In this document: positions 1-42,709 of the stretch, in pieces
Position numbering within the stretch: position 1 is the stretch's first letter
How the letters are laid out: every line of letters starts with the position of its first letter
Virus record (IMG/VR): IMGVR_UViG_2922326829_000003
Coordinates: 1-42,709 of that record
Direction: 5' to 3' (one strand)
Source: a virus
Taxonomy: Duplodnaviria > Heunggongvirae > Uroviricota > Caudoviricetes
DNA length: 42,709 nucleotides
Notes under the pieces: model-generated
Told to the model about the DNA's origin: nothing
Databases searched by the model: none
The model's input: only the letters and a program-made list of their open reading frames with translations
Program-made: the position numbers and the translations under genes

Positions 1-540
1 ATGAACGCATTAGCAAGATTAACATCATTCAATCAACTTCAGATTGGAGATAAAGTCACAAGAGTGACCATTAATGGATTCCAAGTGTTTGTGTATATGG
101 GAGACGACCCACATGCAAAAAAGGAAGAACACAAAAATCAATACGGATATTTCCTTGACTCCTTTGGGCGTACAAAAGTCGAAAGATGGTATTCCGGCTA
201 TCTTGATCGAGATAGAGTGTATGTAGGCTATGATTCCAGACTTGTCAAATGTATTGAATATGAATTACTGGAAGAAAGGCTAAATCAACTTAAAGGAAAG
301 TTAGATATATCAGTTGAAAACTGCACAAAAGAAAAAGATGTAAAATACCCACTCGCTTTCATCACTTCTGCTGGATGTTTAAAACTTAAACATCCTTCGG
401 AGTTATCGCCTGATGGAACCCCAAGATATTTCGCTAACCCAAACTCTGATGCCACTTATTGTTTGAAAGACTGCCTAAATGACTATGTTCCAGTTTGGTC
501 TGAACGTTTTTTGAAGGAATATCAAAAAAATAATAGATAA
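1..540 (+). CDS. hypothetical phage protein (may be 5'-truncated by the window)
   Basis: 179-aa ORF, co-oriented with a tightly packed + strand cluster; no recognisable motif. Confidence 0.75.
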   Translation: MNALARLTSFNQLQIGDKVTRVTINGFQVFVYMGDDPHAKKEEHKNQYGYFLDSFGRTKVERWYSGYLDRDRVYVGYDSRLVKCIEYELLEERLNQLKGKLDISVENCTKEKDVKYPLAFITSAGCLKLKHPSELSPDGTPRYFANPNSDATYCLKDCLNDYVPVWSERFLKEYQKNNR

Positions 541-542
541 AT

Positions 543-794
543 ATGAAAGAATTAATCATTGGAGTAGCGCTATTGCTCATAGCGCTCTTGTTTGTAGGAC
601 ACTTTTCAATTAGTGTAAAACCATTCAGCATTTCATTACCTTACTGGCACCGCTCTATCGGGGTGTTTTTTATCATCATAGGTTTCTATGTCTATAATAT
701 CGGAGAACGATCAAAAGGATACAGAGATGGTTTGAAAGATGGCTGCAACACAGTTTTGGAAATGATAATGGAAAAGCAGAAGAAAAGTAAGTAA
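543..794 (+). CDS. small membrane protein with two hydrophobic segments
   Basis: Hydrophobic LIIGVALLLIALLFVG and SIGVFFIIIGFYVY; starts 2 nt after the upstream stop. Confidence 0.75.
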   Translation: MKELIIGVALLLIALLFVGHFSISVKPFSISLPYWHRSIGVFFIIIGFYVYNIGERSKGYRDGLKDGCNTVLEMIMEKQKKSK

Positions 795-822
795 AGGAGA
801 ATAAGTACAATTACCCAAGAAA

Positions 823-1008
823 ATGAAATTAAGAATAGCAAAGAAAATCCTCAGAAAGTCACAAATAGGGTGCAGTAAATGCCATAGAGCCAAACTCTAC
901 TGTAAACATTGCAATTATTCTACCATACAGAGAAATAAGGCAAACACTATTTTAAATAGACTTCGTAGTAGATTGATTAGAATGTCTATGGCAGCTGGGA
1001 TTGCTTAA
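823..1008 (+). CDS. small basic hypothetical protein with CxxC...CxxC
   Basis: 61 aa; CSKC and CKHC pairs. Confidence 0.6.
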   Translation: MKLRIAKKILRKSQIGCSKCHRAKLYCKHCNYSTIQRNKANTILNRLRSRLIRMSMAAGIA

Positions 1009-1038
1009 TGAAATTTTAAATAAAACAAGAATAGGAAA

Positions 1039-1257
1039 ATGAGAAAAGTATACCCCAACGGCTCCAAACGCAATTTGTGTTTTTTATACTTCAAAATTGG
1101 AGACCCCAGAATCCCACAACTTAAAGGATGTTTTACAATAGACAATTACCTCTACGCAGTCAGTCATATTGATTACAATTATGATTCTGGAGAAGTGGAG
1201 GTTAGAGGATATTGTAATTATTGGGGAAGTGATTTGGATAAACAATTTAATTCTTAA
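1039..1257 (+). CDS. hypothetical protein
   Basis: 72-aa ORF with A-rich leader, in operon-like packing. Confidence 0.6.
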   Translation: MRKVYPNGSKRNLCFLYFKIGDPRIPQLKGCFTIDNYLYAVSHIDYNYDSGEVEVRGYCNYWGSDLDKQFNS

Positions 1258-1267
1258 CGATTAAAAT

Positions 1268-1684
1268 ATGGGATTTACAACAGAGTGTTTAATCAGAAAA
1301 AACACAAGAAAAATTCGCAGAAAGCTGTCTTTGATTGGATACGAAAATGACACAAGAAAAATGCGATGTATTACCACGTTAGAATGTTATTATGGAAAAC
1401 GGCCAAGAACAGTAACATATCGAAGTGATCAAATGATAGAATGCGCTTTAAAACAGGGGTTCATTGATTGTGGAGATAATGAAGATTTGTTTTTTGCAAT
1501 TGCGGCTTTAAGGGATGACACTGACATATTTCAATGGTTTACAGACGGTGAAAAATGGGTCATCAGTGATATCCATCATTTACTTGAATTGAAAGAGTAT
1601 TTTGAAGAAATCGGATTTGATTATTCTAAGACTCATAAAGCAACAGTTGGGGAACTTATTAGTCATTTTAATAATAACTTATAG
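1268..1684 (+). CDS. hypothetical phage protein
   Basis: 138 aa; MGFTT.C.IRKNT N-terminus resembles small Bacteroides-phage ORFs (recalled, not searched). Confidence 0.7.
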   Translation: MGFTTECLIRKNTRKIRRKLSLIGYENDTRKMRCITTLECYYGKRPRTVTYRSDQMIECALKQGFIDCGDNEDLFFAIAALRDDTDIFQWFTDGEKWVISDIHHLLELKEYFEEIGFDYSKTHKATVGELISHFNNNL

Positions 1685-1690
1685 ATAGAA

Positions 1691-1996
1691 ATGATGGAAA
1701 GAACAAAGTGTATAACATTCGACAAAGCTGCACAGGACGCTTTGCCGGAACATATTCAGGAGAAAATGAAAGCTGATCGCGCAAAGGCGAGAGAGGAACG
1801 AATTCTCAACCGGTTAAAGGACGGTGAACAATTCACTGGAACGCACTTCGCCGGAAACGTAACCCCTATAGAAATAAAAGGAGAAATACTTGCTGTCAAG
1901 TGTGAGAGAACAGGTTCTGCCTGGCACGAAGATTGGAACTTACAACATACCCTTTGGGGTTTTGAGAGTGGAGAATATTCTTTTATTAATGCGTAA
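1691..1996 (+). CDS. hypothetical protein
   Basis: 101-aa ORF in the packed cluster. Confidence 0.7.
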   Translation: MMERTKCITFDKAAQDALPEHIQEKMKADRAKAREERILNRLKDGEQFTGTHFAGNVTPIEIKGEILAVKCERTGSAWHEDWNLQHTLWGFESGEYSFINA

Positions 1997-2010
1997 AACT
2001 GTATAGAAAT

Positions 2011-2208
2011 ATGAAAACTGGGTACATGATTAAACAGACAAAAGTGTTAGGGCACCTTGTCCATGAGGCTACCAAAACAAAAATAGCAGTATATAAACCG
2101 ATTAATAGGTTTAGGCGACTTATGATAAAATGGTGCTTCGGATTTAGATACGAGACTGTAGAATCAATACTGACTAAAAATGATGGAAACAATAAATCAC
2201 AAAATTAG
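2011..2208 (+). CDS. hypothetical protein
   Basis: 65-aa ORF; overlaps the next start. Confidence 0.55.
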   Translation: MKTGYMIKQTKVLGHLVHEATKTKIAVYKPINRFRRLMIKWCFGFRYETVESILTKNDGNNKSQN

Positions 2209-2362
2209 AAATAAGCTAACTCCCCTCAAAAACATTATTGCACTCATAGAAAAATATGAGAATGCAACGAATGGGGAGGACAAAAGAAAGACGATAGAGT
2301 TCATAATTAATTCAAAGGCTTTGTTACAGAAGTCGCTTGATGAATTACTTGAAATTGAATAA
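2180..2362 (+). CDS. stand-alone HisKA/DHp-like mini-protein (putative)
   Basis: INHKIRNKLTPL resembles the H-box (SHEIRNPLT); second helix EDKRKTIEFIINSKALLQKSLDELLEI follows the DHp helix-2 pattern; no sensor or ATPase domain. Confidence 0.5.
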   Translation: MMETINHKIRNKLTPLKNIIALIEKYENATNGEDKRKTIEFIINSKALLQKSLDELLEIE

Positions 2363-2368
2363 AAAGAT

Positions 2369-2728
2369 ATGAAACGAGTTGCATATTTTGGAACACAAGG
2401 AGGCGGTGTGGCTGGGCATTATTTTACTGCAATTGTGGGGCAATTCAGCCGTGAAGAAGAGCGTGAAGTTATTCGATTGGATAGTGATAAAACGACAGCC
2501 ATTTTCGAAGGAAAAAGACAGTTCAAATTCTTTGACTATGGTAAATATAAGTGCCTTGCTTTAAATGCCAGTCCAGACGATAAGCGAGGTGGAAGTATCA
2601 CAATAGCCTTAGTTGAAAATGCTACCGAATACAAGGAGGTGCTGGATGCTATTGAAACCTCCAACTTTATGAGAAACCAGTTTGATAGATTGGTGAAAAT
2701 AACAGGCATTCCTATGCCACAGGTATAA
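2369..2728 (+). CDS. hypothetical phage protein
   Basis: 119-aa ORF with Gly-rich YFGTQGGGVAGHYF N-terminus. Confidence 0.7.
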   Translation: MKRVAYFGTQGGGVAGHYFTAIVGQFSREEEREVIRLDSDKTTAIFEGKRQFKFFDYGKYKCLALNASPDDKRGGSITIALVENATEYKEVLDAIETSNFMRNQFDRLVKITGIPMPQV

Positions 2729-2743
2729 TGTAAAACCAAGGAC

Positions 2744-2941
2744 ATGGAACAAGTTATTTTAAGAAATAAGAGAGAGTGGGATGAGTGGTATATGTTTTCT
2801 GACAAAAATTGGTTGCTAATTTCATCAGAAGAGCAAACCCCAAATGAATATCCCTGTATTTTGATTTGTCACGAGGTAATCAATCCACACAATCGAGATA
2901 ATATGTATTATGATTTTGTTTATTTATCATCATTCACTTAA
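2744..2941 (+). CDS. hypothetical protein
   Basis: 65 aa; TAATG stop-start overlap with the next gene. Confidence 0.65.
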   Translation: MEQVILRNKREWDEWYMFSDKNWLLISSEEQTPNEYPCILICHEVINPHNRDNMYYDFVYLSSFT

Positions 2942-3147
2942 TGGGAAAAATAATAATCAATGGAATATGTTACGAATCTCTTCCATGTAAAGAGGAAGAT
3001 TGGCTATGTAACTGCTGTGATTTAAAAGACATAACTATTATGTGCGACGAAGGCAGATGTCCGGCATGTGATATTGTAGATGCTGCAAATAATAGACTTT
3101 TTGTCGAAATGGGAAAAGTTGAAGAAATTAAATTCGTAGAAAAATGA
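2941..3147 (+). CDS. small Cys-rich hypothetical protein
   Basis: 68 aa with 8 Cys; translationally coupled at both ends. Confidence 0.65.
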   Translation: MGKIIINGICYESLPCKEEDWLCNCCDLKDITIMCDEGRCPACDIVDAANNRLFVEMGKVEEIKFVEK

Positions 3148-3452
3148 AAACAGGAATTGAAATTATCGCCGAAGAAAGAGAACGGCAAATAAATGTAGAA
3201 GGATGGGATGCAGACCATGACGACATTGGCAACAATGACGAACAACTGGCAATGGCCGCTGTAACCTATGCCATACCTTCAGACTACAGAGAATATGAGC
3301 TTCAGATAAAAAACACCTGGCCATGGGATATAAGTTGGTGGAAGCCTACCCCAAATGATCGTATAAGAGAATTAGCCAAAGCCGGAGCACTTATTGCTGC
3401 CGAGATTGATAGATTACAGAGAATGCAATTTAACAATAATGGTGAGCAGTAA
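3144..3452 (+). CDS. conserved phage hypothetical protein
   Basis: IAEERERQ...EGW...HDD...WPW...WWKP...RELAKAGALIAAEIDRL pattern seen in many phages; ATGA overlap with the upstream gene. Confidence 0.75.
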   Translation: MKTGIEIIAEERERQINVEGWDADHDDIGNNDEQLAMAAVTYAIPSDYREYELQIKNTWPWDISWWKPTPNDRIRELAKAGALIAAEIDRLQRMQFNNNGEQ

Positions 3453-3669
3453 AACAAAAACTATCACAAAGTTTTATGTGTCCATTGGAGGAAAAGAAGT
3501 GGCCTTTCGAACTAAAGAAACAGCAATTAAAGTTGGAAAGATGGCTTTAAAAACTAATAGTGATATTAAACTAATTGAAGAATATCTTCTCTGGGACATT
3601 ACTCCGGGCATTCCAGCTCAATTAATAGACAAACAGAGATTTGATAGAACAATATTAATCAGTTTATAA
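3439..3669 (+). CDS. hypothetical protein
   Basis: ATG at 3439 preferred over the 3394 start in the ORF track, which overlaps the upstream gene more deeply. Confidence 0.55.
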   Translation: MVSSKTKTITKFYVSIGGKEVAFRTKETAIKVGKMALKTNSDIKLIEEYLLWDITPGIPAQLIDKQRFDRTILISL

Positions 3670-3676
3670 ATATAAA

Positions 3677-3889
3677 ATGGAAAACTTAATTAAAGCATTG
3701 CAGATACTGTTAAAGTATGGCAACCCGGATTACCCAACACATTGCGAGCATGACGTTCTTTATGTTGACATCTCTCCAGAGCTTGTTTCTGAAGAGGACA
3801 AGAAAGAACTTGAAGAGCTTGGGTTCTATTCTGGTGAAGATTCAGATTTTGAAGATGGGTTTTATTCTTATAAATATGGGAGTTGTTAA
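3677..3889 (+). CDS. small acidic hypothetical phage protein
   Basis: 70 aa; YPTHCEHD motif. Confidence 0.7.
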   Translation: MENLIKALQILLKYGNPDYPTHCEHDVLYVDISPELVSEEDKKELEELGFYSGEDSDFEDGFYSYKYGSC

Positions 3890-3891
3890 TT

Positions 3892-4278
3892 ATGGAAGAG
3901 GAAAATAGATGTACGCTCTCGAATGCAGAACTAATTACAAAAAGCAATGAGTGGGTTAGCAAACTTGCCAGAACTGGAGGACAAGCATGGAACTTGCGTG
4001 TTCCTGTTGATTTTAATAATGATCCGGATATGCTTTTCTGCGAAATGGCAAAAAGACTGAAAGAATATGATGAAATGGAGACTCGATTCTGTCTTATTCT
4101 TGATCATGCCAGTATGGGCAATATGAGTAAGCCAAACTACACTGTAGAAGCAATGAAATCTGTAATCGACGACGCTCAACAAAAACACTTCTACGAACTT
4201 TTTAAGTCGGATATAGAAACTATCCTCAATGCTGGAGGTACAATTGATGATGTGAAAAAATATATTAATGATTTATAG
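3892..4278 (+). CDS. hypothetical protein
   Basis: ATG at 3892, 2 nt after the upstream stop; 128 aa. Confidence 0.7.
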   Translation: MEEENRCTLSNAELITKSNEWVSKLARTGGQAWNLRVPVDFNNDPDMLFCEMAKRLKEYDEMETRFCLILDHASMGNMSKPNYTVEAMKSVIDDAQQKHFYELFKSDIETILNAGGTIDDVKKYINDL

Positions 4279-4289
4279 AAAAACAAATT

Positions 4290-4508
4290 ATGGAAGCAAA
4301 GTTTAAAAAGGGAGACAATGCAGTTATAAACAATCATCCTAACTCTGAAATGATTGGAAAAACAGTTTTAATTGAAGTTGTTGGACACGCTAAATTTAAA
4401 GAAGGTGCTGGATTTGAGGACCAAGCTGTCTACCGAGTTTCATTGAATGGCAAGAATCTTGGCTGGGCACCAGAAGAAGATTTGTCGATCCATTCTGGAA
4501 ATTTCTAA
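4290..4508 (+). CDS. hypothetical protein (SH3/YorP-like beta barrel?)
   Basis: KFKKGD.AVI...IGKTVLI...Y.V.L..W..EEDL pattern. Confidence 0.6.
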   Translation: MEAKFKKGDNAVINNHPNSEMIGKTVLIEVVGHAKFKEGAGFEDQAVYRVSLNGKNLGWAPEEDLSIHSGNF

Positions 4509-4520
4509 CATTTGGAGTGT

Positions 4521-4563
4521 AAAAAGCAATGGGTGGATAGCTTCACAGCCTTCCACCCATTTT
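4521..4563. terminator. bidirectional intrinsic terminator between convergent blocks
   Basis: AATGGGTGGA (4528-4537) / TCCACCCATT (4552-4561) stem, with an A-run upstream and a T-run downstream. Confidence 0.75.
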
Positions 4564-4593
4564 AGTTAAGCAGTAAAAATTAAAAGAAAAGAA

Positions 4594-5610
4594 TCAAATT
4601 TGCCAAGGATTTTTATACGGGTCATAGTCCCGCTGGAAAGTTGCTACTTGCCAGTCTGTGATAGGCTTGTTGTCTTCGTCTAACTTCCTTGGTATTTGTG
4701 GATTTATCCGTAATTTCGAGGCATCTCTCAGCCATCGAGTAGTTTCTTCATAGTCAGTGATTCTTACCTCACTAACATTATTTGGCGAAATCAATTTATG
4801 TACTTCATATATAGCTATTCGCGCAATATGTTTCTTCAAGTTTTTGTTTCTGGGGTCTCCTAATTTTACATTGTATCCCTCTTTTACTTCATCGGAATTT
4901 ACTTCCATTGTCGGAATATAAACTGCGCCATCAAATACAACATATTCGTTGTCAGAGAACTCATATTCATTGTACTCCGGATCATAATCTCCGATAAGTC
5001 CCCAGTTGTCTGAAATGTCCGGATTTTCAGTTAAGTCTATTTCTGCTGTGTCAAGTAACGCATAAAAATTACCACCCCAACTTACCACATCCCAAACATT
5101 ATATTCAAAATTGGCTTCCCAAGGATATGCCGATACTTGCTCCCAACCGGTTAATCCAGGTATGCGTATATTTCCATAATCAAGGCCATTATATTCAAGG
5201 CACTTATAGAGAGTGTTTGCAAAAGATACAATATCACCCGGAGCATAGCTTTTCAACTGGAGGTAAACCATTGGTTCTTCTTTTGGCATATCGGTGTACT
5301 CTTCCCAGTAATTTATATTTGTTGGAGCTACATATCCACCAATAGTCCGTATCACTTCCCAAATTTTATTGTCTTTATAGAAATGACTTCCAACCGGATA
5401 TGTGATTTGCCGGTTCTGCTCTATAATATTCTTTCCTACCAGTAGAGCTTTTTCCACCTCATAATTCTCAGTCAGATATTCAAGAATGGATGCCTCAGCA
5501 TTTTCTTCTGCTCTATCTAAACATTTTTCGTCTTCACGAATCAATTGATTTAGGTGCTTTTCTGTGATAAGCCCACTATAATCAGAATTATTTAGAAATC
5601 TTTGATACAT
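4594..5610 (-). CDS. head-tail adaptor-like protein (Mu gp36/DUF1320-like) with internal CBM5/12-like repeats
   Basis: N-terminal AEENAEASILEYL and C-terminal RIAIYEVHKLI...RITDYEETTRWLRD helices; four Y..GD.V.F.G..Y-type repeats between; directly downstream of TerL. Confidence 0.55.
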   Translation of the reverse strand: MYQRFLNNSDYSGLITEKHLNQLIREDEKCLDRAEENAEASILEYLTENYEVEKALLVGKNIIEQNRQITYPVGSHFYKDNKIWEVIRTIGGYVAPTNINYWEEYTDMPKEEPMVYLQLKSYAPGDIVSFANTLYKCLEYNGLDYGNIRIPGLTGWEQVSAYPWEANFEYNVWDVVSWGGNFYALLDTAEIDLTENPDISDNWGLIGDYDPEYNEYEFSDNEYVVFDGAVYIPTMEVNSDEVKEGYNVKLGDPRNKNLKKHIARIAIYEVHKLISPNNVSEVRITDYEETTRWLRDASKLRINPQIPRKLDEDNKPITDWQVATFQRDYDPYKNPWQI

Positions 5611-5612
5611 TA

Positions 5613-6959
5613 TTAAAACTCAAAAGCACCATAAACCGGTGTGGTAGTTGTTTCGATTGTAGATTGATTTCTTTGATATTTCTTCCAGCTATCCTTTAAA
5701 AAGTAACAGATGGCATAATCAAGACAATCTGAAAGGTGTCCATACTTCTCGTATTTCTGACCGGTTTTAGGATCAGTTACTTTTGCTTTAGATTTTGTAC
5801 CATCAGGGTTTTTCTTCTGGTAAGTTAAATCTTCCGCAAATCTACGGCACCGCATATCAATTAATATCTCCCAACCATCATAGCCCTTAAACAATTCATT
5901 TATAAATTCCAACCTGGCTGTTTGTGATGGCTGCTTGCTCAACAATTTGGTTTTTGCCCTCAAAATAGGACTGTCCATATTGCTTAGAATGATTGTGTAA
6001 TTATTCACACCATCTTCTGTCTGAGTTGATCGAGCAAGTCCTGAAGGATCACCCGTTATGAATAGACCCCCAACGTGTTTTTCGGTTAAATATTTCTTAG
6101 AAATCTTTTTGGCCAACATCGGAGTATTATTCTCTTTAGCTTCCGGCTTACCAAGTATTTCCTCCAGTATATATACTTTTTTATTATCGTAATCAAACTG
6201 CATAGATAACGTACTCATAAACGGAGATACGTTAAAGTCCCAACTAACAATAATTGGATTTAGTGAATTATAGACTTTTTCCCGTAATCCGGACACCAAA
6301 TGCTTTTCTCCTGAGAATTCCCAGTAAGCAGCCATTTCATTGACATCAATAAAATCCCAGTTACCATAAAGAAGCCTTTCCTTTGTTGCCTTATCCCGTA
6401 TTTTATTTAAAGATGCTTCGTATGTTTGCCTGAAGGCTATATCCGGATTGTCAAATATAGAAAATGGCACATAAGCTTCCCCCTCTTTACACACAACAGG
6501 ATTTCCGTCGTCATCTTGAACGAATCTACTGCGAACCCAATTGATTGTAGGGTTGGTAGAGAGAAACATTCTGGGGGTCTTAAATGTCTCGTGTGTGCGC
6601 CATCTAAGACGAGAAAAGAGAACTTCTACAGCTCTTTCCGAAATCTCCGAAACCTCATCGACAAAGGCTATTGTGTACTCCGAAGAGCCAAATCGTTCAA
6701 AGTTTGGGTCTGAAGGCAAGTCAACCATCTCTTTTAATAAGATGACCGAATCATTCCAGAAAGTAACAGTTCCCTCTAAGTTGTTGATTTTATAATTTAC
6801 CCCCTCTTTTAGCCCCCACGTCTTCAGGATTGTCTTTATAGTGTTGAAAGTGGATTCTTTCAAAGATTTGATAGTTTTACGAGCTACCACTGCTCGGATA
6901 TTCTCAAACCGAATACAACTACTTATAATCCATGCGCTTCCTAAGTATGATTTTCCTCC
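5613..6959 (-). CDS. terL: terminase large subunit, exon 2
   Basis: GGKSYLG end of Walker A, VARKT, FVDE Walker B, STNPT coupling motif, WDFN and HLSDCLDY nuclease motifs. Confidence 0.92.
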   Translation of the reverse strand, partial: GGKSYLGSAWIISSCIRFENIRAVVARKTIKSLKESTFNTIKTILKTWGLKEGVNYKINNLEGTVTFWNDSVILLKEMVDLPSDPNFERFGSSEYTIAFVDEVSEISERAVEVLFSRLRWRTHETFKTPRMFLSTNPTINWVRSRFVQDDDGNPVVCKEGEAYVPFSIFDNPDIAFRQTYEASLNKIRDKATKERLLYGNWDFIDVNEMAAYWEFSGEKHLVSGLREKVYNSLNPIIVSWDFNVSPFMSTLSMQFDYDNKKVYILEEILGKPEAKENNTPMLAKKISKKYLTEKHVGGLFITGDPSGLARSTQTEDGVNNYTIILSNMDSPILRAKTKLLSKQPSQTARLEFINELFKGYDGWEILIDMRCRRFAEDLTYQKKNPDGTKSKAKVTDPKTGQKYEKYGHLSDCLDYAICYFLKDSWKKYQRNQSTIETTTTPVYGAFEF

Positions 6960-7204
6960 CAATTATATTCGCCAAGGTTCGCTACCCCCTTGACCGGTTT
7001 CCCTGCTATATGTTTCCATATAGATTAGACTATATCTTCATCCGTTTCCGGAGGCCCTTGTTTCCAATCGCTTGATTGTACTTCCTTTCGGAATAGTCGT
7101 TGAACCTTGCTTTATGCCTGGCTGCTGATCACCTGTACGGCTTCCCAGCAATTAAAGGGCTTGTTGTCGACACGTTACCGTGAAGGCTGGCAGTGGAGTC
7201 GTTT
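6960..7204 (-). mobile_element. ORF-less group I intron (245 nt) in terL
   Basis: Exon ends in U (GCUGGU|) and intron ends in G. Core elements: P AAUUGCUGGGAA, Q GAUCAGCAGC, R GUUCAACGACUA (7094-7105), S AAGAUAUAGUCU (7027-7038). IGS GCCAGC (7186-7191) pairs with GCUGGU, giving the U.G pair at the splice site. CUCC (7195-7198) can form P10 with exon-2 GGAG. Splicing restores GGAAG-GGKS in frame. Confidence 0.93.
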
Positions 7205-7441
7205 ACCAGCAGCTCCCCCACCCAATATAAGTTGGGGCAGATTTTGTGTTTTACATGATGTGCATTGTGGTTTGTATTGAGGGTTTCCTTTAGGGTCATG
7301 TCCTATTAAAACCTGTTTTATATTCCCCCCACAATGAGGACAGTAATCTGGTTGCAACAGTTTCCAAAGTTCATATTGTCTTGGAGACGGCTCCAAATTT
7401 ATAGTCAAATTTTTAGGTGCTTTTAATAATCCATACGCCAT
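7205..7441 (-). CDS. terL: terminase large subunit, exon 1 (79 codons; spliced protein 527 aa)
   Basis: PSPRQ motif, CPHC...CTSC insert, LILGGGAAG first half of Walker A. Confidence 0.9.
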
Positions 7442-8221
7442 TTATAAATATTTCCAAGTGTAACCACCAGCTGTTCTATATCTACCAGACAAAACTGAAC
7501 TTATACTTGTTGGATTTACCCCAAGTGAAGCGGCAGCAATCTTGATAGACTCAAATTGATATATTTTTCCATCTTTTTGTCCAACAACTTTCCTTCGATG
7601 GTGTCGTGGACCTGTATTTAGTGATGATTTGTTTAAATAAACTGGCGGTTCTTCACAATGACTAAACATAAATCCTTTATGAGAAATAAAATTTTGACTT
7701 TTGTTTAGGCATCTCATAACAGCGCGTCTATCTAAATTTAACGAATCACACATAAACCTTAAACTCAACCATTCATCCAGTAATTTTCCATCCTTATCAA
7801 AACGGTACACTGTTTTTCTATTTGGTTGTTTTTCTCTATTATTTTTCAGTAAATCTTCATCATAACAATTTTTCACTCCCTTATTCCACGGGATTGTCAT
7901 GTCACTGACATAATAACCTCCTTCCTGTACATTTAGTAAAGAGCCCCCTTCATAACTTCTTTTATATAACCGAATCAGTTCTACTTCTTTTAGTACAGCA
8001 TCTTCTTCATTGCCCTCAAAAACGGTTTCAATAATCGGCACTAAACCTAAGTCATCCAATTTTAGAATCCATTTATCTTTCCTACTTAAATATTCGCCCT
8101 TTCTTTTTCTTGTTTTAGCATCCTTACGGTGCGTTTTGAATCTGTGCCATGCAGTATTATTTGAAATACCAACATATTTTATCAAATTATCTAAAGGGTC
8201 TTTTAATATATAGACTATCAT
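7442..8221 (-). CDS. free-standing GIY-YIG homing endonuclease with NUMOD3/NUMOD1-like DNA-binding repeats
   Basis: IVYILKD...KYVGIS...RF..H; E in AVLKEVELI; PWNKG NUMOD3-like; two KxVY.F...G....F.S HTH repeats; stop abuts the terL ATG (TAAATG). Confidence 0.85.
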   Translation of the reverse strand: MIVYILKDPLDNLIKYVGISNNTAWHRFKTHRKDAKTRKRKGEYLSRKDKWILKLDDLGLVPIIETVFEGNEEDAVLKEVELIRLYKRSYEGGSLLNVQEGGYYVSDMTIPWNKGVKNCYDEDLLKNNREKQPNRKTVYRFDKDGKLLDEWLSLRFMCDSLNLDRRAVMRCLNKSQNFISHKGFMFSHCEEPPVYLNKSSLNTGPRHHRRKVVGQKDGKIYQFESIKIAAASLGVNPTSISSVLSGRYRTAGGYTWKYL

Positions 8222-8223
8222 CG

Positions 8224-8234
8224 TTTATGAATAG
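8224..8234 (-). promoter_or_regulatory. candidate late-promoter motif CTATTCATAAA
   Basis: Identical 11-mer at 8678-8688; CTATTC core also at 10891-10896 and 40248-40253, each upstream of a packaging or structural gene. Confidence 0.4.
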
Positions 8235-8281
8235 TCTATAGGAGGAGGTAAAAGTTTATTTATGAATTACATATAAAATTA

Positions 8282-8315
8282 AAAAGACGTGCCATATTAA
8301 GGTGACACGTCTTTT
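8282..8315. terminator. intrinsic terminator (bidirectional type)
   Basis: AAAAGACGTG / CACGTCTTTT inverted repeat in the intergenic gap. Confidence 0.7.
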
Positions 8316-8339
8316 CTTATATGTTACGAAACAAGATTT

Positions 8340-8666
8340 TTAAGAATTCGCTGCATCATATATTTTCTCAACTGTCAGCCAGAAATCATCCGGGAAAGCA
8401 GTTTCGACAAGGCTTTCACAGGATTTCTTCAAATAATCAATTTCCTCTTTCGAAAACTCCACAGCTAACGGGCATTCAAAATCTTTTTTAGAATCCCATT
8501 CAATTTTTCCGTCTTCCGGGTGTTCTATAATCGAATATTCCTTTTTGTCCTTTTTCGTGATCGCAATTTTTGCAATAATGCCACGCTTCAAGTTAAACTC
8601 TGTAAACTTGCCTTGCTGGGGAAACATCTGAGGGATGTAAAATCTGTCTTTGATATATAAATCCAT
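8340..8666 (-). CDS. hypothetical protein
   Basis: 108-aa ORF preceded by the CTATTCATAAA motif. Confidence 0.75.
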   Translation of the reverse strand: MDLYIKDRFYIPQMFPQQGKFTEFNLKRGIIAKIAITKKDKKEYSIIEHPEDGKIEWDSKKDFECPLAVEFSKEEIDYLKKSCESLVETAFPDDFWLTVEKIYDAANS

Positions 8667-8677
8667 AATTCTTTTTA

Positions 8678-8688
8678 TTTATGAATAG
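8678..8688 (-). promoter_or_regulatory. candidate late-promoter motif CTATTCATAAA (second copy)
   Basis: Exact repeat of 8224-8234, just upstream of the 8666 start. Confidence 0.4.
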
Positions 8689-8708
8689 CTCTGTAAAACA
8701 ATCAGGGT

Positions 8709-9296
8709 TTAAGAATTGGAAAATAATTTTTTAAACAGACCGCCACTCTTCAACTTTTTATATGAACACATGATTATAAATGCAAGAATCAAAACAGTAG
8801 AAAAAGCAAGAGACACCCAAAACCATTCTGTTTTTTGAATTAATCTGGAGTCCTTTTCACTTATTGAAGACTCAAGTAATTCTATCTCTTTATCTTTACT
8901 TTCTATGATCTTGTTTTTTTCAGATAAAAGTTTTTCATATTTTTCCTCTGTTTCTTTTATTGCTTTTTCCTGAGCCTCTTTGAGAGCCTTTTCATTTGTG
9001 ACATAAATTTTTGTCGTTGTTGATTTTGGCGCTCCACCTTTAGGGCTTTCTAAAGTAGGTTCATAAAAATCCGTGGTGTGCTCTATCAAAGCTTCCGTCT
9101 TTTCAGTTTCCTCTCTGGTGCTCTTTTCAGTTTCCTCTGTTGTATTTTTCGTCAAAAATTCCTCCTCATGTTTGTCTGATTCAGTTTCTTGTATAGTATT
9201 TTCCACCTCATTGTATGAGGTTTCATTATTTTTCAGTGTGCGACATCCAGACAACGACAAGCAAACGAGAAATAATAGTATTACTGTTTTTTTCAT
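8709..9296 (-). CDS. lipoprotein with C-terminal TM helix; unimolecular spanin candidate
   Basis: Signal MKKTVILLFLVCLS-LSGC lipobox; charged periplasmic linker; C-terminal WFWVSLAFSTVLILAFIIM TM followed by KKLK; adjacent to the endolysin candidate. Confidence 0.6.
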   Translation of the reverse strand: MKKTVILLFLVCLSLSGCRTLKNNETSYNEVENTIQETESDKHEEEFLTKNTTEETEKSTREETEKTEALIEHTTDFYEPTLESPKGGAPKSTTTKIYVTNEKALKEAQEKAIKETEEKYEKLLSEKNKIIESKDKEIELLESSISEKDSRLIQKTEWFWVSLAFSTVLILAFIIMCSYKKLKSGGLFKKLFSNS

Positions 9297-9745
9297 TCTA
9301 TTGTTATTGTTAAGTTGTATCTATCTTTCAATAGAGTTTCGTACAATTTTTTAAATGTTGCCGTTGAATTCATCACAGCACCCTTTACGTTATTGGCTCC
9401 TACTAAAAGACAACCCTCTGTATCTTTAGGGTAATTCCCAATATGAATCAAAATCCCATCGTATCCTGGAACATTTAGCAAACGAGGTAATTTGCCCCCA
9501 CAAAATTTATACGCATCACGAGTTGAATATTTAGGACTTACAACCTCCAGTGTTATTTTATATGTCCCCGCCGGAATAGCTGTTTCTCGTTTTATTTTCT
9601 TCTGAGCGATTTCTGCAAGTGACATGTTTTGGGTTAGTCCTCTATCTTTGTCCTCCAGTGTATCGCAAAAATAAACCCCATCAATGTACAGTTTTCCGAT
9701 AGTGTACCCGTCTGTTCTCGCAATTCTTTTTAATAATAGTTTCAT
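9293..9745 (-). CDS. DUF5675-like protein, putative endolysin
   Basis: TIGKLYIDG..FCDTLED, TAIPAGTY, PRLLNVPG..GILIH.GN...DTEGCLLVG. Confidence 0.7.
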   Translation of the reverse strand: MKLLLKRIARTDGYTIGKLYIDGVYFCDTLEDKDRGLTQNMSLAEIAQKKIKRETAIPAGTYKITLEVVSPKYSTRDAYKFCGGKLPRLLNVPGYDGILIHIGNYPKDTEGCLLVGANNVKGAVMNSTATFKKLYETLLKDRYNLTITIE

Positions 9746-9760
9746 TCATAGTCTTTATAG

Positions 9761-9964
9761 CTATACAATTGAACTAAGAGGAACAAACCATTCTAATTCA
9801 TCCTCAAAAGGCTCTCCAATCAAAGTGACCCAACAACCTTTCATTTTGCGATTTTCTGAATCTAATACTTCATCGACAATTACTTCTCGTCCGCAAAGTT
9901 CATCCAGTTTCATTTCTGTTAATTCCTTTGAAGGAATGATTATAACCTTATCTCCTTTTTTCAT
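9761..9964 (-). CDS. small hypothetical protein
   Basis: 67 aa, SH3-like KKGDKVII pattern, packed in the operon. Confidence 0.65.
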   Translation of the reverse strand: MKKGDKVIIIPSKELTEMKLDELCGREVIVDEVLDSENRKMKGCWVTLIGEPFEDELEWFVPLSSIV

Positions 9965-9973
9965 AATCTTTAA

Positions 9974-10309
9974 TTAAAATCCTGTAGGTGGTGTTCTTTT
10001 TAGACAAGCAGGAACTTCACATTTTAAAATTGCCAGCCTTGTGTTGTCTACCACTAATTTTTTTATCTCTTTATGCAATTCAACTTTCTCATCTCTATGT
10101 TCTTCTATTTTAGAATAGAGAGAATCAATTTTTTCATTCAATTCTTTGATTTCGGATTTTGTTTCATCGTATAGCTTTTTCCACTCTTCTGATTGCTTGG
10201 CTTCATTTTCAATATTTTTTGTTTTTCTCATTTGAGGAAAAAACATAAAAGCAGTAATATTCCCGCCAATCAAGCCAACCACAGTGGCGATTACAGTTCC
10301 CAAATCCAT
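9974..10309 (-). CDS. holin-like membrane protein (N-terminal TM plus coiled coil)
   Basis: TVIATVVGLIGGNITAFMFF hydrophobic segment; position at the head of the lysis cassette. Confidence 0.5.
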   Translation of the reverse strand: MDLGTVIATVVGLIGGNITAFMFFPQMRKTKNIENEAKQSEEWKKLYDETKSEIKELNEKIDSLYSKIEEHRDEKVELHKEIKKLVVDNTRLAILKCEVPACLKRTPPTGF

Positions 10310-10343
10310 TTAATTCAGTGTCATTTTAGTTTAAATTTATATG

Positions 10344-10841
10344 TTAGTTATCTTCAGTTTCTTTTTGTAATTTTTCTGGAGTGGGAACGATAACATTAAA
10401 TACAATGCCACCCTCACCAGTGCCCTCAATGTTGAGTTTACTGACATTTGCTTCTTTAATAGGATGTAAATCCATAAGCGCTTTCGTTGCTTGTACGGCA
10501 ACACTTCGTAATGGAGCTGGGGAGAGTTTTGTTCCTCGTCGGTCTGTATATTCCGCTGTAGAAGTTTCTTCTATTATTTTAAAAAGATTTTCTGTTAATC
10601 TTTTTTTCATGTGCTTAGCTTCTTCATAGCTTAAAGACTCAAGCTCTTCTATGTGGTTTTTAATATGTTTTTGAGAAAGAAGCCTTTTCGCTTTTCCGGC
10701 TGAAGTTGTAGAAGTGATATTGAATGCCTCTTCGTAACATTTAGGCGCATTGCCACAATAAGGTGCGCATCCATTTACAAATAGCTCGCAGAATACAAGT
10801 TCTTGGTCTGTAAGAGAAGAATTTATTTCGTTATTTTCCAT
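10344..10841 (-). CDS. terS: terminase small subunit
   Basis: LTDQELVFCELFV...GNA..CY..AF...AGKAKRLL....IK HTH N-terminus typical of TerS; oligomerisation helices; C-terminal beta segment. Confidence 0.75.
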   Translation of the reverse strand: MENNEINSSLTDQELVFCELFVNGCAPYCGNAPKCYEEAFNITSTTSAGKAKRLLSQKHIKNHIEELESLSYEEAKHMKKRLTENLFKIIEETSTAEYTDRRGTKLSPAPLRSVAVQATKALMDLHPIKEANVSKLNIEGTGEGGIVFNVIVPTPEKLQKETEDN

Positions 10842-10852
10842 TATCCATAATA

Positions 10853-10878
10853 CAAATAAAGCCCTGAAAAGTCAGGGC
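10853..10878 (-). terminator. hairpin / putative intrinsic terminator
   Basis: GCCCTGA-CTTT-TCAGGGC followed by TTTATTT on the - strand. Confidence 0.55.
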
Positions 10879-10903
10879 CTTTCTGAATATGAATAGTGTA
10901 TAT

Positions 10904-11173
10904 CTAACTATTTTGTTTTTTGTGTTCCAATAATTTGGACATGATTTCTTTTCTAAATAAATCAGCGATTCCACTAACAGCAGCTTCAACATCCTCAACA
11001 CTGTTAATATATTCCATATTGAAATTTATCATAAGGTCATATCCGGATATTTCTATTAATGTTTGATTTATTTCGTCATTTACAATAGCACACACTGTTC
11101 TATCTGTTATCATTTTGAATTCAACAGTGTGTTCATCTTCTGTGTTCACAATTTGTTTTTTTTCGTCCATCAT
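10904..11173 (-). CDS. hypothetical protein
   Basis: 89-aa acidic ORF at the end of the replication operon. Confidence 0.7.
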   Translation of the reverse strand: MMDEKKQIVNTEDEHTVEFKMITDRTVCAIVNDEINQTLIEISGYDLMINFNMEYINSVEDVEAAVSGIADLFRKEIMSKLLEHKKQNS

Positions 11174-11180
11174 ATTAGAA

Positions 11181-11963
11181 TCATATTTTAAAATGCTTTC
11201 TACTTTTCTCTGTCTTGGAAATAGCTAATGATTCTCCGGGTATTGTTCCACCGACACTTCTTAGTCTTTGGGTGAGAACACTGACTACATTTGTAGTTGC
11301 AGATACGTCAGCGTCGGCATCGTGAGCGTCGTCCAATTCAATCCCCAATCTTTCACACATGATTTCTAATTTGTATGAATTCATATTAGGAATATGACAC
11401 ATCGCTAATTGACCAAGCGAAATTGTGTCCAACGCTAACGGCTGAAAATTGCCATAGAAATCAGCTTGTCCGCGAAGTAGTTTTGACAACTCTCCAGTCA
11501 ATCCTGCATAAGCCATCATTTGTTGCAAAAAACCAACGTCAAATCCGACATTTTGCCCAATTAAAAATGGCTTCATATTCTTTGGAGTTTTCTCTGGAGT
11601 ATTACGTTTTATAAACTCAATAACTTCAGCGGCCACAACCTCAATATTTTTACCCATCCCATAAAGCATATCCATTGTAATAGCTGAATATGTCAAAGCT
11701 TTTGCGTCATACTCCATAGGATTGCTTTCAGGTACATCATGTTTGCTTTTTAATACTTTCCTTTTAGCCCCCACTCCTTTAACTTCCTTTTGATCGTATG
11801 GCTGAATGTAGCTCATATAGGAATCAAGACGCTCAAATGTATCCAATCTTGTTGCATGAATAGAGATTTGAGTACATGCCGCAGTTTGACATTTTAATCC
11901 TCCAGTTTCAAAGTCTAATGTAAATGCTACTAATACTGTTGCTTCTTCTTTTGGTGCAGCCAT
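11181..11963 (-). CDS. DEDDh 3'-5' exonuclease (DnaQ/epsilon-like)
   Basis: LDFETGGL (ExoI), GQNVGFD (ExoII), HDADADV (ExoIII). Confidence 0.88.
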   Translation of the reverse strand: MAAPKEEATVLVAFTLDFETGGLKCQTAACTQISIHATRLDTFERLDSYMSYIQPYDQKEVKGVGAKRKVLKSKHDVPESNPMEYDAKALTYSAITMDMLYGMGKNIEVVAAEVIEFIKRNTPEKTPKNMKPFLIGQNVGFDVGFLQQMMAYAGLTGELSKLLRGQADFYGNFQPLALDTISLGQLAMCHIPNMNSYKLEIMCERLGIELDDAHDADADVSATTNVVSVLTQRLRSVGGTIPGESLAISKTEKSRKHFKI

Positions 11964-11966
11964 AAC

Positions 11967-12470
11967 TTAAATATTTTCAACCATTAATAATAATTTTTCT
12001 TCAAATTCTTCTACTGTTCCGTTATTTTCAATCACATGTTTGTATAACAGATCATTTACTTGAATTCTATTCGAGTCTCTTTCAATTCTTTCCTTTGCAA
12101 CGCTTGCTGCAATTTTCTCATTGTTACGGTCAATATATACGGCATGTATTTCTGTAAAATTAGCGTATATCAAGTCTTTCAACCCTTTTTCATCAACTAC
12201 ATAGACACATAATGAATCATCTGGAACTTGGCTGAAAGTTGCCCAATAATGATAACCACCATAATATGTGTACGCCATCATTTCAAGCATGTCCGGCATG
12301 TCTTTCTCAGATACAAAATGATGTTCAACTCCATTTGTTTCCCCTTCTCTCATTGGACGTGTTGTATAAGACACGATGTCTGGAACCCCAGCTTTCTTTT
12401 TGAGAATTTGCGTTGCCAATGTTTTACCAGCCCCAGATGGGCCTACAATTGCGATAATTCCTAATTTCAT
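11967..12470 (-). CDS. gmk: guanylate kinase-like protein
   Basis: GPSGAGKT P-loop; VSYTTRPMREGETNGVEHHFVS signature. Confidence 0.88.
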   Translation of the reverse strand: MKLGIIAIVGPSGAGKTLATQILKKKAGVPDIVSYTTRPMREGETNGVEHHFVSEKDMPDMLEMMAYTYYGGYHYWATFSQVPDDSLCVYVVDEKGLKDLIYANFTEIHAVYIDRNNEKIAASVAKERIERDSNRIQVNDLLYKHVIENNGTVEEFEEKLLLMVENI

Positions 12471-14652
12471 AATACTTCTACAATCGAATTTTTAGTAAAC
12501 TGTAAACTATTCTTTCCCGAATAATCGCTGTACTTTACGATAGCCGAGAATATTATCAATTTGTCTTTTGCATTCAATAGTTTCCCTCTATTGTCAGCAT
12601 ATTCGCCAGGCCAAATAACACATTCGCAAGTGTCATTATTTTGCTGTAACACCATTTTACAAAATGTTTCAGTGTCTCCTGTTTTCTTATTTTTGAATTT
12701 TTTTTCTTCGATTTCTACAATAGTCGCACAAATTGCTACTTTTTTACCCTCTTCTTCTAATGGGGCTATTCCCTGTAAGGTAGAATAGGAAGCTTTTCCT
12801 CTAATAGCAGTTTTTGCTTCTGAGTTATCATAAATACGTTTGTAATCAATAGCTCCGATTCCTGAAACTTTCACCTGTTGCTGTGACCAGAAATAATGCT
12901 TGTTTCTCATTTCAATCGGAATATCTTTTTCTTTAATCTCAAACCCTAATCGATTTGCTGCTTTTTCAAGTATGGCGTAGCGTTCAACAACTGATTCTGC
13001 TTTCTCTATCTTGTCGAAACATCCAGCCAAAATAAGATTAGAAACATGTCTGGCATTAACTGGACATCTCTCCACTTCATCTTCATTATCCGGATCATCC
13101 CAGTATTCATATTTTTTCAACTTGTATTTGAAAACTCGATCTATAAAATTTTCAATACTGGTGAAATCCCCATTTTTATTGCGTTCCCCAACAATCCAAC
13201 TTACCGCCTTTGTCCCAAGTTGTTTTATACGTGACAAAGACCAGAAAATAGAATTGGAGGCATAATCAGTGTAAAATTTTTCTTCACTAACATTTATATC
13301 TGGAGGTACAACTTTCGCATTGCTACACGCTTCCATTTCCCCCATTAATGTAACAAGTTCATCGTCATCAGCCCACTGTAAAGCCACTGTATAAAATGCA
13401 GTTGGGTAATTTGCTTTAAGGAAAGCTCCTACATAAGATGTTACTGCATAAGCGGTAGCATGTGATTTATTAAATAAATAGCTTCCACATGCCTCAATTT
13501 GATTCCAGAGAGCGATTGCATCTTCATTTGGGCAACCATTTTTCTTAGCGCCTTCCATGAACTTGCTTTTCATTTCTTGAATTTTATCTGTCTTCTTTTT
13601 TGAAATTAGCTTTACCAGCTTCACACCATCTCCAAGAGAGAAATCACCGACTTCTCTGGAGATTAAAACCACCTGTTCCTGATAAGTAATCAAACCATAA
13701 GTGTCCTTCAGTGCATTGTAAGTCCCCCAAAGATATGTCGGAGCCACTAACCCACTCTTACAATCAATATATGCTTCTGTTGATCCATTTTCTAAGGTGG
13801 CTGGACGATACAATGCGTTCGCTGCAATTAGGTCATTGATGCACGTAGGTTTCATGCTAACCAAGAATTTAGTCATCCCCCTTGAAGCAAACTGGAAAAC
13901 GTTTTGTGTAAATCCTTGCGCCAATAGCTCGTAAGCTTTTGCGTTATCTAAATCGCTTGTTGCAATTAATTCTAATGATAAGTTTGTTCCATATTCACGG
14001 TTACAGATATTCATTGTTGATTGCAGCTTAGATAGTTCTTTTGTGGCCAAGCAGTCATTTTTCAATAAGCCAAGCTCATCCAACTCATAGCCATCATTCT
14101 CAGAAACTAAAATTCCGTCAACTTTTTTGATGGGGATAAAATCAAAACATTCCGCACTCTCCCCATCCTTTTCGTCTGGCGTTACAAGTAGGGCCGATGC
14201 GTGAATTGAAGCTGAACGTGGCTGAAACATTAATGTTCGAATATCTTCAAATAAATCAGGGTAATCTTCAACGAACTTAGCAACCTTTCTGTTTTCAGCT
14301 GCTAACTTGAATATGCCTGTAAAATCACATTTGTCATCATCAAATATAGCTGTTAGATAATTAACCAATTGTGGGGGTATACGTTTTGTTCGCCCAACAT
14401 CTTTCAATACCGCTTTTACTTTCAATGTAGTCAATGTTCCTGCTGAGAATACACGTTGCTTTCCATTATAATTATAACGGGTTTCAATATATTCTTTTAT
14501 TTCACCCCTTCTATCTGACTGAAAATCAATATCTACATCCGACCTTACGGCAGGGAGCCATTGGCTCCCTGCAAATACCCTCCATCAACGAAGCAATCAA
14601 GAACATTGACCGACTTCGTACTTTTAATTTGTTTTACATTTAAAATTTTCAT
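12467..14652 (-). CDS. dnaE: DNA polymerase III alpha (DnaE) C-terminal half, interrupted by an 8-nt insertion at 14540-14547
   Basis: ATG at 14652 gives 35 codons ending GSLP then TAA. The frame resumes 8 nt later with DVDIDF...SIHASA...KNDCL...ITYQEQV...FNKSHATAY and a C-terminal OB fold (690 aa); joined product 725 aa. Confidence 0.88.
14540..14547 (-). other. 8-nt coding gap TAAGGTCG between CCG (Pro35) and GAT (Asp); candidate translational bypass site
   Basis: CTG CCG [TAAGGTCG] GAT GTA GAT ATT GAT TTT; exact removal restores the PDxDxDF catalytic motif. Confidence 0.6.
14550..14572. repeat. 23-bp palindrome (perfect 10-bp stem, 3-nt loop) within coding sequence
   Basis: GCAGGGAGCC-AAT-GGCTCCCTGC, ending at the first base of the CCG codon before the gap. 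Confidence 0.9.
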
Positions 14653-15185
14653 TTGAAATAAGTTTTATTGTTAACTATGTTACATATTGTTTGCTTATGG
14701 ACACCATAAGTTGCAGCTAAGTCTTTTTGCAAAACACCCTTGGAGTGTTGTTCCCTGATTTCAGCAGCTTGTTGATTTGTCAGCTTTGCATTAGTACTTA
14801 ATTCTCCATAATCATTTTTAAGCATGTTTGCTACCGAATGATCTATGTTTACCTGATGCGTAACAACCTCTAAATTGGCGGCTCTATTGTCAAATCTTAC
14901 TCCATTTTTATGATTGACTTCTAATTTTGAATTTGTATCTAACTCTAAAAACACAATAGCCACCAGCCTATGTATCAAAAATTTATGTGTACAGTTGTAC
15001 TTGCTTAATTGAATGCTTAAATAGTTGCATGTTGCGCCTTTAAATGGTGTTAGTACCCTTCCTTTACAAAACTGAATTGTCCCATCACTTTTGTCAACAT
15101 ACCTATCAACACTTCTAACGTTACCATTATTACTTACTTGATAGTATCCTTCATATTCAGGAATATCTTTCCAAACTTCTTTCAT
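14649..15185 (-). CDS. free-standing NUMOD4-HNH homing endonuclease (I-HmuI-like) with C-terminal HTH
   Basis: EVWKDIPEYEGYYQVSNNGNVRS (NUMOD4); IHRLVA...VNHKNG...DNRAANLE (HNH); ATGA overlap with the dnaE-C start. Confidence 0.9.
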   Translation of the reverse strand: MKEVWKDIPEYEGYYQVSNNGNVRSVDRYVDKSDGTIQFCKGRVLTPFKGATCNYLSIQLSKYNCTHKFLIHRLVAIVFLELDTNSKLEVNHKNGVRFDNRAANLEVVTHQVNIDHSVANMLKNDYGELSTNAKLTNQQAAEIREQHSKGVLQKDLAATYGVHKQTICNIVNNKTYFK

Positions 15186-15186
15186 T

Positions 15187-16485
15187 CTATGTTTTCATAC
15201 AACTACTGTTAAAAAAGTTATTTGCTTTTTTATAAGCTTTTTCAAATTGAAGTAATTCATAATCTGGAATAATGTGTCGTTTATCAATAAAGGTATCCGA
15301 AACAATGCCTTCCAGTGTCCTGCATCGACTTAAAGCTACATAAATTTGCCCTGGACAGAAAACACCTTGGGTGTGTATAACCACACGATCAAAAGTTAAC
15401 CCTTGGCTCTTATGAATAGTAATGGCCCACGCTAAAGTGATAGGAAACTGCGTGCAGCTACCTTTTTCTTTTGCTGTTATTTCTCCATCTTCCATCTTAT
15501 ATTCATAAGTTACCCACTTGCATTTTGAGATTCCAACAGTTGATCCATTATCTAATTTTATAACTATAGTCTTATCATCAATGCTTTCAACTACCCCAAG
15601 TGTGCCATTACAATACTGTTGGAATCGATCATTTACCAGTATCATAACACGTGCGTCCTTTCTAACCATAAGTTTGCGATCACATGGAGCGCTATTTAAT
15701 GAGAAATCACCTTCAACCTCTGCATAAAATGTATGAGTCGGCTCTCCCAACATAGTTTCATTGATATTCTGAACGTCCTTTTTATGAGTGCAGATATGAA
15801 TGTATTGGTTGTCAAATTTGTCACTAATCTTTTTATTTCTCAGCTCTTCCAATTCTTCTAAATCACTATTAGTGATCTTGTATTCACGAATATTATTCAA
15901 AAGTTCAATGAATCTCGGTTCTGATTGTCGAAATATGCGATTTAGCTCTACTATGTGAAAACCATTCTCTTGGAATGCTTTTGCATAGAAAAAGTAAATC
16001 CCACTGTAAAACTGCAATAAGATAGATTTTTCATCATCAAGAACAACTGGTGGCAATTGAAATAGGTCTCCAAACATGATGACCTGAACCCCACCAAAAG
16101 GAAGAGAGCAGTTTCTACATATTTGCAATCTCCTATTTATGAAATCTAATACATCAGGGCGTACCATGCTGATTTCATCAATAACAAGAACCTCCATTGA
16201 ATTAAGTATTTCCGCTTTTTCCTGACTTATGGTTGATTTGATACTTGTATAAGGATTTATAGGTCCAAATGGGATATTGAACAAACTATGAAGAGTTACA
16301 CCACCTGCATTTATAGCTGCAACGCCGGTTGGAGCGGCTATAAGAAACTGTTTTTGAACTGTTTCTTTTATATACCTCAACAGAGTCGTCTTTCCAGTAC
16401 CCGCTTTTCCTGTTATATATATTGTCGAATTTGTATTATTAATCAAATCCAACGCTTCTTTCATTTCATCTGTAATTGTTATCAT
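15187..16485 (-). CDS. Pif1/RecD-like SF1B helicase
   Basis: ITGKAGTGKT, APTGVAA, IDEISM, FGDLFQLPPV, FRQ, QFP..LAWAITIHKSQGLT, YVALSR. Confidence 0.92.
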   Translation of the reverse strand: MITITDEMKEALDLINNTNSTIYITGKAGTGKTTLLRYIKETVQKQFLIAAPTGVAAINAGGVTLHSLFNIPFGPINPYTSIKSTISQEKAEILNSMEVLVIDEISMVRPDVLDFINRRLQICRNCSLPFGGVQVIMFGDLFQLPPVVLDDEKSILLQFYSGIYFFYAKAFQENGFHIVELNRIFRQSEPRFIELLNNIREYKITNSDLEELEELRNKKISDKFDNQYIHICTHKKDVQNINETMLGEPTHTFYAEVEGDFSLNSAPCDRKLMVRKDARVMILVNDRFQQYCNGTLGVVESIDDKTIVIKLDNGSTVGISKCKWVTYEYKMEDGEITAKEKGSCTQFPITLAWAITIHKSQGLTFDRVVIHTQGVFCPGQIYVALSRCRTLEGIVSDTFIDKRHIIPDYELLQFEKAYKKANNFFNSSCMKT

Positions 16486-16488
16486 GGT

Positions 16489-18201
16489 TTATAACTCATT
16501 TATGGTAAATAAAACATCTCTGTTGTCAAACAGAATATCATCCCCTTCCTGTATCTCATCAGCATATACTACTATTGAATCATGTTCCGCTTCTCTCTTT
16601 ACGATTAATTCGGCATCCTTATCTACTTTGATTGTTTTTCCGTTTTCAAGAGTGATTTCAATGAAATCGTTCGATGAAATATCCTCAGATATAATAGTTG
16701 TTTCAGAGGGATACAAACCCGCTCTTTCCGGAAGAAGAAATCGTTCAAAAATCAAGTCGTATTTTATCGGATCAATTAAAGTTATGCCTAACAAAAATAA
16801 CAGTAGTGAACCAGCAGCTGACCCACGGCCACACCCTACCAATATACCATTTTGTCTTGCCCAGTTGCATGTGTCATACTGCACAAGAAGGTAGTCTACA
16901 TTGTTTGTAGACTCAATGATATATTTTTCATATTCCATTTGTTTCCGGTACTGTTCTTCTTTACCTTTCGGCACCAATCGCTCAAACCCTTCATCTAAAA
17001 GTTGATTAAACATATTATGAGCACTTCCATATTTCCTGGCTTCTTCCAGAGTCAGGTCATATTTAGGCATGAAATTTCGAGTATTGTCAAACCGGGCATT
17101 TGCGTTTTCCAGTATATCCATTGAGTTATCACAACATTCTTGAAATAATGCTGGAATATCCCATTTTTCACTATCAAACAATTGCTCAAACAAACTGTAA
17201 TGATCATCAACATCTTTGTAAAACTGTTCCTCACTTTGTTCGTGAGCAGCGCCTTCTGCGACTTTGTTTAAAATGATTTTATTCTTTGCATCATCTCGGT
17301 CGAGATAATAACAATCGGTCAGAAGTACTGGTGGAAGATCGAATTCTTTATCTTGATATATTTCATCAAAATATAGTTTAGCTGCGTTCAAGACTTTAAC
17401 ATCAATCCTCTCAGCCTTATATTCTGATAAATCAACCTGAAAGAAAACATCAATGAAATTGTCTTGTAAATCCCAGACAGCTTCCTTATTGTCTTTAATC
17501 CAAAAAGAAGAATATTTATTTAAAACAATAATATTTCCATCACCGCGACGAATAAGCTCATCAAATTGAATAGTTTTATCAGAACTATCGACCATAATAG
17601 CCTTTTGAATTCTCAACAGATTTTGCAGCCCTTTCTGCGTCTGCACATAGACTTTAGCTCCAATTTTGTTTTCACCTTCAATGAAATTCAACGAATACCC
17701 AAAGACAAATTTTAGGTTTTTCGCTTCACATTCTTTTTGAAGGTTAAAGCAGGCAGCCATGGTATTCTGGTCACATATTCCAATACCAGGATGTCTGCAA
17801 AATTGTGCTTTTTCTACCCATGACTTCGGCATAAAGCTTCCATTAAGCAATTCATAGGGGGTGTGGATACCCAAGTTTGCATATTCAAACTGTTGTGATG
17901 GTGGTACTTTTTCACCAATATACTTTAGAATATTAAGCTTGAAATCTTTGCGTAAATCTGTATAATAGAAATTATTGCCAAATTTAAAAACAGCATAATT
18001 AATACCTTCTTCAATTAATACAGATGGCTGTTCCATGCTGTTAAATACCAGAGCGCCATCTTTATTTTTTTTAAAAATAGATTGGATTTTATCGGTATCT
18101 TCAAAAAACATTTTTCCAAAACCGATTATTTCAATTACTTCATCATCAATCACTTTATATGAAACCTTATTAGTGATCAACCATTCTATCAATTCTTTCA
18201 T
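16489..18201 (-). CDS. dnaE: DNA polymerase III alpha (DnaE) N-terminal half (PHP domain) ending in an intein-N-like segment
   Basis: HTPYELLNGS, GICD, DCYYL, GCGRGSAAGSL, DPIKYDLIFERFLLPER; last 75 aa Hint-like. Confidence 0.9.
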   Translation of the reverse strand: MKELIEWLITNKVSYKVIDDEVIEIIGFGKMFFEDTDKIQSIFKKNKDGALVFNSMEQPSVLIEEGINYAVFKFGNNFYYTDLRKDFKLNILKYIGEKVPPSQQFEYANLGIHTPYELLNGSFMPKSWVEKAQFCRHPGIGICDQNTMAACFNLQKECEAKNLKFVFGYSLNFIEGENKIGAKVYVQTQKGLQNLLRIQKAIMVDSSDKTIQFDELIRRGDGNIIVLNKYSSFWIKDNKEAVWDLQDNFIDVFFQVDLSEYKAERIDVKVLNAAKLYFDEIYQDKEFDLPPVLLTDCYYLDRDDAKNKIILNKVAEGAAHEQSEEQFYKDVDDHYSLFEQLFDSEKWDIPALFQECCDNSMDILENANARFDNTRNFMPKYDLTLEEARKYGSAHNMFNQLLDEGFERLVPKGKEEQYRKQMEYEKYIIESTNNVDYLLVQYDTCNWARQNGILVGCGRGSAAGSLLLFLLGITLIDPIKYDLIFERFLLPERAGLYPSETTIISEDISSNDFIEITLENGKTIKVDKDAELIVKREAEHDSIVVYADEIQEGDDILFDNRDVLFTINEL

Positions 18202-19238
18202 AACTGAATAGTGTTTAATTTATATTCCACTGGGGTCTTTAAGTTTGAAGAAAAGACATCATAAATATCCCAAAAATCCATACTATCAAAATCGGCATCT
18301 GGAAGGTCAATATACGCTATAAAAGTGTCGAAATACTCATTCAACTGCATTGCAGTGTTATTTATAGCCTCAACTGCATCACCATCATATCCGAGAACAA
18401 CGGTTTTTACACCCTTTGTTTGTAGTTTGTAGATTTGAGTTTGTGAGATTTTCTTTCCGAAAGTCGCAACAACGGCAACTCGCTCATTGTCATACAATTC
18501 AAGCTTACGAGTCAAAGCAACAACATCAAATACTCCTTCAACAATGATTACAGTGTCTGTTTCATCTTCAATCACACTATCGTAGTTATACAATAGTTTT
18601 GAAAAATCATTTTCCATACTGTTGTTGTATCGCCTGATTTCATATTTACCAGCTCGTCTTGCTTTCCGGTTGTAGTCTTCAATTTTATCTTTCGACCAGA
18701 TATGTCTTGATATATACCCTACAATATCACCATTATCAATAATGGGGAATACTACATAATTCTCAAATTTAAAATTCAAACCACGCGTAGTGCCAACTGG
18801 GAAATAATCATAGTCATCGCTTGTAAATCCACGTTCTTTTAGGTAAGGATTCTTAAAGCATTTCTTCCACCCTTCAGGCATTTCTACAACAGATAACTCA
18901 TCGTCAATTTCGTTTTCATCATCCAACTGAAAGAAAGGGTTTTGTTCAGTTATTGGTCGAAAATCAGCAGTTTCAACCAGTTTCAAATCCGAACGGCCAA
19001 TATCTTCCAGTAGTTGATTGATGTCTTTTGTTGTATGCCCACACGAAAAACAGTGACTAACAAACAGCTTTTTCTTATCAGTTTCTTTGCCAATATATAT
19101 GCCAAATTTTCCACCTTCTTTGCCGCAATAAGGGCATCTGGGAGCAATAAGATTTTTATTACCCCCATCAGGTTTAGCGTGCAACTCTATTGACAATTCA
19201 CTAATAAGATGCTCTCTATCTTGTTTCGTAATAACCAT
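18198..19238 (-). CDS. DNA primase (Zn finger plus TOPRIM)
   Basis: CPYC...HCFSC; IIVEGVFD; VLGYDGDA. Confidence 0.85.
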   Translation of the reverse strand: MVITKQDREHLISELSIELHAKPDGGNKNLIAPRCPYCGKEGGKFGIYIGKETDKKKLFVSHCFSCGHTTKDINQLLEDIGRSDLKLVETADFRPITEQNPFFQLDDENEIDDELSVVEMPEGWKKCFKNPYLKERGFTSDDYDYFPVGTTRGLNFKFENYVVFPIIDNGDIVGYISRHIWSKDKIEDYNRKARRAGKYEIRRYNNSMENDFSKLLYNYDSVIEDETDTVIIVEGVFDVVALTRKLELYDNERVAVVATFGKKISQTQIYKLQTKGVKTVVLGYDGDAVEAINNTAMQLNEYFDTFIAYIDLPDADFDSMDFWDIYDVFSSNLKTPVEYKLNTIQL

Positions 19239-19245
19239 AATGCAA

Positions 19246-20604
19246 CTAATTTACTTTGTTGAGATTTAGTGTTCTAACAGGATCATAAAATTGTTCGGAG
19301 TTGTAGTCTGTTGCAATTTTAAATGGCTCTCCTTTTTCAAAAAAACGACTTTTAGCAACATAGAGCCGCATAACTCGTTCTTTTCTTTCTCGGTCGCTCT
19401 GATTTAAAGTAATCAGATGTGTCATTGGACGAGCCAGACCTTTCGCTTCAGCGCAATTATATTCGGTAAGAACATTTTTCTCATCATTCAGCCAGTCCCT
19501 ATTTTCTATAGTCGCTTGATATGTTCCGACCATCCAAACTTTCTCGTCCGCAGCTAAATCTTTCAAATCATTAGCCACAGCTATTCTTTGATGCCGGGTG
19601 CCATTCTCGCTCCATTTTTTGCCGCTGGAATCAGTAAGCAAGTCTATCGAATCAATTATCACCACATCTGGGTTAATACCATATCTTTTCCTAAATTCGC
19701 CAATACCATTTTTTACATCAATGGTAGAAACTTTGGTATTGAATTTTGGATAAGACTTAACAAACAACGCCCCGGATACAGATTGAATCATTTCTTCCAT
19801 TTTGGCGATATCCGCATCACGCAATGTGCCAGTTTCATAACGAAATGTGTTGCAAGCAACCAATGATGCGGAATAAGCATTAGCAACTTCATCTTCACTT
19901 CCTTCTAACTGAAAATGGAGAACATTGAGCCCATCGATTTGACAAGCGCATTTTCCAATCCATCTGGCCGCATGACTTTTACCAACTCCGGTAGGTGCAA
20001 GAAAACAGGACAGCTGTGTTCTTAGTTCCCTGCCTTCATTCATTACATCAAGGTCATCTATGTAAAATCTGGTAATCGGAGATAATTTGTTTTCTGAATT
20101 ATGTCTTTGCCTGTTTGCTTTGAATCTTTGTCCAAATGTTCCCAACACATCAATGAATTCCGATGACCTCAAACTGAACGAGTTAACCCAGTCAACGTAT
20201 TCGTGCATTTTATCAGAAGAGCCTTTATGATCTTGTTGTACGAAAAGTTTTCCAACTTCCTGATACATTTTTTGGAACCTTACTTGCTTAATATATTCTT
20301 CTAACTGCTCTAATAGAACTTCAGATTCTATTGGAGAAGCAGTGTCATAAATATCTTCTAATAATATGGATGCACCTCTATTGCTCACCATCATTTGTTT
20401 CAAAACGCTATATGATGGAGATTTTTTGTATGATTGAAAATACTCACAGAGATAATTATGCAATGCCTGAAAGTCCCGGTCTGGAAGATATTCTTTTTTT
20501 AAATGCTCTGAAACAACCCCAAGTATGTAGTCGTTTTCCATACAGGTCATAAACAGGTCCATAAGAAACTCCGGCGTTAACACATTATTCTTTTGGTTTG
20601 CCAT
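19246..20604 (-). CDS. replicative DnaB-like (SF4) helicase
   Basis: APTGVGKS Walker A; FQLEGS; VIIDSIDL; YQAT; VAKSR. Confidence 0.85.
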   Translation of the reverse strand: MANQKNNVLTPEFLMDLFMTCMENDYILGVVSEHLKKEYLPDRDFQALHNYLCEYFQSYKKSPSYSVLKQMMVSNRGASILLEDIYDTASPIESEVLLEQLEEYIKQVRFQKMYQEVGKLFVQQDHKGSSDKMHEYVDWVNSFSLRSSEFIDVLGTFGQRFKANRQRHNSENKLSPITRFYIDDLDVMNEGRELRTQLSCFLAPTGVGKSHAARWIGKCACQIDGLNVLHFQLEGSEDEVANAYSASLVACNTFRYETGTLRDADIAKMEEMIQSVSGALFVKSYPKFNTKVSTIDVKNGIGEFRKRYGINPDVVIIDSIDLLTDSSGKKWSENGTRHQRIAVANDLKDLAADEKVWMVGTYQATIENRDWLNDEKNVLTEYNCAEAKGLARPMTHLITLNQSDRERKERVMRLYVAKSRFFEKGEPFKIATDYNSEQFYDPVRTLNLNKVN

Positions 20605-21178
20605 ATTCTAAACGAATTCGATAAAGTTCGGGATACTTACTTTGCGTTTCCTTCTTACAATCCTGTTGGAAATTACACTGTTCACACGTTTCTGAAACAG
20701 GGCTCCAACCAAGTGTGGATGTCTGGCAAAGCAAGTACCCAATCTTTTGGTTTAACAGTCTCTTTTTAGTGCTCTCTTCAGACAAAACATGAATGTATTT
20801 TGCCTGTGGATGCTCTTTTCTGTCAGCTATTAGGTTGTATAAATAATCCCTTGTTAATTGAGCTTCGGACAACCAATTATCTTCGTAATACACCTTTCCT
20901 TGCTTAGACTCTCTAAATCGGGTTTGTGATTTTGGGCCAAAAACTTGCTGTATGGTCCACTTTTCCCTTTCCCGAAAAGTATGAGCTGCACATATACAGA
21001 AATCTACAAGACGCTCTTTTGTAATTATTCCGTATTCTTTTTCGAATTCGTCTAAAAATTTGGAGATAGCGCGGATGGTTATACCTCCTTGCGAAAAACG
21101 GAAGGACTTATCAACCAACCGGGTCACTATCTCCGTATAAACGGTCATTACTTGTTTAATTTGTCTTTCTCTTGCCAT
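20585..21178 (-). CDS. hypothetical replication-associated protein
   Basis: 197 aa overlapping both neighbours; C-terminal C..STL.W...S..C..C...C cluster. Confidence 0.7.
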   Translation of the reverse strand: MARERQIKQVMTVYTEIVTRLVDKSFRFSQGGITIRAISKFLDEFEKEYGIITKERLVDFCICAAHTFREREKWTIQQVFGPKSQTRFRESKQGKVYYEDNWLSEAQLTRDYLYNLIADRKEHPQAKYIHVLSEESTKKRLLNQKIGYLLCQTSTLGWSPVSETCEQCNFQQDCKKETQSKYPELYRIRLEYGKPKE

Positions 21179-21779
21179 CTCTTGTTAGGTGATTCTTTAG
21201 ATGTTGACGAGCAAGGAATAATCTACTTTTAACCGTTTCTATATTGCGAGATTTTAATGTCCCCTTCTTAAACTCAATTTCAGCTATTTCTTTCAATGAA
21301 TAACCTGCTTCCTGAAGGAGAAAAGCATCTCTATGAATACTTTTCATCCCGTTTAAAACAGAGAGAATGTCATCGTTGTATAATTCTTTATAATTATCGA
21401 CACCCATCGTATTTCCACTTACTTCGCTATCACTAAAAACAGAATCAGCGTACATTTCAATGTCCTGATCATAGTTGTTAATATCAAGTTGTTTTCTTTT
21501 CCTCTCTATTTCGGCAATTTGCCGTTTAGTGACAATATGTAGCCAAGTAAGTATAGAGCGATTTGGGTCGTAGGTTTCAATTCTACGATAAAAGTTCACA
21601 AGAACCTCTGTGTAATTTTCTTCTACGTTAGCTGAATTGTAGGTGTAGTTGATGCACAACTTATACACCATATTTAAGTAAGGGGTAACGTATTTTTCAA
21701 ATAATGAATTTCTTCGTTCAGCAACTTTAGGGTCTAATTCTGGATCGGTGATTGTTGCTCCGCATATCTGTTCTTCCAC
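21156..21779 (-). CDS. phage RNA polymerase sigma factor (sigma-70 ECF-like)
   Basis: Region 2 LFEKYV.PYL..VY...EE..E.L..FY..I..YD..RS..TWLH.V; region 4 RDAFLL...GYSLKEIA...TVKSRLFLAR. Confidence 0.82.
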   Translation of the reverse strand: MEEQICGATITDPELDPKVAERRNSLFEKYVTPYLNMVYKLCINYTYNSANVEENYTEVLVNFYRRIETYDPNRSILTWLHIVTKRQIAEIERKRKQLDINNYDQDIEMYADSVFSDSEVSGNTMGVDNYKELYNDDILSVLNGMKSIHRDAFLLQEAGYSLKEIAEIEFKKGTLKSRNIETVKSRLFLARQHLKNHLTRDGKRKTN

Positions 21780-22015
21780 GACTGGCCTACCTCTTTGTTA
21801 AACAATAGAGATGCTTCTTCAGTCAATTGATGGGCTTTGCAGTATCCTTTCCAATGTTTTTCCCTTATTTTGAATTCTGTACGAACTTGCTCATTAGATG
21901 GTTTTTCTTCTTGTTCCAAAAACTCATAGAAACCCATCAATAATTCTGCAAGGACATTAAAATGTTTCTGTGATTCGCGAGCTTGTGCTCGTCGATTTCG
22001 TCTCGCTATACTCAT
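21734..22015 (-). CDS. hypothetical protein
   Basis: 93-aa ORF overlapping the sigma factor start. Confidence 0.65.
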   Translation of the reverse strand: MSIARRNRRAQARESQKHFNVLAELLMGFYEFLEQEEKPSNEQVRTEFKIREKHWKGYCKAHQLTEEASLLFNKEVGQSWKNRYAEQQSPIQN

Positions 22016-22027
22016 TACGATTTACTT

Positions 22028-22531
22028 TTATAGATTAAATTTCCTTATATAATACATAAAGATGTGTGTTGCATCTGCTTCATTGTCATCCACCGGGTTT
22101 GTCTTCCAGCGCGTTTTGCAAAAATCAACCATCATCTTTTTGTCAGCATTGCCATTTCCAGTAGCCCATTTTTTTACTGTTCTGAGGTTTAAGAATATTG
22201 GCTCTGGCAAATCCAAGCTGTCGCATATTTCAAACAGTATGCCTCTGAATTCTGATAACTTCCGAGATGACGCGAACTCTTTACTTGATCTTCCGCAATT
22301 CACGTCCTCTGCGACAATTACTTTAATGTTATGATTGGTTATAAACTCAATTAGCGTGTCCCGGAATGCCTTATGCTGTTTATTGTTGTTTCTGCGCATA
22401 CTTTCCGAGAAATCCCAAGTTCCGCTTCCATGAGTTGAATAATATCCTGTATGGGTTGCAATATCCAAACCCAGAACATTATCCCGTGTTATTTTGGAAT
22501 TTTCTGCCTTGTCTCCATGATTAGTTTTCAT
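22028..22531 (-). CDS. RuvC-like Holliday junction resolvase
   Basis: LGLDIA..TG; IVAED; VKKWATGNGNADK; DDNEADA. Confidence 0.85.
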   Translation of the reverse strand: MKTNHGDKAENSKITRDNVLGLDIATHTGYYSTHGSGTWDFSESMRRNNNKQHKAFRDTLIEFITNHNIKVIVAEDVNCGRSSKEFASSRKLSEFRGILFEICDSLDLPEPIFLNLRTVKKWATGNGNADKKMMVDFCKTRWKTNPVDDNEADATHIFMYYIRKFNL

Positions 22532-24854
22532 TTATAAATGATACACCGTTTTTCTTATTCACAATTAATCTATGTGGGTAGTTCTCGGCAATGTTGCCAT
22601 GGCTAACCACCAATGATGTAATCTGGAGGGAATTTAGTGCTTCGAATATATTAGCTAAACCGGATTCATCTGTGGCTTCCAAGATTTCATCCAATACTAA
22701 TAAGTCGAGACCTTTGCCGTCCTCGCAACTTACATTAGTCAATTTGTGCATAGCAAGAATATTGGCCAGGTTAACACGAGCCTTTTCTCCTTCTGAGAAT
22801 TTGTCAAATGAGCCGCAATCAATACCGTTCCGGATAAGGGAAATAGAAATCTTATCGCGGACTTTACCTGTTTTTAGTACAGTATAGCCACTGAAACGAA
22901 TCCTAATATCACTCCCAATTTGTTCCAAAAATTTATTGGTCATTTCTCCCAAGGCATCTATTTTACTGTTTGCCAGATGCGTTTTAAATTCAAGAAATCG
23001 ACGTTCTTGTGCTTTTAGCTCATTTACTTTATCTTCATGCTTACGTTTGTCTGAATTAGATTCTTCAAGTTTTTTTTCATACTCTTTTAAGCTTTCTTTC
23101 AACTGAGAGACCAAAGATTCTTCTTTAACGACATCCAAATCTTTTATTGATTTCTGGAAGGTAGCAATAGAACCATTGCTTGTCGAAATATTAAGCTCTT
23201 GCTGTTCAATTTGAGATTCAGACTCTTTTGTCAATCTGTCTACAATGCCAAACGCAGAGTCAAACATATCATCTAATACACGGTCAAGTTTGTCTTCGAT
23301 CTGTTTTAATTTTCCATTAACAGTATCATTTTTTTCTTTTAATGATTGATGATTTTCGTTAAGTTTATTGACATCAATGCCCTTTACTCGAAGCTTTTCA
23401 TACTCTTTATCTAACTCATTTGACAATTCTTTTTGGTTGGAAGTAATTTGAGTTTTGTTATCAGCAAATTCCTTTATATCAGCCTCTTTCTTTGTGTATT
23501 TACCAGAGAGCACTTGAAGATTTTTCTCCGATTTTTCAATCAGTACTTTTGTTGCTATGATATCAACATCTGGATCAAGAACGAAAGTGTGTTTGCATTT
23601 AGGACAAACAATCTCTCCCGCAATCTTATTTTTTAATTCAGTAATTTGTTTCTTGATCTGCTGTTGCTGTTTGTTTATGTCTTCCAGCTCACTCTCTGCT
23701 TTATCGGCTTTTTCTTTTGCAAGAGACAGTTCTTTTTTGAGTTGGTTTACTTTTTCCGTATTTAAAGCCTCAAAAGAAAAGTAGTTTTTACGAATAACTT
23801 CGAGTTCCTTTTTTGCTTTTTCGTATTCAACTAAAGCTTGTTCTGCCTTATCGGTTACTAATTCTTGTTCTTTCTGTATTTCAACCAATTCGTCAGAAAG
23901 TTCTTTTGATTTCTCACTCCAATCCTCAAATCCAGCAATTTCGTTCTTTTCAAATATCAACCGAATTGAATTATAGCTATCCAACAAAGAAAGACTCTCA
24001 TCGCCTTCTATGTTAATGATTGAATTGTAAGTGTCGTCCAATACTGACAAACGATTTTTGTGAGACCTAATCATTAGATTTGCCCCCTCAATAATCTTTT
24101 TCTTGTTTTCGACAGCTTCTTCCAGCTCTTTCTTTCGCTGGGCTTTATTTGTTTTGTTGGCAGCCTCATCGTCATTCGCTTTGACGATTTGTTCCTCGAT
24201 AGCGGTAATACTACCTTCAATAGAGGAGACTTTAAGTTCAGCTGCTCTCAACAATCCCACTTCAGGGTCTAAATCTTTGTTTAATGCGTCAATGGCATCA
24301 TCGACAATTATAGCATTCGAGAAACGGTTGATGATCTCCTTTTTGTCTTTATCAGGACTGGAAAGGAAACATTGGAATTTGTGTTTACTTAAAATGAAAT
24401 TGCTGAAAATATCATCTTTAGATAAGCCAATTTTCCCAAGGATATATTTATTGTATTCAGAAACACCTGATTGCTTGGTTTCTTCTGATTCAACCTCTTT
24501 CCCATTTTTACAAATACGACACTCAATCTGTTGGGGGTTTTTCCTATAAAATGTTCTTTCAACAATAAAATCCTCCCCAGACAAACTATTGTGGAAAACA
24601 GCCTTAACAAAAGCATTTTCAGATGAATCGTTTATTATTTCATCTATCTTGACTTTCCTTAAAGGTTCGCCGGTAAAAGCAATCGAAATAGCTTCCAATA
24701 AAGCAGATTTTCCCGACCCATTAGAACCTTGTGAGTCATTATCCATATTATTACCAAATACAAGGGTGGTAACACCTTGCGTAAGGTTATAAGCAAGCTC
24801 TTTAAATGCTGCTATATTCTCTGCTGTTATATTAGTTAATGACCACATATTCAA
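22521..24854 (-). CDS. SbcC/Rad50-like ATPase (T4 gp46-like)
   Basis: GSNGSGKS Walker A; coiled coil with CPKC zinc hook; FSEGEK signature; LVLDE Walker B; VSH. Confidence 0.9.
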   Translation of the reverse strand: MNMWSLTNITAENIAAFKELAYNLTQGVTTLVFGNNMDNDSQGSNGSGKSALLEAISIAFTGEPLRKVKIDEIINDSSENAFVKAVFHNSLSGEDFIVERTFYRKNPQQIECRICKNGKEVESEETKQSGVSEYNKYILGKIGLSKDDIFSNFILSKHKFQCFLSSPDKDKKEIINRFSNAIIVDDAIDALNKDLDPEVGLLRAAELKVSSIEGSITAIEEQIVKANDDEAANKTNKAQRKKELEEAVENKKKIIEGANLMIRSHKNRLSVLDDTYNSIINIEGDESLSLLDSYNSIRLIFEKNEIAGFEDWSEKSKELSDELVEIQKEQELVTDKAEQALVEYEKAKKELEVIRKNYFSFEALNTEKVNQLKKELSLAKEKADKAESELEDINKQQQQIKKQITELKNKIAGEIVCPKCKHTFVLDPDVDIIATKVLIEKSEKNLQVLSGKYTKKEADIKEFADNKTQITSNQKELSNELDKEYEKLRVKGIDVNKLNENHQSLKEKNDTVNGKLKQIEDKLDRVLDDMFDSAFGIVDRLTKESESQIEQQELNISTSNGSIATFQKSIKDLDVVKEESLVSQLKESLKEYEKKLEESNSDKRKHEDKVNELKAQERRFLEFKTHLANSKIDALGEMTNKFLEQIGSDIRIRFSGYTVLKTGKVRDKISISLIRNGIDCGSFDKFSEGEKARVNLANILAMHKLTNVSCEDGKGLDLLVLDEILEATDESGLANIFEALNSLQITSLVVSHGNIAENYPHRLIVNKKNGVSFINEN

Positions 24855-25894
24855 TTAATTTTATCGAGGTACTTTAGACCCAATTCAACATTAAGGAATT
24901 CTTTTTGCTCACAAAAGCTGGTGTATTCTTTTTTGATACCTAATTTATCAAACTTGGACTCCAGTGTTGCTTGCTGACATACACCCGGAAGAACATCATC
25001 TGTAACAATATCAATCTTTGACACGCCAGCGGAAAGCAATTTGCTTTTATCTACCAATGAGGCTTCTGCTGCACTACAATTGATTTTAGTTTTAATGAGG
25101 TATTGAGGGTTTTTAGCAAGTACTGTAACTTCGGCCAGCATTGCATCATTTATTTGCTTAGATGTAAGCTCAAAAACCTTATAGCGAATATTTACTTTGT
25201 TTTTGATGAACTTTGTACTCCCATCGGAATAAAGCAAGGTGTACCCCTTCTCTTCATCTTCTCCAAAATTATGTTGACGGGAAGAGCCGATGTATTCGAT
25301 ATTTGTATTTTTGATTTTACAACGATTGTGATAATGCCCAACCAGCACCTTGTCGAAATCTTTAAATGCTTTGGTTGGCAATTCATTATCTGTGGCTACA
25401 GCCAACGCTCCATTAATTCCTTGGTGTGCGTACAATATATTATAACGAGATTTATCAAGATTGGCGATAATGCAATTTAATCTATCTATACAGCTTCCGT
25501 TCTCAGGGAAATAGCTCATTATATAGAGTGAAACATCATCATAATCATAGCACTTCACATCATCTATTGCAAACACACCTGGATATTGATCGAAAACATG
25601 ACTGTATCCATAAATAGATTCTTGATCAACCTTACAGTGATTCCCTTCCGATAATGTCACATCAATACCTAATTTATTGCTTCTCATAAAAGCATCGCGG
25701 ACGGCCAATAATGTACTCAACGTTTGCGATGAACGACTTTGCCATAAATCACCTCCAACGATTAAGTCAGGAATCCCCTCCTTTTGACATATTGATAAAG
25801 CCTCGTCCCAATTCTTATGAAATTCTGGAATATTATCTTTGCTGACATGCACATCATTGATCAATAATGCACATGGTACTTTGTTTTCTACCAT
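24851..25894 (-). CDS. SbcD/Mre11-like nuclease (T4 gp47-like)
   Basis: NDVH, GGDLW, EGNH, AHQG, GHYH metallophosphoesterase motifs. Confidence 0.88.
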   Translation of the reverse strand: MVENKVPCALLINDVHVSKDNIPEFHKNWDEALSICQKEGIPDLIVGGDLWQSRSSQTLSTLLAVRDAFMRSNKLGIDVTLSEGNHCKVDQESIYGYSHVFDQYPGVFAIDDVKCYDYDDVSLYIMSYFPENGSCIDRLNCIIANLDKSRYNILYAHQGINGALAVATDNELPTKAFKDFDKVLVGHYHNRCKIKNTNIEYIGSSRQHNFGEDEEKGYTLLYSDGSTKFIKNKVNIRYKVFELTSKQINDAMLAEVTVLAKNPQYLIKTKINCSAAEASLVDKSKLLSAGVSKIDIVTDDVLPGVCQQATLESKFDKLGIKKEYTSFCEQKEFLNVELGLKYLDKIN

Positions 25895-25949
25895 AAATCA
25901 TTTAGGATTAGGGCACGCCAACTTAATGACGTGCCCATATTGGGATTAA

Positions 25950-27308
25950 TTATCTTCTTTTTCTCTCTGGACGAGCACTACGTCTATCTGTTCTTCCTGG
26001 ACGTTCAGCAGGTTCGTTTGTGTCTTCGTTTCTACGACCTCGCGCAGAACGTGATGGTCTTTCCGGCTCCGGTTCTTGTTCCGGCTCATTCTCCGGTTCT
26101 TCGTCAGAGCCTTCCGGTTCCGGTTCTGCGGCAGGTGCAGGTTGGTTATCTTGTTGTCCATCATCTTCACCCAACACATCTTCGATTTCTTTAAGTAAAT
26201 CAAGATTTGTTTTTTTACGAGAAAATACCACTTCAAGATCATTCACCTCAATGAATTCTTTGATATCTGCACGAAGGTCTTGTCCTTCTTCCGATTTGTC
26301 ATCTAACCCATTTTCTTCTAAGCGATCAAAAGCGTCCCACAACGCGTCAATTCCGTTGCCTCCAGTTTGAGTGACGGCATCTGACGCGCTGCCATCAAAT
26401 GTGAAATGACTGTTATCATCAGCTGGGAGAGTCATCTTTATCTTGTCAATGCAATTAGCAATTCTTTCCTCACTCATTACATCTATTTGAAGTTTCTCGT
26501 CAAACTGTTTGAGGAATGCAATAGTTGCTTCTAAGTGGAAGCGGGTATAACGATAAAGAGCTTCTGGCAAACGAGGCGCATCAAGTAATGATTGCAATTC
26601 ATCATCACTCAAAATATCAGTGTCGGAAACTGCGTCAATATTGAAAGAATATTCCGTTTTTTTCTTTTCTGTTTTACGTGTTATTTCGACCAAATACGCA
26701 TTTTCAATGGAAGAGATAGGACATGGCGCTTTGCCTTTTTTGAGTAACTTTTCCCAAAGCTTGATTTTTCGGTCTTCCAAATCCTTGTATTGAGAATACG
26801 ATAAACCTAAAATCTGCATTCCATCTGCACGTTTGTCTGCATCCAAAATATACATACAACGGTTAGAGTTCCATTTTAATCCACCATTAAAGCTGCTTTC
26901 TTTGATCTTCTTAATGAGAGCTTCATCATCGCTGTACTTTTCGGAAGCGACAGAAACGTATTCGTCAACAAGGTCGCATTTTAAATCAGGGAAAGCATAA
27001 TTAGCATTGCAGATATTAACATAGACTGGTTTTTCTTTGCCCTTATTGTCCTTGCCCATGATTTTCAGAACCATATCCTTGATTGGATACTCATAGCCTT
27101 TACGCTCCATAGGAAGAGCTTTGCCATCTTGGTCTATTACTGGGGCCAAAGGAAGGATTCGAACACTGTACGTGCCATCAGCAGTCATTCTGAAATGTTT
27201 TGTGCGACTACCAGATTCGCTCGCACTTTTCTTTTTTGCTTCTTCAAAGGTTTCTTGTGCTTGACTGAAAATGTCAAATACAGATAGATTTTTTTCTTGT
27301 TCCGTCAT
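25950..27308 (-). CDS. single-stranded DNA-binding protein, T4 gp32-like (putative), with a long charged tail
   Basis: Start at 27308 (MTEQEK). G.YSVRILP N-terminus, G..VEITR..E.K.TEY core and position beside SbcCD fit gp32-like SSBs. Confidence 0.6.
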   Translation of the reverse strand: MTEQEKNLSVFDIFSQAQETFEEAKKKSASESGSRTKHFRMTADGTYSVRILPLAPVIDQDGKALPMERKGYEYPIKDMVLKIMGKDNKGKEKPVYVNICNANYAFPDLKCDLVDEYVSVASEKYSDDEALIKKIKESSFNGGLKWNSNRCMYILDADKRADGMQILGLSYSQYKDLEDRKIKLWEKLLKKGKAPCPISSIENAYLVEITRKTEKKKTEYSFNIDAVSDTDILSDDELQSLLDAPRLPEALYRYTRFHLEATIAFLKQFDEKLQIDVMSEERIANCIDKIKMTLPADDNSHFTFDGSASDAVTQTGGNGIDALWDAFDRLEENGLDDKSEEGQDLRADIKEFIEVNDLEVVFSRKKTNLDLLKEIEDVLGEDDGQQDNQPAPAAEPEPEGSDEEPENEPEQEPEPERPSRSARGRRNEDTNEPAERPGRTDRRSARPERKRR

Positions 27309-27324
27309 CTTAGTAAGAATGATA

Positions 27325-27795
27325 TTAAATTTTCCGAGAATAATTATCCCACTGGGAAGCATACGCTCCTGCGTAAATTTCTTTTGCTTCCGGAGCTTTC
27401 AATTCATCCCTAACCGGGATTTCTTTTATGCCCCATTCAGTTTCAGCATGGCGAATGATTTTCTCGATAACATCATTCACCTCAATTGATTTTTCTGTTT
27501 TCAAGTCAAAGTATTCGTACTTTTCTCCTGCGATTATATCAGTTCTCATTGGAGCATATATCTCCTCAAAGTAACTGTATAGGGCACCTACTGACGGATG
27601 TTCTGGAAGAGCATCAGATATTCGCTTTAAAACGATTCCAAATAGGTACTTCAATTGAGGTAGAGCTTTATTTTTTTCTTTATCGAAAAGGAGATAGCCA
27701 TATTCGCCATCTTCCAGTTCATTAATAGAATCCATCAGCTCTGTTTTGTCGGCATTACCATTGTCGATGTTGATAATGCCTTTACTTTTAATCAT
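27325..27795 (-). CDS. hypothetical protein (NinB-like?)
   Basis: 156 aa; QLKYLFGIVLKRIS resembles the NinB QN.YLW motif; first gene after a promoter. Confidence 0.65.
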   Translation of the reverse strand: MIKSKGIINIDNGNADKTELMDSINELEDGEYGYLLFDKEKNKALPQLKYLFGIVLKRISDALPEHPSVGALYSYFEEIYAPMRTDIIAGEKYEYFDLKTEKSIEVNDVIEKIIRHAETEWGIKEIPVRDELKAPEAKEIYAGAYASQWDNYSRKI

Positions 27796-27829
27796 TACAT
27801 AGATACATTATTTTTGAGTTTTGTGAAGG

Positions 27830-27860
27830 CAAAGGTATATAAAAAATATAAATGTGCAAA
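27830..27860 (-). promoter_or_regulatory. Bacteroidetes primary-sigma promoter for the recombination/replication operon
   Basis: -7 TACCTTTG (27830-27837) and -33 TTTG (27857-27860), 19-nt spacer. Confidence 0.75.
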
Positions 27861-27957
27861 TGATTCTTCAAACTTTTATATATTCAAATCACTATGCGAA
27901 TTGTAAACGACTGAAACACAGTGTATGTTTATGTTATAATATATCATAAATATATTA

Positions 27958-28434
27958 TTAATATATGCGATTATGATATTTATTTTGAAATTTATGTGTG
28001 TAATCTACCAATTTGCCACTTTCATCTACTAAGTAAAATCTTTGGTTTGTGTTTTTGTCACTTAATGGACCACGACCTTCAATGTATGACCCGATTTTTA
28101 TGTAATCAAAATTAGAAATATTGATTTTAGATGAGATTTTGTCTCGTCCAGAATACCATGCCGATTTTAAGTTTAATGATTTTATTACACTTGATAAATA
28201 ATCAACATACTCAGGATTTGAATCCCCACCCATTATTGATACACATGTTATTCCATTGTTTTTTTTGATAAGTTTCAACAAGGAGTTTTCAGTTAGGCAT
28301 TCACCTATATCATGCCATAAATATAAGGAATGGCACCCCCGACAATGACAGGGGCACCCACTTATATTGATTGCAAGAGTGATTTCGTCTGGTATTTCAG
28401 AAAAAACCACTTTTGTATCAACAAACTTTAGCAT
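27958..28434 (-). CDS. nrdG: anaerobic ribonucleotide reductase activating protein (radical SAM)
   Basis: GCPCHCRGCHS CxxxCxxC; KIGSY; NQRFY; adjacent to nrdD. Confidence 0.9.
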   Translation of the reverse strand: MLKFVDTKVVFSEIPDEITLAINISGCPCHCRGCHSLYLWHDIGECLTENSLLKLIKKNNGITCVSIMGGDSNPEYVDYLSSVIKSLNLKSAWYSGRDKISSKINISNFDYIKIGSYIEGRGPLSDKNTNQRFYLVDESGKLVDYTHKFQNKYHNRIY

Positions 28435-30596
28435 TATTCAATAATTTGTGAATAGACACGTTTTCCGGCCTCGACTCTGCGACCTTTGCTGAAGTTGGAA
28501 ATAGGTCTCAAGTAACCAATAATTCGTGTCCACCAGGTAATCCTATCGCTTCCGCATTGAGGGCATTGAGAGAGCTTGTGTTTCGATATATGGCCGCATT
28601 CAGCACATTGAGAGTTTGGAATATTGAATGTGAAATAGTTTGTTCCTTCTTTTACCGCATATTCAATCAACAACCGATACTGTTCTTGACTGAGGTGTTC
28701 TTCCAGGTTGCAGTGTAAAGCAACGCCTCCATCCAATGACTCAACATATTTCTTGCCATGAAGCCTGAATTTTTCGAGAACTGACACAGATTCATCGTCT
28801 GGTTTGTAGAAATAACTGTTGTAACAGTTTCTATCTTCAGGAATCCAATATCCATCTTCCTTATCCCATTGATAATTCTTGATAGCGAGACTTTCTGCTG
28901 GTACAAATTCGCAATTAAATTTCAGATGATGTTTACTTTTGATGTCTTCATGTAACCTGTTTTGTTCTCCAATGGTTGAAGTTATTAGATTGCAAAAATC
29001 CTGATAGCGTTTATTGTCATTGATTTTGATGCCAATAAATTCAGCAGCTTCATTTAGTCCATTGATGCCAATAGTCAGAAATTGTTGGTTTAAAGAAATA
29101 TAACCTTCTGAATAAACGGGCATCATTTTATTGTCATATAAATCCCAAAGCAATTCGTTGTATGCAGTGTGGTATTTATATACTCGATCCAATATGTCAG
29201 ACAGGTAGCGCTTTAAATCGTTAGGATCATATTCTCCATCAACTTTATTATTTAAACGCATGAAGTCTTGAATGATTCGGTTTAGATTGAGTGTAATAAC
29301 AGACTTGCTTCCAGTTGCAACTCCTGTAAGGCCACTGGTAAAACTAAATTCGTTCTTTTCAAGTTTGTTTTTTAACCGGCAGCAACTGCTTAGTGAGTCA
29401 GCATTATCGGAGATATATGTAAAAAATGAATGTCCTGCTGCATACATTTCAGCAACAAATTCTTTATAATCTTTATCGATAATATCATTTCCATCAGACA
29501 ACATGGCAACAGTCTCCACTGGAAACGTAAGAAGGCACTTTTGTCTTTCTGCATTAAACCAACGCATAAATTTCTTCTGGAGGTAATCTACCGCTTCCCA
29601 ACTCGGCTTTGTTCCATCCGGATATACAAAATCCGAAAACAAAGCCTCCCAGTAATTTTTATCATAATAGCTGATATTTGTAAATGGAGACTGATAACTC
29701 CTGTTTCCTGCCGGTTGATTAATTGTGTAAACAATGTTCTGGAAGGCTTGCTCAATCGTGTCAGAAATTGTTTTGTGCTTTATTTTAGAATGTTGAACGA
29801 TGTCATAATCATTCATATAAAAGAATTCACCCCATTCTTTTATGCAATAATAAGCAATCACGTTGAAAAACTCCCCAAAAGCAACAGCTCCCTGAAATTG
29901 AGATGATAATAAGAATGCAAGATTACCGAATTGCCCGGTGAACGAATCCAGATTTTGAGGAGCTTTCGTTCCCAAACGATCTAAAGTGGCTGTTCCTCGT
30001 TGCATGAACGGATATAGATTTACAGCTACACAATATGGCTTAATAGCCGGTGCAGAACCCTCATCATGTTTATAAATAGTTTTTGAATTCAAGTCCTTAA
30101 TATAATCGGGCGCACTAACACCATACAGCTCTTTCAGCTTCTTCACAATACGATACCGGCTAACGTCAGTATTAAATGTTTTGTATAATTCGGCTTCCAA
30201 CGTAGCAACATTTTTATTCTGAATATTGGCATTTCCATCTATTTCAGAAGACGTGGCAGCATTTTCATTACTTGTGCTATATTTTTCAATGTAATCGGCC
30301 CGGTCTTTGATTAATCGCAGTTCTTTATGTTTTTCGCGATATACCGCAAACACTATAGCGGTTTTAGAGCATTTAAGCCCAATCAAGGCATTTTGAATAA
30401 TGTCTTGAATTTCTTCAACGCACAGTTTTTTTTTAGAATTCTCCAGAAGCCCACACACCACTTCTGTTACTGTTTTCGCTGACTTTTCGCAAAAATTCAA
30501 ATCACTATGTGAAGCCATGAATGCCTTTTTTACAGCATTATATACTTTAGCTTCATTAAAACTTTCTATTGTTCCGTCTCTTTTGATTACTTGCAT
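28434..30596 (-). CDS. nrdD: class III anaerobic ribonucleoside-triphosphate reductase with ATP cone
   Basis: VIKRDG ATP cone; YCVA; SCCRL; TIGING; EFVPAESL; C-terminal CxxC/CxxC and RIIGYL glycyl-radical motif. Confidence 0.93.
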   Translation of the reverse strand: MQVIKRDGTIESFNEAKVYNAVKKAFMASHSDLNFCEKSAKTVTEVVCGLLENSKKKLCVEEIQDIIQNALIGLKCSKTAIVFAVYREKHKELRLIKDRADYIEKYSTSNENAATSSEIDGNANIQNKNVATLEAELYKTFNTDVSRYRIVKKLKELYGVSAPDYIKDLNSKTIYKHDEGSAPAIKPYCVAVNLYPFMQRGTATLDRLGTKAPQNLDSFTGQFGNLAFLLSSQFQGAVAFGEFFNVIAYYCIKEWGEFFYMNDYDIVQHSKIKHKTISDTIEQAFQNIVYTINQPAGNRSYQSPFTNISYYDKNYWEALFSDFVYPDGTKPSWEAVDYLQKKFMRWFNAERQKCLLTFPVETVAMLSDGNDIIDKDYKEFVAEMYAAGHSFFTYISDNADSLSSCCRLKNKLEKNEFSFTSGLTGVATGSKSVITLNLNRIIQDFMRLNNKVDGEYDPNDLKRYLSDILDRVYKYHTAYNELLWDLYDNKMMPVYSEGYISLNQQFLTIGINGLNEAAEFIGIKINDNKRYQDFCNLITSTIGEQNRLHEDIKSKHHLKFNCEFVPAESLAIKNYQWDKEDGYWIPEDRNCYNSYFYKPDDESVSVLEKFRLHGKKYVESLDGGVALHCNLEEHLSQEQYRLLIEYAVKEGTNYFTFNIPNSQCAECGHISKHKLSQCPQCGSDRITWWTRIIGYLRPISNFSKGRRVEAGKRVYSQIIE

Positions 30597-31288
30597 AACC
30601 CTTGTTGTTTTTCAGAAAAGTTAGTAAGATACTGTTCTAATTCAATTTTAAATGCTGGTGTATTGTTGAATCCACAGCAAGTTGATTCTCCGCAGATTCC
30701 TCCGCGATAAACACATTTTCGTACCATCACAGAAGATAGTGCTGGATCGACAAGTTCAATTTGTTTTTTGATTTCTTGGAAAACCAGAACAGTTTCCTTA
30801 TGCGCTTGAAGGCAAAGGCGCAACTTGGCCATATCTATTAATGATTGTGCATTAACAAATAATCCAAGATTTACTGGAGTGTAACGGTCAGAGTTCTCCT
30901 TTAGCCATTCCAACTCTTGAATTGAGTCTTCCAACGCTTCTTCCAATCCGTCATTGTATCCATTTTGGTGCATATTCAAATGAAGACTTAACTTTTCTAC
31001 GACAGAAGACACCTTCGCAATAAGCCCGGGGTTTCCACCTTTTCTATCGTCTCTGCATGTTAACTGGAAGGGCACAGAGCCGACGTGATGCCTCAAAAGA
31101 TGAGTTGCAATAAATAATGGAATGTTTTTGGCCGTGATCCAGAATAGTTGAGTTCTGGCTGGAGAGTGCTCCGATTTGTAAATGCTTAATAATTGTTGTC
31201 GGCTTTTACCGAGGAAAGTCATCTCACACGCCTCTTGCATGAGAGATTCGTCCGTTACCTTGCGGACGGATACAACAAAATCTTTCAT
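30587..31288 (-). CDS. thyX: FAD-dependent thymidylate synthase
   Basis: Start at 31288 (MKDFVV); SEHSPAR, THLLRHH.G...Q...RDDR, AKLRLC, CVYRGGIC. Confidence 0.78.
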   Translation of the reverse strand: MKDFVVSVRKVTDESLMQEACEMTFLGKSRQQLLSIYKSEHSPARTQLFWITAKNIPLFIATHLLRHHVGSVPFQLTCRDDRKGGNPGLIAKVSSVVEKLSLHLNMHQNGYNDGLEEALEDSIQELEWLKENSDRYTPVNLGLFVNAQSLIDMAKLRLCLQAHKETVLVFQEIKKQIELVDPALSSVMVRKCVYRGGICGESTCCGFNNTPAFKIELEQYLTNFSEKQQGLCK

Positions 31289-31344
31289 TAAAAATAACTG
31301 AATGAAATAAATAAGGGGATTCTGGAGTATTTCAATTGAGATGA

Positions 31345-31352
31345 CAAAGGTA
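31345..31352 (-). promoter_or_regulatory. Bacteroidetes -7 box upstream of thyX-nrdD-nrdG
   Basis: TACCTTTG, identical to the -7 box at 27830; no clean -33 TTTG. Confidence 0.5.
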
Positions 31353-31369
31353 ATAATTCTATTTAAGAA

Positions 31370-31409
31370 GAAAAGAAAAATAAAGGGAATATATTTATAC
31401 CCCCTTATT
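31370..31409 (-). terminator. putative intrinsic terminator after the tail gene block
   Basis: AATAAGGGG/CCCTTTATT stem followed by TTTCTTTTC on the - strand. Confidence 0.5.
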
Positions 31410-31427
31410 CGAATCATGGATAACAGA

Positions 31428-31853
31428 TTAATTGTCAACCATCCTTTTGCGCATTTTTATGTAGTAGAGTTCAATACTTGCATTTGTTTTTACTGGCCTG
31501 CCAGCATACAAACCGTATTTTCTGTATTTAATCAAACACCGTCTGAATTTCGGTTTCTGAAACAGAGGATTGTTTGATGCGTATCCAATAGCCTCGATTA
31601 AATCTGCTGATGGAGCGAATGAAGCTCCATTAGCGTCAATAATAAGTTTGTATTCCAACGGAGCTTCATGTTTTAAATAATGTCCAATCCGAGTTTCATC
31701 AAACGTCCTCTTTATCCTCTTTCTTCCGGGTCTTTTTCTTTTTACTTTCGATTTGCTCACCCCCTTCGGTAAGCTCTTCTGCTCTGGATTCTTCTTTGAG
31801 TCGTTCATCTTCTTTGTGATTTCTTTCTCGTTTTCTAACAGCTTCTTCTTCAT
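31428..31853 (-). CDS. basic hypothetical protein (true start possibly the GTG of VSKSKV)
   Basis: KRKRPGRKRIKR basic patch then a globular region; the N-terminus overlaps ORF 31699-31899 in another frame. Confidence 0.65.
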   Translation of the reverse strand: MKKKLLENEKEITKKMNDSKKNPEQKSLPKGVSKSKVKRKRPGRKRIKRTFDETRIGHYLKHEAPLEYKLIIDANGASFAPSADLIEAIGYASNNPLFQKPKFRRCLIKYRKYGLYAGRPVKTNASIELYYIKMRKRMVDN

Positions 31854-31898
31854 TCTGAGCCATTGCTTTCGAGTCTTTTACAAAATTGTGAATCTTCA

Positions 31899-33665
31899 TT
31901 ATACCATATATGTTATTGAGAATGGGATTCTTACACCATGATTATTGCAATAATCAACGATGCAGTTTCTACTATTAGCGTCAATATGGCAACGCCATTG
32001 TCCGGAATAGGACGACACAACTGTGCTAAAGGCGACAGCGTAAGTAGGTGGGTCAATTGTATTTGGGATTATGAATAATGTATTTGAATGAATAGTGGTA
32101 ACGTAACCTTGAATGGAGACAATATTACCTATTTGTCGTACATATAAATCACTGGTTATTTTCACCCAGCCAGAATCTTTCATTTTCGGCTGGAAGTCTC
32201 CACCGTAAGTAGCTCCAATATTAGAACATATCTTTTTCTTTGCATCTTCCGTTGAAGCCATGTCAGATAGTAACTTAGACAATTCAGGAACTTTCTTTAT
32301 AACATCATCCATCGAGACAGCATCAATTTGCGAACGCAAAGTGGATTTTAATACAGTTGTTGAGATAAACTGAGAGAAGCCGCCATTAATTGCAGCAAAC
32401 CTCTTATCTGCATCTGTTGTTGAGTAAACGCCATCAGCCTTAGCGTATTTCTTAAACTCTAATGAGACATCGTTTTTTAGAGCATATTTATCAGAAAGCT
32501 TAGCGCCATTCTCCATAATGACCGGACCTAAATTAACAGCCTCCAGTCCTTTGATAGATATATTTGCTAATGAATTATATATTTCAAATATTTTATCGGT
32601 TGTTGAGTTGTAGCCAATATATGCAACTTGACTGGAAGAAGAATCCACCCAAGAAACAATTTTTTGAAGGGAATTATTTGACTTTGCAAAAGAACTTTTC
32701 AGAATAAGCCCGGCTGCTTGGGAACCTGAAATATTTAATTGCCCATTCAAAGTTGCCAATGAGGTTTTACCATCAATTCCTAAAATAACCCCACTTTTTC
32801 CATTTCCAATGTATGTATTACGGTAATATTGGTTTCCACCATTGTAGCCCAGATAATTGACATACAATGATCCGGAATCAGTTGGCACACCATCGTTATA
32901 TAAGTTATTGCCAGTGTTTTTTATGTTTCCAAATTTTCCAGAATCAGATGCTATCGGTTTTTTAAAGCTAACAAGTTGACCATTAGCTGAGAATATTGCG
33001 TTGTTGTTGATGCTAAAAAGAAAGCCATTATCGTTAGATAACGCAATTTTGTAAACAGGACCATTGCTGATCTGGGATTGAATTATAAGATTTGTGCCCT
33101 CATAAAATATTTGCCCAACTGAATTTCCTGACTTTACAATAGCCCTATCCTCGGTTTGTATCGTTCCTTTAGAATTTACTTTATTCAAAAAGTTAACGAT
33201 TCCCTTTACATCTTGTGTACCCGCTGAAGGGTCTAAGACTAAAGCGTATTTCCCAAAGAGAGCATCTTTCATTTGTTTTCCACCGGATGCCGATATTGAA
33301 ATATATTGCGGGATTGCTCCGGTCAAAGGATCAAGAACAGTCGGCACACTCTTACCGATAGCGCATCCATAAATATTACGCCCTACTTTGTCTGTTCCAC
33401 TTGCATAGGCCACACTTTCAGTTTTATTCGATTCATAAATATATTGTGGCCAGGTACAACCAGTAGCACCTTGGAAGTAGCGTAATTTGCCATTTATATA
33501 GATATAGCCATCACTTATTGTTGTGCCGGATACTTTACATCCATTTACGATGAAATTGTCACAGCCATCAAAAATAGAAGAGAATGCTAATGCAAGATTT
33601 TGAAGGTTCAGAACATCATCAACGTATGTGTATCGCCCTCCTGTTTGAGCAGCAAATTCTTTCAT
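31899..33665 (-). CDS. tail fibre / baseplate-associated structural protein
   Basis: N-terminal GCKVSGTTISDGYIYING, typical of baseplate-attached fibres; G/N/S-rich beta region; C-terminal LYVRQIGNIVSIQG...LFIIP..I.PP module. Confidence 0.7.
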   Translation of the reverse strand: MKEFAAQTGGRYTYVDDVLNLQNLALAFSSIFDGCDNFIVNGCKVSGTTISDGYIYINGKLRYFQGATGCTWPQYIYESNKTESVAYASGTDKVGRNIYGCAIGKSVPTVLDPLTGAIPQYISISASGGKQMKDALFGKYALVLDPSAGTQDVKGIVNFLNKVNSKGTIQTEDRAIVKSGNSVGQIFYEGTNLIIQSQISNGPVYKIALSNDNGFLFSINNNAIFSANGQLVSFKKPIASDSGKFGNIKNTGNNLYNDGVPTDSGSLYVNYLGYNGGNQYYRNTYIGNGKSGVILGIDGKTSLATLNGQLNISGSQAAGLILKSSFAKSNNSLQKIVSWVDSSSSQVAYIGYNSTTDKIFEIYNSLANISIKGLEAVNLGPVIMENGAKLSDKYALKNDVSLEFKKYAKADGVYSTTDADKRFAAINGGFSQFISTTVLKSTLRSQIDAVSMDDVIKKVPELSKLLSDMASTEDAKKKICSNIGATYGGDFQPKMKDSGWVKITSDLYVRQIGNIVSIQGYVTTIHSNTLFIIPNTIDPPTYAVAFSTVVSSYSGQWRCHIDANSRNCIVDYCNNHGVRIPFSITYMV

Positions 33666-33667
33666 TA

Positions 33668-34198
33668 TTACGAATTAAATTTTATCTTAAAAGTTTTACC
33701 AGAGATTTTGTATTTGTCAACATAATAAGTGACCATGGCGATATAGGCCTCTTTTGAAATCAATCTTGTATCTATTTCTGGGGAATAAACATAAAAACTG
33801 CATTCGTTTTCATCGGTTAATTCACCATTATAGTTGAGTGGGGTTGAATTCTTCTTGCCTTCTGACTCATATTTGAACAGTAAATTATCTACTTTAATAA
33901 TGTCAGCAGCTTCCGAATATATAGGCACCCCAACCCTTTTTCCATTTTTAACGAAAACATGTTGGGTTTTGTCTTTAAAATAAACATCAAATTTTCGATT
34001 TAAAAACCACTCCAGCTTAATTATTTGCGAGGTCATAGTTGCCTCTATTTTAGTTTCCTTGGCCCATTTTGCAAACTCATCATTTATGATCTGTAATGGT
34101 TTCATTAAAGCTTGCAAATATAAAATCAGCTTCCTTCCTGATAGGTAATGGGCAGAAAGTTGATTTATAGTTTTATCAAAATTTATACTGTACCTCAT
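33668..34198 (-). CDS. baseplate wedge protein (P2 gpI-like position)
   Basis: Follows the baseplate J-like gene; SQIIKLEWFLNRKFD; V.YYVDKYKISGK.F C-terminus. Confidence 0.55.
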   Translation of the reverse strand: MRYSINFDKTINQLSAHYLSGRKLILYLQALMKPLQIINDEFAKWAKETKIEATMTSQIIKLEWFLNRKFDVYFKDKTQHVFVKNGKRVGVPIYSEAADIIKVDNLLFKYESEGKKNSTPLNYNGELTDENECSFYVYSPEIDTRLISKEAYIAMVTYYVDKYKISGKTFKIKFNS

Positions 34199-35106
34199 CT
34201 TTCTTCAATTTTCAAAATTATAGATTCTCTCCAAGTCTGTAGTGTAGCTTCAGAACCTTCCTTAGAACTTTGTTTTATGAAACCGCTGTTTGGGGTGAAC
34301 ATCCTATCAACTCTTTTTTCATAAGTACCCGGATTCTTCTCATCTTCAATGAGTAAATTGTCGTCATCATATTGAGCGACAAAAATTCCTTGATGATCGC
34401 TGGATGAATCGCTTATGTAGACATCTAATACATGATCCGCTTTTTGAATAGCATCGACAATTCTTTGCACATATACAACCCCATTAAATTCAATATTAGC
34501 TATAAAATCATTCAAAGAATTTTCTATATTTTGGTACACTTCATCTTCACTTACCGCTCCATCATAATAAACTGTTACTCTCGGGACCAAGACATCGCCA
34601 TGGCGACTAACAACATTGATGCTCGTTCCGGCAAATTTAATTTTGTCAACATAAGATCGTATTGCTAAAAGTTCATTGCCTTCTATTCGTTCGTAGGCTC
34701 CCGATTTACCTGTTGCAATTTTTAGCAACAAAAGTTTGTCATTAAAACCTGCGGATGAATATTCAGAATAACTCACTCTTGAAATAATTCGTTTTTCCTC
34801 ATTTATAACACCATAAGAAAAAGCAGTACCTTCCTCATTCATCATCAACTCGCCGCCAGATTGATATTTCAACAAAGCATTTGCATAATAGGCCGGTGTG
34901 CCATTTATTCTGTTTTGTAATTCCTTGGCCAAGTCTATTTTAAACACATCTAAAACTGTTTCAAACACCATTATACAGGCCGAAACGACCCAAGTGAAGG
35001 CATCCAAAACAGACATTTTAGATGAATTTGTAAATTCTGTCAACTCTAAATATTGATCCCTAATTTGCTTTGATGTAGCATATATTTCAGTTAATGATCT
35101 TGCCAT
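34195..35106 (-). CDS. baseplate J-like wedge protein
   Basis: MARSL.EI N-terminus; GT..YY; KIA; YV.KIKFAGT...V; I.DAIQ...V.DV. Confidence 0.65.
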   Translation of the reverse strand: MARSLTEIYATSKQIRDQYLELTEFTNSSKMSVLDAFTWVVSACIMVFETVLDVFKIDLAKELQNRINGTPAYYANALLKYQSGGELMMNEEGTAFSYGVINEEKRIISRVSYSEYSSAGFNDKLLLLKIATGKSGAYERIEGNELLAIRSYVDKIKFAGTSINVVSRHGDVLVPRVTVYYDGAVSEDEVYQNIENSLNDFIANIEFNGVVYVQRIVDAIQKADHVLDVYISDSSSDHQGIFVAQYDDDNLLIEDEKNPGTYEKRVDRMFTPNSGFIKQSSKEGSEATLQTWRESIILKIEER

Positions 35107-35984
35107 TATTCTTTTGTATAAATATCTCCGTTAATAATAAATTTCCATTTACCAGCGTCATTCCAACTTGGTTCGTTGATAATTGTTTGTATGGCTTGCA
35201 TTCCCTTTTCTGTTGGTGTTGTATTCAAGAGAACAACACAATTACGTCTATTGCCATAATTAGTTGCTATGTATTGCAGATAATTGTCCAATACAGAAAC
35301 ATCGGTAAATCGAACATTCAAGAGATTCAATTCCTGAAGACTCATATCAGATATGGGCTCTAATTCTGAAATTACCATACCTTGCAAGTTCAATATTACT
35401 GTTCCCTCAAACAAGAATAGACCTTTTAAAGAATATCCGTTTGATTTGCTTATATATTCATCAACAATCAAAGGTCTTGTTAAGAACATGTCTCCATTCA
35501 AATTAGACGCATCAAAGGTCGTAAAAGTACAATCACCATAAAATTTCAACCGCCTTGTATCAACAATGCTATCAAAATAGTGAGTTATTTCTTGTGGTTG
35601 ATTTGATAGAGCAATCGTCTCTAAATCAGAATTATCCCCCCAGTCTATTTGAACATTACCTTGTCCACCAATAATGATGCTGGAGGACACTATCTTATTA
35701 TCTATTCCACATACGGCAAATAAATCATAATTTGGTTTTTTAAAATAAACATGTCGCTCTCCATTTGCCGGGATATAATTGTTTTCTTTGATGCTCTTAA
35801 CAATACCATCATTTATCACAAAATAGTCATGGTACTCTAATCTCGTTCCGGTTTTTAAGTCGGTATTCATTGTGAGTGATTCGTTACTTATCAGAAGATC
35901 AAACAATCCTTCAACAGAGCCGTACAGCTCTAATGCTACATCAAATATATTTTGATTGGGTTTTACTATATGTTGCGCCATCAA
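35106..35984 (-). CDS. baseplate protein with N-terminal LysM/tail-X-like domain
   Basis: HIVKPNQNIFDVALELYGSVEGLFDLLISN LysM-like; later IDWGDNS and LRR-like segments. Confidence 0.6.
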   Translation of the reverse strand: MMAQHIVKPNQNIFDVALELYGSVEGLFDLLISNESLTMNTDLKTGTRLEYHDYFVINDGIVKSIKENNYIPANGERHVYFKKPNYDLFAVCGIDNKIVSSSIIIGGQGNVQIDWGDNSDLETIALSNQPQEITHYFDSIVDTRRLKFYGDCTFTTFDASNLNGDMFLTRPLIVDEYISKSNGYSLKGLFLFEGTVILNLQGMVISELEPISDMSLQELNLLNVRFTDVSVLDNYLQYIATNYGNRRNCVVLLNTTPTEKGMQAIQTIINEPSWNDAGKWKFIINGDIYTKE

Positions 35985-36661
35985 TCATTATTATAGTGTT
36001 CTAATTCAAGTTGCAAGTCTTTTGACTCCAAATCAAATGCTGCATTTTTTACATTCATACCATCATCTCCAAATTCCCTCTGCAATACAGCGGATAATTC
36101 AGTGTAATGTATATTACTGTTTACCCATCGTATCAACCCAACTCCAGTCAAAGGGTAACGATAATTATTTGTAGGCAAACATTTCAACATAAGGTTTGCA
36201 TTTTGTCGTTTTGCAGGAACTATATTGACATCGCTTTCATTTCCAGAATAAATATTAGCATAACCCTTATTTAATCTTATATAAAAAACATTTTCTGAAA
36301 TCAATAATAATTGAGAAGCGTATATGTTTTTCATATCACCCCCACATAGTCCTGATCTTGCCAAAAACCAATCACTTCCATCTACCGGGTTTTGAATAAA
36401 GGAACTTGTTTCATCACTAAAAATTCTTTTTATTCTAACATAAAACTCTTTGTATTTTGGAGTGTATGGGATTGATATATATACCCCATTTTCTTTTATT
36501 GTGGCTTCTGAAATATTGCCTGGTAGTTGAATCTCTCCATAGATATACCGCTCAAGCCCTCCATTGTTGGTTATCCAATTGAAAGTTCGCAGCTTAGGGG
36601 TGTTGTGAGGGTTTATAACAATATCCCCAGTATTTATATGTATCTCAATATCTTTACGCAT
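35981..36661 (-). CDS. baseplate gp25/gpW-like protein
   Basis: MRKDI...GDI; C-terminal G..RYPLTGVGL..W.NS...EF..DG pattern; synteny. Confidence 0.5.
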   Translation of the reverse strand: MRKDIEIHINTGDIVINPHNTPKLRTFNWITNNGGLERYIYGEIQLPGNISEATIKENGVYISIPYTPKYKEFYVRIKRIFSDETSSFIQNPVDGSDWFLARSGLCGGDMKNIYASQLLLISENVFYIRLNKGYANIYSGNESDVNIVPAKRQNANLMLKCLPTNNYRYPLTGVGLIRWVNSNIHYTELSAVLQREFGDDGMNVKNAAFDLESKDLQLELEHYNND

Positions 36662-36699
36662 CTATAATGATAATTATTCTATTTGTGATATTTTAGTAT

Positions 36700-39600
36700 T
36701 TAAGGAATAATTTTGAGTGTGTTGCCATCGCGCCATACAGAGCCGGGAGAAAGACCGGATGCTGAGGTGGGTAATTTTTGTAGTATCACCTCCAACATTG
36801 AGTTGTAGGTATGCACAGCAAAAACTGGACCACCAGATGAATTCTTATCAGCAGCAACAACCAGTTCGTCATCTCTCAAATGTGTAGACCTCCCAACATA
36901 AACAACGCCAGGGTCTATTCTTGTCTTATCGTCGATCGAGAGCCGAGCCCACCCTCCTGCATAAAAACCCCACTCACTAACTATTGTTCCGGCAGAATTT
37001 ACAAGTCTGATTGTACTTCCATTTGAATTTGGTGTTATCATTATCCTGTTTCCACTATTACTACTTGACAATGATAAATTACCATTAGCATCCCAAGATA
37101 ACCCGCCATTCGCAAGTTGGCCTGATCCGTTGTAATTGAGTTTCCACTTGGTTCCATTGGTTATGGAGCCATCAGCACCCAATGTAATACCATTTTTCGA
37201 TATTTGATTTGTATCGATCGTCCAACCTCCAATAGTGCCTCCAACAGCAGTAATTCCGGTTCTATCCAAAGTTACTTTTGCTACATTGGAGTCATCTCTG
37301 ACGGAAATGCTGCCATTATATTTGCTGCCACCAACAACCAAGGTAGAGTCAACCAGTATTTGTCCGGCTTTAACCGTACCTGTGTAGATTCCATTAGCGT
37401 CGATAGTTGTCATATACCGCTCAGTAGACTGAACATCGAACACCGTAGCATAAGCAACCTTCCATTTTACAGGAGAACTATCTGTACCTACAGCGCCAGT
37501 AAGAGCAAAGAAACAAGTTGATGAAAAAGTACCACTTTTCCCACACACGATCTTGCAAATGTACTCTTCCCAATTACCAGTTCCGGCTGTAGGGGTTAAC
37601 CACTTCTGACTTCCCCCATCTCCAATCGAATTACTATGATGGGATATAGCTCTTCCCACAGGAATATTTGCTACAATTCGTGCAATCAAAACACGACACG
37701 CTGTGGTGACAGTGCCAAAATAAAAGCCTCCGCAATACGGAGAGGCAGCACCAGTATTTGTTACAACTAAAGAAATCTTATTGTCATTAGGAGCAGAAGA
37801 ATCCGAAGTGCGAGTGATTGTTACCGTTCCATTATTCGAATTATTGTATACATCGACACTATTGTTCCCATTGATAAATGTTGGGTCGCGATACAACATC
37901 CTTCCAAAAGCCATAGCCAACGCCAACTCTTTTGCGGCTTCTGCTTTAGCAGTAGCATCAGTAGCAGCCGCATTAATAGCCTCTTCTTTAGCTTTTGCAG
38001 CCTTATCTTCTGCATATTTTTTAGCAGCAGCAGCAATTGCATTTAACACAGTTTGTTTTGCTGCATAATAAGCAGTCTGGGTGGTAGTAAAAGCCGCAGC
38101 AATAGTAATATTTTCGGGTGATGCAGCTGTGTGATTGGTTAATTGAGTATTGTAATTCGTATAAGCAGTAACATAAGCTGTTGAGCTTACTGAATATTTT
38201 GCCGCATCTGCAACAATCTGAATCTTCTCATCAGCTAACCCCTTTTGCTCCTGTTTCAACGCTAATTTTTCGGTTGGGGAAATAATTGAATCTTTCGCCC
38301 AGTCATTAAGCCGATCTCTTGCAGCAATAGCAACTGAATTAGCATCGTTTGCCTTTGCCTGAGCCGCATTTGCTGCATCGGTAGCCACCTTTACTTTGTT
38401 TGCAGCATCAGTAGCAGCCGCATTAATAGCCTCCGTCTTCTTTTCATCAGCATACGTCTTGGCAGATGACAATGCACTATTGGCCGCATTCGTCCAGTTT
38501 AAAGATACTGAAGAAGCAAAAGTAACAACGCCATTATTATCCCAACTTATATTCCCTCCAGCAATAGCTCCGGCACCATTAGAATCAAACCGCCATTTAA
38601 AACCACGAATACCAGATGTACTAATAGTGATATTGCTGGCGGCACTTGTGAATCCGGAAGATTTAAGGGTACCTGAATAAATTGCCTCATTATTAAATTT
38701 CCAACCGGCAATTGTCGAATCTCCCGAAGAAATAAGGGAAAAGATTGTTTTTCCACCATTAACTCCCGTTAATTCAACACGACTGGAACCTCTTTTTAAG
38801 AAAATACCACTATTGCTTTTTATCGTAGTTTCAAGTGAAGATGAAGCAATATTACTTATGTCAGTAGCTGAAAGGTAAAGTCCCGCTAAAGCTGCTTCTG
38901 AAATTAATGCAACATACTGGTTTGACAACCTTTGCGAAGACATCTTCCAGCCAAGCAAAGTTCCGGAAGTGCTATTAAAAGTGATCAAGCCTTTCATAAA
39001 GCTTATGTCGCCATTTGCATCAATATACCAACCATAACCCCTTACACCTCCTGTACCAATCGTTATAGAGCCTGAAGCGCTGGTGTACTGCTTTGTGGTA
39101 TTGTTTTTAGTGCCTATATAAAAAGACTCATTGTCAAAATTCCATCCGGCAATGAAGTTTGTTGAACCAAGTTTGAAAGTGTTTTTTGAACCAGACATAT
39201 ATCCTTCAATGCCATAAGAATTGGCTGAAGTGTAATGTATAGCAATGCCTCCGCTACTTACCACTTTATCATAATGCTTGAACGTATCAGCTACACTGCT
39301 TAAAGTAGACATATCGAATGGACTAACGCCAATATAATGTTTGGATGAGTCAAGAACAATGTAGTTGGAATAAAGCAAGTTTTTTGTTATTTTCCACCCA
39401 CCGATGTCGCCTTCAGAGGACGTTACTTTTCCTTTAAAGTAGGCTGAACCATCCTTAGAGAATTTCACATTCCCTTTGGAGAAAACGGCTTCACCATTTT
39501 TGTATATTCCCCAAAAGATATTGTTATTAATATCCTTTGCAAAAATGCTGCCCTCAGACAATATCTGCAAACAGCCATCAGCAGTTTGTATTCCACCATT

Positions 39601-40227
39601 GTTTATATCCCAACCGCCGATGCTTCCACCAGTTTCATTTATATGAAAAATTTCTTTTCCCTCTTTATACCCATAAATACCAGCACTACTGTTTGGAGCT
39701 ATACCTTCAGGTCCAATATAAACACCCGTAAGTACACTCATTTGGCTTTCCGACGTTACCTTTTTACCAACAAATATTTGAGGAGTGATAAGATAATCGC
39801 TACCAATCTTGGTTTTATTATTCTCCCAATCTTTAATCCAGTCTAAAGTATTTACATCCCTTATTGTTGTAAATTGAAATGTACCGCCAGTTGTTTCCCC
39901 ATAGGTTGTGGTGAATTCGAATTTTACATGTCCGGTTAAAATATCGGTTGGAACTGTTTTAAGCCTGAATCTTTTAGTGAGACCATTGTTGATGTCTGAA
40001 ATAGTGTACTGTATCCGAGCATCACTGACTTCAACGACTTTTAAAGTATACGCAAGTTGTTTTGGACCTAAAAATAAATTCAGGTCAGTGAATGCTTTAT
40101 CTAAATTTTGATTCCCTCCGTTGAAATCTGCACTAATTGAACATGACGCTGGAGACATCGAAATAGTAAGACCATCCTTAACAGGTGTTAGAATTATACT
40201 ATCTGACGCTATTATGTTTTTACTCAT
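36700..40227 (-). CDS. large tail fibre/spike protein (1175 aa) with G.IGGW repeats, a helical module and a CBM-like domain
   Basis: At least six (G)xI(G/A)GWxI-type repeats; Ala-rich coiled segment; LYRDPTF...W.EY...YATVFD CBM-like domain; immediately upstream of the baseplate genes. Confidence 0.75.
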   Translation of the reverse strand: MSKNIIASDSIILTPVKDGLTISMSPASCSISADFNGGNQNLDKAFTDLNLFLGPKQLAYTLKVVEVSDARIQYTISDINNGLTKRFRLKTVPTDILTGHVKFEFTTTYGETTGGTFQFTTIRDVNTLDWIKDWENNKTKIGSDYLITPQIFVGKKVTSESQMSVLTGVYIGPEGIAPNSSAGIYGYKEGKEIFHINETGGSIGGWDINNGGIQTADGCLQILSEGSIFAKDINNNIFWGIYKNGEAVFSKGNVKFSKDGSAYFKGKVTSSEGDIGGWKITKNLLYSNYIVLDSSKHYIGVSPFDMSTLSSVADTFKHYDKVVSSGGIAIHYTSANSYGIEGYMSGSKNTFKLGSTNFIAGWNFDNESFYIGTKNNTTKQYTSASGSITIGTGGVRGYGWYIDANGDISFMKGLITFNSTSGTLLGWKMSSQRLSNQYVALISEAALAGLYLSATDISNIASSSLETTIKSNSGIFLKRGSSRVELTGVNGGKTIFSLISSGDSTIAGWKFNNEAIYSGTLKSSGFTSAASNITISTSGIRGFKWRFDSNGAGAIAGGNISWDNNGVVTFASSVSLNWTNAANSALSSAKTYADEKKTEAINAAATDAANKVKVATDAANAAQAKANDANSVAIAARDRLNDWAKDSIISPTEKLALKQEQKGLADEKIQIVADAAKYSVSSTAYVTAYTNYNTQLTNHTAASPENITIAAAFTTTQTAYYAAKQTVLNAIAAAAKKYAEDKAAKAKEEAINAAATDATAKAEAAKELALAMAFGRMLYRDPTFINGNNSVDVYNNSNNGTVTITRTSDSSAPNDNKISLVVTNTGAASPYCGGFYFGTVTTACRVLIARIVANIPVGRAISHHSNSIGDGGSQKWLTPTAGTGNWEEYICKIVCGKSGTFSSTCFFALTGAVGTDSSPVKWKVAYATVFDVQSTERYMTTIDANGIYTGTVKAGQILVDSTLVVGGSKYNGSISVRDDSNVAKVTLDRTGITAVGGTIGGWTIDTNQISKNGITLGADGSITNGTKWKLNYNGSGQLANGGLSWDANGNLSLSSSNSGNRIMITPNSNGSTIRLVNSAGTIVSEWGFYAGGWARLSIDDKTRIDPGVVYVGRSTHLRDDELVVAADKNSSGGPVFAVHTYNSMLEVILQKLPTSASGLSPGSVWRDGNTLKIIP
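37954..38433. repeat. 30-bp perfect direct repeat, copies 450 bp apart (37954-37983, 38404-38433)
   Basis: AGCATCAGTAGCAGCCGCATTAATAGCCTC twice; encodes EAINAAATDA. Confidence 0.9.
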
Positions 40228-40312
40228 TAATTTGTTCTATTTATAAAGAATAGATAGAACAGCATTGTTTTGGTTATTCAATGAGTACAAATAAGGCTGA
40301 TGGCGTTAGTGC

Positions 40313-40343
40313 TTTGTTGATTCTCTAATTATGATTATATTTG
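40313..40343 (+). promoter_or_regulatory. Bacteroidetes primary-sigma promoter on the + strand
   Basis: -33 TTTG (40313-40316), 19-nt spacer, -7 TATATTTG (40336-40343); no + strand CDS follows. Confidence 0.7.
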
Positions 40344-40346
40344 CAG

Positions 40347-40487
40347 CATCTCACCTACATTTAATGTAGATAAAAGTATGATAAAGCCGAAATGCAACGA
40401 GGATTTAGGTCCCCGGTTGTGCGTTTCGGCGTGCTTTATTGTTAAATGTAGGTGAGATGACTTTAACAGGCCGGGGACTTTTCTTTT
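40347..40487 (+). ncRNA. putative structured ncRNA (long hairpin plus 3' pseudoknot); family unassigned
   Basis: 18-bp perfect stem 40347-40364/40442-40459; inner stem GCCGAAA/TTTCGGC; GTCCCCGG (40409-40416) complementary to CCGGGGAC (40471-40478), followed by a U-tract. Confidence 0.6.
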
Positions 40488-40502
40488 TCCCCAATAGACA
40501 TT

Positions 40503-40991
40503 TTATAATTTGTTTCCCAAGTACTGACTTTCATTAAAACTTTCTTTCTTTTTCCATCCTTCCAACAATGTGTTTTGTATGTGTTGTTGTGATTTCAAAT
40601 AAAAATCTGTTAACTCCTCTAAGGTCGTAAATTCACGATACTTGGGCTGTTCATCTGTTCCGAACTTAAACGTTACGGGGAGTGAACCTTCAATTTTTTG
40701 TACAGCCAAATCGTAGGCTGATTTGTAATTAAATTGATTGGTAGTGCTAAGCCAAACTTGGCTTTCTTCGTATATGAATCCAGAAAGAATTTTTTCTTCA
40801 ATTTGATTATTATGCCATCCCAAAATGATTTGTTTGATTTCGTTCAATGAAGGCTTGTGGTCCAATTCTGTTTCCATATAATTAGCACCATCTTCGTCTT
40901 CTTGAATATCCCATCGAACACGCCATTTGTTTTTCTTAGGATTTGTGCATTCTAAGAATGATACATCTGGATTTCCATACACTCTTCTCAT
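40503..40991 (-). CDS. DUF4376-like protein downstream of the DGR RT
   Basis: W.LS.ENQ-like VWLSTTNQFNYK..YDLA and LP..FKFGTDE.P.Y..F; coupled to the RT stop (TAATG). Confidence 0.65.
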   Translation of the reverse strand: MRRVYGNPDVSFLECTNPKKNKWRVRWDIQEDEDGANYMETELDHKPSLNEIKQIILGWHNNQIEEKILSGFIYEESQVWLSTTNQFNYKSAYDLAVQKIEGSLPVTFKFGTDEQPKYREFTTLEELTDFYLKSQQHIQNTLLEGWKKKESFNESQYLGNKL

Positions 40992-42292
40992 TAACTAAAA
41001 ATATATTTAGTGCGTCCCTTTCCAAATGGTTCCGTTTTGATTGTTGTTTCAAACGGAAGCCCATCCGGAATTTCTTTGATTTGCTGGAGAATATTTTTCA
41101 TTTCTTCACTTGCGGTGAAAAACTTCTTCATTTCTCCATTGTGTTCAATTGATACCAAGCAACGGTCGGGGCCTTGCTCTGTCTTAATACCCATTTCGAA
41201 GTCTTTAACAATAATGGGTAAATTTACCAGCTCTCGTATTGAAACGACAGAGCCCTGAAAACGCTTCTTCCCGTCTTCAGGCTGGTATGATACGTTTAAA
41301 TCTTTAAAACTTTTCATGTCTGTACCTGTTATTACTTTATATAGATTATTACAATCAGCATGTTTTGCCATGCCATAAAAACTTGCAATCAATTCATTTC
41401 TTCTACGTTTGCTTTTTACTTTGTGCAATTTTTGAGCAAAGTTTTTCTTTACGCGTTTACGAAGGCGCACATAATCAGGGCGAATTACATATCCCAAGAA
41501 ATCAACTCCATCTTCAACTGGGAATATCCTTTCATTCCCTTTGATTTTTAATCCAATTTTATTTATTTGTTCATGCACAATATCTCTTATCTCCCACAGA
41601 TTCTCTTTTGTCGCATCAAGTATTACAATATCATCGCAATAACGATATAAATACTTAACTCCCATTTTATCTTTTATAATATGATCTAAATGAAATGACA
41701 ATAAAAGATTACCTAACCCCTGAGAACTTCTGAGACCAATGCTCAAACCGTTCGGAGTTAGGTGTACAAATCCATCTATTATGGAAATAAGCCTACTGTC
41801 CTTAAAAACTCGACGTACACATTCCATAACAGTATCTGGATTGATACTTTCATAAAATTTGCTGATGTCAAATTTATAGCAATATTGCGTACCAATAGGG
41901 TCTTCCCGCATGTCTCTCTGAATATACTTCATAAGATCGTGCATACCTCTCCCTTGAATACTTGCAGATGTTGTGCGAATAAAATGACTTTTCAAATGTT
42001 TGTCCACTACGTTCATTATAGCATGAGTTGCTATTCTATCTTGAAGTGGGATAACCTGAATATGTCTTATTTTATCAGCCTGGGGTATATCCTTTTCTTC
42101 GTACCCCTTTACTCGAAACGACCCATCTGCAATTTGTTTTGTCATTTCTTTGATCACCTCCTCTTTGTTTTCGATGAGGTGTTTCCCAACTCGGCTATTT
42201 TTTCGTTTGGTTCCACTCATTACCTTGCGGAACGATTTCTCCATGTTGGGATACGCAATAATTTCTTCAATAATGAAACCTTTTCTTCGCAT
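40991..42292 (-). CDS. DGR reverse transcriptase with a ~108-aa C-terminal extension
   Basis: Start at 42292 (MRRKG). K.RHIQV, DRIATHA, SASIQGRG, YKFDISKFYESI, GLSIGLRSSQGLGN, YRYCDD, DFLGY; follows a TR. Confidence 0.92.
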   Translation of the reverse strand: MRRKGFIIEEIIAYPNMEKSFRKVMSGTKRKNSRVGKHLIENKEEVIKEMTKQIADGSFRVKGYEEKDIPQADKIRHIQVIPLQDRIATHAIMNVVDKHLKSHFIRTTSASIQGRGMHDLMKYIQRDMREDPIGTQYCYKFDISKFYESINPDTVMECVRRVFKDSRLISIIDGFVHLTPNGLSIGLRSSQGLGNLLLSFHLDHIIKDKMGVKYLYRYCDDIVILDATKENLWEIRDIVHEQINKIGLKIKGNERIFPVEDGVDFLGYVIRPDYVRLRKRVKKNFAQKLHKVKSKRRRNELIASFYGMAKHADCNNLYKVITGTDMKSFKDLNVSYQPEDGKKRFQGSVVSIRELVNLPIIVKDFEMGIKTEQGPDRCLVSIEHNGEMKKFFTASEEMKNILQQIKEIPDGLPFETTIKTEPFGKGRTKYIFS

Positions 42293-42472
42293 AAAGCCTT
42301 CAATCCTTGGGTCCAACTTCTTCGAAACATTTCTGCCCTACCAAACTCTACCCGCTACTTTGTTTTTTCAACTTTCCGAACTATATTCGCTATTGTTGAG
42401 GCTTGCCCCCTTTGGCTCCGCTTTGAAAGACACGCTTTCGGTGCTTTATGCCAATTATCAATTTCTTTTGTT

Positions 42473-42589
42473 GTTTACGAGCCGAGAGCCGATGTTCGGG
42501 TTCGTGTTCGACGAATCGTTACCGCCGTTCGAGTACGAAACACCACCGTTCGCGTTCGCGTTGTTGTTCGACCGATAAAACACACGACT
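42473..42589 (-). mobile_element. DGR template repeat (TR)
   Basis: 117 nt reading SRVFYRSNNNANANGGVSYSNGGNDSSNTNPNIGSRLVN with 11 AAC codons; CLec-type VR signature; upstream of the RT. Confidence 0.92.
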
Positions 42590-42616
42590 CTCAGAGGGCG
42601 CTACCCATTCAAAATG

Positions 42617-42650
42617 CAAAATTAATATTTTTCAACGAAAAATTTTCAAA
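42617..42650 (-). promoter_or_regulatory. candidate promoter for the TR-RT transcript
   Basis: -7 TAATTTTG (42617-42624); TTTG at 42647-42650 (22-nt spacer, slightly long). Confidence 0.45.
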
Positions 42651-42654
42651 TTCG

Positions 42655-42688
42655 ACGGGCTTCGCCCGTATAAAACCGTTTCACGGTT
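42655..42688 (-). other. twin DGR target-recognition hairpins (downstream of an off-window VR)
   Basis: AACCGT-GAA-ACGGTT (42674-42688) and ACGGGC-GAA-GCCCGT (42655-42669). Confidence 0.7.
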
Positions 42689-42709
42689 ACGCTTTGTCGC
42701 TACGCTCCC

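Follow-up and report, generated by a model that had tools for sequence, protein, structure and literature searches.

A recurrent stop-led gap in split dnaE genes of gut Bacteroidales phages as a candidate site of very short translational bypass

The DNA analysed here (the window, 42,709 nucleotides, IMG/VR record IMGVR_UViG_2922326829_000003) is part of a gut Bacteroidales prophage, whose region of ~110 kb itself lies inside a 320-kb contig. It carries a gene for the C-terminal half of DnaE in which a short leader frame is separated from the catalytic motif by an 8-nt gap that opens with a stop codon. Programmed, very short translational bypass (a "stop-hop") over this gap fits the sequence evidence best, and we regard it as the probable reading. 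A hop of this kind, from a CCG codon over the adjacent stop and with a stem on the 5' side, had been proposed in a first-pass annotation made from the sequence alone. Comparison with related phages supports that proposal through the recurrence of the insert, the CCG codon, the stop, the stem and selection downstream, and it is from these that we infer the hop itself.

DnaE is encoded in two genes, both on the minus strand, as are all features given below. The N-half gene (16489-18201, 570 aa) encodes the PHP domain and the first part of the palm (Pfam: PHP and positions 3-99 of the 260 of DNA_pol3_alpha); its polymerase part ends ...FERFLLPERAGLYP and is followed by a 72-aa Hint/intein-like tail (codons 16492-16707). 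Like the leader of the C-half, which ends ...GSLP, the N-half ends in Pro (...GLYP). Between the halves lie a gene for a PIF1/Dda-like SF1 helicase (15187-16485; Pfam PIF1, E=1e-29), which occurs in one clade of relatives and is missing from the other, and a free-standing NUMOD4-HNH homing-endonuclease gene (14649-15185; Pfam NUMOD4, E=1.5e-16, and HNH_3, E=6.7e-7), whose TGA stop overlaps the ATG of the leader (ATGA). The 432-aa upstream ORF was considered as the DnaE N-half and was rejected, as Pfam assigns it to the PIF1 helicases and the N-half is the 570-aa ORF farther upstream. The C-half consists of the leader, an N-terminal extension of ATG plus 34 codons (14548-14652) that is kept in all relatives, and of a body (12467-14539) that holds the catalytic DVDIDF with the remainder of the palm, the fingers and HhH (Pfam: DNA_pol3_alpha 104-260, DNA_pol3_finger and HHH_6). 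Megablast against phage records gave no match, and relatives were found at the protein level only. A tRNA-Pro(CGG) gene is encoded by the host; no tRNA genes were found within the window, and a tRNA cluster near the far end of the prophage includes no tRNA-Pro and no suppressor tRNA.

Reading from the ATG at 14652-14650, the leader has 35 sense codons and ends GGC TCC CTG CCG, with the putative take-off codon CCG (Pro) at 14550-14548. The putative untranslated gap, TAAGGTCG (14547-14540), comprises a TAA stop (14547-14545), GG and a landing-like TCG triplet (14542-14540). The body follows from 14539 as GAT GTA GAT ATT GAT TTT, with the candidate resume codon GAT at 14539-14537, and stays open for 690 codons to a stop at 12467-12469. 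The earliest canonical start in the downstream frame is a TTG at 14434, 35 codons beyond the catalytic motif, so ordinary initiation cannot make the motif. In the nearest isolate, Bacteroides phage BS-TP1, the same junction reads ...GSLP DVDNDF in a single frame free of any insert, and the window's insert is more than chance because BS-TP1 reads through in this way; the gap is likewise without counterpart at this junction in 89 other loci. On recheck, what the first-pass annotation had stated of the leader, CCG, the adjacent TAA, the 8 nt, the stem, TCG and the 690 intact codons downstream held throughout. Its GCC-GUAA-GGU mini-hairpin of the GNRA type over the stop, in contrast, is not conserved in other alleles; the alleles share instead a potential pairing of CCG with YGG, in which YG comes from the end of the insert and the final G from GAY.

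The insert recurs exactly at the Pro|Asp junction in 35 of 124 related loci (25 distinct 1-kb sequences, the window included). Eleven insert alleles of 7, 8 or 12 nt were found, and in all of them the insert directly follows CCG, its first triplet is a stop (TAA, TGA and TAG are all represented) and its last two bases are YG. CCG stands at the junction in 35/35 insert loci, as against 11 of 46 distinct insert-less junctions. The window's own allele is also present in the lineage of L040, whose C-half is 64% identical in protein, and close kin differ by a single base in the gap: L111 has 8 nt and L112 7 nt, and the 8 nt of the window are matched by 7 nt in L011. None of the alleles has an in-frame ATG, GTG or TTG in the stretch from the stop to the catalytic motif. 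The suggestion that the insert and its palindrome should be sought in related phages was borne out, with recurrence in independent assemblies and purifying selection downstream. As to the proposed landing match, TCG does precede GAT in the window, but across alleles only YG is fixed, the landing triplet being CCG in three, TCG in two, GCG in two, ACG in one and CTG in three. The perfectly matched CCG is found in only 3/11 alleles, and landing on GCG or ACG would leave a G-G or G-A mismatch at the first codon position. YG ends every insert, whereas only 17% of NCN codons in these ORFs end in G. The conserved YG could instead reflect mRNA pairing of CCG with YGG, or could be a microhomology scar.

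Directly 5' of the gap, the leader forms a stem-loop (14550-14572) with a perfect 10-bp stem (arms 14572-14563 and 14559-14550) and an AAT loop (14562-14560), its 3' arm taking in the codons for Ser and Leu as well as the first C of CCG. The predicted minimum free energy (MFE) in the window is -20.8 to -20.9 kcal/mol (z = -2.7), and this is the only perfect GC-rich hairpin of at least 9 bp with a loop of 3-6 nt in the ~110-kb prophage region. All carriers have a stem of 9-10 bp at this position, with MFE values of -17.7 to -21.0 kcal/mol, as against -2.6 to -14.6 kcal/mol at the same place in insert-less relatives, which lack the stem; the two ranges do not overlap. Over 11 distinct stems, 97% of cells are paired and double compensatory changes occur at 5/10 pairs, a covariation score matched by 0/500 shuffles. 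A search of Rfam with 14300-14800 (E up to 1) matched no family. The make-up of the element can be seen from L034, which has the insert, and L106, which has none: in 1.1 kb of otherwise ~100% identical sequence they differ by the insert of 7 nt and, within 20 nt, by five synonymous changes, each of which builds the stem or creates CCG. Their leader peptides are identical, and no peptide change comes with the element. Overall, about a quarter of relatives carry at the end of the leader a cassette of ~30 nt made up of stem-building synonymous changes, CCG and the insert.

Downstream of the insert, the C-half ORF is intact in all carriers, and dN/dS between carriers is 0.01-0.07, for some pairs at dS > 0.4 (L011/L014, 0.059; L035/L048, 0.043; L040/L094, 0.068; L111/L112, 0.009). 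For L062 and L126, which have the in-frame 12-nt allele, dN/dS is 0.038 at dS 0.70. These values argue that the C-half beyond the insert is functional and not a dead gene.

The bypass reading takes account of the variation in gap length: gaps of 7, 8 and 12 nt need frame relations of +1, +2 and 0, so a frame-independent hop fits best. The invariant CCG, leading stop and final YG are what a hop would require, and the host's tRNA-Pro(CGG) speaks for it as well. The ribosome would pause with the stop in its A site and CCG, bound by peptidyl-tRNA-Pro, in its P site; release of a peptide after proline would be slow. At this point the 3' arm of the hairpin would still be in the mRNA exit channel, and its refolding behind the ribosome would pull the mRNA forward; this pulling model is based on geometry, which would place the 3' arm inside the ribosome at take-off. 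The tRNA would then let go and re-pair at an NCG or CUG triplet 7-8 (or 12) nt downstream, and decoding would resume at GAY to give ...GSLP-DVDIDF..., the same protein as in insert-less phages. No take-off stem-loop formed by CCG and the start of the gap was found in the 7-12-nt gaps, which allow at most the 3-bp CCG:YGG pairing; nor was a Shine-Dalgarno (SD)-like element found ~6 nt 5' of the landing triplet, from which the AAGG or GAG runs of the 7- and 8-nt alleles are 0-1 nt away. There is likewise no sign that the element brings a nascent-peptide signal of its own.

Ordinary recoding, with a +1 shift for 7 nt, a +2 or -1 shift for 8 nt and stop readthrough for 12 nt, would translate the gap, so that 2-4 extra residues would separate Pro from the first catalytic Asp. 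In its favour, a P-site codon with a stop next to it in the A site is the classic setting of a "shifty stop", no stop interrupts the alternative frames of the gaps, and translation of the last gap triplet would give Leu or a small residue (Ser, Ala, Thr or Pro). Three mechanisms would nevertheless have to operate at one homologous site and to switch between close kin (L111/L112; the window and L011), and CCG is unable to re-pair in the +1 (CGU) or -1 (GCC) frame. The last triplet, with its third base always G and its first base variable, shows the reverse of what is expected of a translated codon, and bacteria seldom read through UAA efficiently; the 12-nt allele has all the same been kept under the constraint given above for L062/L126. 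The -1 frameshift that the first-pass annotation had offered as an alternative (...LPAVRSDVD...) fails because CCG lies in no slippery context and because such a shift is of no use to alleles of 7 or 12 nt. Taken together, we consider recoding of the gap unlikely. Removal or skipping at the RNA level, by a hairpin-guided cut and ligation or by realignment of RNA polymerase between CG...YG repeats, would yield a continuous mRNA; the conserved hairpin directly 5' of the gap would suit a processing or realignment signal, and 2-nt repeats flank the gap (CG...CG in 8 alleles). We know of no micro-excision system of this kind in bacteria or phages, the hairpin has no Rfam match, and the invariant leading stop and CCG would have no role in such a process but are central to the ribosomal model. 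This explanation is judged improbable.

Still less probability is given to two separate products, in which termination at the stop would set free the 35-residue leader as a small peptide and non-canonical re-initiation just downstream would start the C-half body anew. The purine-rich gap (AAGG, GAG, AGGG) is loosely Shine-Dalgarno-like and the leader alone could in principle bind the tail of the N-half, but no allele has an in-frame ATG, GTG or TTG before or within the catalytic motif, and the purine run, 0-3 nt from GAY, is too close for an SD role in a phylum, the Bacteroidota, that uses SD little. If translation instead began at an ATT or ATA farther on, the first catalytic Asp would be missing. 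That the insert simply kills the C-half, being a tolerated immunity scar, a product of prophage decay or an assembly artefact while the host polymerase replicates the DNA, is scarcely credible. The position of the window in a prophage within a larger contig would suit such an explanation; against it stand the 25 distinct carrier sequences from independent assemblies with intact ORFs, the covariation of the stem, the conservation of CCG, stop and YG, and the intact replication genes that neighbour the C-half. Of the further alternatives considered at first pass, a dead prophage is excluded by the dN/dS between carriers, and an assembly error by recurrence in independent assemblies.

The tails of the two halves raise the question of a split intein. 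Pfam matches of the N-half tail to Intein_splicing (E=3e-4) and Hint (E=0.009) are both below the curated cut-offs; nine of the best ten Foldseek matches of its structure model (pLDDT 61) are inteins or Hedgehog Hint domains, with weak E values of 0.3-1, and a PDB sequence search with a profile of the tail gave no match. The leader is classed as a Hint/intein-like N-terminal extension of a fractured DnaE that runs straight into the catalytic DxDxDF. The splicing residues (Cys/Ser1, TxxH of block B, terminal (H)N, and Cys/Ser/Thr at +1) are absent in all relatives: the tail begins with A, S, T or D after LY(P/Q/S/K) and has DKDA in the place of TxxH, and the leader ends SLP, followed by Asp. 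An active split intein that splices the halves was rejected because these catalytic residues are absent in all relatives, and the DnaE halves probably associate without splicing.

The distribution of the cassette argues that it behaves as mobile DNA. Presence and absence of the insert require 10-13 state changes on the tree, and otherwise close pairs show divergent patches of ~30-100 nt around the junction. Six insert loci have an HNH gene immediately upstream and 2 others retain remnants of one; homologues occupy the same slot in L011, L016, L112 and L001, where, as in the window, they overlap the leader start, remnants are found in L014 and L015, and L017 has a GIY-YIG nuclease in the slot. 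Linkage is loose, with the gene in 6/35 insert loci and 4/89 insert-less loci. The arrangement resembles that of MobA: a free-standing HNH gene stands between the halves of a split gene, tails have been added to both halves (in all loci), the gap lies shortly downstream, and the nuclease is often lost. In T4 gene 60, the 50-nt gap protects the DNA from MobA. The likely reason for the cassette would be immunity of the same sort, the insert and its synonymous changes destroying the HNH target and leaving the polymerase unchanged. We lean, by a little, towards a more specific proposal: that these loci represent a new class of minimal mobile bypass cassette of ~30 nt, consisting of a 10-bp hairpin, CCG, a stop, 4-9 bases and YG, which would be hopped by Bacteroidota ribosomes. 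Its stride of 7-8 nt would be set by hairpin refolding at the mRNA exit and not by a take-off stem-loop or a cassette-specific peptide signal. It would have spread among gut phages by gene conversion driven by homing endonucleases, giving immunity against cleavage of the motif that is most conserved in the polymerase, and its 12-nt allele would be the first in-frame stop-hop known from nature. Literature searches found no published description of a DnaE bypass or of a natural short stop-hop.

Translational bypass in T4 gene 60 was reportedly described by Huang in 1988, and the MobA HNH element by Bonocora in 2011. In the dnaE loci as in this system, an essential replication-type gene is split and each half carries an extra tail; a free-standing HNH gene lies between them and overlaps the second half at its start; a stop-led insert, untranslated in gene 60 and putatively so in dnaE, sits within a conserved motif a short way downstream, with a stem-loop on its 5' side; and loss of the nuclease with retention of the gap is frequent, some relatives having another nuclease in the slot. 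The dnaE loci differ in the length of the gap (7-12 nt, as against 20-50 nt), in the take-off codon (CCG for Pro rather than GGA for Gly), in a landing triplet that is often imperfect, and in the lack of a take-off stem-loop in the gap, of a well-spaced SD-like element and of an element-specific peptide signal. For gene 60, the take-off stem-loop and the nascent-peptide signal both matter. There is no sequence homology between the two, the gene (the DnaE palm) and the host phylum (Bacteroidota) are different, and in this dnaE family the split and the tails are universal whereas the gap is patchy. The published gene 60-type family is confined to genes for the large subunit of Topo II (Manning & Atkins, bioRxiv 10.1101/2022.08.31.505936).

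Closer in scale are the stop-hops and short tRNA hopping obtained in the laboratory in E. coli (Weiss 1987; O'Connor 1989; reviewed in PMC5009743), for which, according to the review, no natural in-frame counterpart is known. There, too, a peptidyl-tRNA leaves a stop-adjacent codon and re-pairs a few bases on, over a short distance and independently of frame; those events are of low efficiency and use synthetic constructs with matched codons, whereas the dnaE site is natural, conserved and mobile and has a dedicated hairpin. Natural coding gaps are also represented by a candidate bypass in the Streptomyces phage Hau3 terminase gene (PMC10732093) and by the mitochondrial "byps" of Magnusiomyces (Lang 2014, cited in PMC10732093). 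As proposed for the dnaE gaps, the ribosome skips these at a codon that is slow to be decoded in the A site, and mRNA structure lies close by; unlike the dnaE gaps, they involve a rare UUA codon or inserts of 27-55 nt in other genes and organisms and have no link to homing endonucleases. The +1 frameshift of prfB has a fixed frame relation, a slippery CUU_U and an upstream SD. It shares with dnaE a zero-frame stop in the A site as a pause signal, but in dnaE the frame relation varies with gap length and a slip from CCG to CGU cannot pair. Fractured genes that carry split inteins and have gained an endonuclease gene (Dassa 2009, PMC2677866) resemble these loci in that the break in a replication gene falls at a conserved site, both fragments bear Hint-like halves, and a free-standing endonuclease gene lies between them; those genes have no coding gap, and here the splicing residues are absent.

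Gene callers split or discard these polymerase genes, which belong to common human-gut phages, so annotation pipelines must recognise the pattern. To our knowledge, programmed bypassing has so far rested almost entirely on T4 gene 60 and its homologues, an elaborate system in one gene family. If the bypass reading is true, the dnaE cassette would be an independent and far simpler natural bypass system. Its 11 natural alleles, with matched insert-less controls, form a ready mutational series, and the minimal needs for a ribosome to let go of its codon and re-pair, including forward movement driven by refolding at the exit, would become testable. The selfish-DNA logic of an untranslated insert as immunity against a homing endonuclease would likewise extend to a new gene and a new phylum.

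The leader of the DnaE C-half gene starts at ATG 14652 on the minus strand and runs for 35 codons, the last four being GGC TCC CTG CCG. The Pro codon CCG (14550-14548) is followed directly by a TAA stop (14547-14545), with which the 8-base gap TAAGGTCG (14547-14540) begins. Eight bases past CCG, in the +2 frame, GAT GTA GAT ATT GAT TTT is read from 14539, and this downstream frame holds 690 open codons before its stop at 12467; its earliest canonical start is TTG 14434, 35 codons beyond the motif. A perfect 10-bp stem with loop AAT (arms 14572-14563 and 14559-14550, minus strand) has as its 3' end the first C of CCG. Its minimum free energy is -20.8 kcal/mol (z = -2.7 versus shuffles), and it is the sole perfect GC-rich hairpin of at least 9 bp across ~110 kb of prophage. 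The first-pass annotation's description of CCG, stop, 8-nt gap, stem and open downstream frame is thus borne out throughout.

The window is part of a 320-kb contig from a 4.4-Mb genome. Two tRNA-Phe(GAA) genes on this contig, ~106 kb apart and both outside the window (G000:C52:11263-11337 and 117568-117642), are probably the ends of a ~106-kb prophage; a tRNA cluster (Met, Phe, Asn, Trp, Ser) occupies 117.2-119.4 kb of the contig. The gene set appears to agree with the 'Gratiaviridae' of PMC8008677. The 8 nt in the window are an insertion: the closest isolate, Bacteroides phage BS-TP1 (C-half 77% identical), has no HNH gene between helicase and C-half, and its junction is read in a single frame without insert (GGT TCA CTC CCT GAT GTG GAC, GSLP-DVD).

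Viral, genome and metagenome contigs were scanned and yielded 141 related loci (named here with an L prefix), with the junction readable in 124. No insert was present in 89 of these (60 distinct sequences), which read (S/A)L(P/A)-D(V/I)D. The remaining 35 carried an insert exactly at the Pro|Asp codon boundary; this count includes some contigs duplicated in two collections and corresponds to 25 distinct 1-kb sequences, so the insert recurs at the identical junction. Eleven alleles were found: six of 7 nt (TAAGCTG, TAAGGCG, TGAAGCG, TGAGACG, TGAGCCG, TGAGTCG), four of 8 nt (TAAGGCCG, TAAGGCTG, TAAGGTCG, TAGGGCCG) and one of 12 nt (TAAGGAAGACTG). Every carrier has CCG before the insert, a stop at its 5' end (all three stops are represented) and YG at its 3' end. 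Junctions without an insert draw on all four Pro codons (CCG in 11 of 46 distinct sequences), and G is the third base of only 17% of NCN codons in these ORFs. The last insert triplet is invariant at its third position and variable at its first (T, C, G or A), the opposite of the pattern of translated codons. Two loci differ otherwise and may be low-coverage assembly errors: an in-frame TGA replaces the Leu codon before Pro in a 2.3-kb contig (L145:1800-1830; GGT TCC TGA CCA GAT), and a frame break lies within a G7 run of the leader in L105:2960-3000.

The 30-nt segment up to and including the Pro codon folded at -17.7 to -21.0 kcal/mol in 35/35 carriers versus -2.6 to -14.6 kcal/mol in the 89 insert-less loci, and the ranges are disjoint. 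When the 11 distinct stems of carriers were compared, 97% of cells were paired and double compensatory changes occurred at 5 of 10 pairs; the observed score was approached neither by any of 500 shuffles nor by any slid register. Loci L034 and L106 are ~100% identical over 1.1 kb apart from a 7-nt insert in L034 and, inside a 20-nt stretch, five synonymous substitutions (L106/L034: GGG to GGA, TCT to TCC, GCA to GCC, CTT to CTG, CCA to CCG), each of which adds to the stem or makes CCG while the peptide QGGHSALP is unaltered; the element is therefore a self-contained cassette of ~30 nt that acts on the RNA level and leaves the encoded protein sequence as it was. In L056 and L128, the 30 nt before the Asp codon have no insert, yet carry a 7-bp stem (-14.6 kcal/mol) and CCG, a state which may be a precursor or a revertant after gap loss.

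A dead gene is a very improbable explanation: the downstream ORF is unbroken in every carrier, and dN/dS of the C-half between carriers was 0.009-0.068 (L011/L014, 0.059; L011/L085, 0.028; L111/L112, 0.009; L035/L048, 0.043 at dS 0.46; L040/L094, 0.068 at dS 0.95; and L062/L126, which share the in-frame 12-nt allele, 0.038 at dS 0.70). By these substitution patterns the C-half gene is alive, and decay in a dead prophage or an assembly error, both raised in the first-pass annotation, are therefore excluded, as is an oddity unique to this genome. Separately, nine contigs of one lineage (L058-L061, L069, L129, L131-L133) have two extra C-half frame breaks, at residues ~159 and ~312 (e.g. L058:3810-3840 and 4280-4310), each within an A7 run that is A6 or interrupted in the relative L055; these could be transcriptional slippage, true frameshifts or a sequencing error shared by the contigs.

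The alleles require three frame relations (+1 for 7 nt, +2 for 8 nt, 0 for 12 nt), and near kin differ by a single base (L111, 8 nt, versus L112, 7 nt; the window, 8 nt, versus its sister clade L011/L014/L085, 7 nt), so one mechanism can serve all only if it is frame-independent. A frame-independent hop over the gap is, from these comparisons, probably the best explanation of all alleles. Re-pairing at the triplet just 5' of GAY is the sole reading that gives all phages the protein of their insert-less relatives. Mixed frameshifting and readthrough, adding 2-4 residues, is unlikely, since neither a +1 nor a -1 shift allows re-pairing from CCG. Removal of the gap at the RNA level is quite improbable, and release of the leader with the body made by re-initiation more improbable still.

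For the favoured hop, the host genome encodes tRNA-Pro(CGG), which can pair fully at CCG, through a G-U wobble at TCG and CTG, and at two of three bases at GCG/ACG. Ribosomes are slow to release a peptide that ends in proline, and forward movement in T4 gene 60 is promoted by a 5' stem-loop refolding where the mRNA emerges from the ribosome; both are consistent with a hop at CCG. Beyond expression of the gene across the gap, the steps would run like this: while CCG occupies the P site, the stem's 3' arm would sit in the E site and exit channel; by this geometry, the hairpin could close only once ~7-8 nt of mRNA had been drawn through, which matches the observed stride; and tRNA-Pro would re-pair at the triplet directly before GAY, where decoding would resume.

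The element lies in a minus-strand replication module, in which Pfam identified, in order, a DnaB-like helicase (19246-20604), a Toprim primase (18198-19238), the DnaE N-half (16489-18201; PHP and pol III alpha profile positions 3-99), a PIF1/Dda-like helicase (15187-16485), a NUMOD4-HNH endonuclease (14649-15185) with a TGA stop overlapping the ATG of the leader, the DnaE C-half (profile positions 104-260, fingers and HhH), a guanylate kinase and a 3'-5' exonuclease. Given this split of the profile, the polymerase is a fractured gene, broken a few residues ahead of the catalytic aspartates. After ERAGLYP the N-half has a 72-residue tail (16492-16707, minus strand) with a weak but consistent likeness to an intein N-part: Intein_splicing (E=3e-4) and Hint (E=0.009) in Pfam, both below cut-offs, and an all-beta AlphaFold model (pLDDT 61) for which nine of the ten best Foldseek matches were inteins or Hedgehog Hint domains (E 0.3-1). 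Tail and leader (14548-14652, minus strand) are present in 124/124 relatives, and splicing residues were absent from both in every relative. These Hint-like matches and missing residues suggest degenerate split-intein halves that join the two polypeptides and may clamp the split polymerase together non-covalently.

A tree built on C-half residues 1-285 requires 10-13 switches between presence and absence of the insert. Near pairs with and without it (L040/L115, L016/L019, L111/L079) have a divergent 30-100 nt patch around the junction, as gene conversion would leave. The HNH gene is immediately upstream in the window, as are its homologues in L011/L083, L016, L112 and L001; L014 and L015 retain ~30-120 nt of its 3' end, and it also occurs in four insert-less loci, all of one clade. 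The slot between the DnaE halves otherwise holds a GIY-YIG/NUMOD1 nuclease (L017:4670-5893), Bro-N or Bro-N/ANT genes (L040:5360-5872, L094:2081-2872) or a methyltransferase-like (Dam-like) gene (L076:1396-1998). This pattern agrees with the element of MobA, the HNH endonuclease linked to gene 60, which Manning and Atkins (10.1101/2022.08.31.505936) describe as a tailed split gene in which the nuclease is gained and lost and the gap outlasts it. By analogy, the gap may shield DNA from the HNH nuclease.

Full-text literature searches turned up the gene 60 family, a case in the Hau3 terminase, the byps of mitochondria and stop-hops made in the laboratory, and neither a DnaE bypass nor a natural short stop-hop; a 2016 review (PMC5009743) states that a natural in-frame stop-hop is not known. 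The DnaE element resembles gene 60 in its logic but lacks several defining features of that system (take-off stem-loop, spaced SD, homology). Relatives also carry in-frame inteins at two further C-half sites: at residue ~357 with an HNH domain (L052:7066-7911; also L051, L053, L055, L077-L080, L125), and at residue ~294 as a LAGLIDADG intein in L076 (2993-4000) and a mini-intein in L056 (6883-7266). The DnaE polymerase of these phages is a hot spot for selfish elements.

Follow-up and report, generated by a model that had tools for sequence, protein, structure and literature searches.

A homing-endonuclease cassette in a naturally split prophage dnaE gene with a short coding gap that is probably bypassed by ribosome hopping

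On the minus strand of the 42,709-nucleotide stretch of viral DNA analyzed here (the window; IMG/VR record IMGVR_UViG_2922326829_000003), positions 14540-15185 probably constitute a homing-endonuclease cassette that resides in a naturally split prophage dnaE gene and contains a coding gap bypassed by a ribosome hop. This cassette would extend from the ATG that once began dnaE-C to the landing codon of the hop, and would comprise a NUMOD4-HNH gene, a diverged 35-codon leader, a 10-bp hairpin in the last leader codons and a CCG-stop-TCG gap. The features of the locus are the following:

16489..18201, minus strand: dnaE-N, encoding the PHP domain, the beginning of the Pol III alpha core and a 76-aa C-terminal tail
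15187..16485, minus strand: PIF1/Dda-like helicase gene separating the dnaE halves; flanks the cassette on the left
14649..15185, minus strand: free-standing NUMOD4-HNH_3 homing-endonuclease gene with a C-terminal HTH; left part of the cassette
14548..14652, minus strand: dnaE-C leader of 35 codons (MKILNV...GANGSLP); the cassette's own copy
14550..14572, minus strand: perfect 10-bp hairpin GCAGGGAGCC-AAT-GGCTCCCTGC, whose 3' end is the first base of the take-off Pro codon
14548..14550, minus strand: proposed take-off codon CCG (Pro35)
14540..14547, minus strand: 8-nt coding gap TAAGGTCG, consisting of the stop TAA, GG and the proposed landing codon TCG (14540-14542)
12467..14539, minus strand: dnaE-C body of 690 codons plus stop, beginning with the catalytic DVDIDF; right flank of the cassette

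The dnaE-N half matched the Pfam family PHP and positions 3-99 of the DNA_pol3_alpha profile; it is kept in all relatives and, lying outside the cassette, serves as context only. The helicase gene (Pfam PIF1, 1.3e-29; PHROG Dda-like helicase, 7.9e-84), which is present in relatives with as well as without the cassette, ends in a TAG at 15187-15189. A single nucleotide (15186) lies between this stop and the ATG of the HNH gene (15183-15185), and the HNH stop TGA (14649-14651) overlaps the dnaE-C ATG (14650-14652) as ATGA. Both the overlap and the one-nucleotide spacing had been described in an earlier reading made from the sequence only, and both were confirmed to the base. Frame 0 of dnaE-C comprises 35 codons and is then closed by TAA (14545-14547). 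The eight nucleotides TAAGGTCG are the exact excess by which the catalytic motif LP/DVDIDF is interrupted between LP and D, and DVDIDF resumes in another frame at the GAT at 14537-14539. The insertion thus lies where the sequence-only reading had placed it, about 100 nt downstream within a conserved motif. Its further statement that there is no room for an intron core was also borne out: Rfam gave no match at the break, and 8 nt are too short for an intron core or an intein. Searches for intein or Hint sequences in the dnaE-N tail and the dnaE-C leader (Pfam; profile searches of PDB sequences) gave no match.

The dnaE-C body matched positions 102-260 of the DNA_pol3_alpha profile as well as the finger and HHH_6 families. 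Gene callers see only a 655-aa dnaE-C ORF that starts at a TTG past the catalytic motif. Megablast found no counterpart of the 5.9-kb region in the phage collection, and protein-level comparison was used instead. In the closest isolate phage, BS-TP1, whose host is B. salyersiae, the motif is uninterrupted (...GSLPDVDNDF) and there is no HNH gene. The split of dnaE with the helicase gene between the halves was found in all relatives, whether they carry the cassette or not.

The record of BS-TP1 leaves the uninterrupted dnaE-C entirely unannotated. The cassette-bearing dnaE copy of the window is part of an integrated Bacteroidales prophage of roughly 110 kb.

The product of the HNH gene matched NUMOD4 (1.5e-16) and HNH_3 (6.7e-07) in Pfam and PHROG 59 (HNH endonuclease, 7e-42), and its HNH core residues H92, N104, N113 and H116 are invariant in an alignment (9 homologues). 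The motif of hairpin, stop and gap was also looked for beside a further 40 NUMOD4-HNH genes on viral contigs unrelated to this one; it did not occur outside the dnaE family.

The insert was followed through 150 related loci (among the matches listed), with 80 of 310 metagenomic relatives covered. It was present at the identical position in 17 of the 150 loci, which come from independent assemblies and represent 14 distinct junctions and 11 sequence variants. Identical TAAGGTCG together with a related hairpin was found in L092, L098, L100 and L153, and the ten other variants are from GenBank, IMG/VR, ENA and MAG assemblies of unrelated studies. The inserts measure 6, 7 or 8 nt; all three phases thus occur. 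Skipping 6, 7 or 8 nt restores LP/D[VI]D in every insert locus (17/17), and the motif is uninterrupted in 133 insert-less relatives (among the loci listed). No extra residue between P and D was seen in about 130 insert-less relatives among these loci.

TAA, TGA or TAG directly follows the Pro codon in all 14 distinct insert alleles, and the Pro codon itself is CCG in 13 of the 14, as compared with 19 of 95 (20%) Pro codons of insert-less alleles. The triplet in the landing position is TCG in eight alleles, CCG in two and GCG, ACG, CTG or TCA in one each; the allele with TCA uses CCT for take-off. Take-off and landing codons match exactly (CCG/CCG) in two distinct alleles and at two of three positions (NCG) in ten, and the landing triplets keep at least two positions that can pair with the tRNA(Pro) anticodon, for which CTG and TCA need G.U pairs. 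The NCG triplet could also be a mere vestige of the original Pro codon. Since all three phases occur, a hop from CCG to the near-matching NCG explains the variants best, and ribosomes most likely hop over the gap. Host tRNA(Pro) anticodons are CGG, GGG and UGG; the window has no tRNA genes, so a phage tRNA(Pro) with an atypical anticodon loop is not encoded there.

A perfect hairpin of 9-10 bp is present in 14/14 distinct insert alleles, whereas in 110 insert-less alleles perfect stems at this spot never exceed 6 bp. In ten distinct relatives all cells of the stem are paired, with compensatory changes in five of the ten pairs, and 0 of 500 shuffles reached a covariation as good. L007 and L008 both encode LQGPGGSLP, but their codons pair only in the insert allele. 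GC-rich perfect hairpins of at least 9 bp are rare in the genome (about 1 per 110 kb; 40 in 4.4 Mb). We propose that the hairpin acts as a 5' stimulator of the hop.

The HNH gene, the cassette-specific 35-codon leader, the hairpin and the gap form a unit that is present or absent between phages that are otherwise 96-99% identical (L076/L077, L090/L093); L007/L069 is a further near-identical pair with this polymorphism. In L076 and L077 the flanks are 99.3% and 96% identical, the leader is 70% identical and only one of the two has the HNH gene. Identity returns exactly at the GAT, which sets the right border at the landing codon, and the left border in this pair is the former leader ATG. Leader identity is only 67-70% in pairs with flanks that are 96-99% identical; the DnaE-C proteins of L090 and L093 are identical. 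On the DnaE-C tree the insert is scattered and requires at least eight or nine changes, and a single insert clade was rejected (AU test, p=5e-88). The insert is polyphyletic on the DnaE tree. The near-identical pairs, the scattered distribution and HNH clades A and B support the earlier view that HNH gene and gap travel as a mobile cassette.

The co-occurrence of HNH and insert, which had also been put forward, held across the 150 loci for clades A and B and did not hold for the others. Among the loci listed, the insert is always present with HNH clades A and B and never with clades C, D and E or with L128 and L183. L175 has both a clade-C and a clade-B HNH gene, and it is the clade-B copy that adjoins the insert. 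Other HNH clades occupy the same position without an insert in 22 distinct loci, which makes the association clade-specific rather than universal. Some of these insert-less loci have a rewritten site (GKTMS, SCG), and others (L128, Alistipes-type clade C) have the standard LP/D site, so the insert is not required to carry an HNH gene here. A simple 2x2 comparison of any HNH gene with the insert gave a weak association that is confounded by relatedness (Fisher p=0.02, distinct junctions); the argument is therefore borne by the clade analysis and the near-identical pairs.

Seven of the 14 distinct insert alleles were without an HNH gene in the automatic table, a number that falls to six as L090 has one at the contig edge. 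All six keep the cassette hairpin; in addition, L079 keeps the cassette leader and L005/L056 keep a 3' remnant of the HNH gene. This retention points to loss of the HNH gene following invasion, as in MobA elements. About half of the distinct insert alleles are without the nuclease, and the putative function of the insert in self-immunity may be dispensable.

The dnaE-C gene downstream of the gap is under strong purifying selection. Its ORF is intact (689-707 codons) in 11/11 insert alleles checked, dN/dS between pairs of insert-bearing dnaE-C genes is 0.02-0.07, and DnaE-C shows no decay across insert lineages whose amino-acid sequences differ by up to 45%. Reinitiation past the stop was considered and ruled out, as the resuming frame offers no ATG, GTG or TTG ahead of the catalytic aspartates.

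Taken together, these features suggest the following course of events. The HNH endonuclease would cut alleles without the cassette, either at the conserved ...CTN CCN GAY GTN GAY... site or close to it, and repair from a cassette-bearing donor would copy the entire unit. Insert and rewritten leader would destroy the target site, by which the carrier would be protected. During translation, the ribosome would stall at CCG, holding peptidyl-tRNA(Pro) there while its A site faces a stop codon. The upstream hairpin could then refold behind the ribosome and push the mRNA forward, the tRNA would re-pair 8 nt downstream on UCG and decoding would restart at GAU. The predicted product of this hop carries the normal ...GSLPDVDIDF... 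motif. The chances are about even that a Pro codon, a stop, an abutting GC-rich hairpin and, 6-8 nt further on, a triplet nearly identical to the Pro codon amount to a portable, efficient and frame-independent bypass module that works without an A-site stem-loop or a Shine-Dalgarno-like element.

A mobile cassette would also be compatible with recoding that differs by phase, i.e. a +1 shift in 7-nt alleles, a -1/+2 shift in 8-nt alleles and readthrough in the 6-nt allele. The frames that this needs are open across the gap in every variant, and a P-site tRNA next to an A-site stop and an upstream duplex is a classical +1 frameshift context; upstream hairpins do stimulate +1 shifts on 70S ribosomes. 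We nevertheless regard it as unlikely. It calls for three different mechanisms in near-identical elements, as illustrated by L076 (8-nt insert) and L079 (6-nt insert with in-frame stop), which have the same leader and hairpin. A -1 shift would find no X XXY YYZ slippery site, and tRNA(Pro) re-pairs poorly at +1 (CGU) or -1 (GCC). Recoding further predicts two to three extra residues before the catalytic aspartates (in 8-nt alleles ...SLP-VRS-DVDIDF or ...SLP-RS-DVD), a spot where the roughly 130 insert-less relatives among the loci listed have none between P and D[VI]D, and it leaves the conserved NCG just before GAY unexplained. Less probable still is that the insert is a tolerated lesion, with dnaE-C either not made or made leaderless by non-canonical initiation while a host or other polymerase is used, and with the prophage copy perhaps decaying. 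The integrated state of the copy in the window and the short ORF seen by gene callers, with its TTG start after the catalytic motif, would fit such a lesion, but the catalytic DxD is upstream of any canonical start codon. Insert loci, including those on viral contigs of about 110 kb, keep the ORF in register with the landing site, and both the low dN/dS and the deep divergence of insert lineages without decay argue against a dead gene, which would not keep a hairpin, stop and landing triplet that are visibly selected.

That the 6-8 nt are instead excised from the mRNA before translation, be it as a micro-intron or through hairpin-guided cleavage-ligation or editing, seems very improbable. A conserved, co-varying hairpin next to the gap could be a recognition element for RNA processing, and precise removal would go well with inserts that differ in length while decoding always resumes at one point. 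However, no bacterial or phage system is known to excise 6-8 nt from mRNA, the only intron that Rfam finds is a separate group I intron at 7006-7244, and the preceding 105 nt encode a conserved stretch of protein. Excision also gives no account of three classical ribosomal signals, namely the invariable stop behind Pro, the preference for CCG and the landing triplet NCG. The chance that an assembly or sequencing error in this genome produced the 8 nt is negligible in view of the identical insert in four other loci and the ten further variants from unrelated studies.

If the hop over a minimal module as described above is true, the pairing of a homing endonuclease with a bypass gap would be a recurrent, independently evolved way of invading invariant catalytic motifs, and no peculiarity of T4. 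Programmed bypassing has rested almost wholly on one homologous family, T4 gene 60/MobA, and we found no publication on a dnaE HNH-gap element in the literature searched. The dnaE cassette is non-homologous and far smaller, and it comes with 11 natural variants, covariation, three phases and natural controls with and without the insert. It offers a testable minimal system for how a ribosome leaves a codon and lands again, in which the model of exiting-mRNA pairing as driver can be tested, and it bears on how homing endonucleases colonise codons that are intolerant of amino-acid insertions. There is a practical side as well: gene callers truncate or break dnaE in abundant gut Bacteroidales phages, which could be misjudged as defective.

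Several known systems share part of this architecture. Some free-standing homing endonucleases have carriers that are protected by a nearby insertion, an intron or intein, as in collaborative homing and fractured genes (Dassa et al., 2009, PMC2677866). Like these, the dnaE locus has a free-standing endonuclease beside an essential-gene motif that is interrupted in carriers; unlike them, its interruption is spliced neither as RNA (no intron core) nor as protein (no Hint or intein match at the HMM level).

The dnaE gap resembles the terminase genes of the Streptomyces phage phiHau3 and the byp elements of Magnusiomyces mitochondria in that a programmed coding gap interrupts an essential gene, the codon in the A site is a slow one, and the proposed take-off and landing codons match or nearly match. 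The slow codon is the rare sense codon UUA in phiHau3 and byp and a stop codon in the dnaE gap. Gaps of the Magnusiomyces byp elements measure 27-55 nt. The byp elements are candidate or confirmed cases of bypassing; the same holds for phiHau3, and the phiHau3 paper mentions neither homing nor HNH (PMC10732093).

Frameshifting of the prfB type (+1 at CUU UGA) has in common with the dnaE gap an A-site stop and a 5' duplex or hairpin that pushes the frame forward (PMC6321510). Forward frameshifting on the 70S ribosome is enhanced when a hairpin sits directly 5' of a CUUUGA site (Huang, Cho & Chang, 2018, PMC6321510). The prfB-type shift is by one base with overlapping re-pairing, whereas the dnaE cassettes would shift by 6, 7 or 8 nt with the same signals.

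Hops in E. coli likewise are short and frame-independent: a peptidyl-tRNA leaves a sense codon, skips the stop next to it and settles on a similar codon a few bases away. These stop-codon hops are non-programmed and inefficient. The dnaE gap, in contrast, is conserved, mobile and located in a replicase gene, and it has a dedicated hairpin, which implies a useful hop efficiency. Such low-level tRNA hopping over a stop in E. coli is reported to include +5/+6 hops and the reading of nine nucleotides as a single amino acid (Weiss et al., 1987; O'Connor et al., 1989).

The nearest parallel is the MobA/gene 60 element, in which the 50-nt bypass of T4 gene 60 is carried by the MobA HNH homing element (Bonocora et al., 2011, as cited in Manning & Atkins, bioRxiv 10.1101/2022.08.31.505936). 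That element reaches up to the landing codon, its nuclease ORF overlaps the ORF downstream and the bypass outlives nuclease loss; the authors who describe it still call the cassette unique. In both elements the nuclease ORF is just upstream of the interrupted ORF and overlaps it, an own diverged N-terminal coding segment is present and the element ends at the landing codon. Both also place a stop right after the take-off codon, interrupt a replication enzyme encoded in two pieces at an invariant motif of its catalytic site, keep the coding gap in nuclease-less lineages and occur polyphyletically. Take-off and landing codons match or nearly match in both, although the resemblance in dnaE may be a vestige of the original Pro codon. 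The mobA/gene 60-like character given to the dnaE locus in the sequence-only reading stands for its architecture (overlap, leader copy, landing-codon border) and does not extend to nuclease family, target and gap size. The nucleases are not homologous: the dnaE cassette encodes NUMOD4 and HNH_3, whereas the T4 mobA remnant matched Pfam HNH PF01844 and T4 gp60.1 had no Pfam match. The target is the PDxD motif of dnaE here and, for MobA/gene 60, the Toprim domain in the gene for the large subunit of topoisomerase II, and dnaE was already split before the cassette invaded, whereas the MobA/gene 60 element itself splits its gene. Gaps are 6-8 nt as compared with 20-50 nt, the take-off tRNA would be Pro as compared with Gly or Asp, and the hosts are Bacteroidales, the MobA/gene 60 family being one of Myoviridae. 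Unlike MobA/gene 60, the dnaE cassette is without an A-site take-off stem-loop and without room for a mini-SD; its only conserved structure is the perfect hairpin that abuts the take-off codon on the 5' side. The 3' arm of this hairpin would be inside the ribosome at take-off, whereas the 5' stem-loop of T4 is 9 nt upstream, a point that speaks against the hop; pairing of the exiting mRNA has been proposed in the literature as the driver of bypassing. The dnaE cassette is most likely a compact, independent counterpart of T4 gene 60/MobA.

The minus-strand gene order is DnaB-like helicase, primase, dnaE-N, PIF1/Dda-like helicase, NUMOD4-HNH_3 and dnaE-C, and no plus-strand gene is present here. 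The genes around the interruption are:

16489-18201, minus strand, dnaE-N
15187-16485, minus strand, PIF1/Dda-like helicase (stop 15187-15189)
14649-15185, minus strand, NUMOD4-HNH_3 protein of 178 aa (ATG 15183-15185)

A single nucleotide separates the helicase stop (15187-15189) from the HNH ATG (15183-15185), and in the ATGA at 14649-14652 the HNH stop TGA shares bases with the leader ATG of dnaE-C. From this ATG, 35 codons encode MKILNVKQIKSTKSVNVLDCFVDGGYLQGANGSLP and are followed by TAA. DVDIDF, the catalytic motif of Pol III alpha, begins at GAT 14537-14539, 8 nt past the Pro codon and in a frame different from that of the leader. From this GAT 690 codons run on in the resuming frame, where no ATG, GTG or TTG was found upstream of both catalytic aspartates. 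The overlap, the 1-nt spacing and the 8-nt interruption had been described in the sequence-only reading, and that description is exact. What went unmentioned there is a perfect 10-bp hairpin, GCAGGGAGCC-AAT-GGCTCCCTGC, at 14550-14572, whose final base doubles as the opening base of the Pro codon CCG. Across the genome, perfect hairpins this large and GC-rich number about one per 110 kb, with just one more in the prophage region.

Conservation of the 76-aa tail of dnaE-N (16489-16716, minus strand) and of the 35-aa leader of dnaE-C (14548-14652, minus strand) extends to all relatives. Judged by eye, both look like split-intein halves without catalytic residues, and Pfam and PDB profile searches gave no intein match for them. 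Could they form a non-covalent docking module?

The window (C52:12888-55596 of G000, the source genome) sits in a 320-kb contig of a 4.4 Mb genome with 39% G+C. A low-GC stretch (C52 about 11.3-119 kb, GC 0.35-0.39 versus 0.40-0.42 in the flanks) starts directly past a host tRNA-Phe gene (C52:11263-11337), and its far end is near a tRNA cluster at 117-119 kb (Met, a different Phe, Asn, Trp, Ser). This stretch of roughly 110 kb, low in GC and next to the tRNA-Phe gene, marks an integrated prophage; the element looks like a prophage of about 106 kb, integrated by tRNA-Phe and with its own tRNAs. A full-length group I intron (Rfam RF00028, 70 bits) lies at 7006-7244 (minus strand), flanked by ORFs 5613-6962 and 7442-8221; with it the same prophage would hold a second interruption of homing type. 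An RT-3 RNA (Rfam RF03068, 114 bits) was found at the window end (42308-42456, minus strand), adjoining an ORF.

Related prophages and phage contigs were found in Bacteroides, Prevotella, Muribaculaceae, Alistipes, Dysgonomonas and others. In the nearest cultured relative, Bacteroides phage BS-TP1 (DnaE-C 78% identical), dnaE is split likewise with a helicase gene between the halves; HNH, insert and hairpin are all absent from this locus, which reads uninterrupted ...HGSLPDVDNDF.... In its GenBank record (PQ571274.1, 1-1628) the uninterrupted dnaE-C carries no annotation; the record ends fall inside the gene, which thus spans both. The distant MT835494 (55% identity, much higher G+C) is arranged as in the window, with a NUMOD4-HNH stop overlapping the leader ATG, a different 10-bp hairpin (GGAGGGCGGA-CAT-TCCGCCCTCC) and, after it, a 7-nt insert (CCG TAA G GCG GAT).

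Viral, metagenomic and genomic collections were scanned and yielded, among the matches listed, 150 classifiable loci. An insert was present at exactly the same position in 17 of them, representing 14 distinct junctions and 11 variants, with lengths of 6 nt (one junction), 7 nt (seven) and 8 nt (six). Its first triplet is a stop in all distinct junctions (TAA 10, TGA 3, TAG 1), it follows the Pro codon CCG in 13 of them and CCT in one, and the final triplet before GAY is TCG in eight, CCG in two and GCG, ACG, CTG or TCA in one each. Among insert-less alleles only 19 of 95 Pro codons are CCG. All insert alleles carry a perfect hairpin of 9-10 bp that ends on the Pro codon's first base; in none of 110 distinct insert-less alleles was a stem of more than 6 bp found at this spot. 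When the helices of 10 distinct sequences were aligned, all cells were paired and 5 of 10 pairs had changed on both sides; none of 500 shuffles was as good, and slid controls fell to 33-60% paired. The peptide LQGPGGSLP is encoded both by L007 (with insert) and L008 (without), but hairpin-forming codons are found in L007 only, so it is the nucleic acid that is under selection.

On a DnaE-C tree built with the junction codons left out, the insert requires at least 8-9 state changes, and forcing all insert alleles into one group cost 1028 log-likelihood units (AU p=5e-88). For several insert alleles there is a partner that is nearly identical but has no insert. The DnaE-C proteins of L090 and L093 are identical (codons 21-400 compared), while L076 and L077 share 99.3% identity in the 600 nt past the landing site and 96% on the left side, and differ in the presence of the HNH gene and in a leader of just 70% identity. 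In the alignment, identity restarts exactly at GATGTAGAT, immediately past the gap, and on the left the HNH ATG takes the position of the former leader ATG. From these pairs and both borders, the mobile unit consists of HNH, its own leader, hairpin and gap, which coincides with the cassette proposed earlier at 14540-15185.

The same proposal implied that HNH and insert occur together. The HNH tree has well-supported clades, and the insert adjoins every gene of clade A (window, L004/L055, L007, L076) and clade B (L003, which is MT835494.1, and the proximal copy in L175, where a clade-C gene precedes it). It was never found beside clade C (Alistipes type), clade D, clade E, L128 or L183. Clade D (L101, L104, L106, L110, L113, L116, L154, L155; junction near 3501) lies beside a rewritten GSGKTMS|DVDIDF and clade E (L149-L151) beside GGGGSCG|DVD, the standard being GGSLP|DVD, in both cases with no gap; such rewriting of the site at the protein level may offer a different way to self-immunity. 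Clade C and L128 have ordinary SLP|D sites alongside. Since these clades lack the insert, other routes to coexistence exist. Conversely, HNH is missing from six distinct insert alleles: L005 and L056 retain some 30 nt from the HNH 3' end, L079 a cassette-type leader, and L092, L098, L100, L153 and L162 hairpin and gap (L090 was scored HNH-less by the classifier, yet an HNH is visible at the contig edge). Co-occurrence is thus not random, though not absolute; it is clade-specific and historical. We infer that the HNH target site lies near the insertion and that the gap would confer immunity.

Other genes were also seen at these loci. In the lineage of L092, L098, L100 and L153, where the hairpin and an 8-nt gap (TAAGGTCG, the same as in the window) occur without any HNH, a Bro-N/anti-repressor-like gene (L100:2809-3378) replaces the PIF1 helicase. 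Between the dnaE halves of MT835494.1 (5220-6892) lie a gene for a DNA methyltransferase, a truncated HNH and a full one; L175 (2327-3384) has a tandem pair of complete HNH genes that belong to different clades. Homing genes seem to pile up there. A canonical in-frame mini-intein, beginning CISGKE and finishing VVTCN|S, lies in dnaE-C at FNK|SHATAY (L162:4575-5093, likewise L163, L173, L188). The dnaE polymerase gene family is targeted by true inteins, bypass gap and HNH genes alike.

How is the interrupted gene expressed? A pseudogene is contradicted by an ORF of 689-707 codons, kept in frame with the resumption codon, in all 11 insert alleles examined, by dN/dS of 0.019-0.068 between insert-bearing pairs and by amino acid divergence of up to 45% among insert lineages. 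With 6-, 7- and 8-nt inserts all three phases are found, including an in-frame stop in L079, whose leader and hairpin are common with the 8-nt allele L076; therefore no single frameshift fits all variants. Frameshifting or readthrough would also leave 2-3 residues between P and D, and every relative compared lacks any residue there. A hop predicts the wild-type motif for all insert variants, and the junctions point to a ribosome that would hop over the gap. Peptidyl-tRNA(Pro) would quit CCG with the stop in the A site. Termination is slowed by a C-terminal Pro, and this would prolong the take-off pause. The tRNA(Pro) (host anticodons CGG, GGG, UGG) would then pair anew on NCG (or CUG, UCA) 6-8 nt further on, and GAY would be decoded next. 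Shine-Dalgarno pairing is little used in Bacteroidota, which would fit a hairpin standing in for an SD-like stimulator. The hairpin abutting the take-off codon would refold and drive the mRNA forward during the hop. In experiments on 70S ribosomes, a hairpin that refolds next to a CUUUGA site, on its 5' side, shifts the frame forward (PMC6321510), and for gene 60 the proposed forward driver is the pairing of mRNA as it emerges from the ribosome; by analogy, the window hairpin would have the same role.

A literature search found no description of a dnaE HNH-hairpin-gap element. It does not belong to the MobA/gene 60 family of T4 (Bonocora et al. 2011, as cited in 10.1101/2022.08.31.505936), from which it departs in each of the defining traits that were tested (nuclease family, target gene, gap length, structures). 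The phiHau3 terminase (PMC10732093) and Magnusiomyces byps are further from the window element than MobA/gene 60. In its logic, though, this element is very like MobA/gene 60: both combine an overlapping nuclease ORF, their own copy of the N-terminal segment, an element end at the landing codon and a stop after take-off, and in both the bypass is kept once the nuclease is gone: the nuclease decay with bypass retention of MobA elements is the pattern seen in the HNH-less insert alleles.
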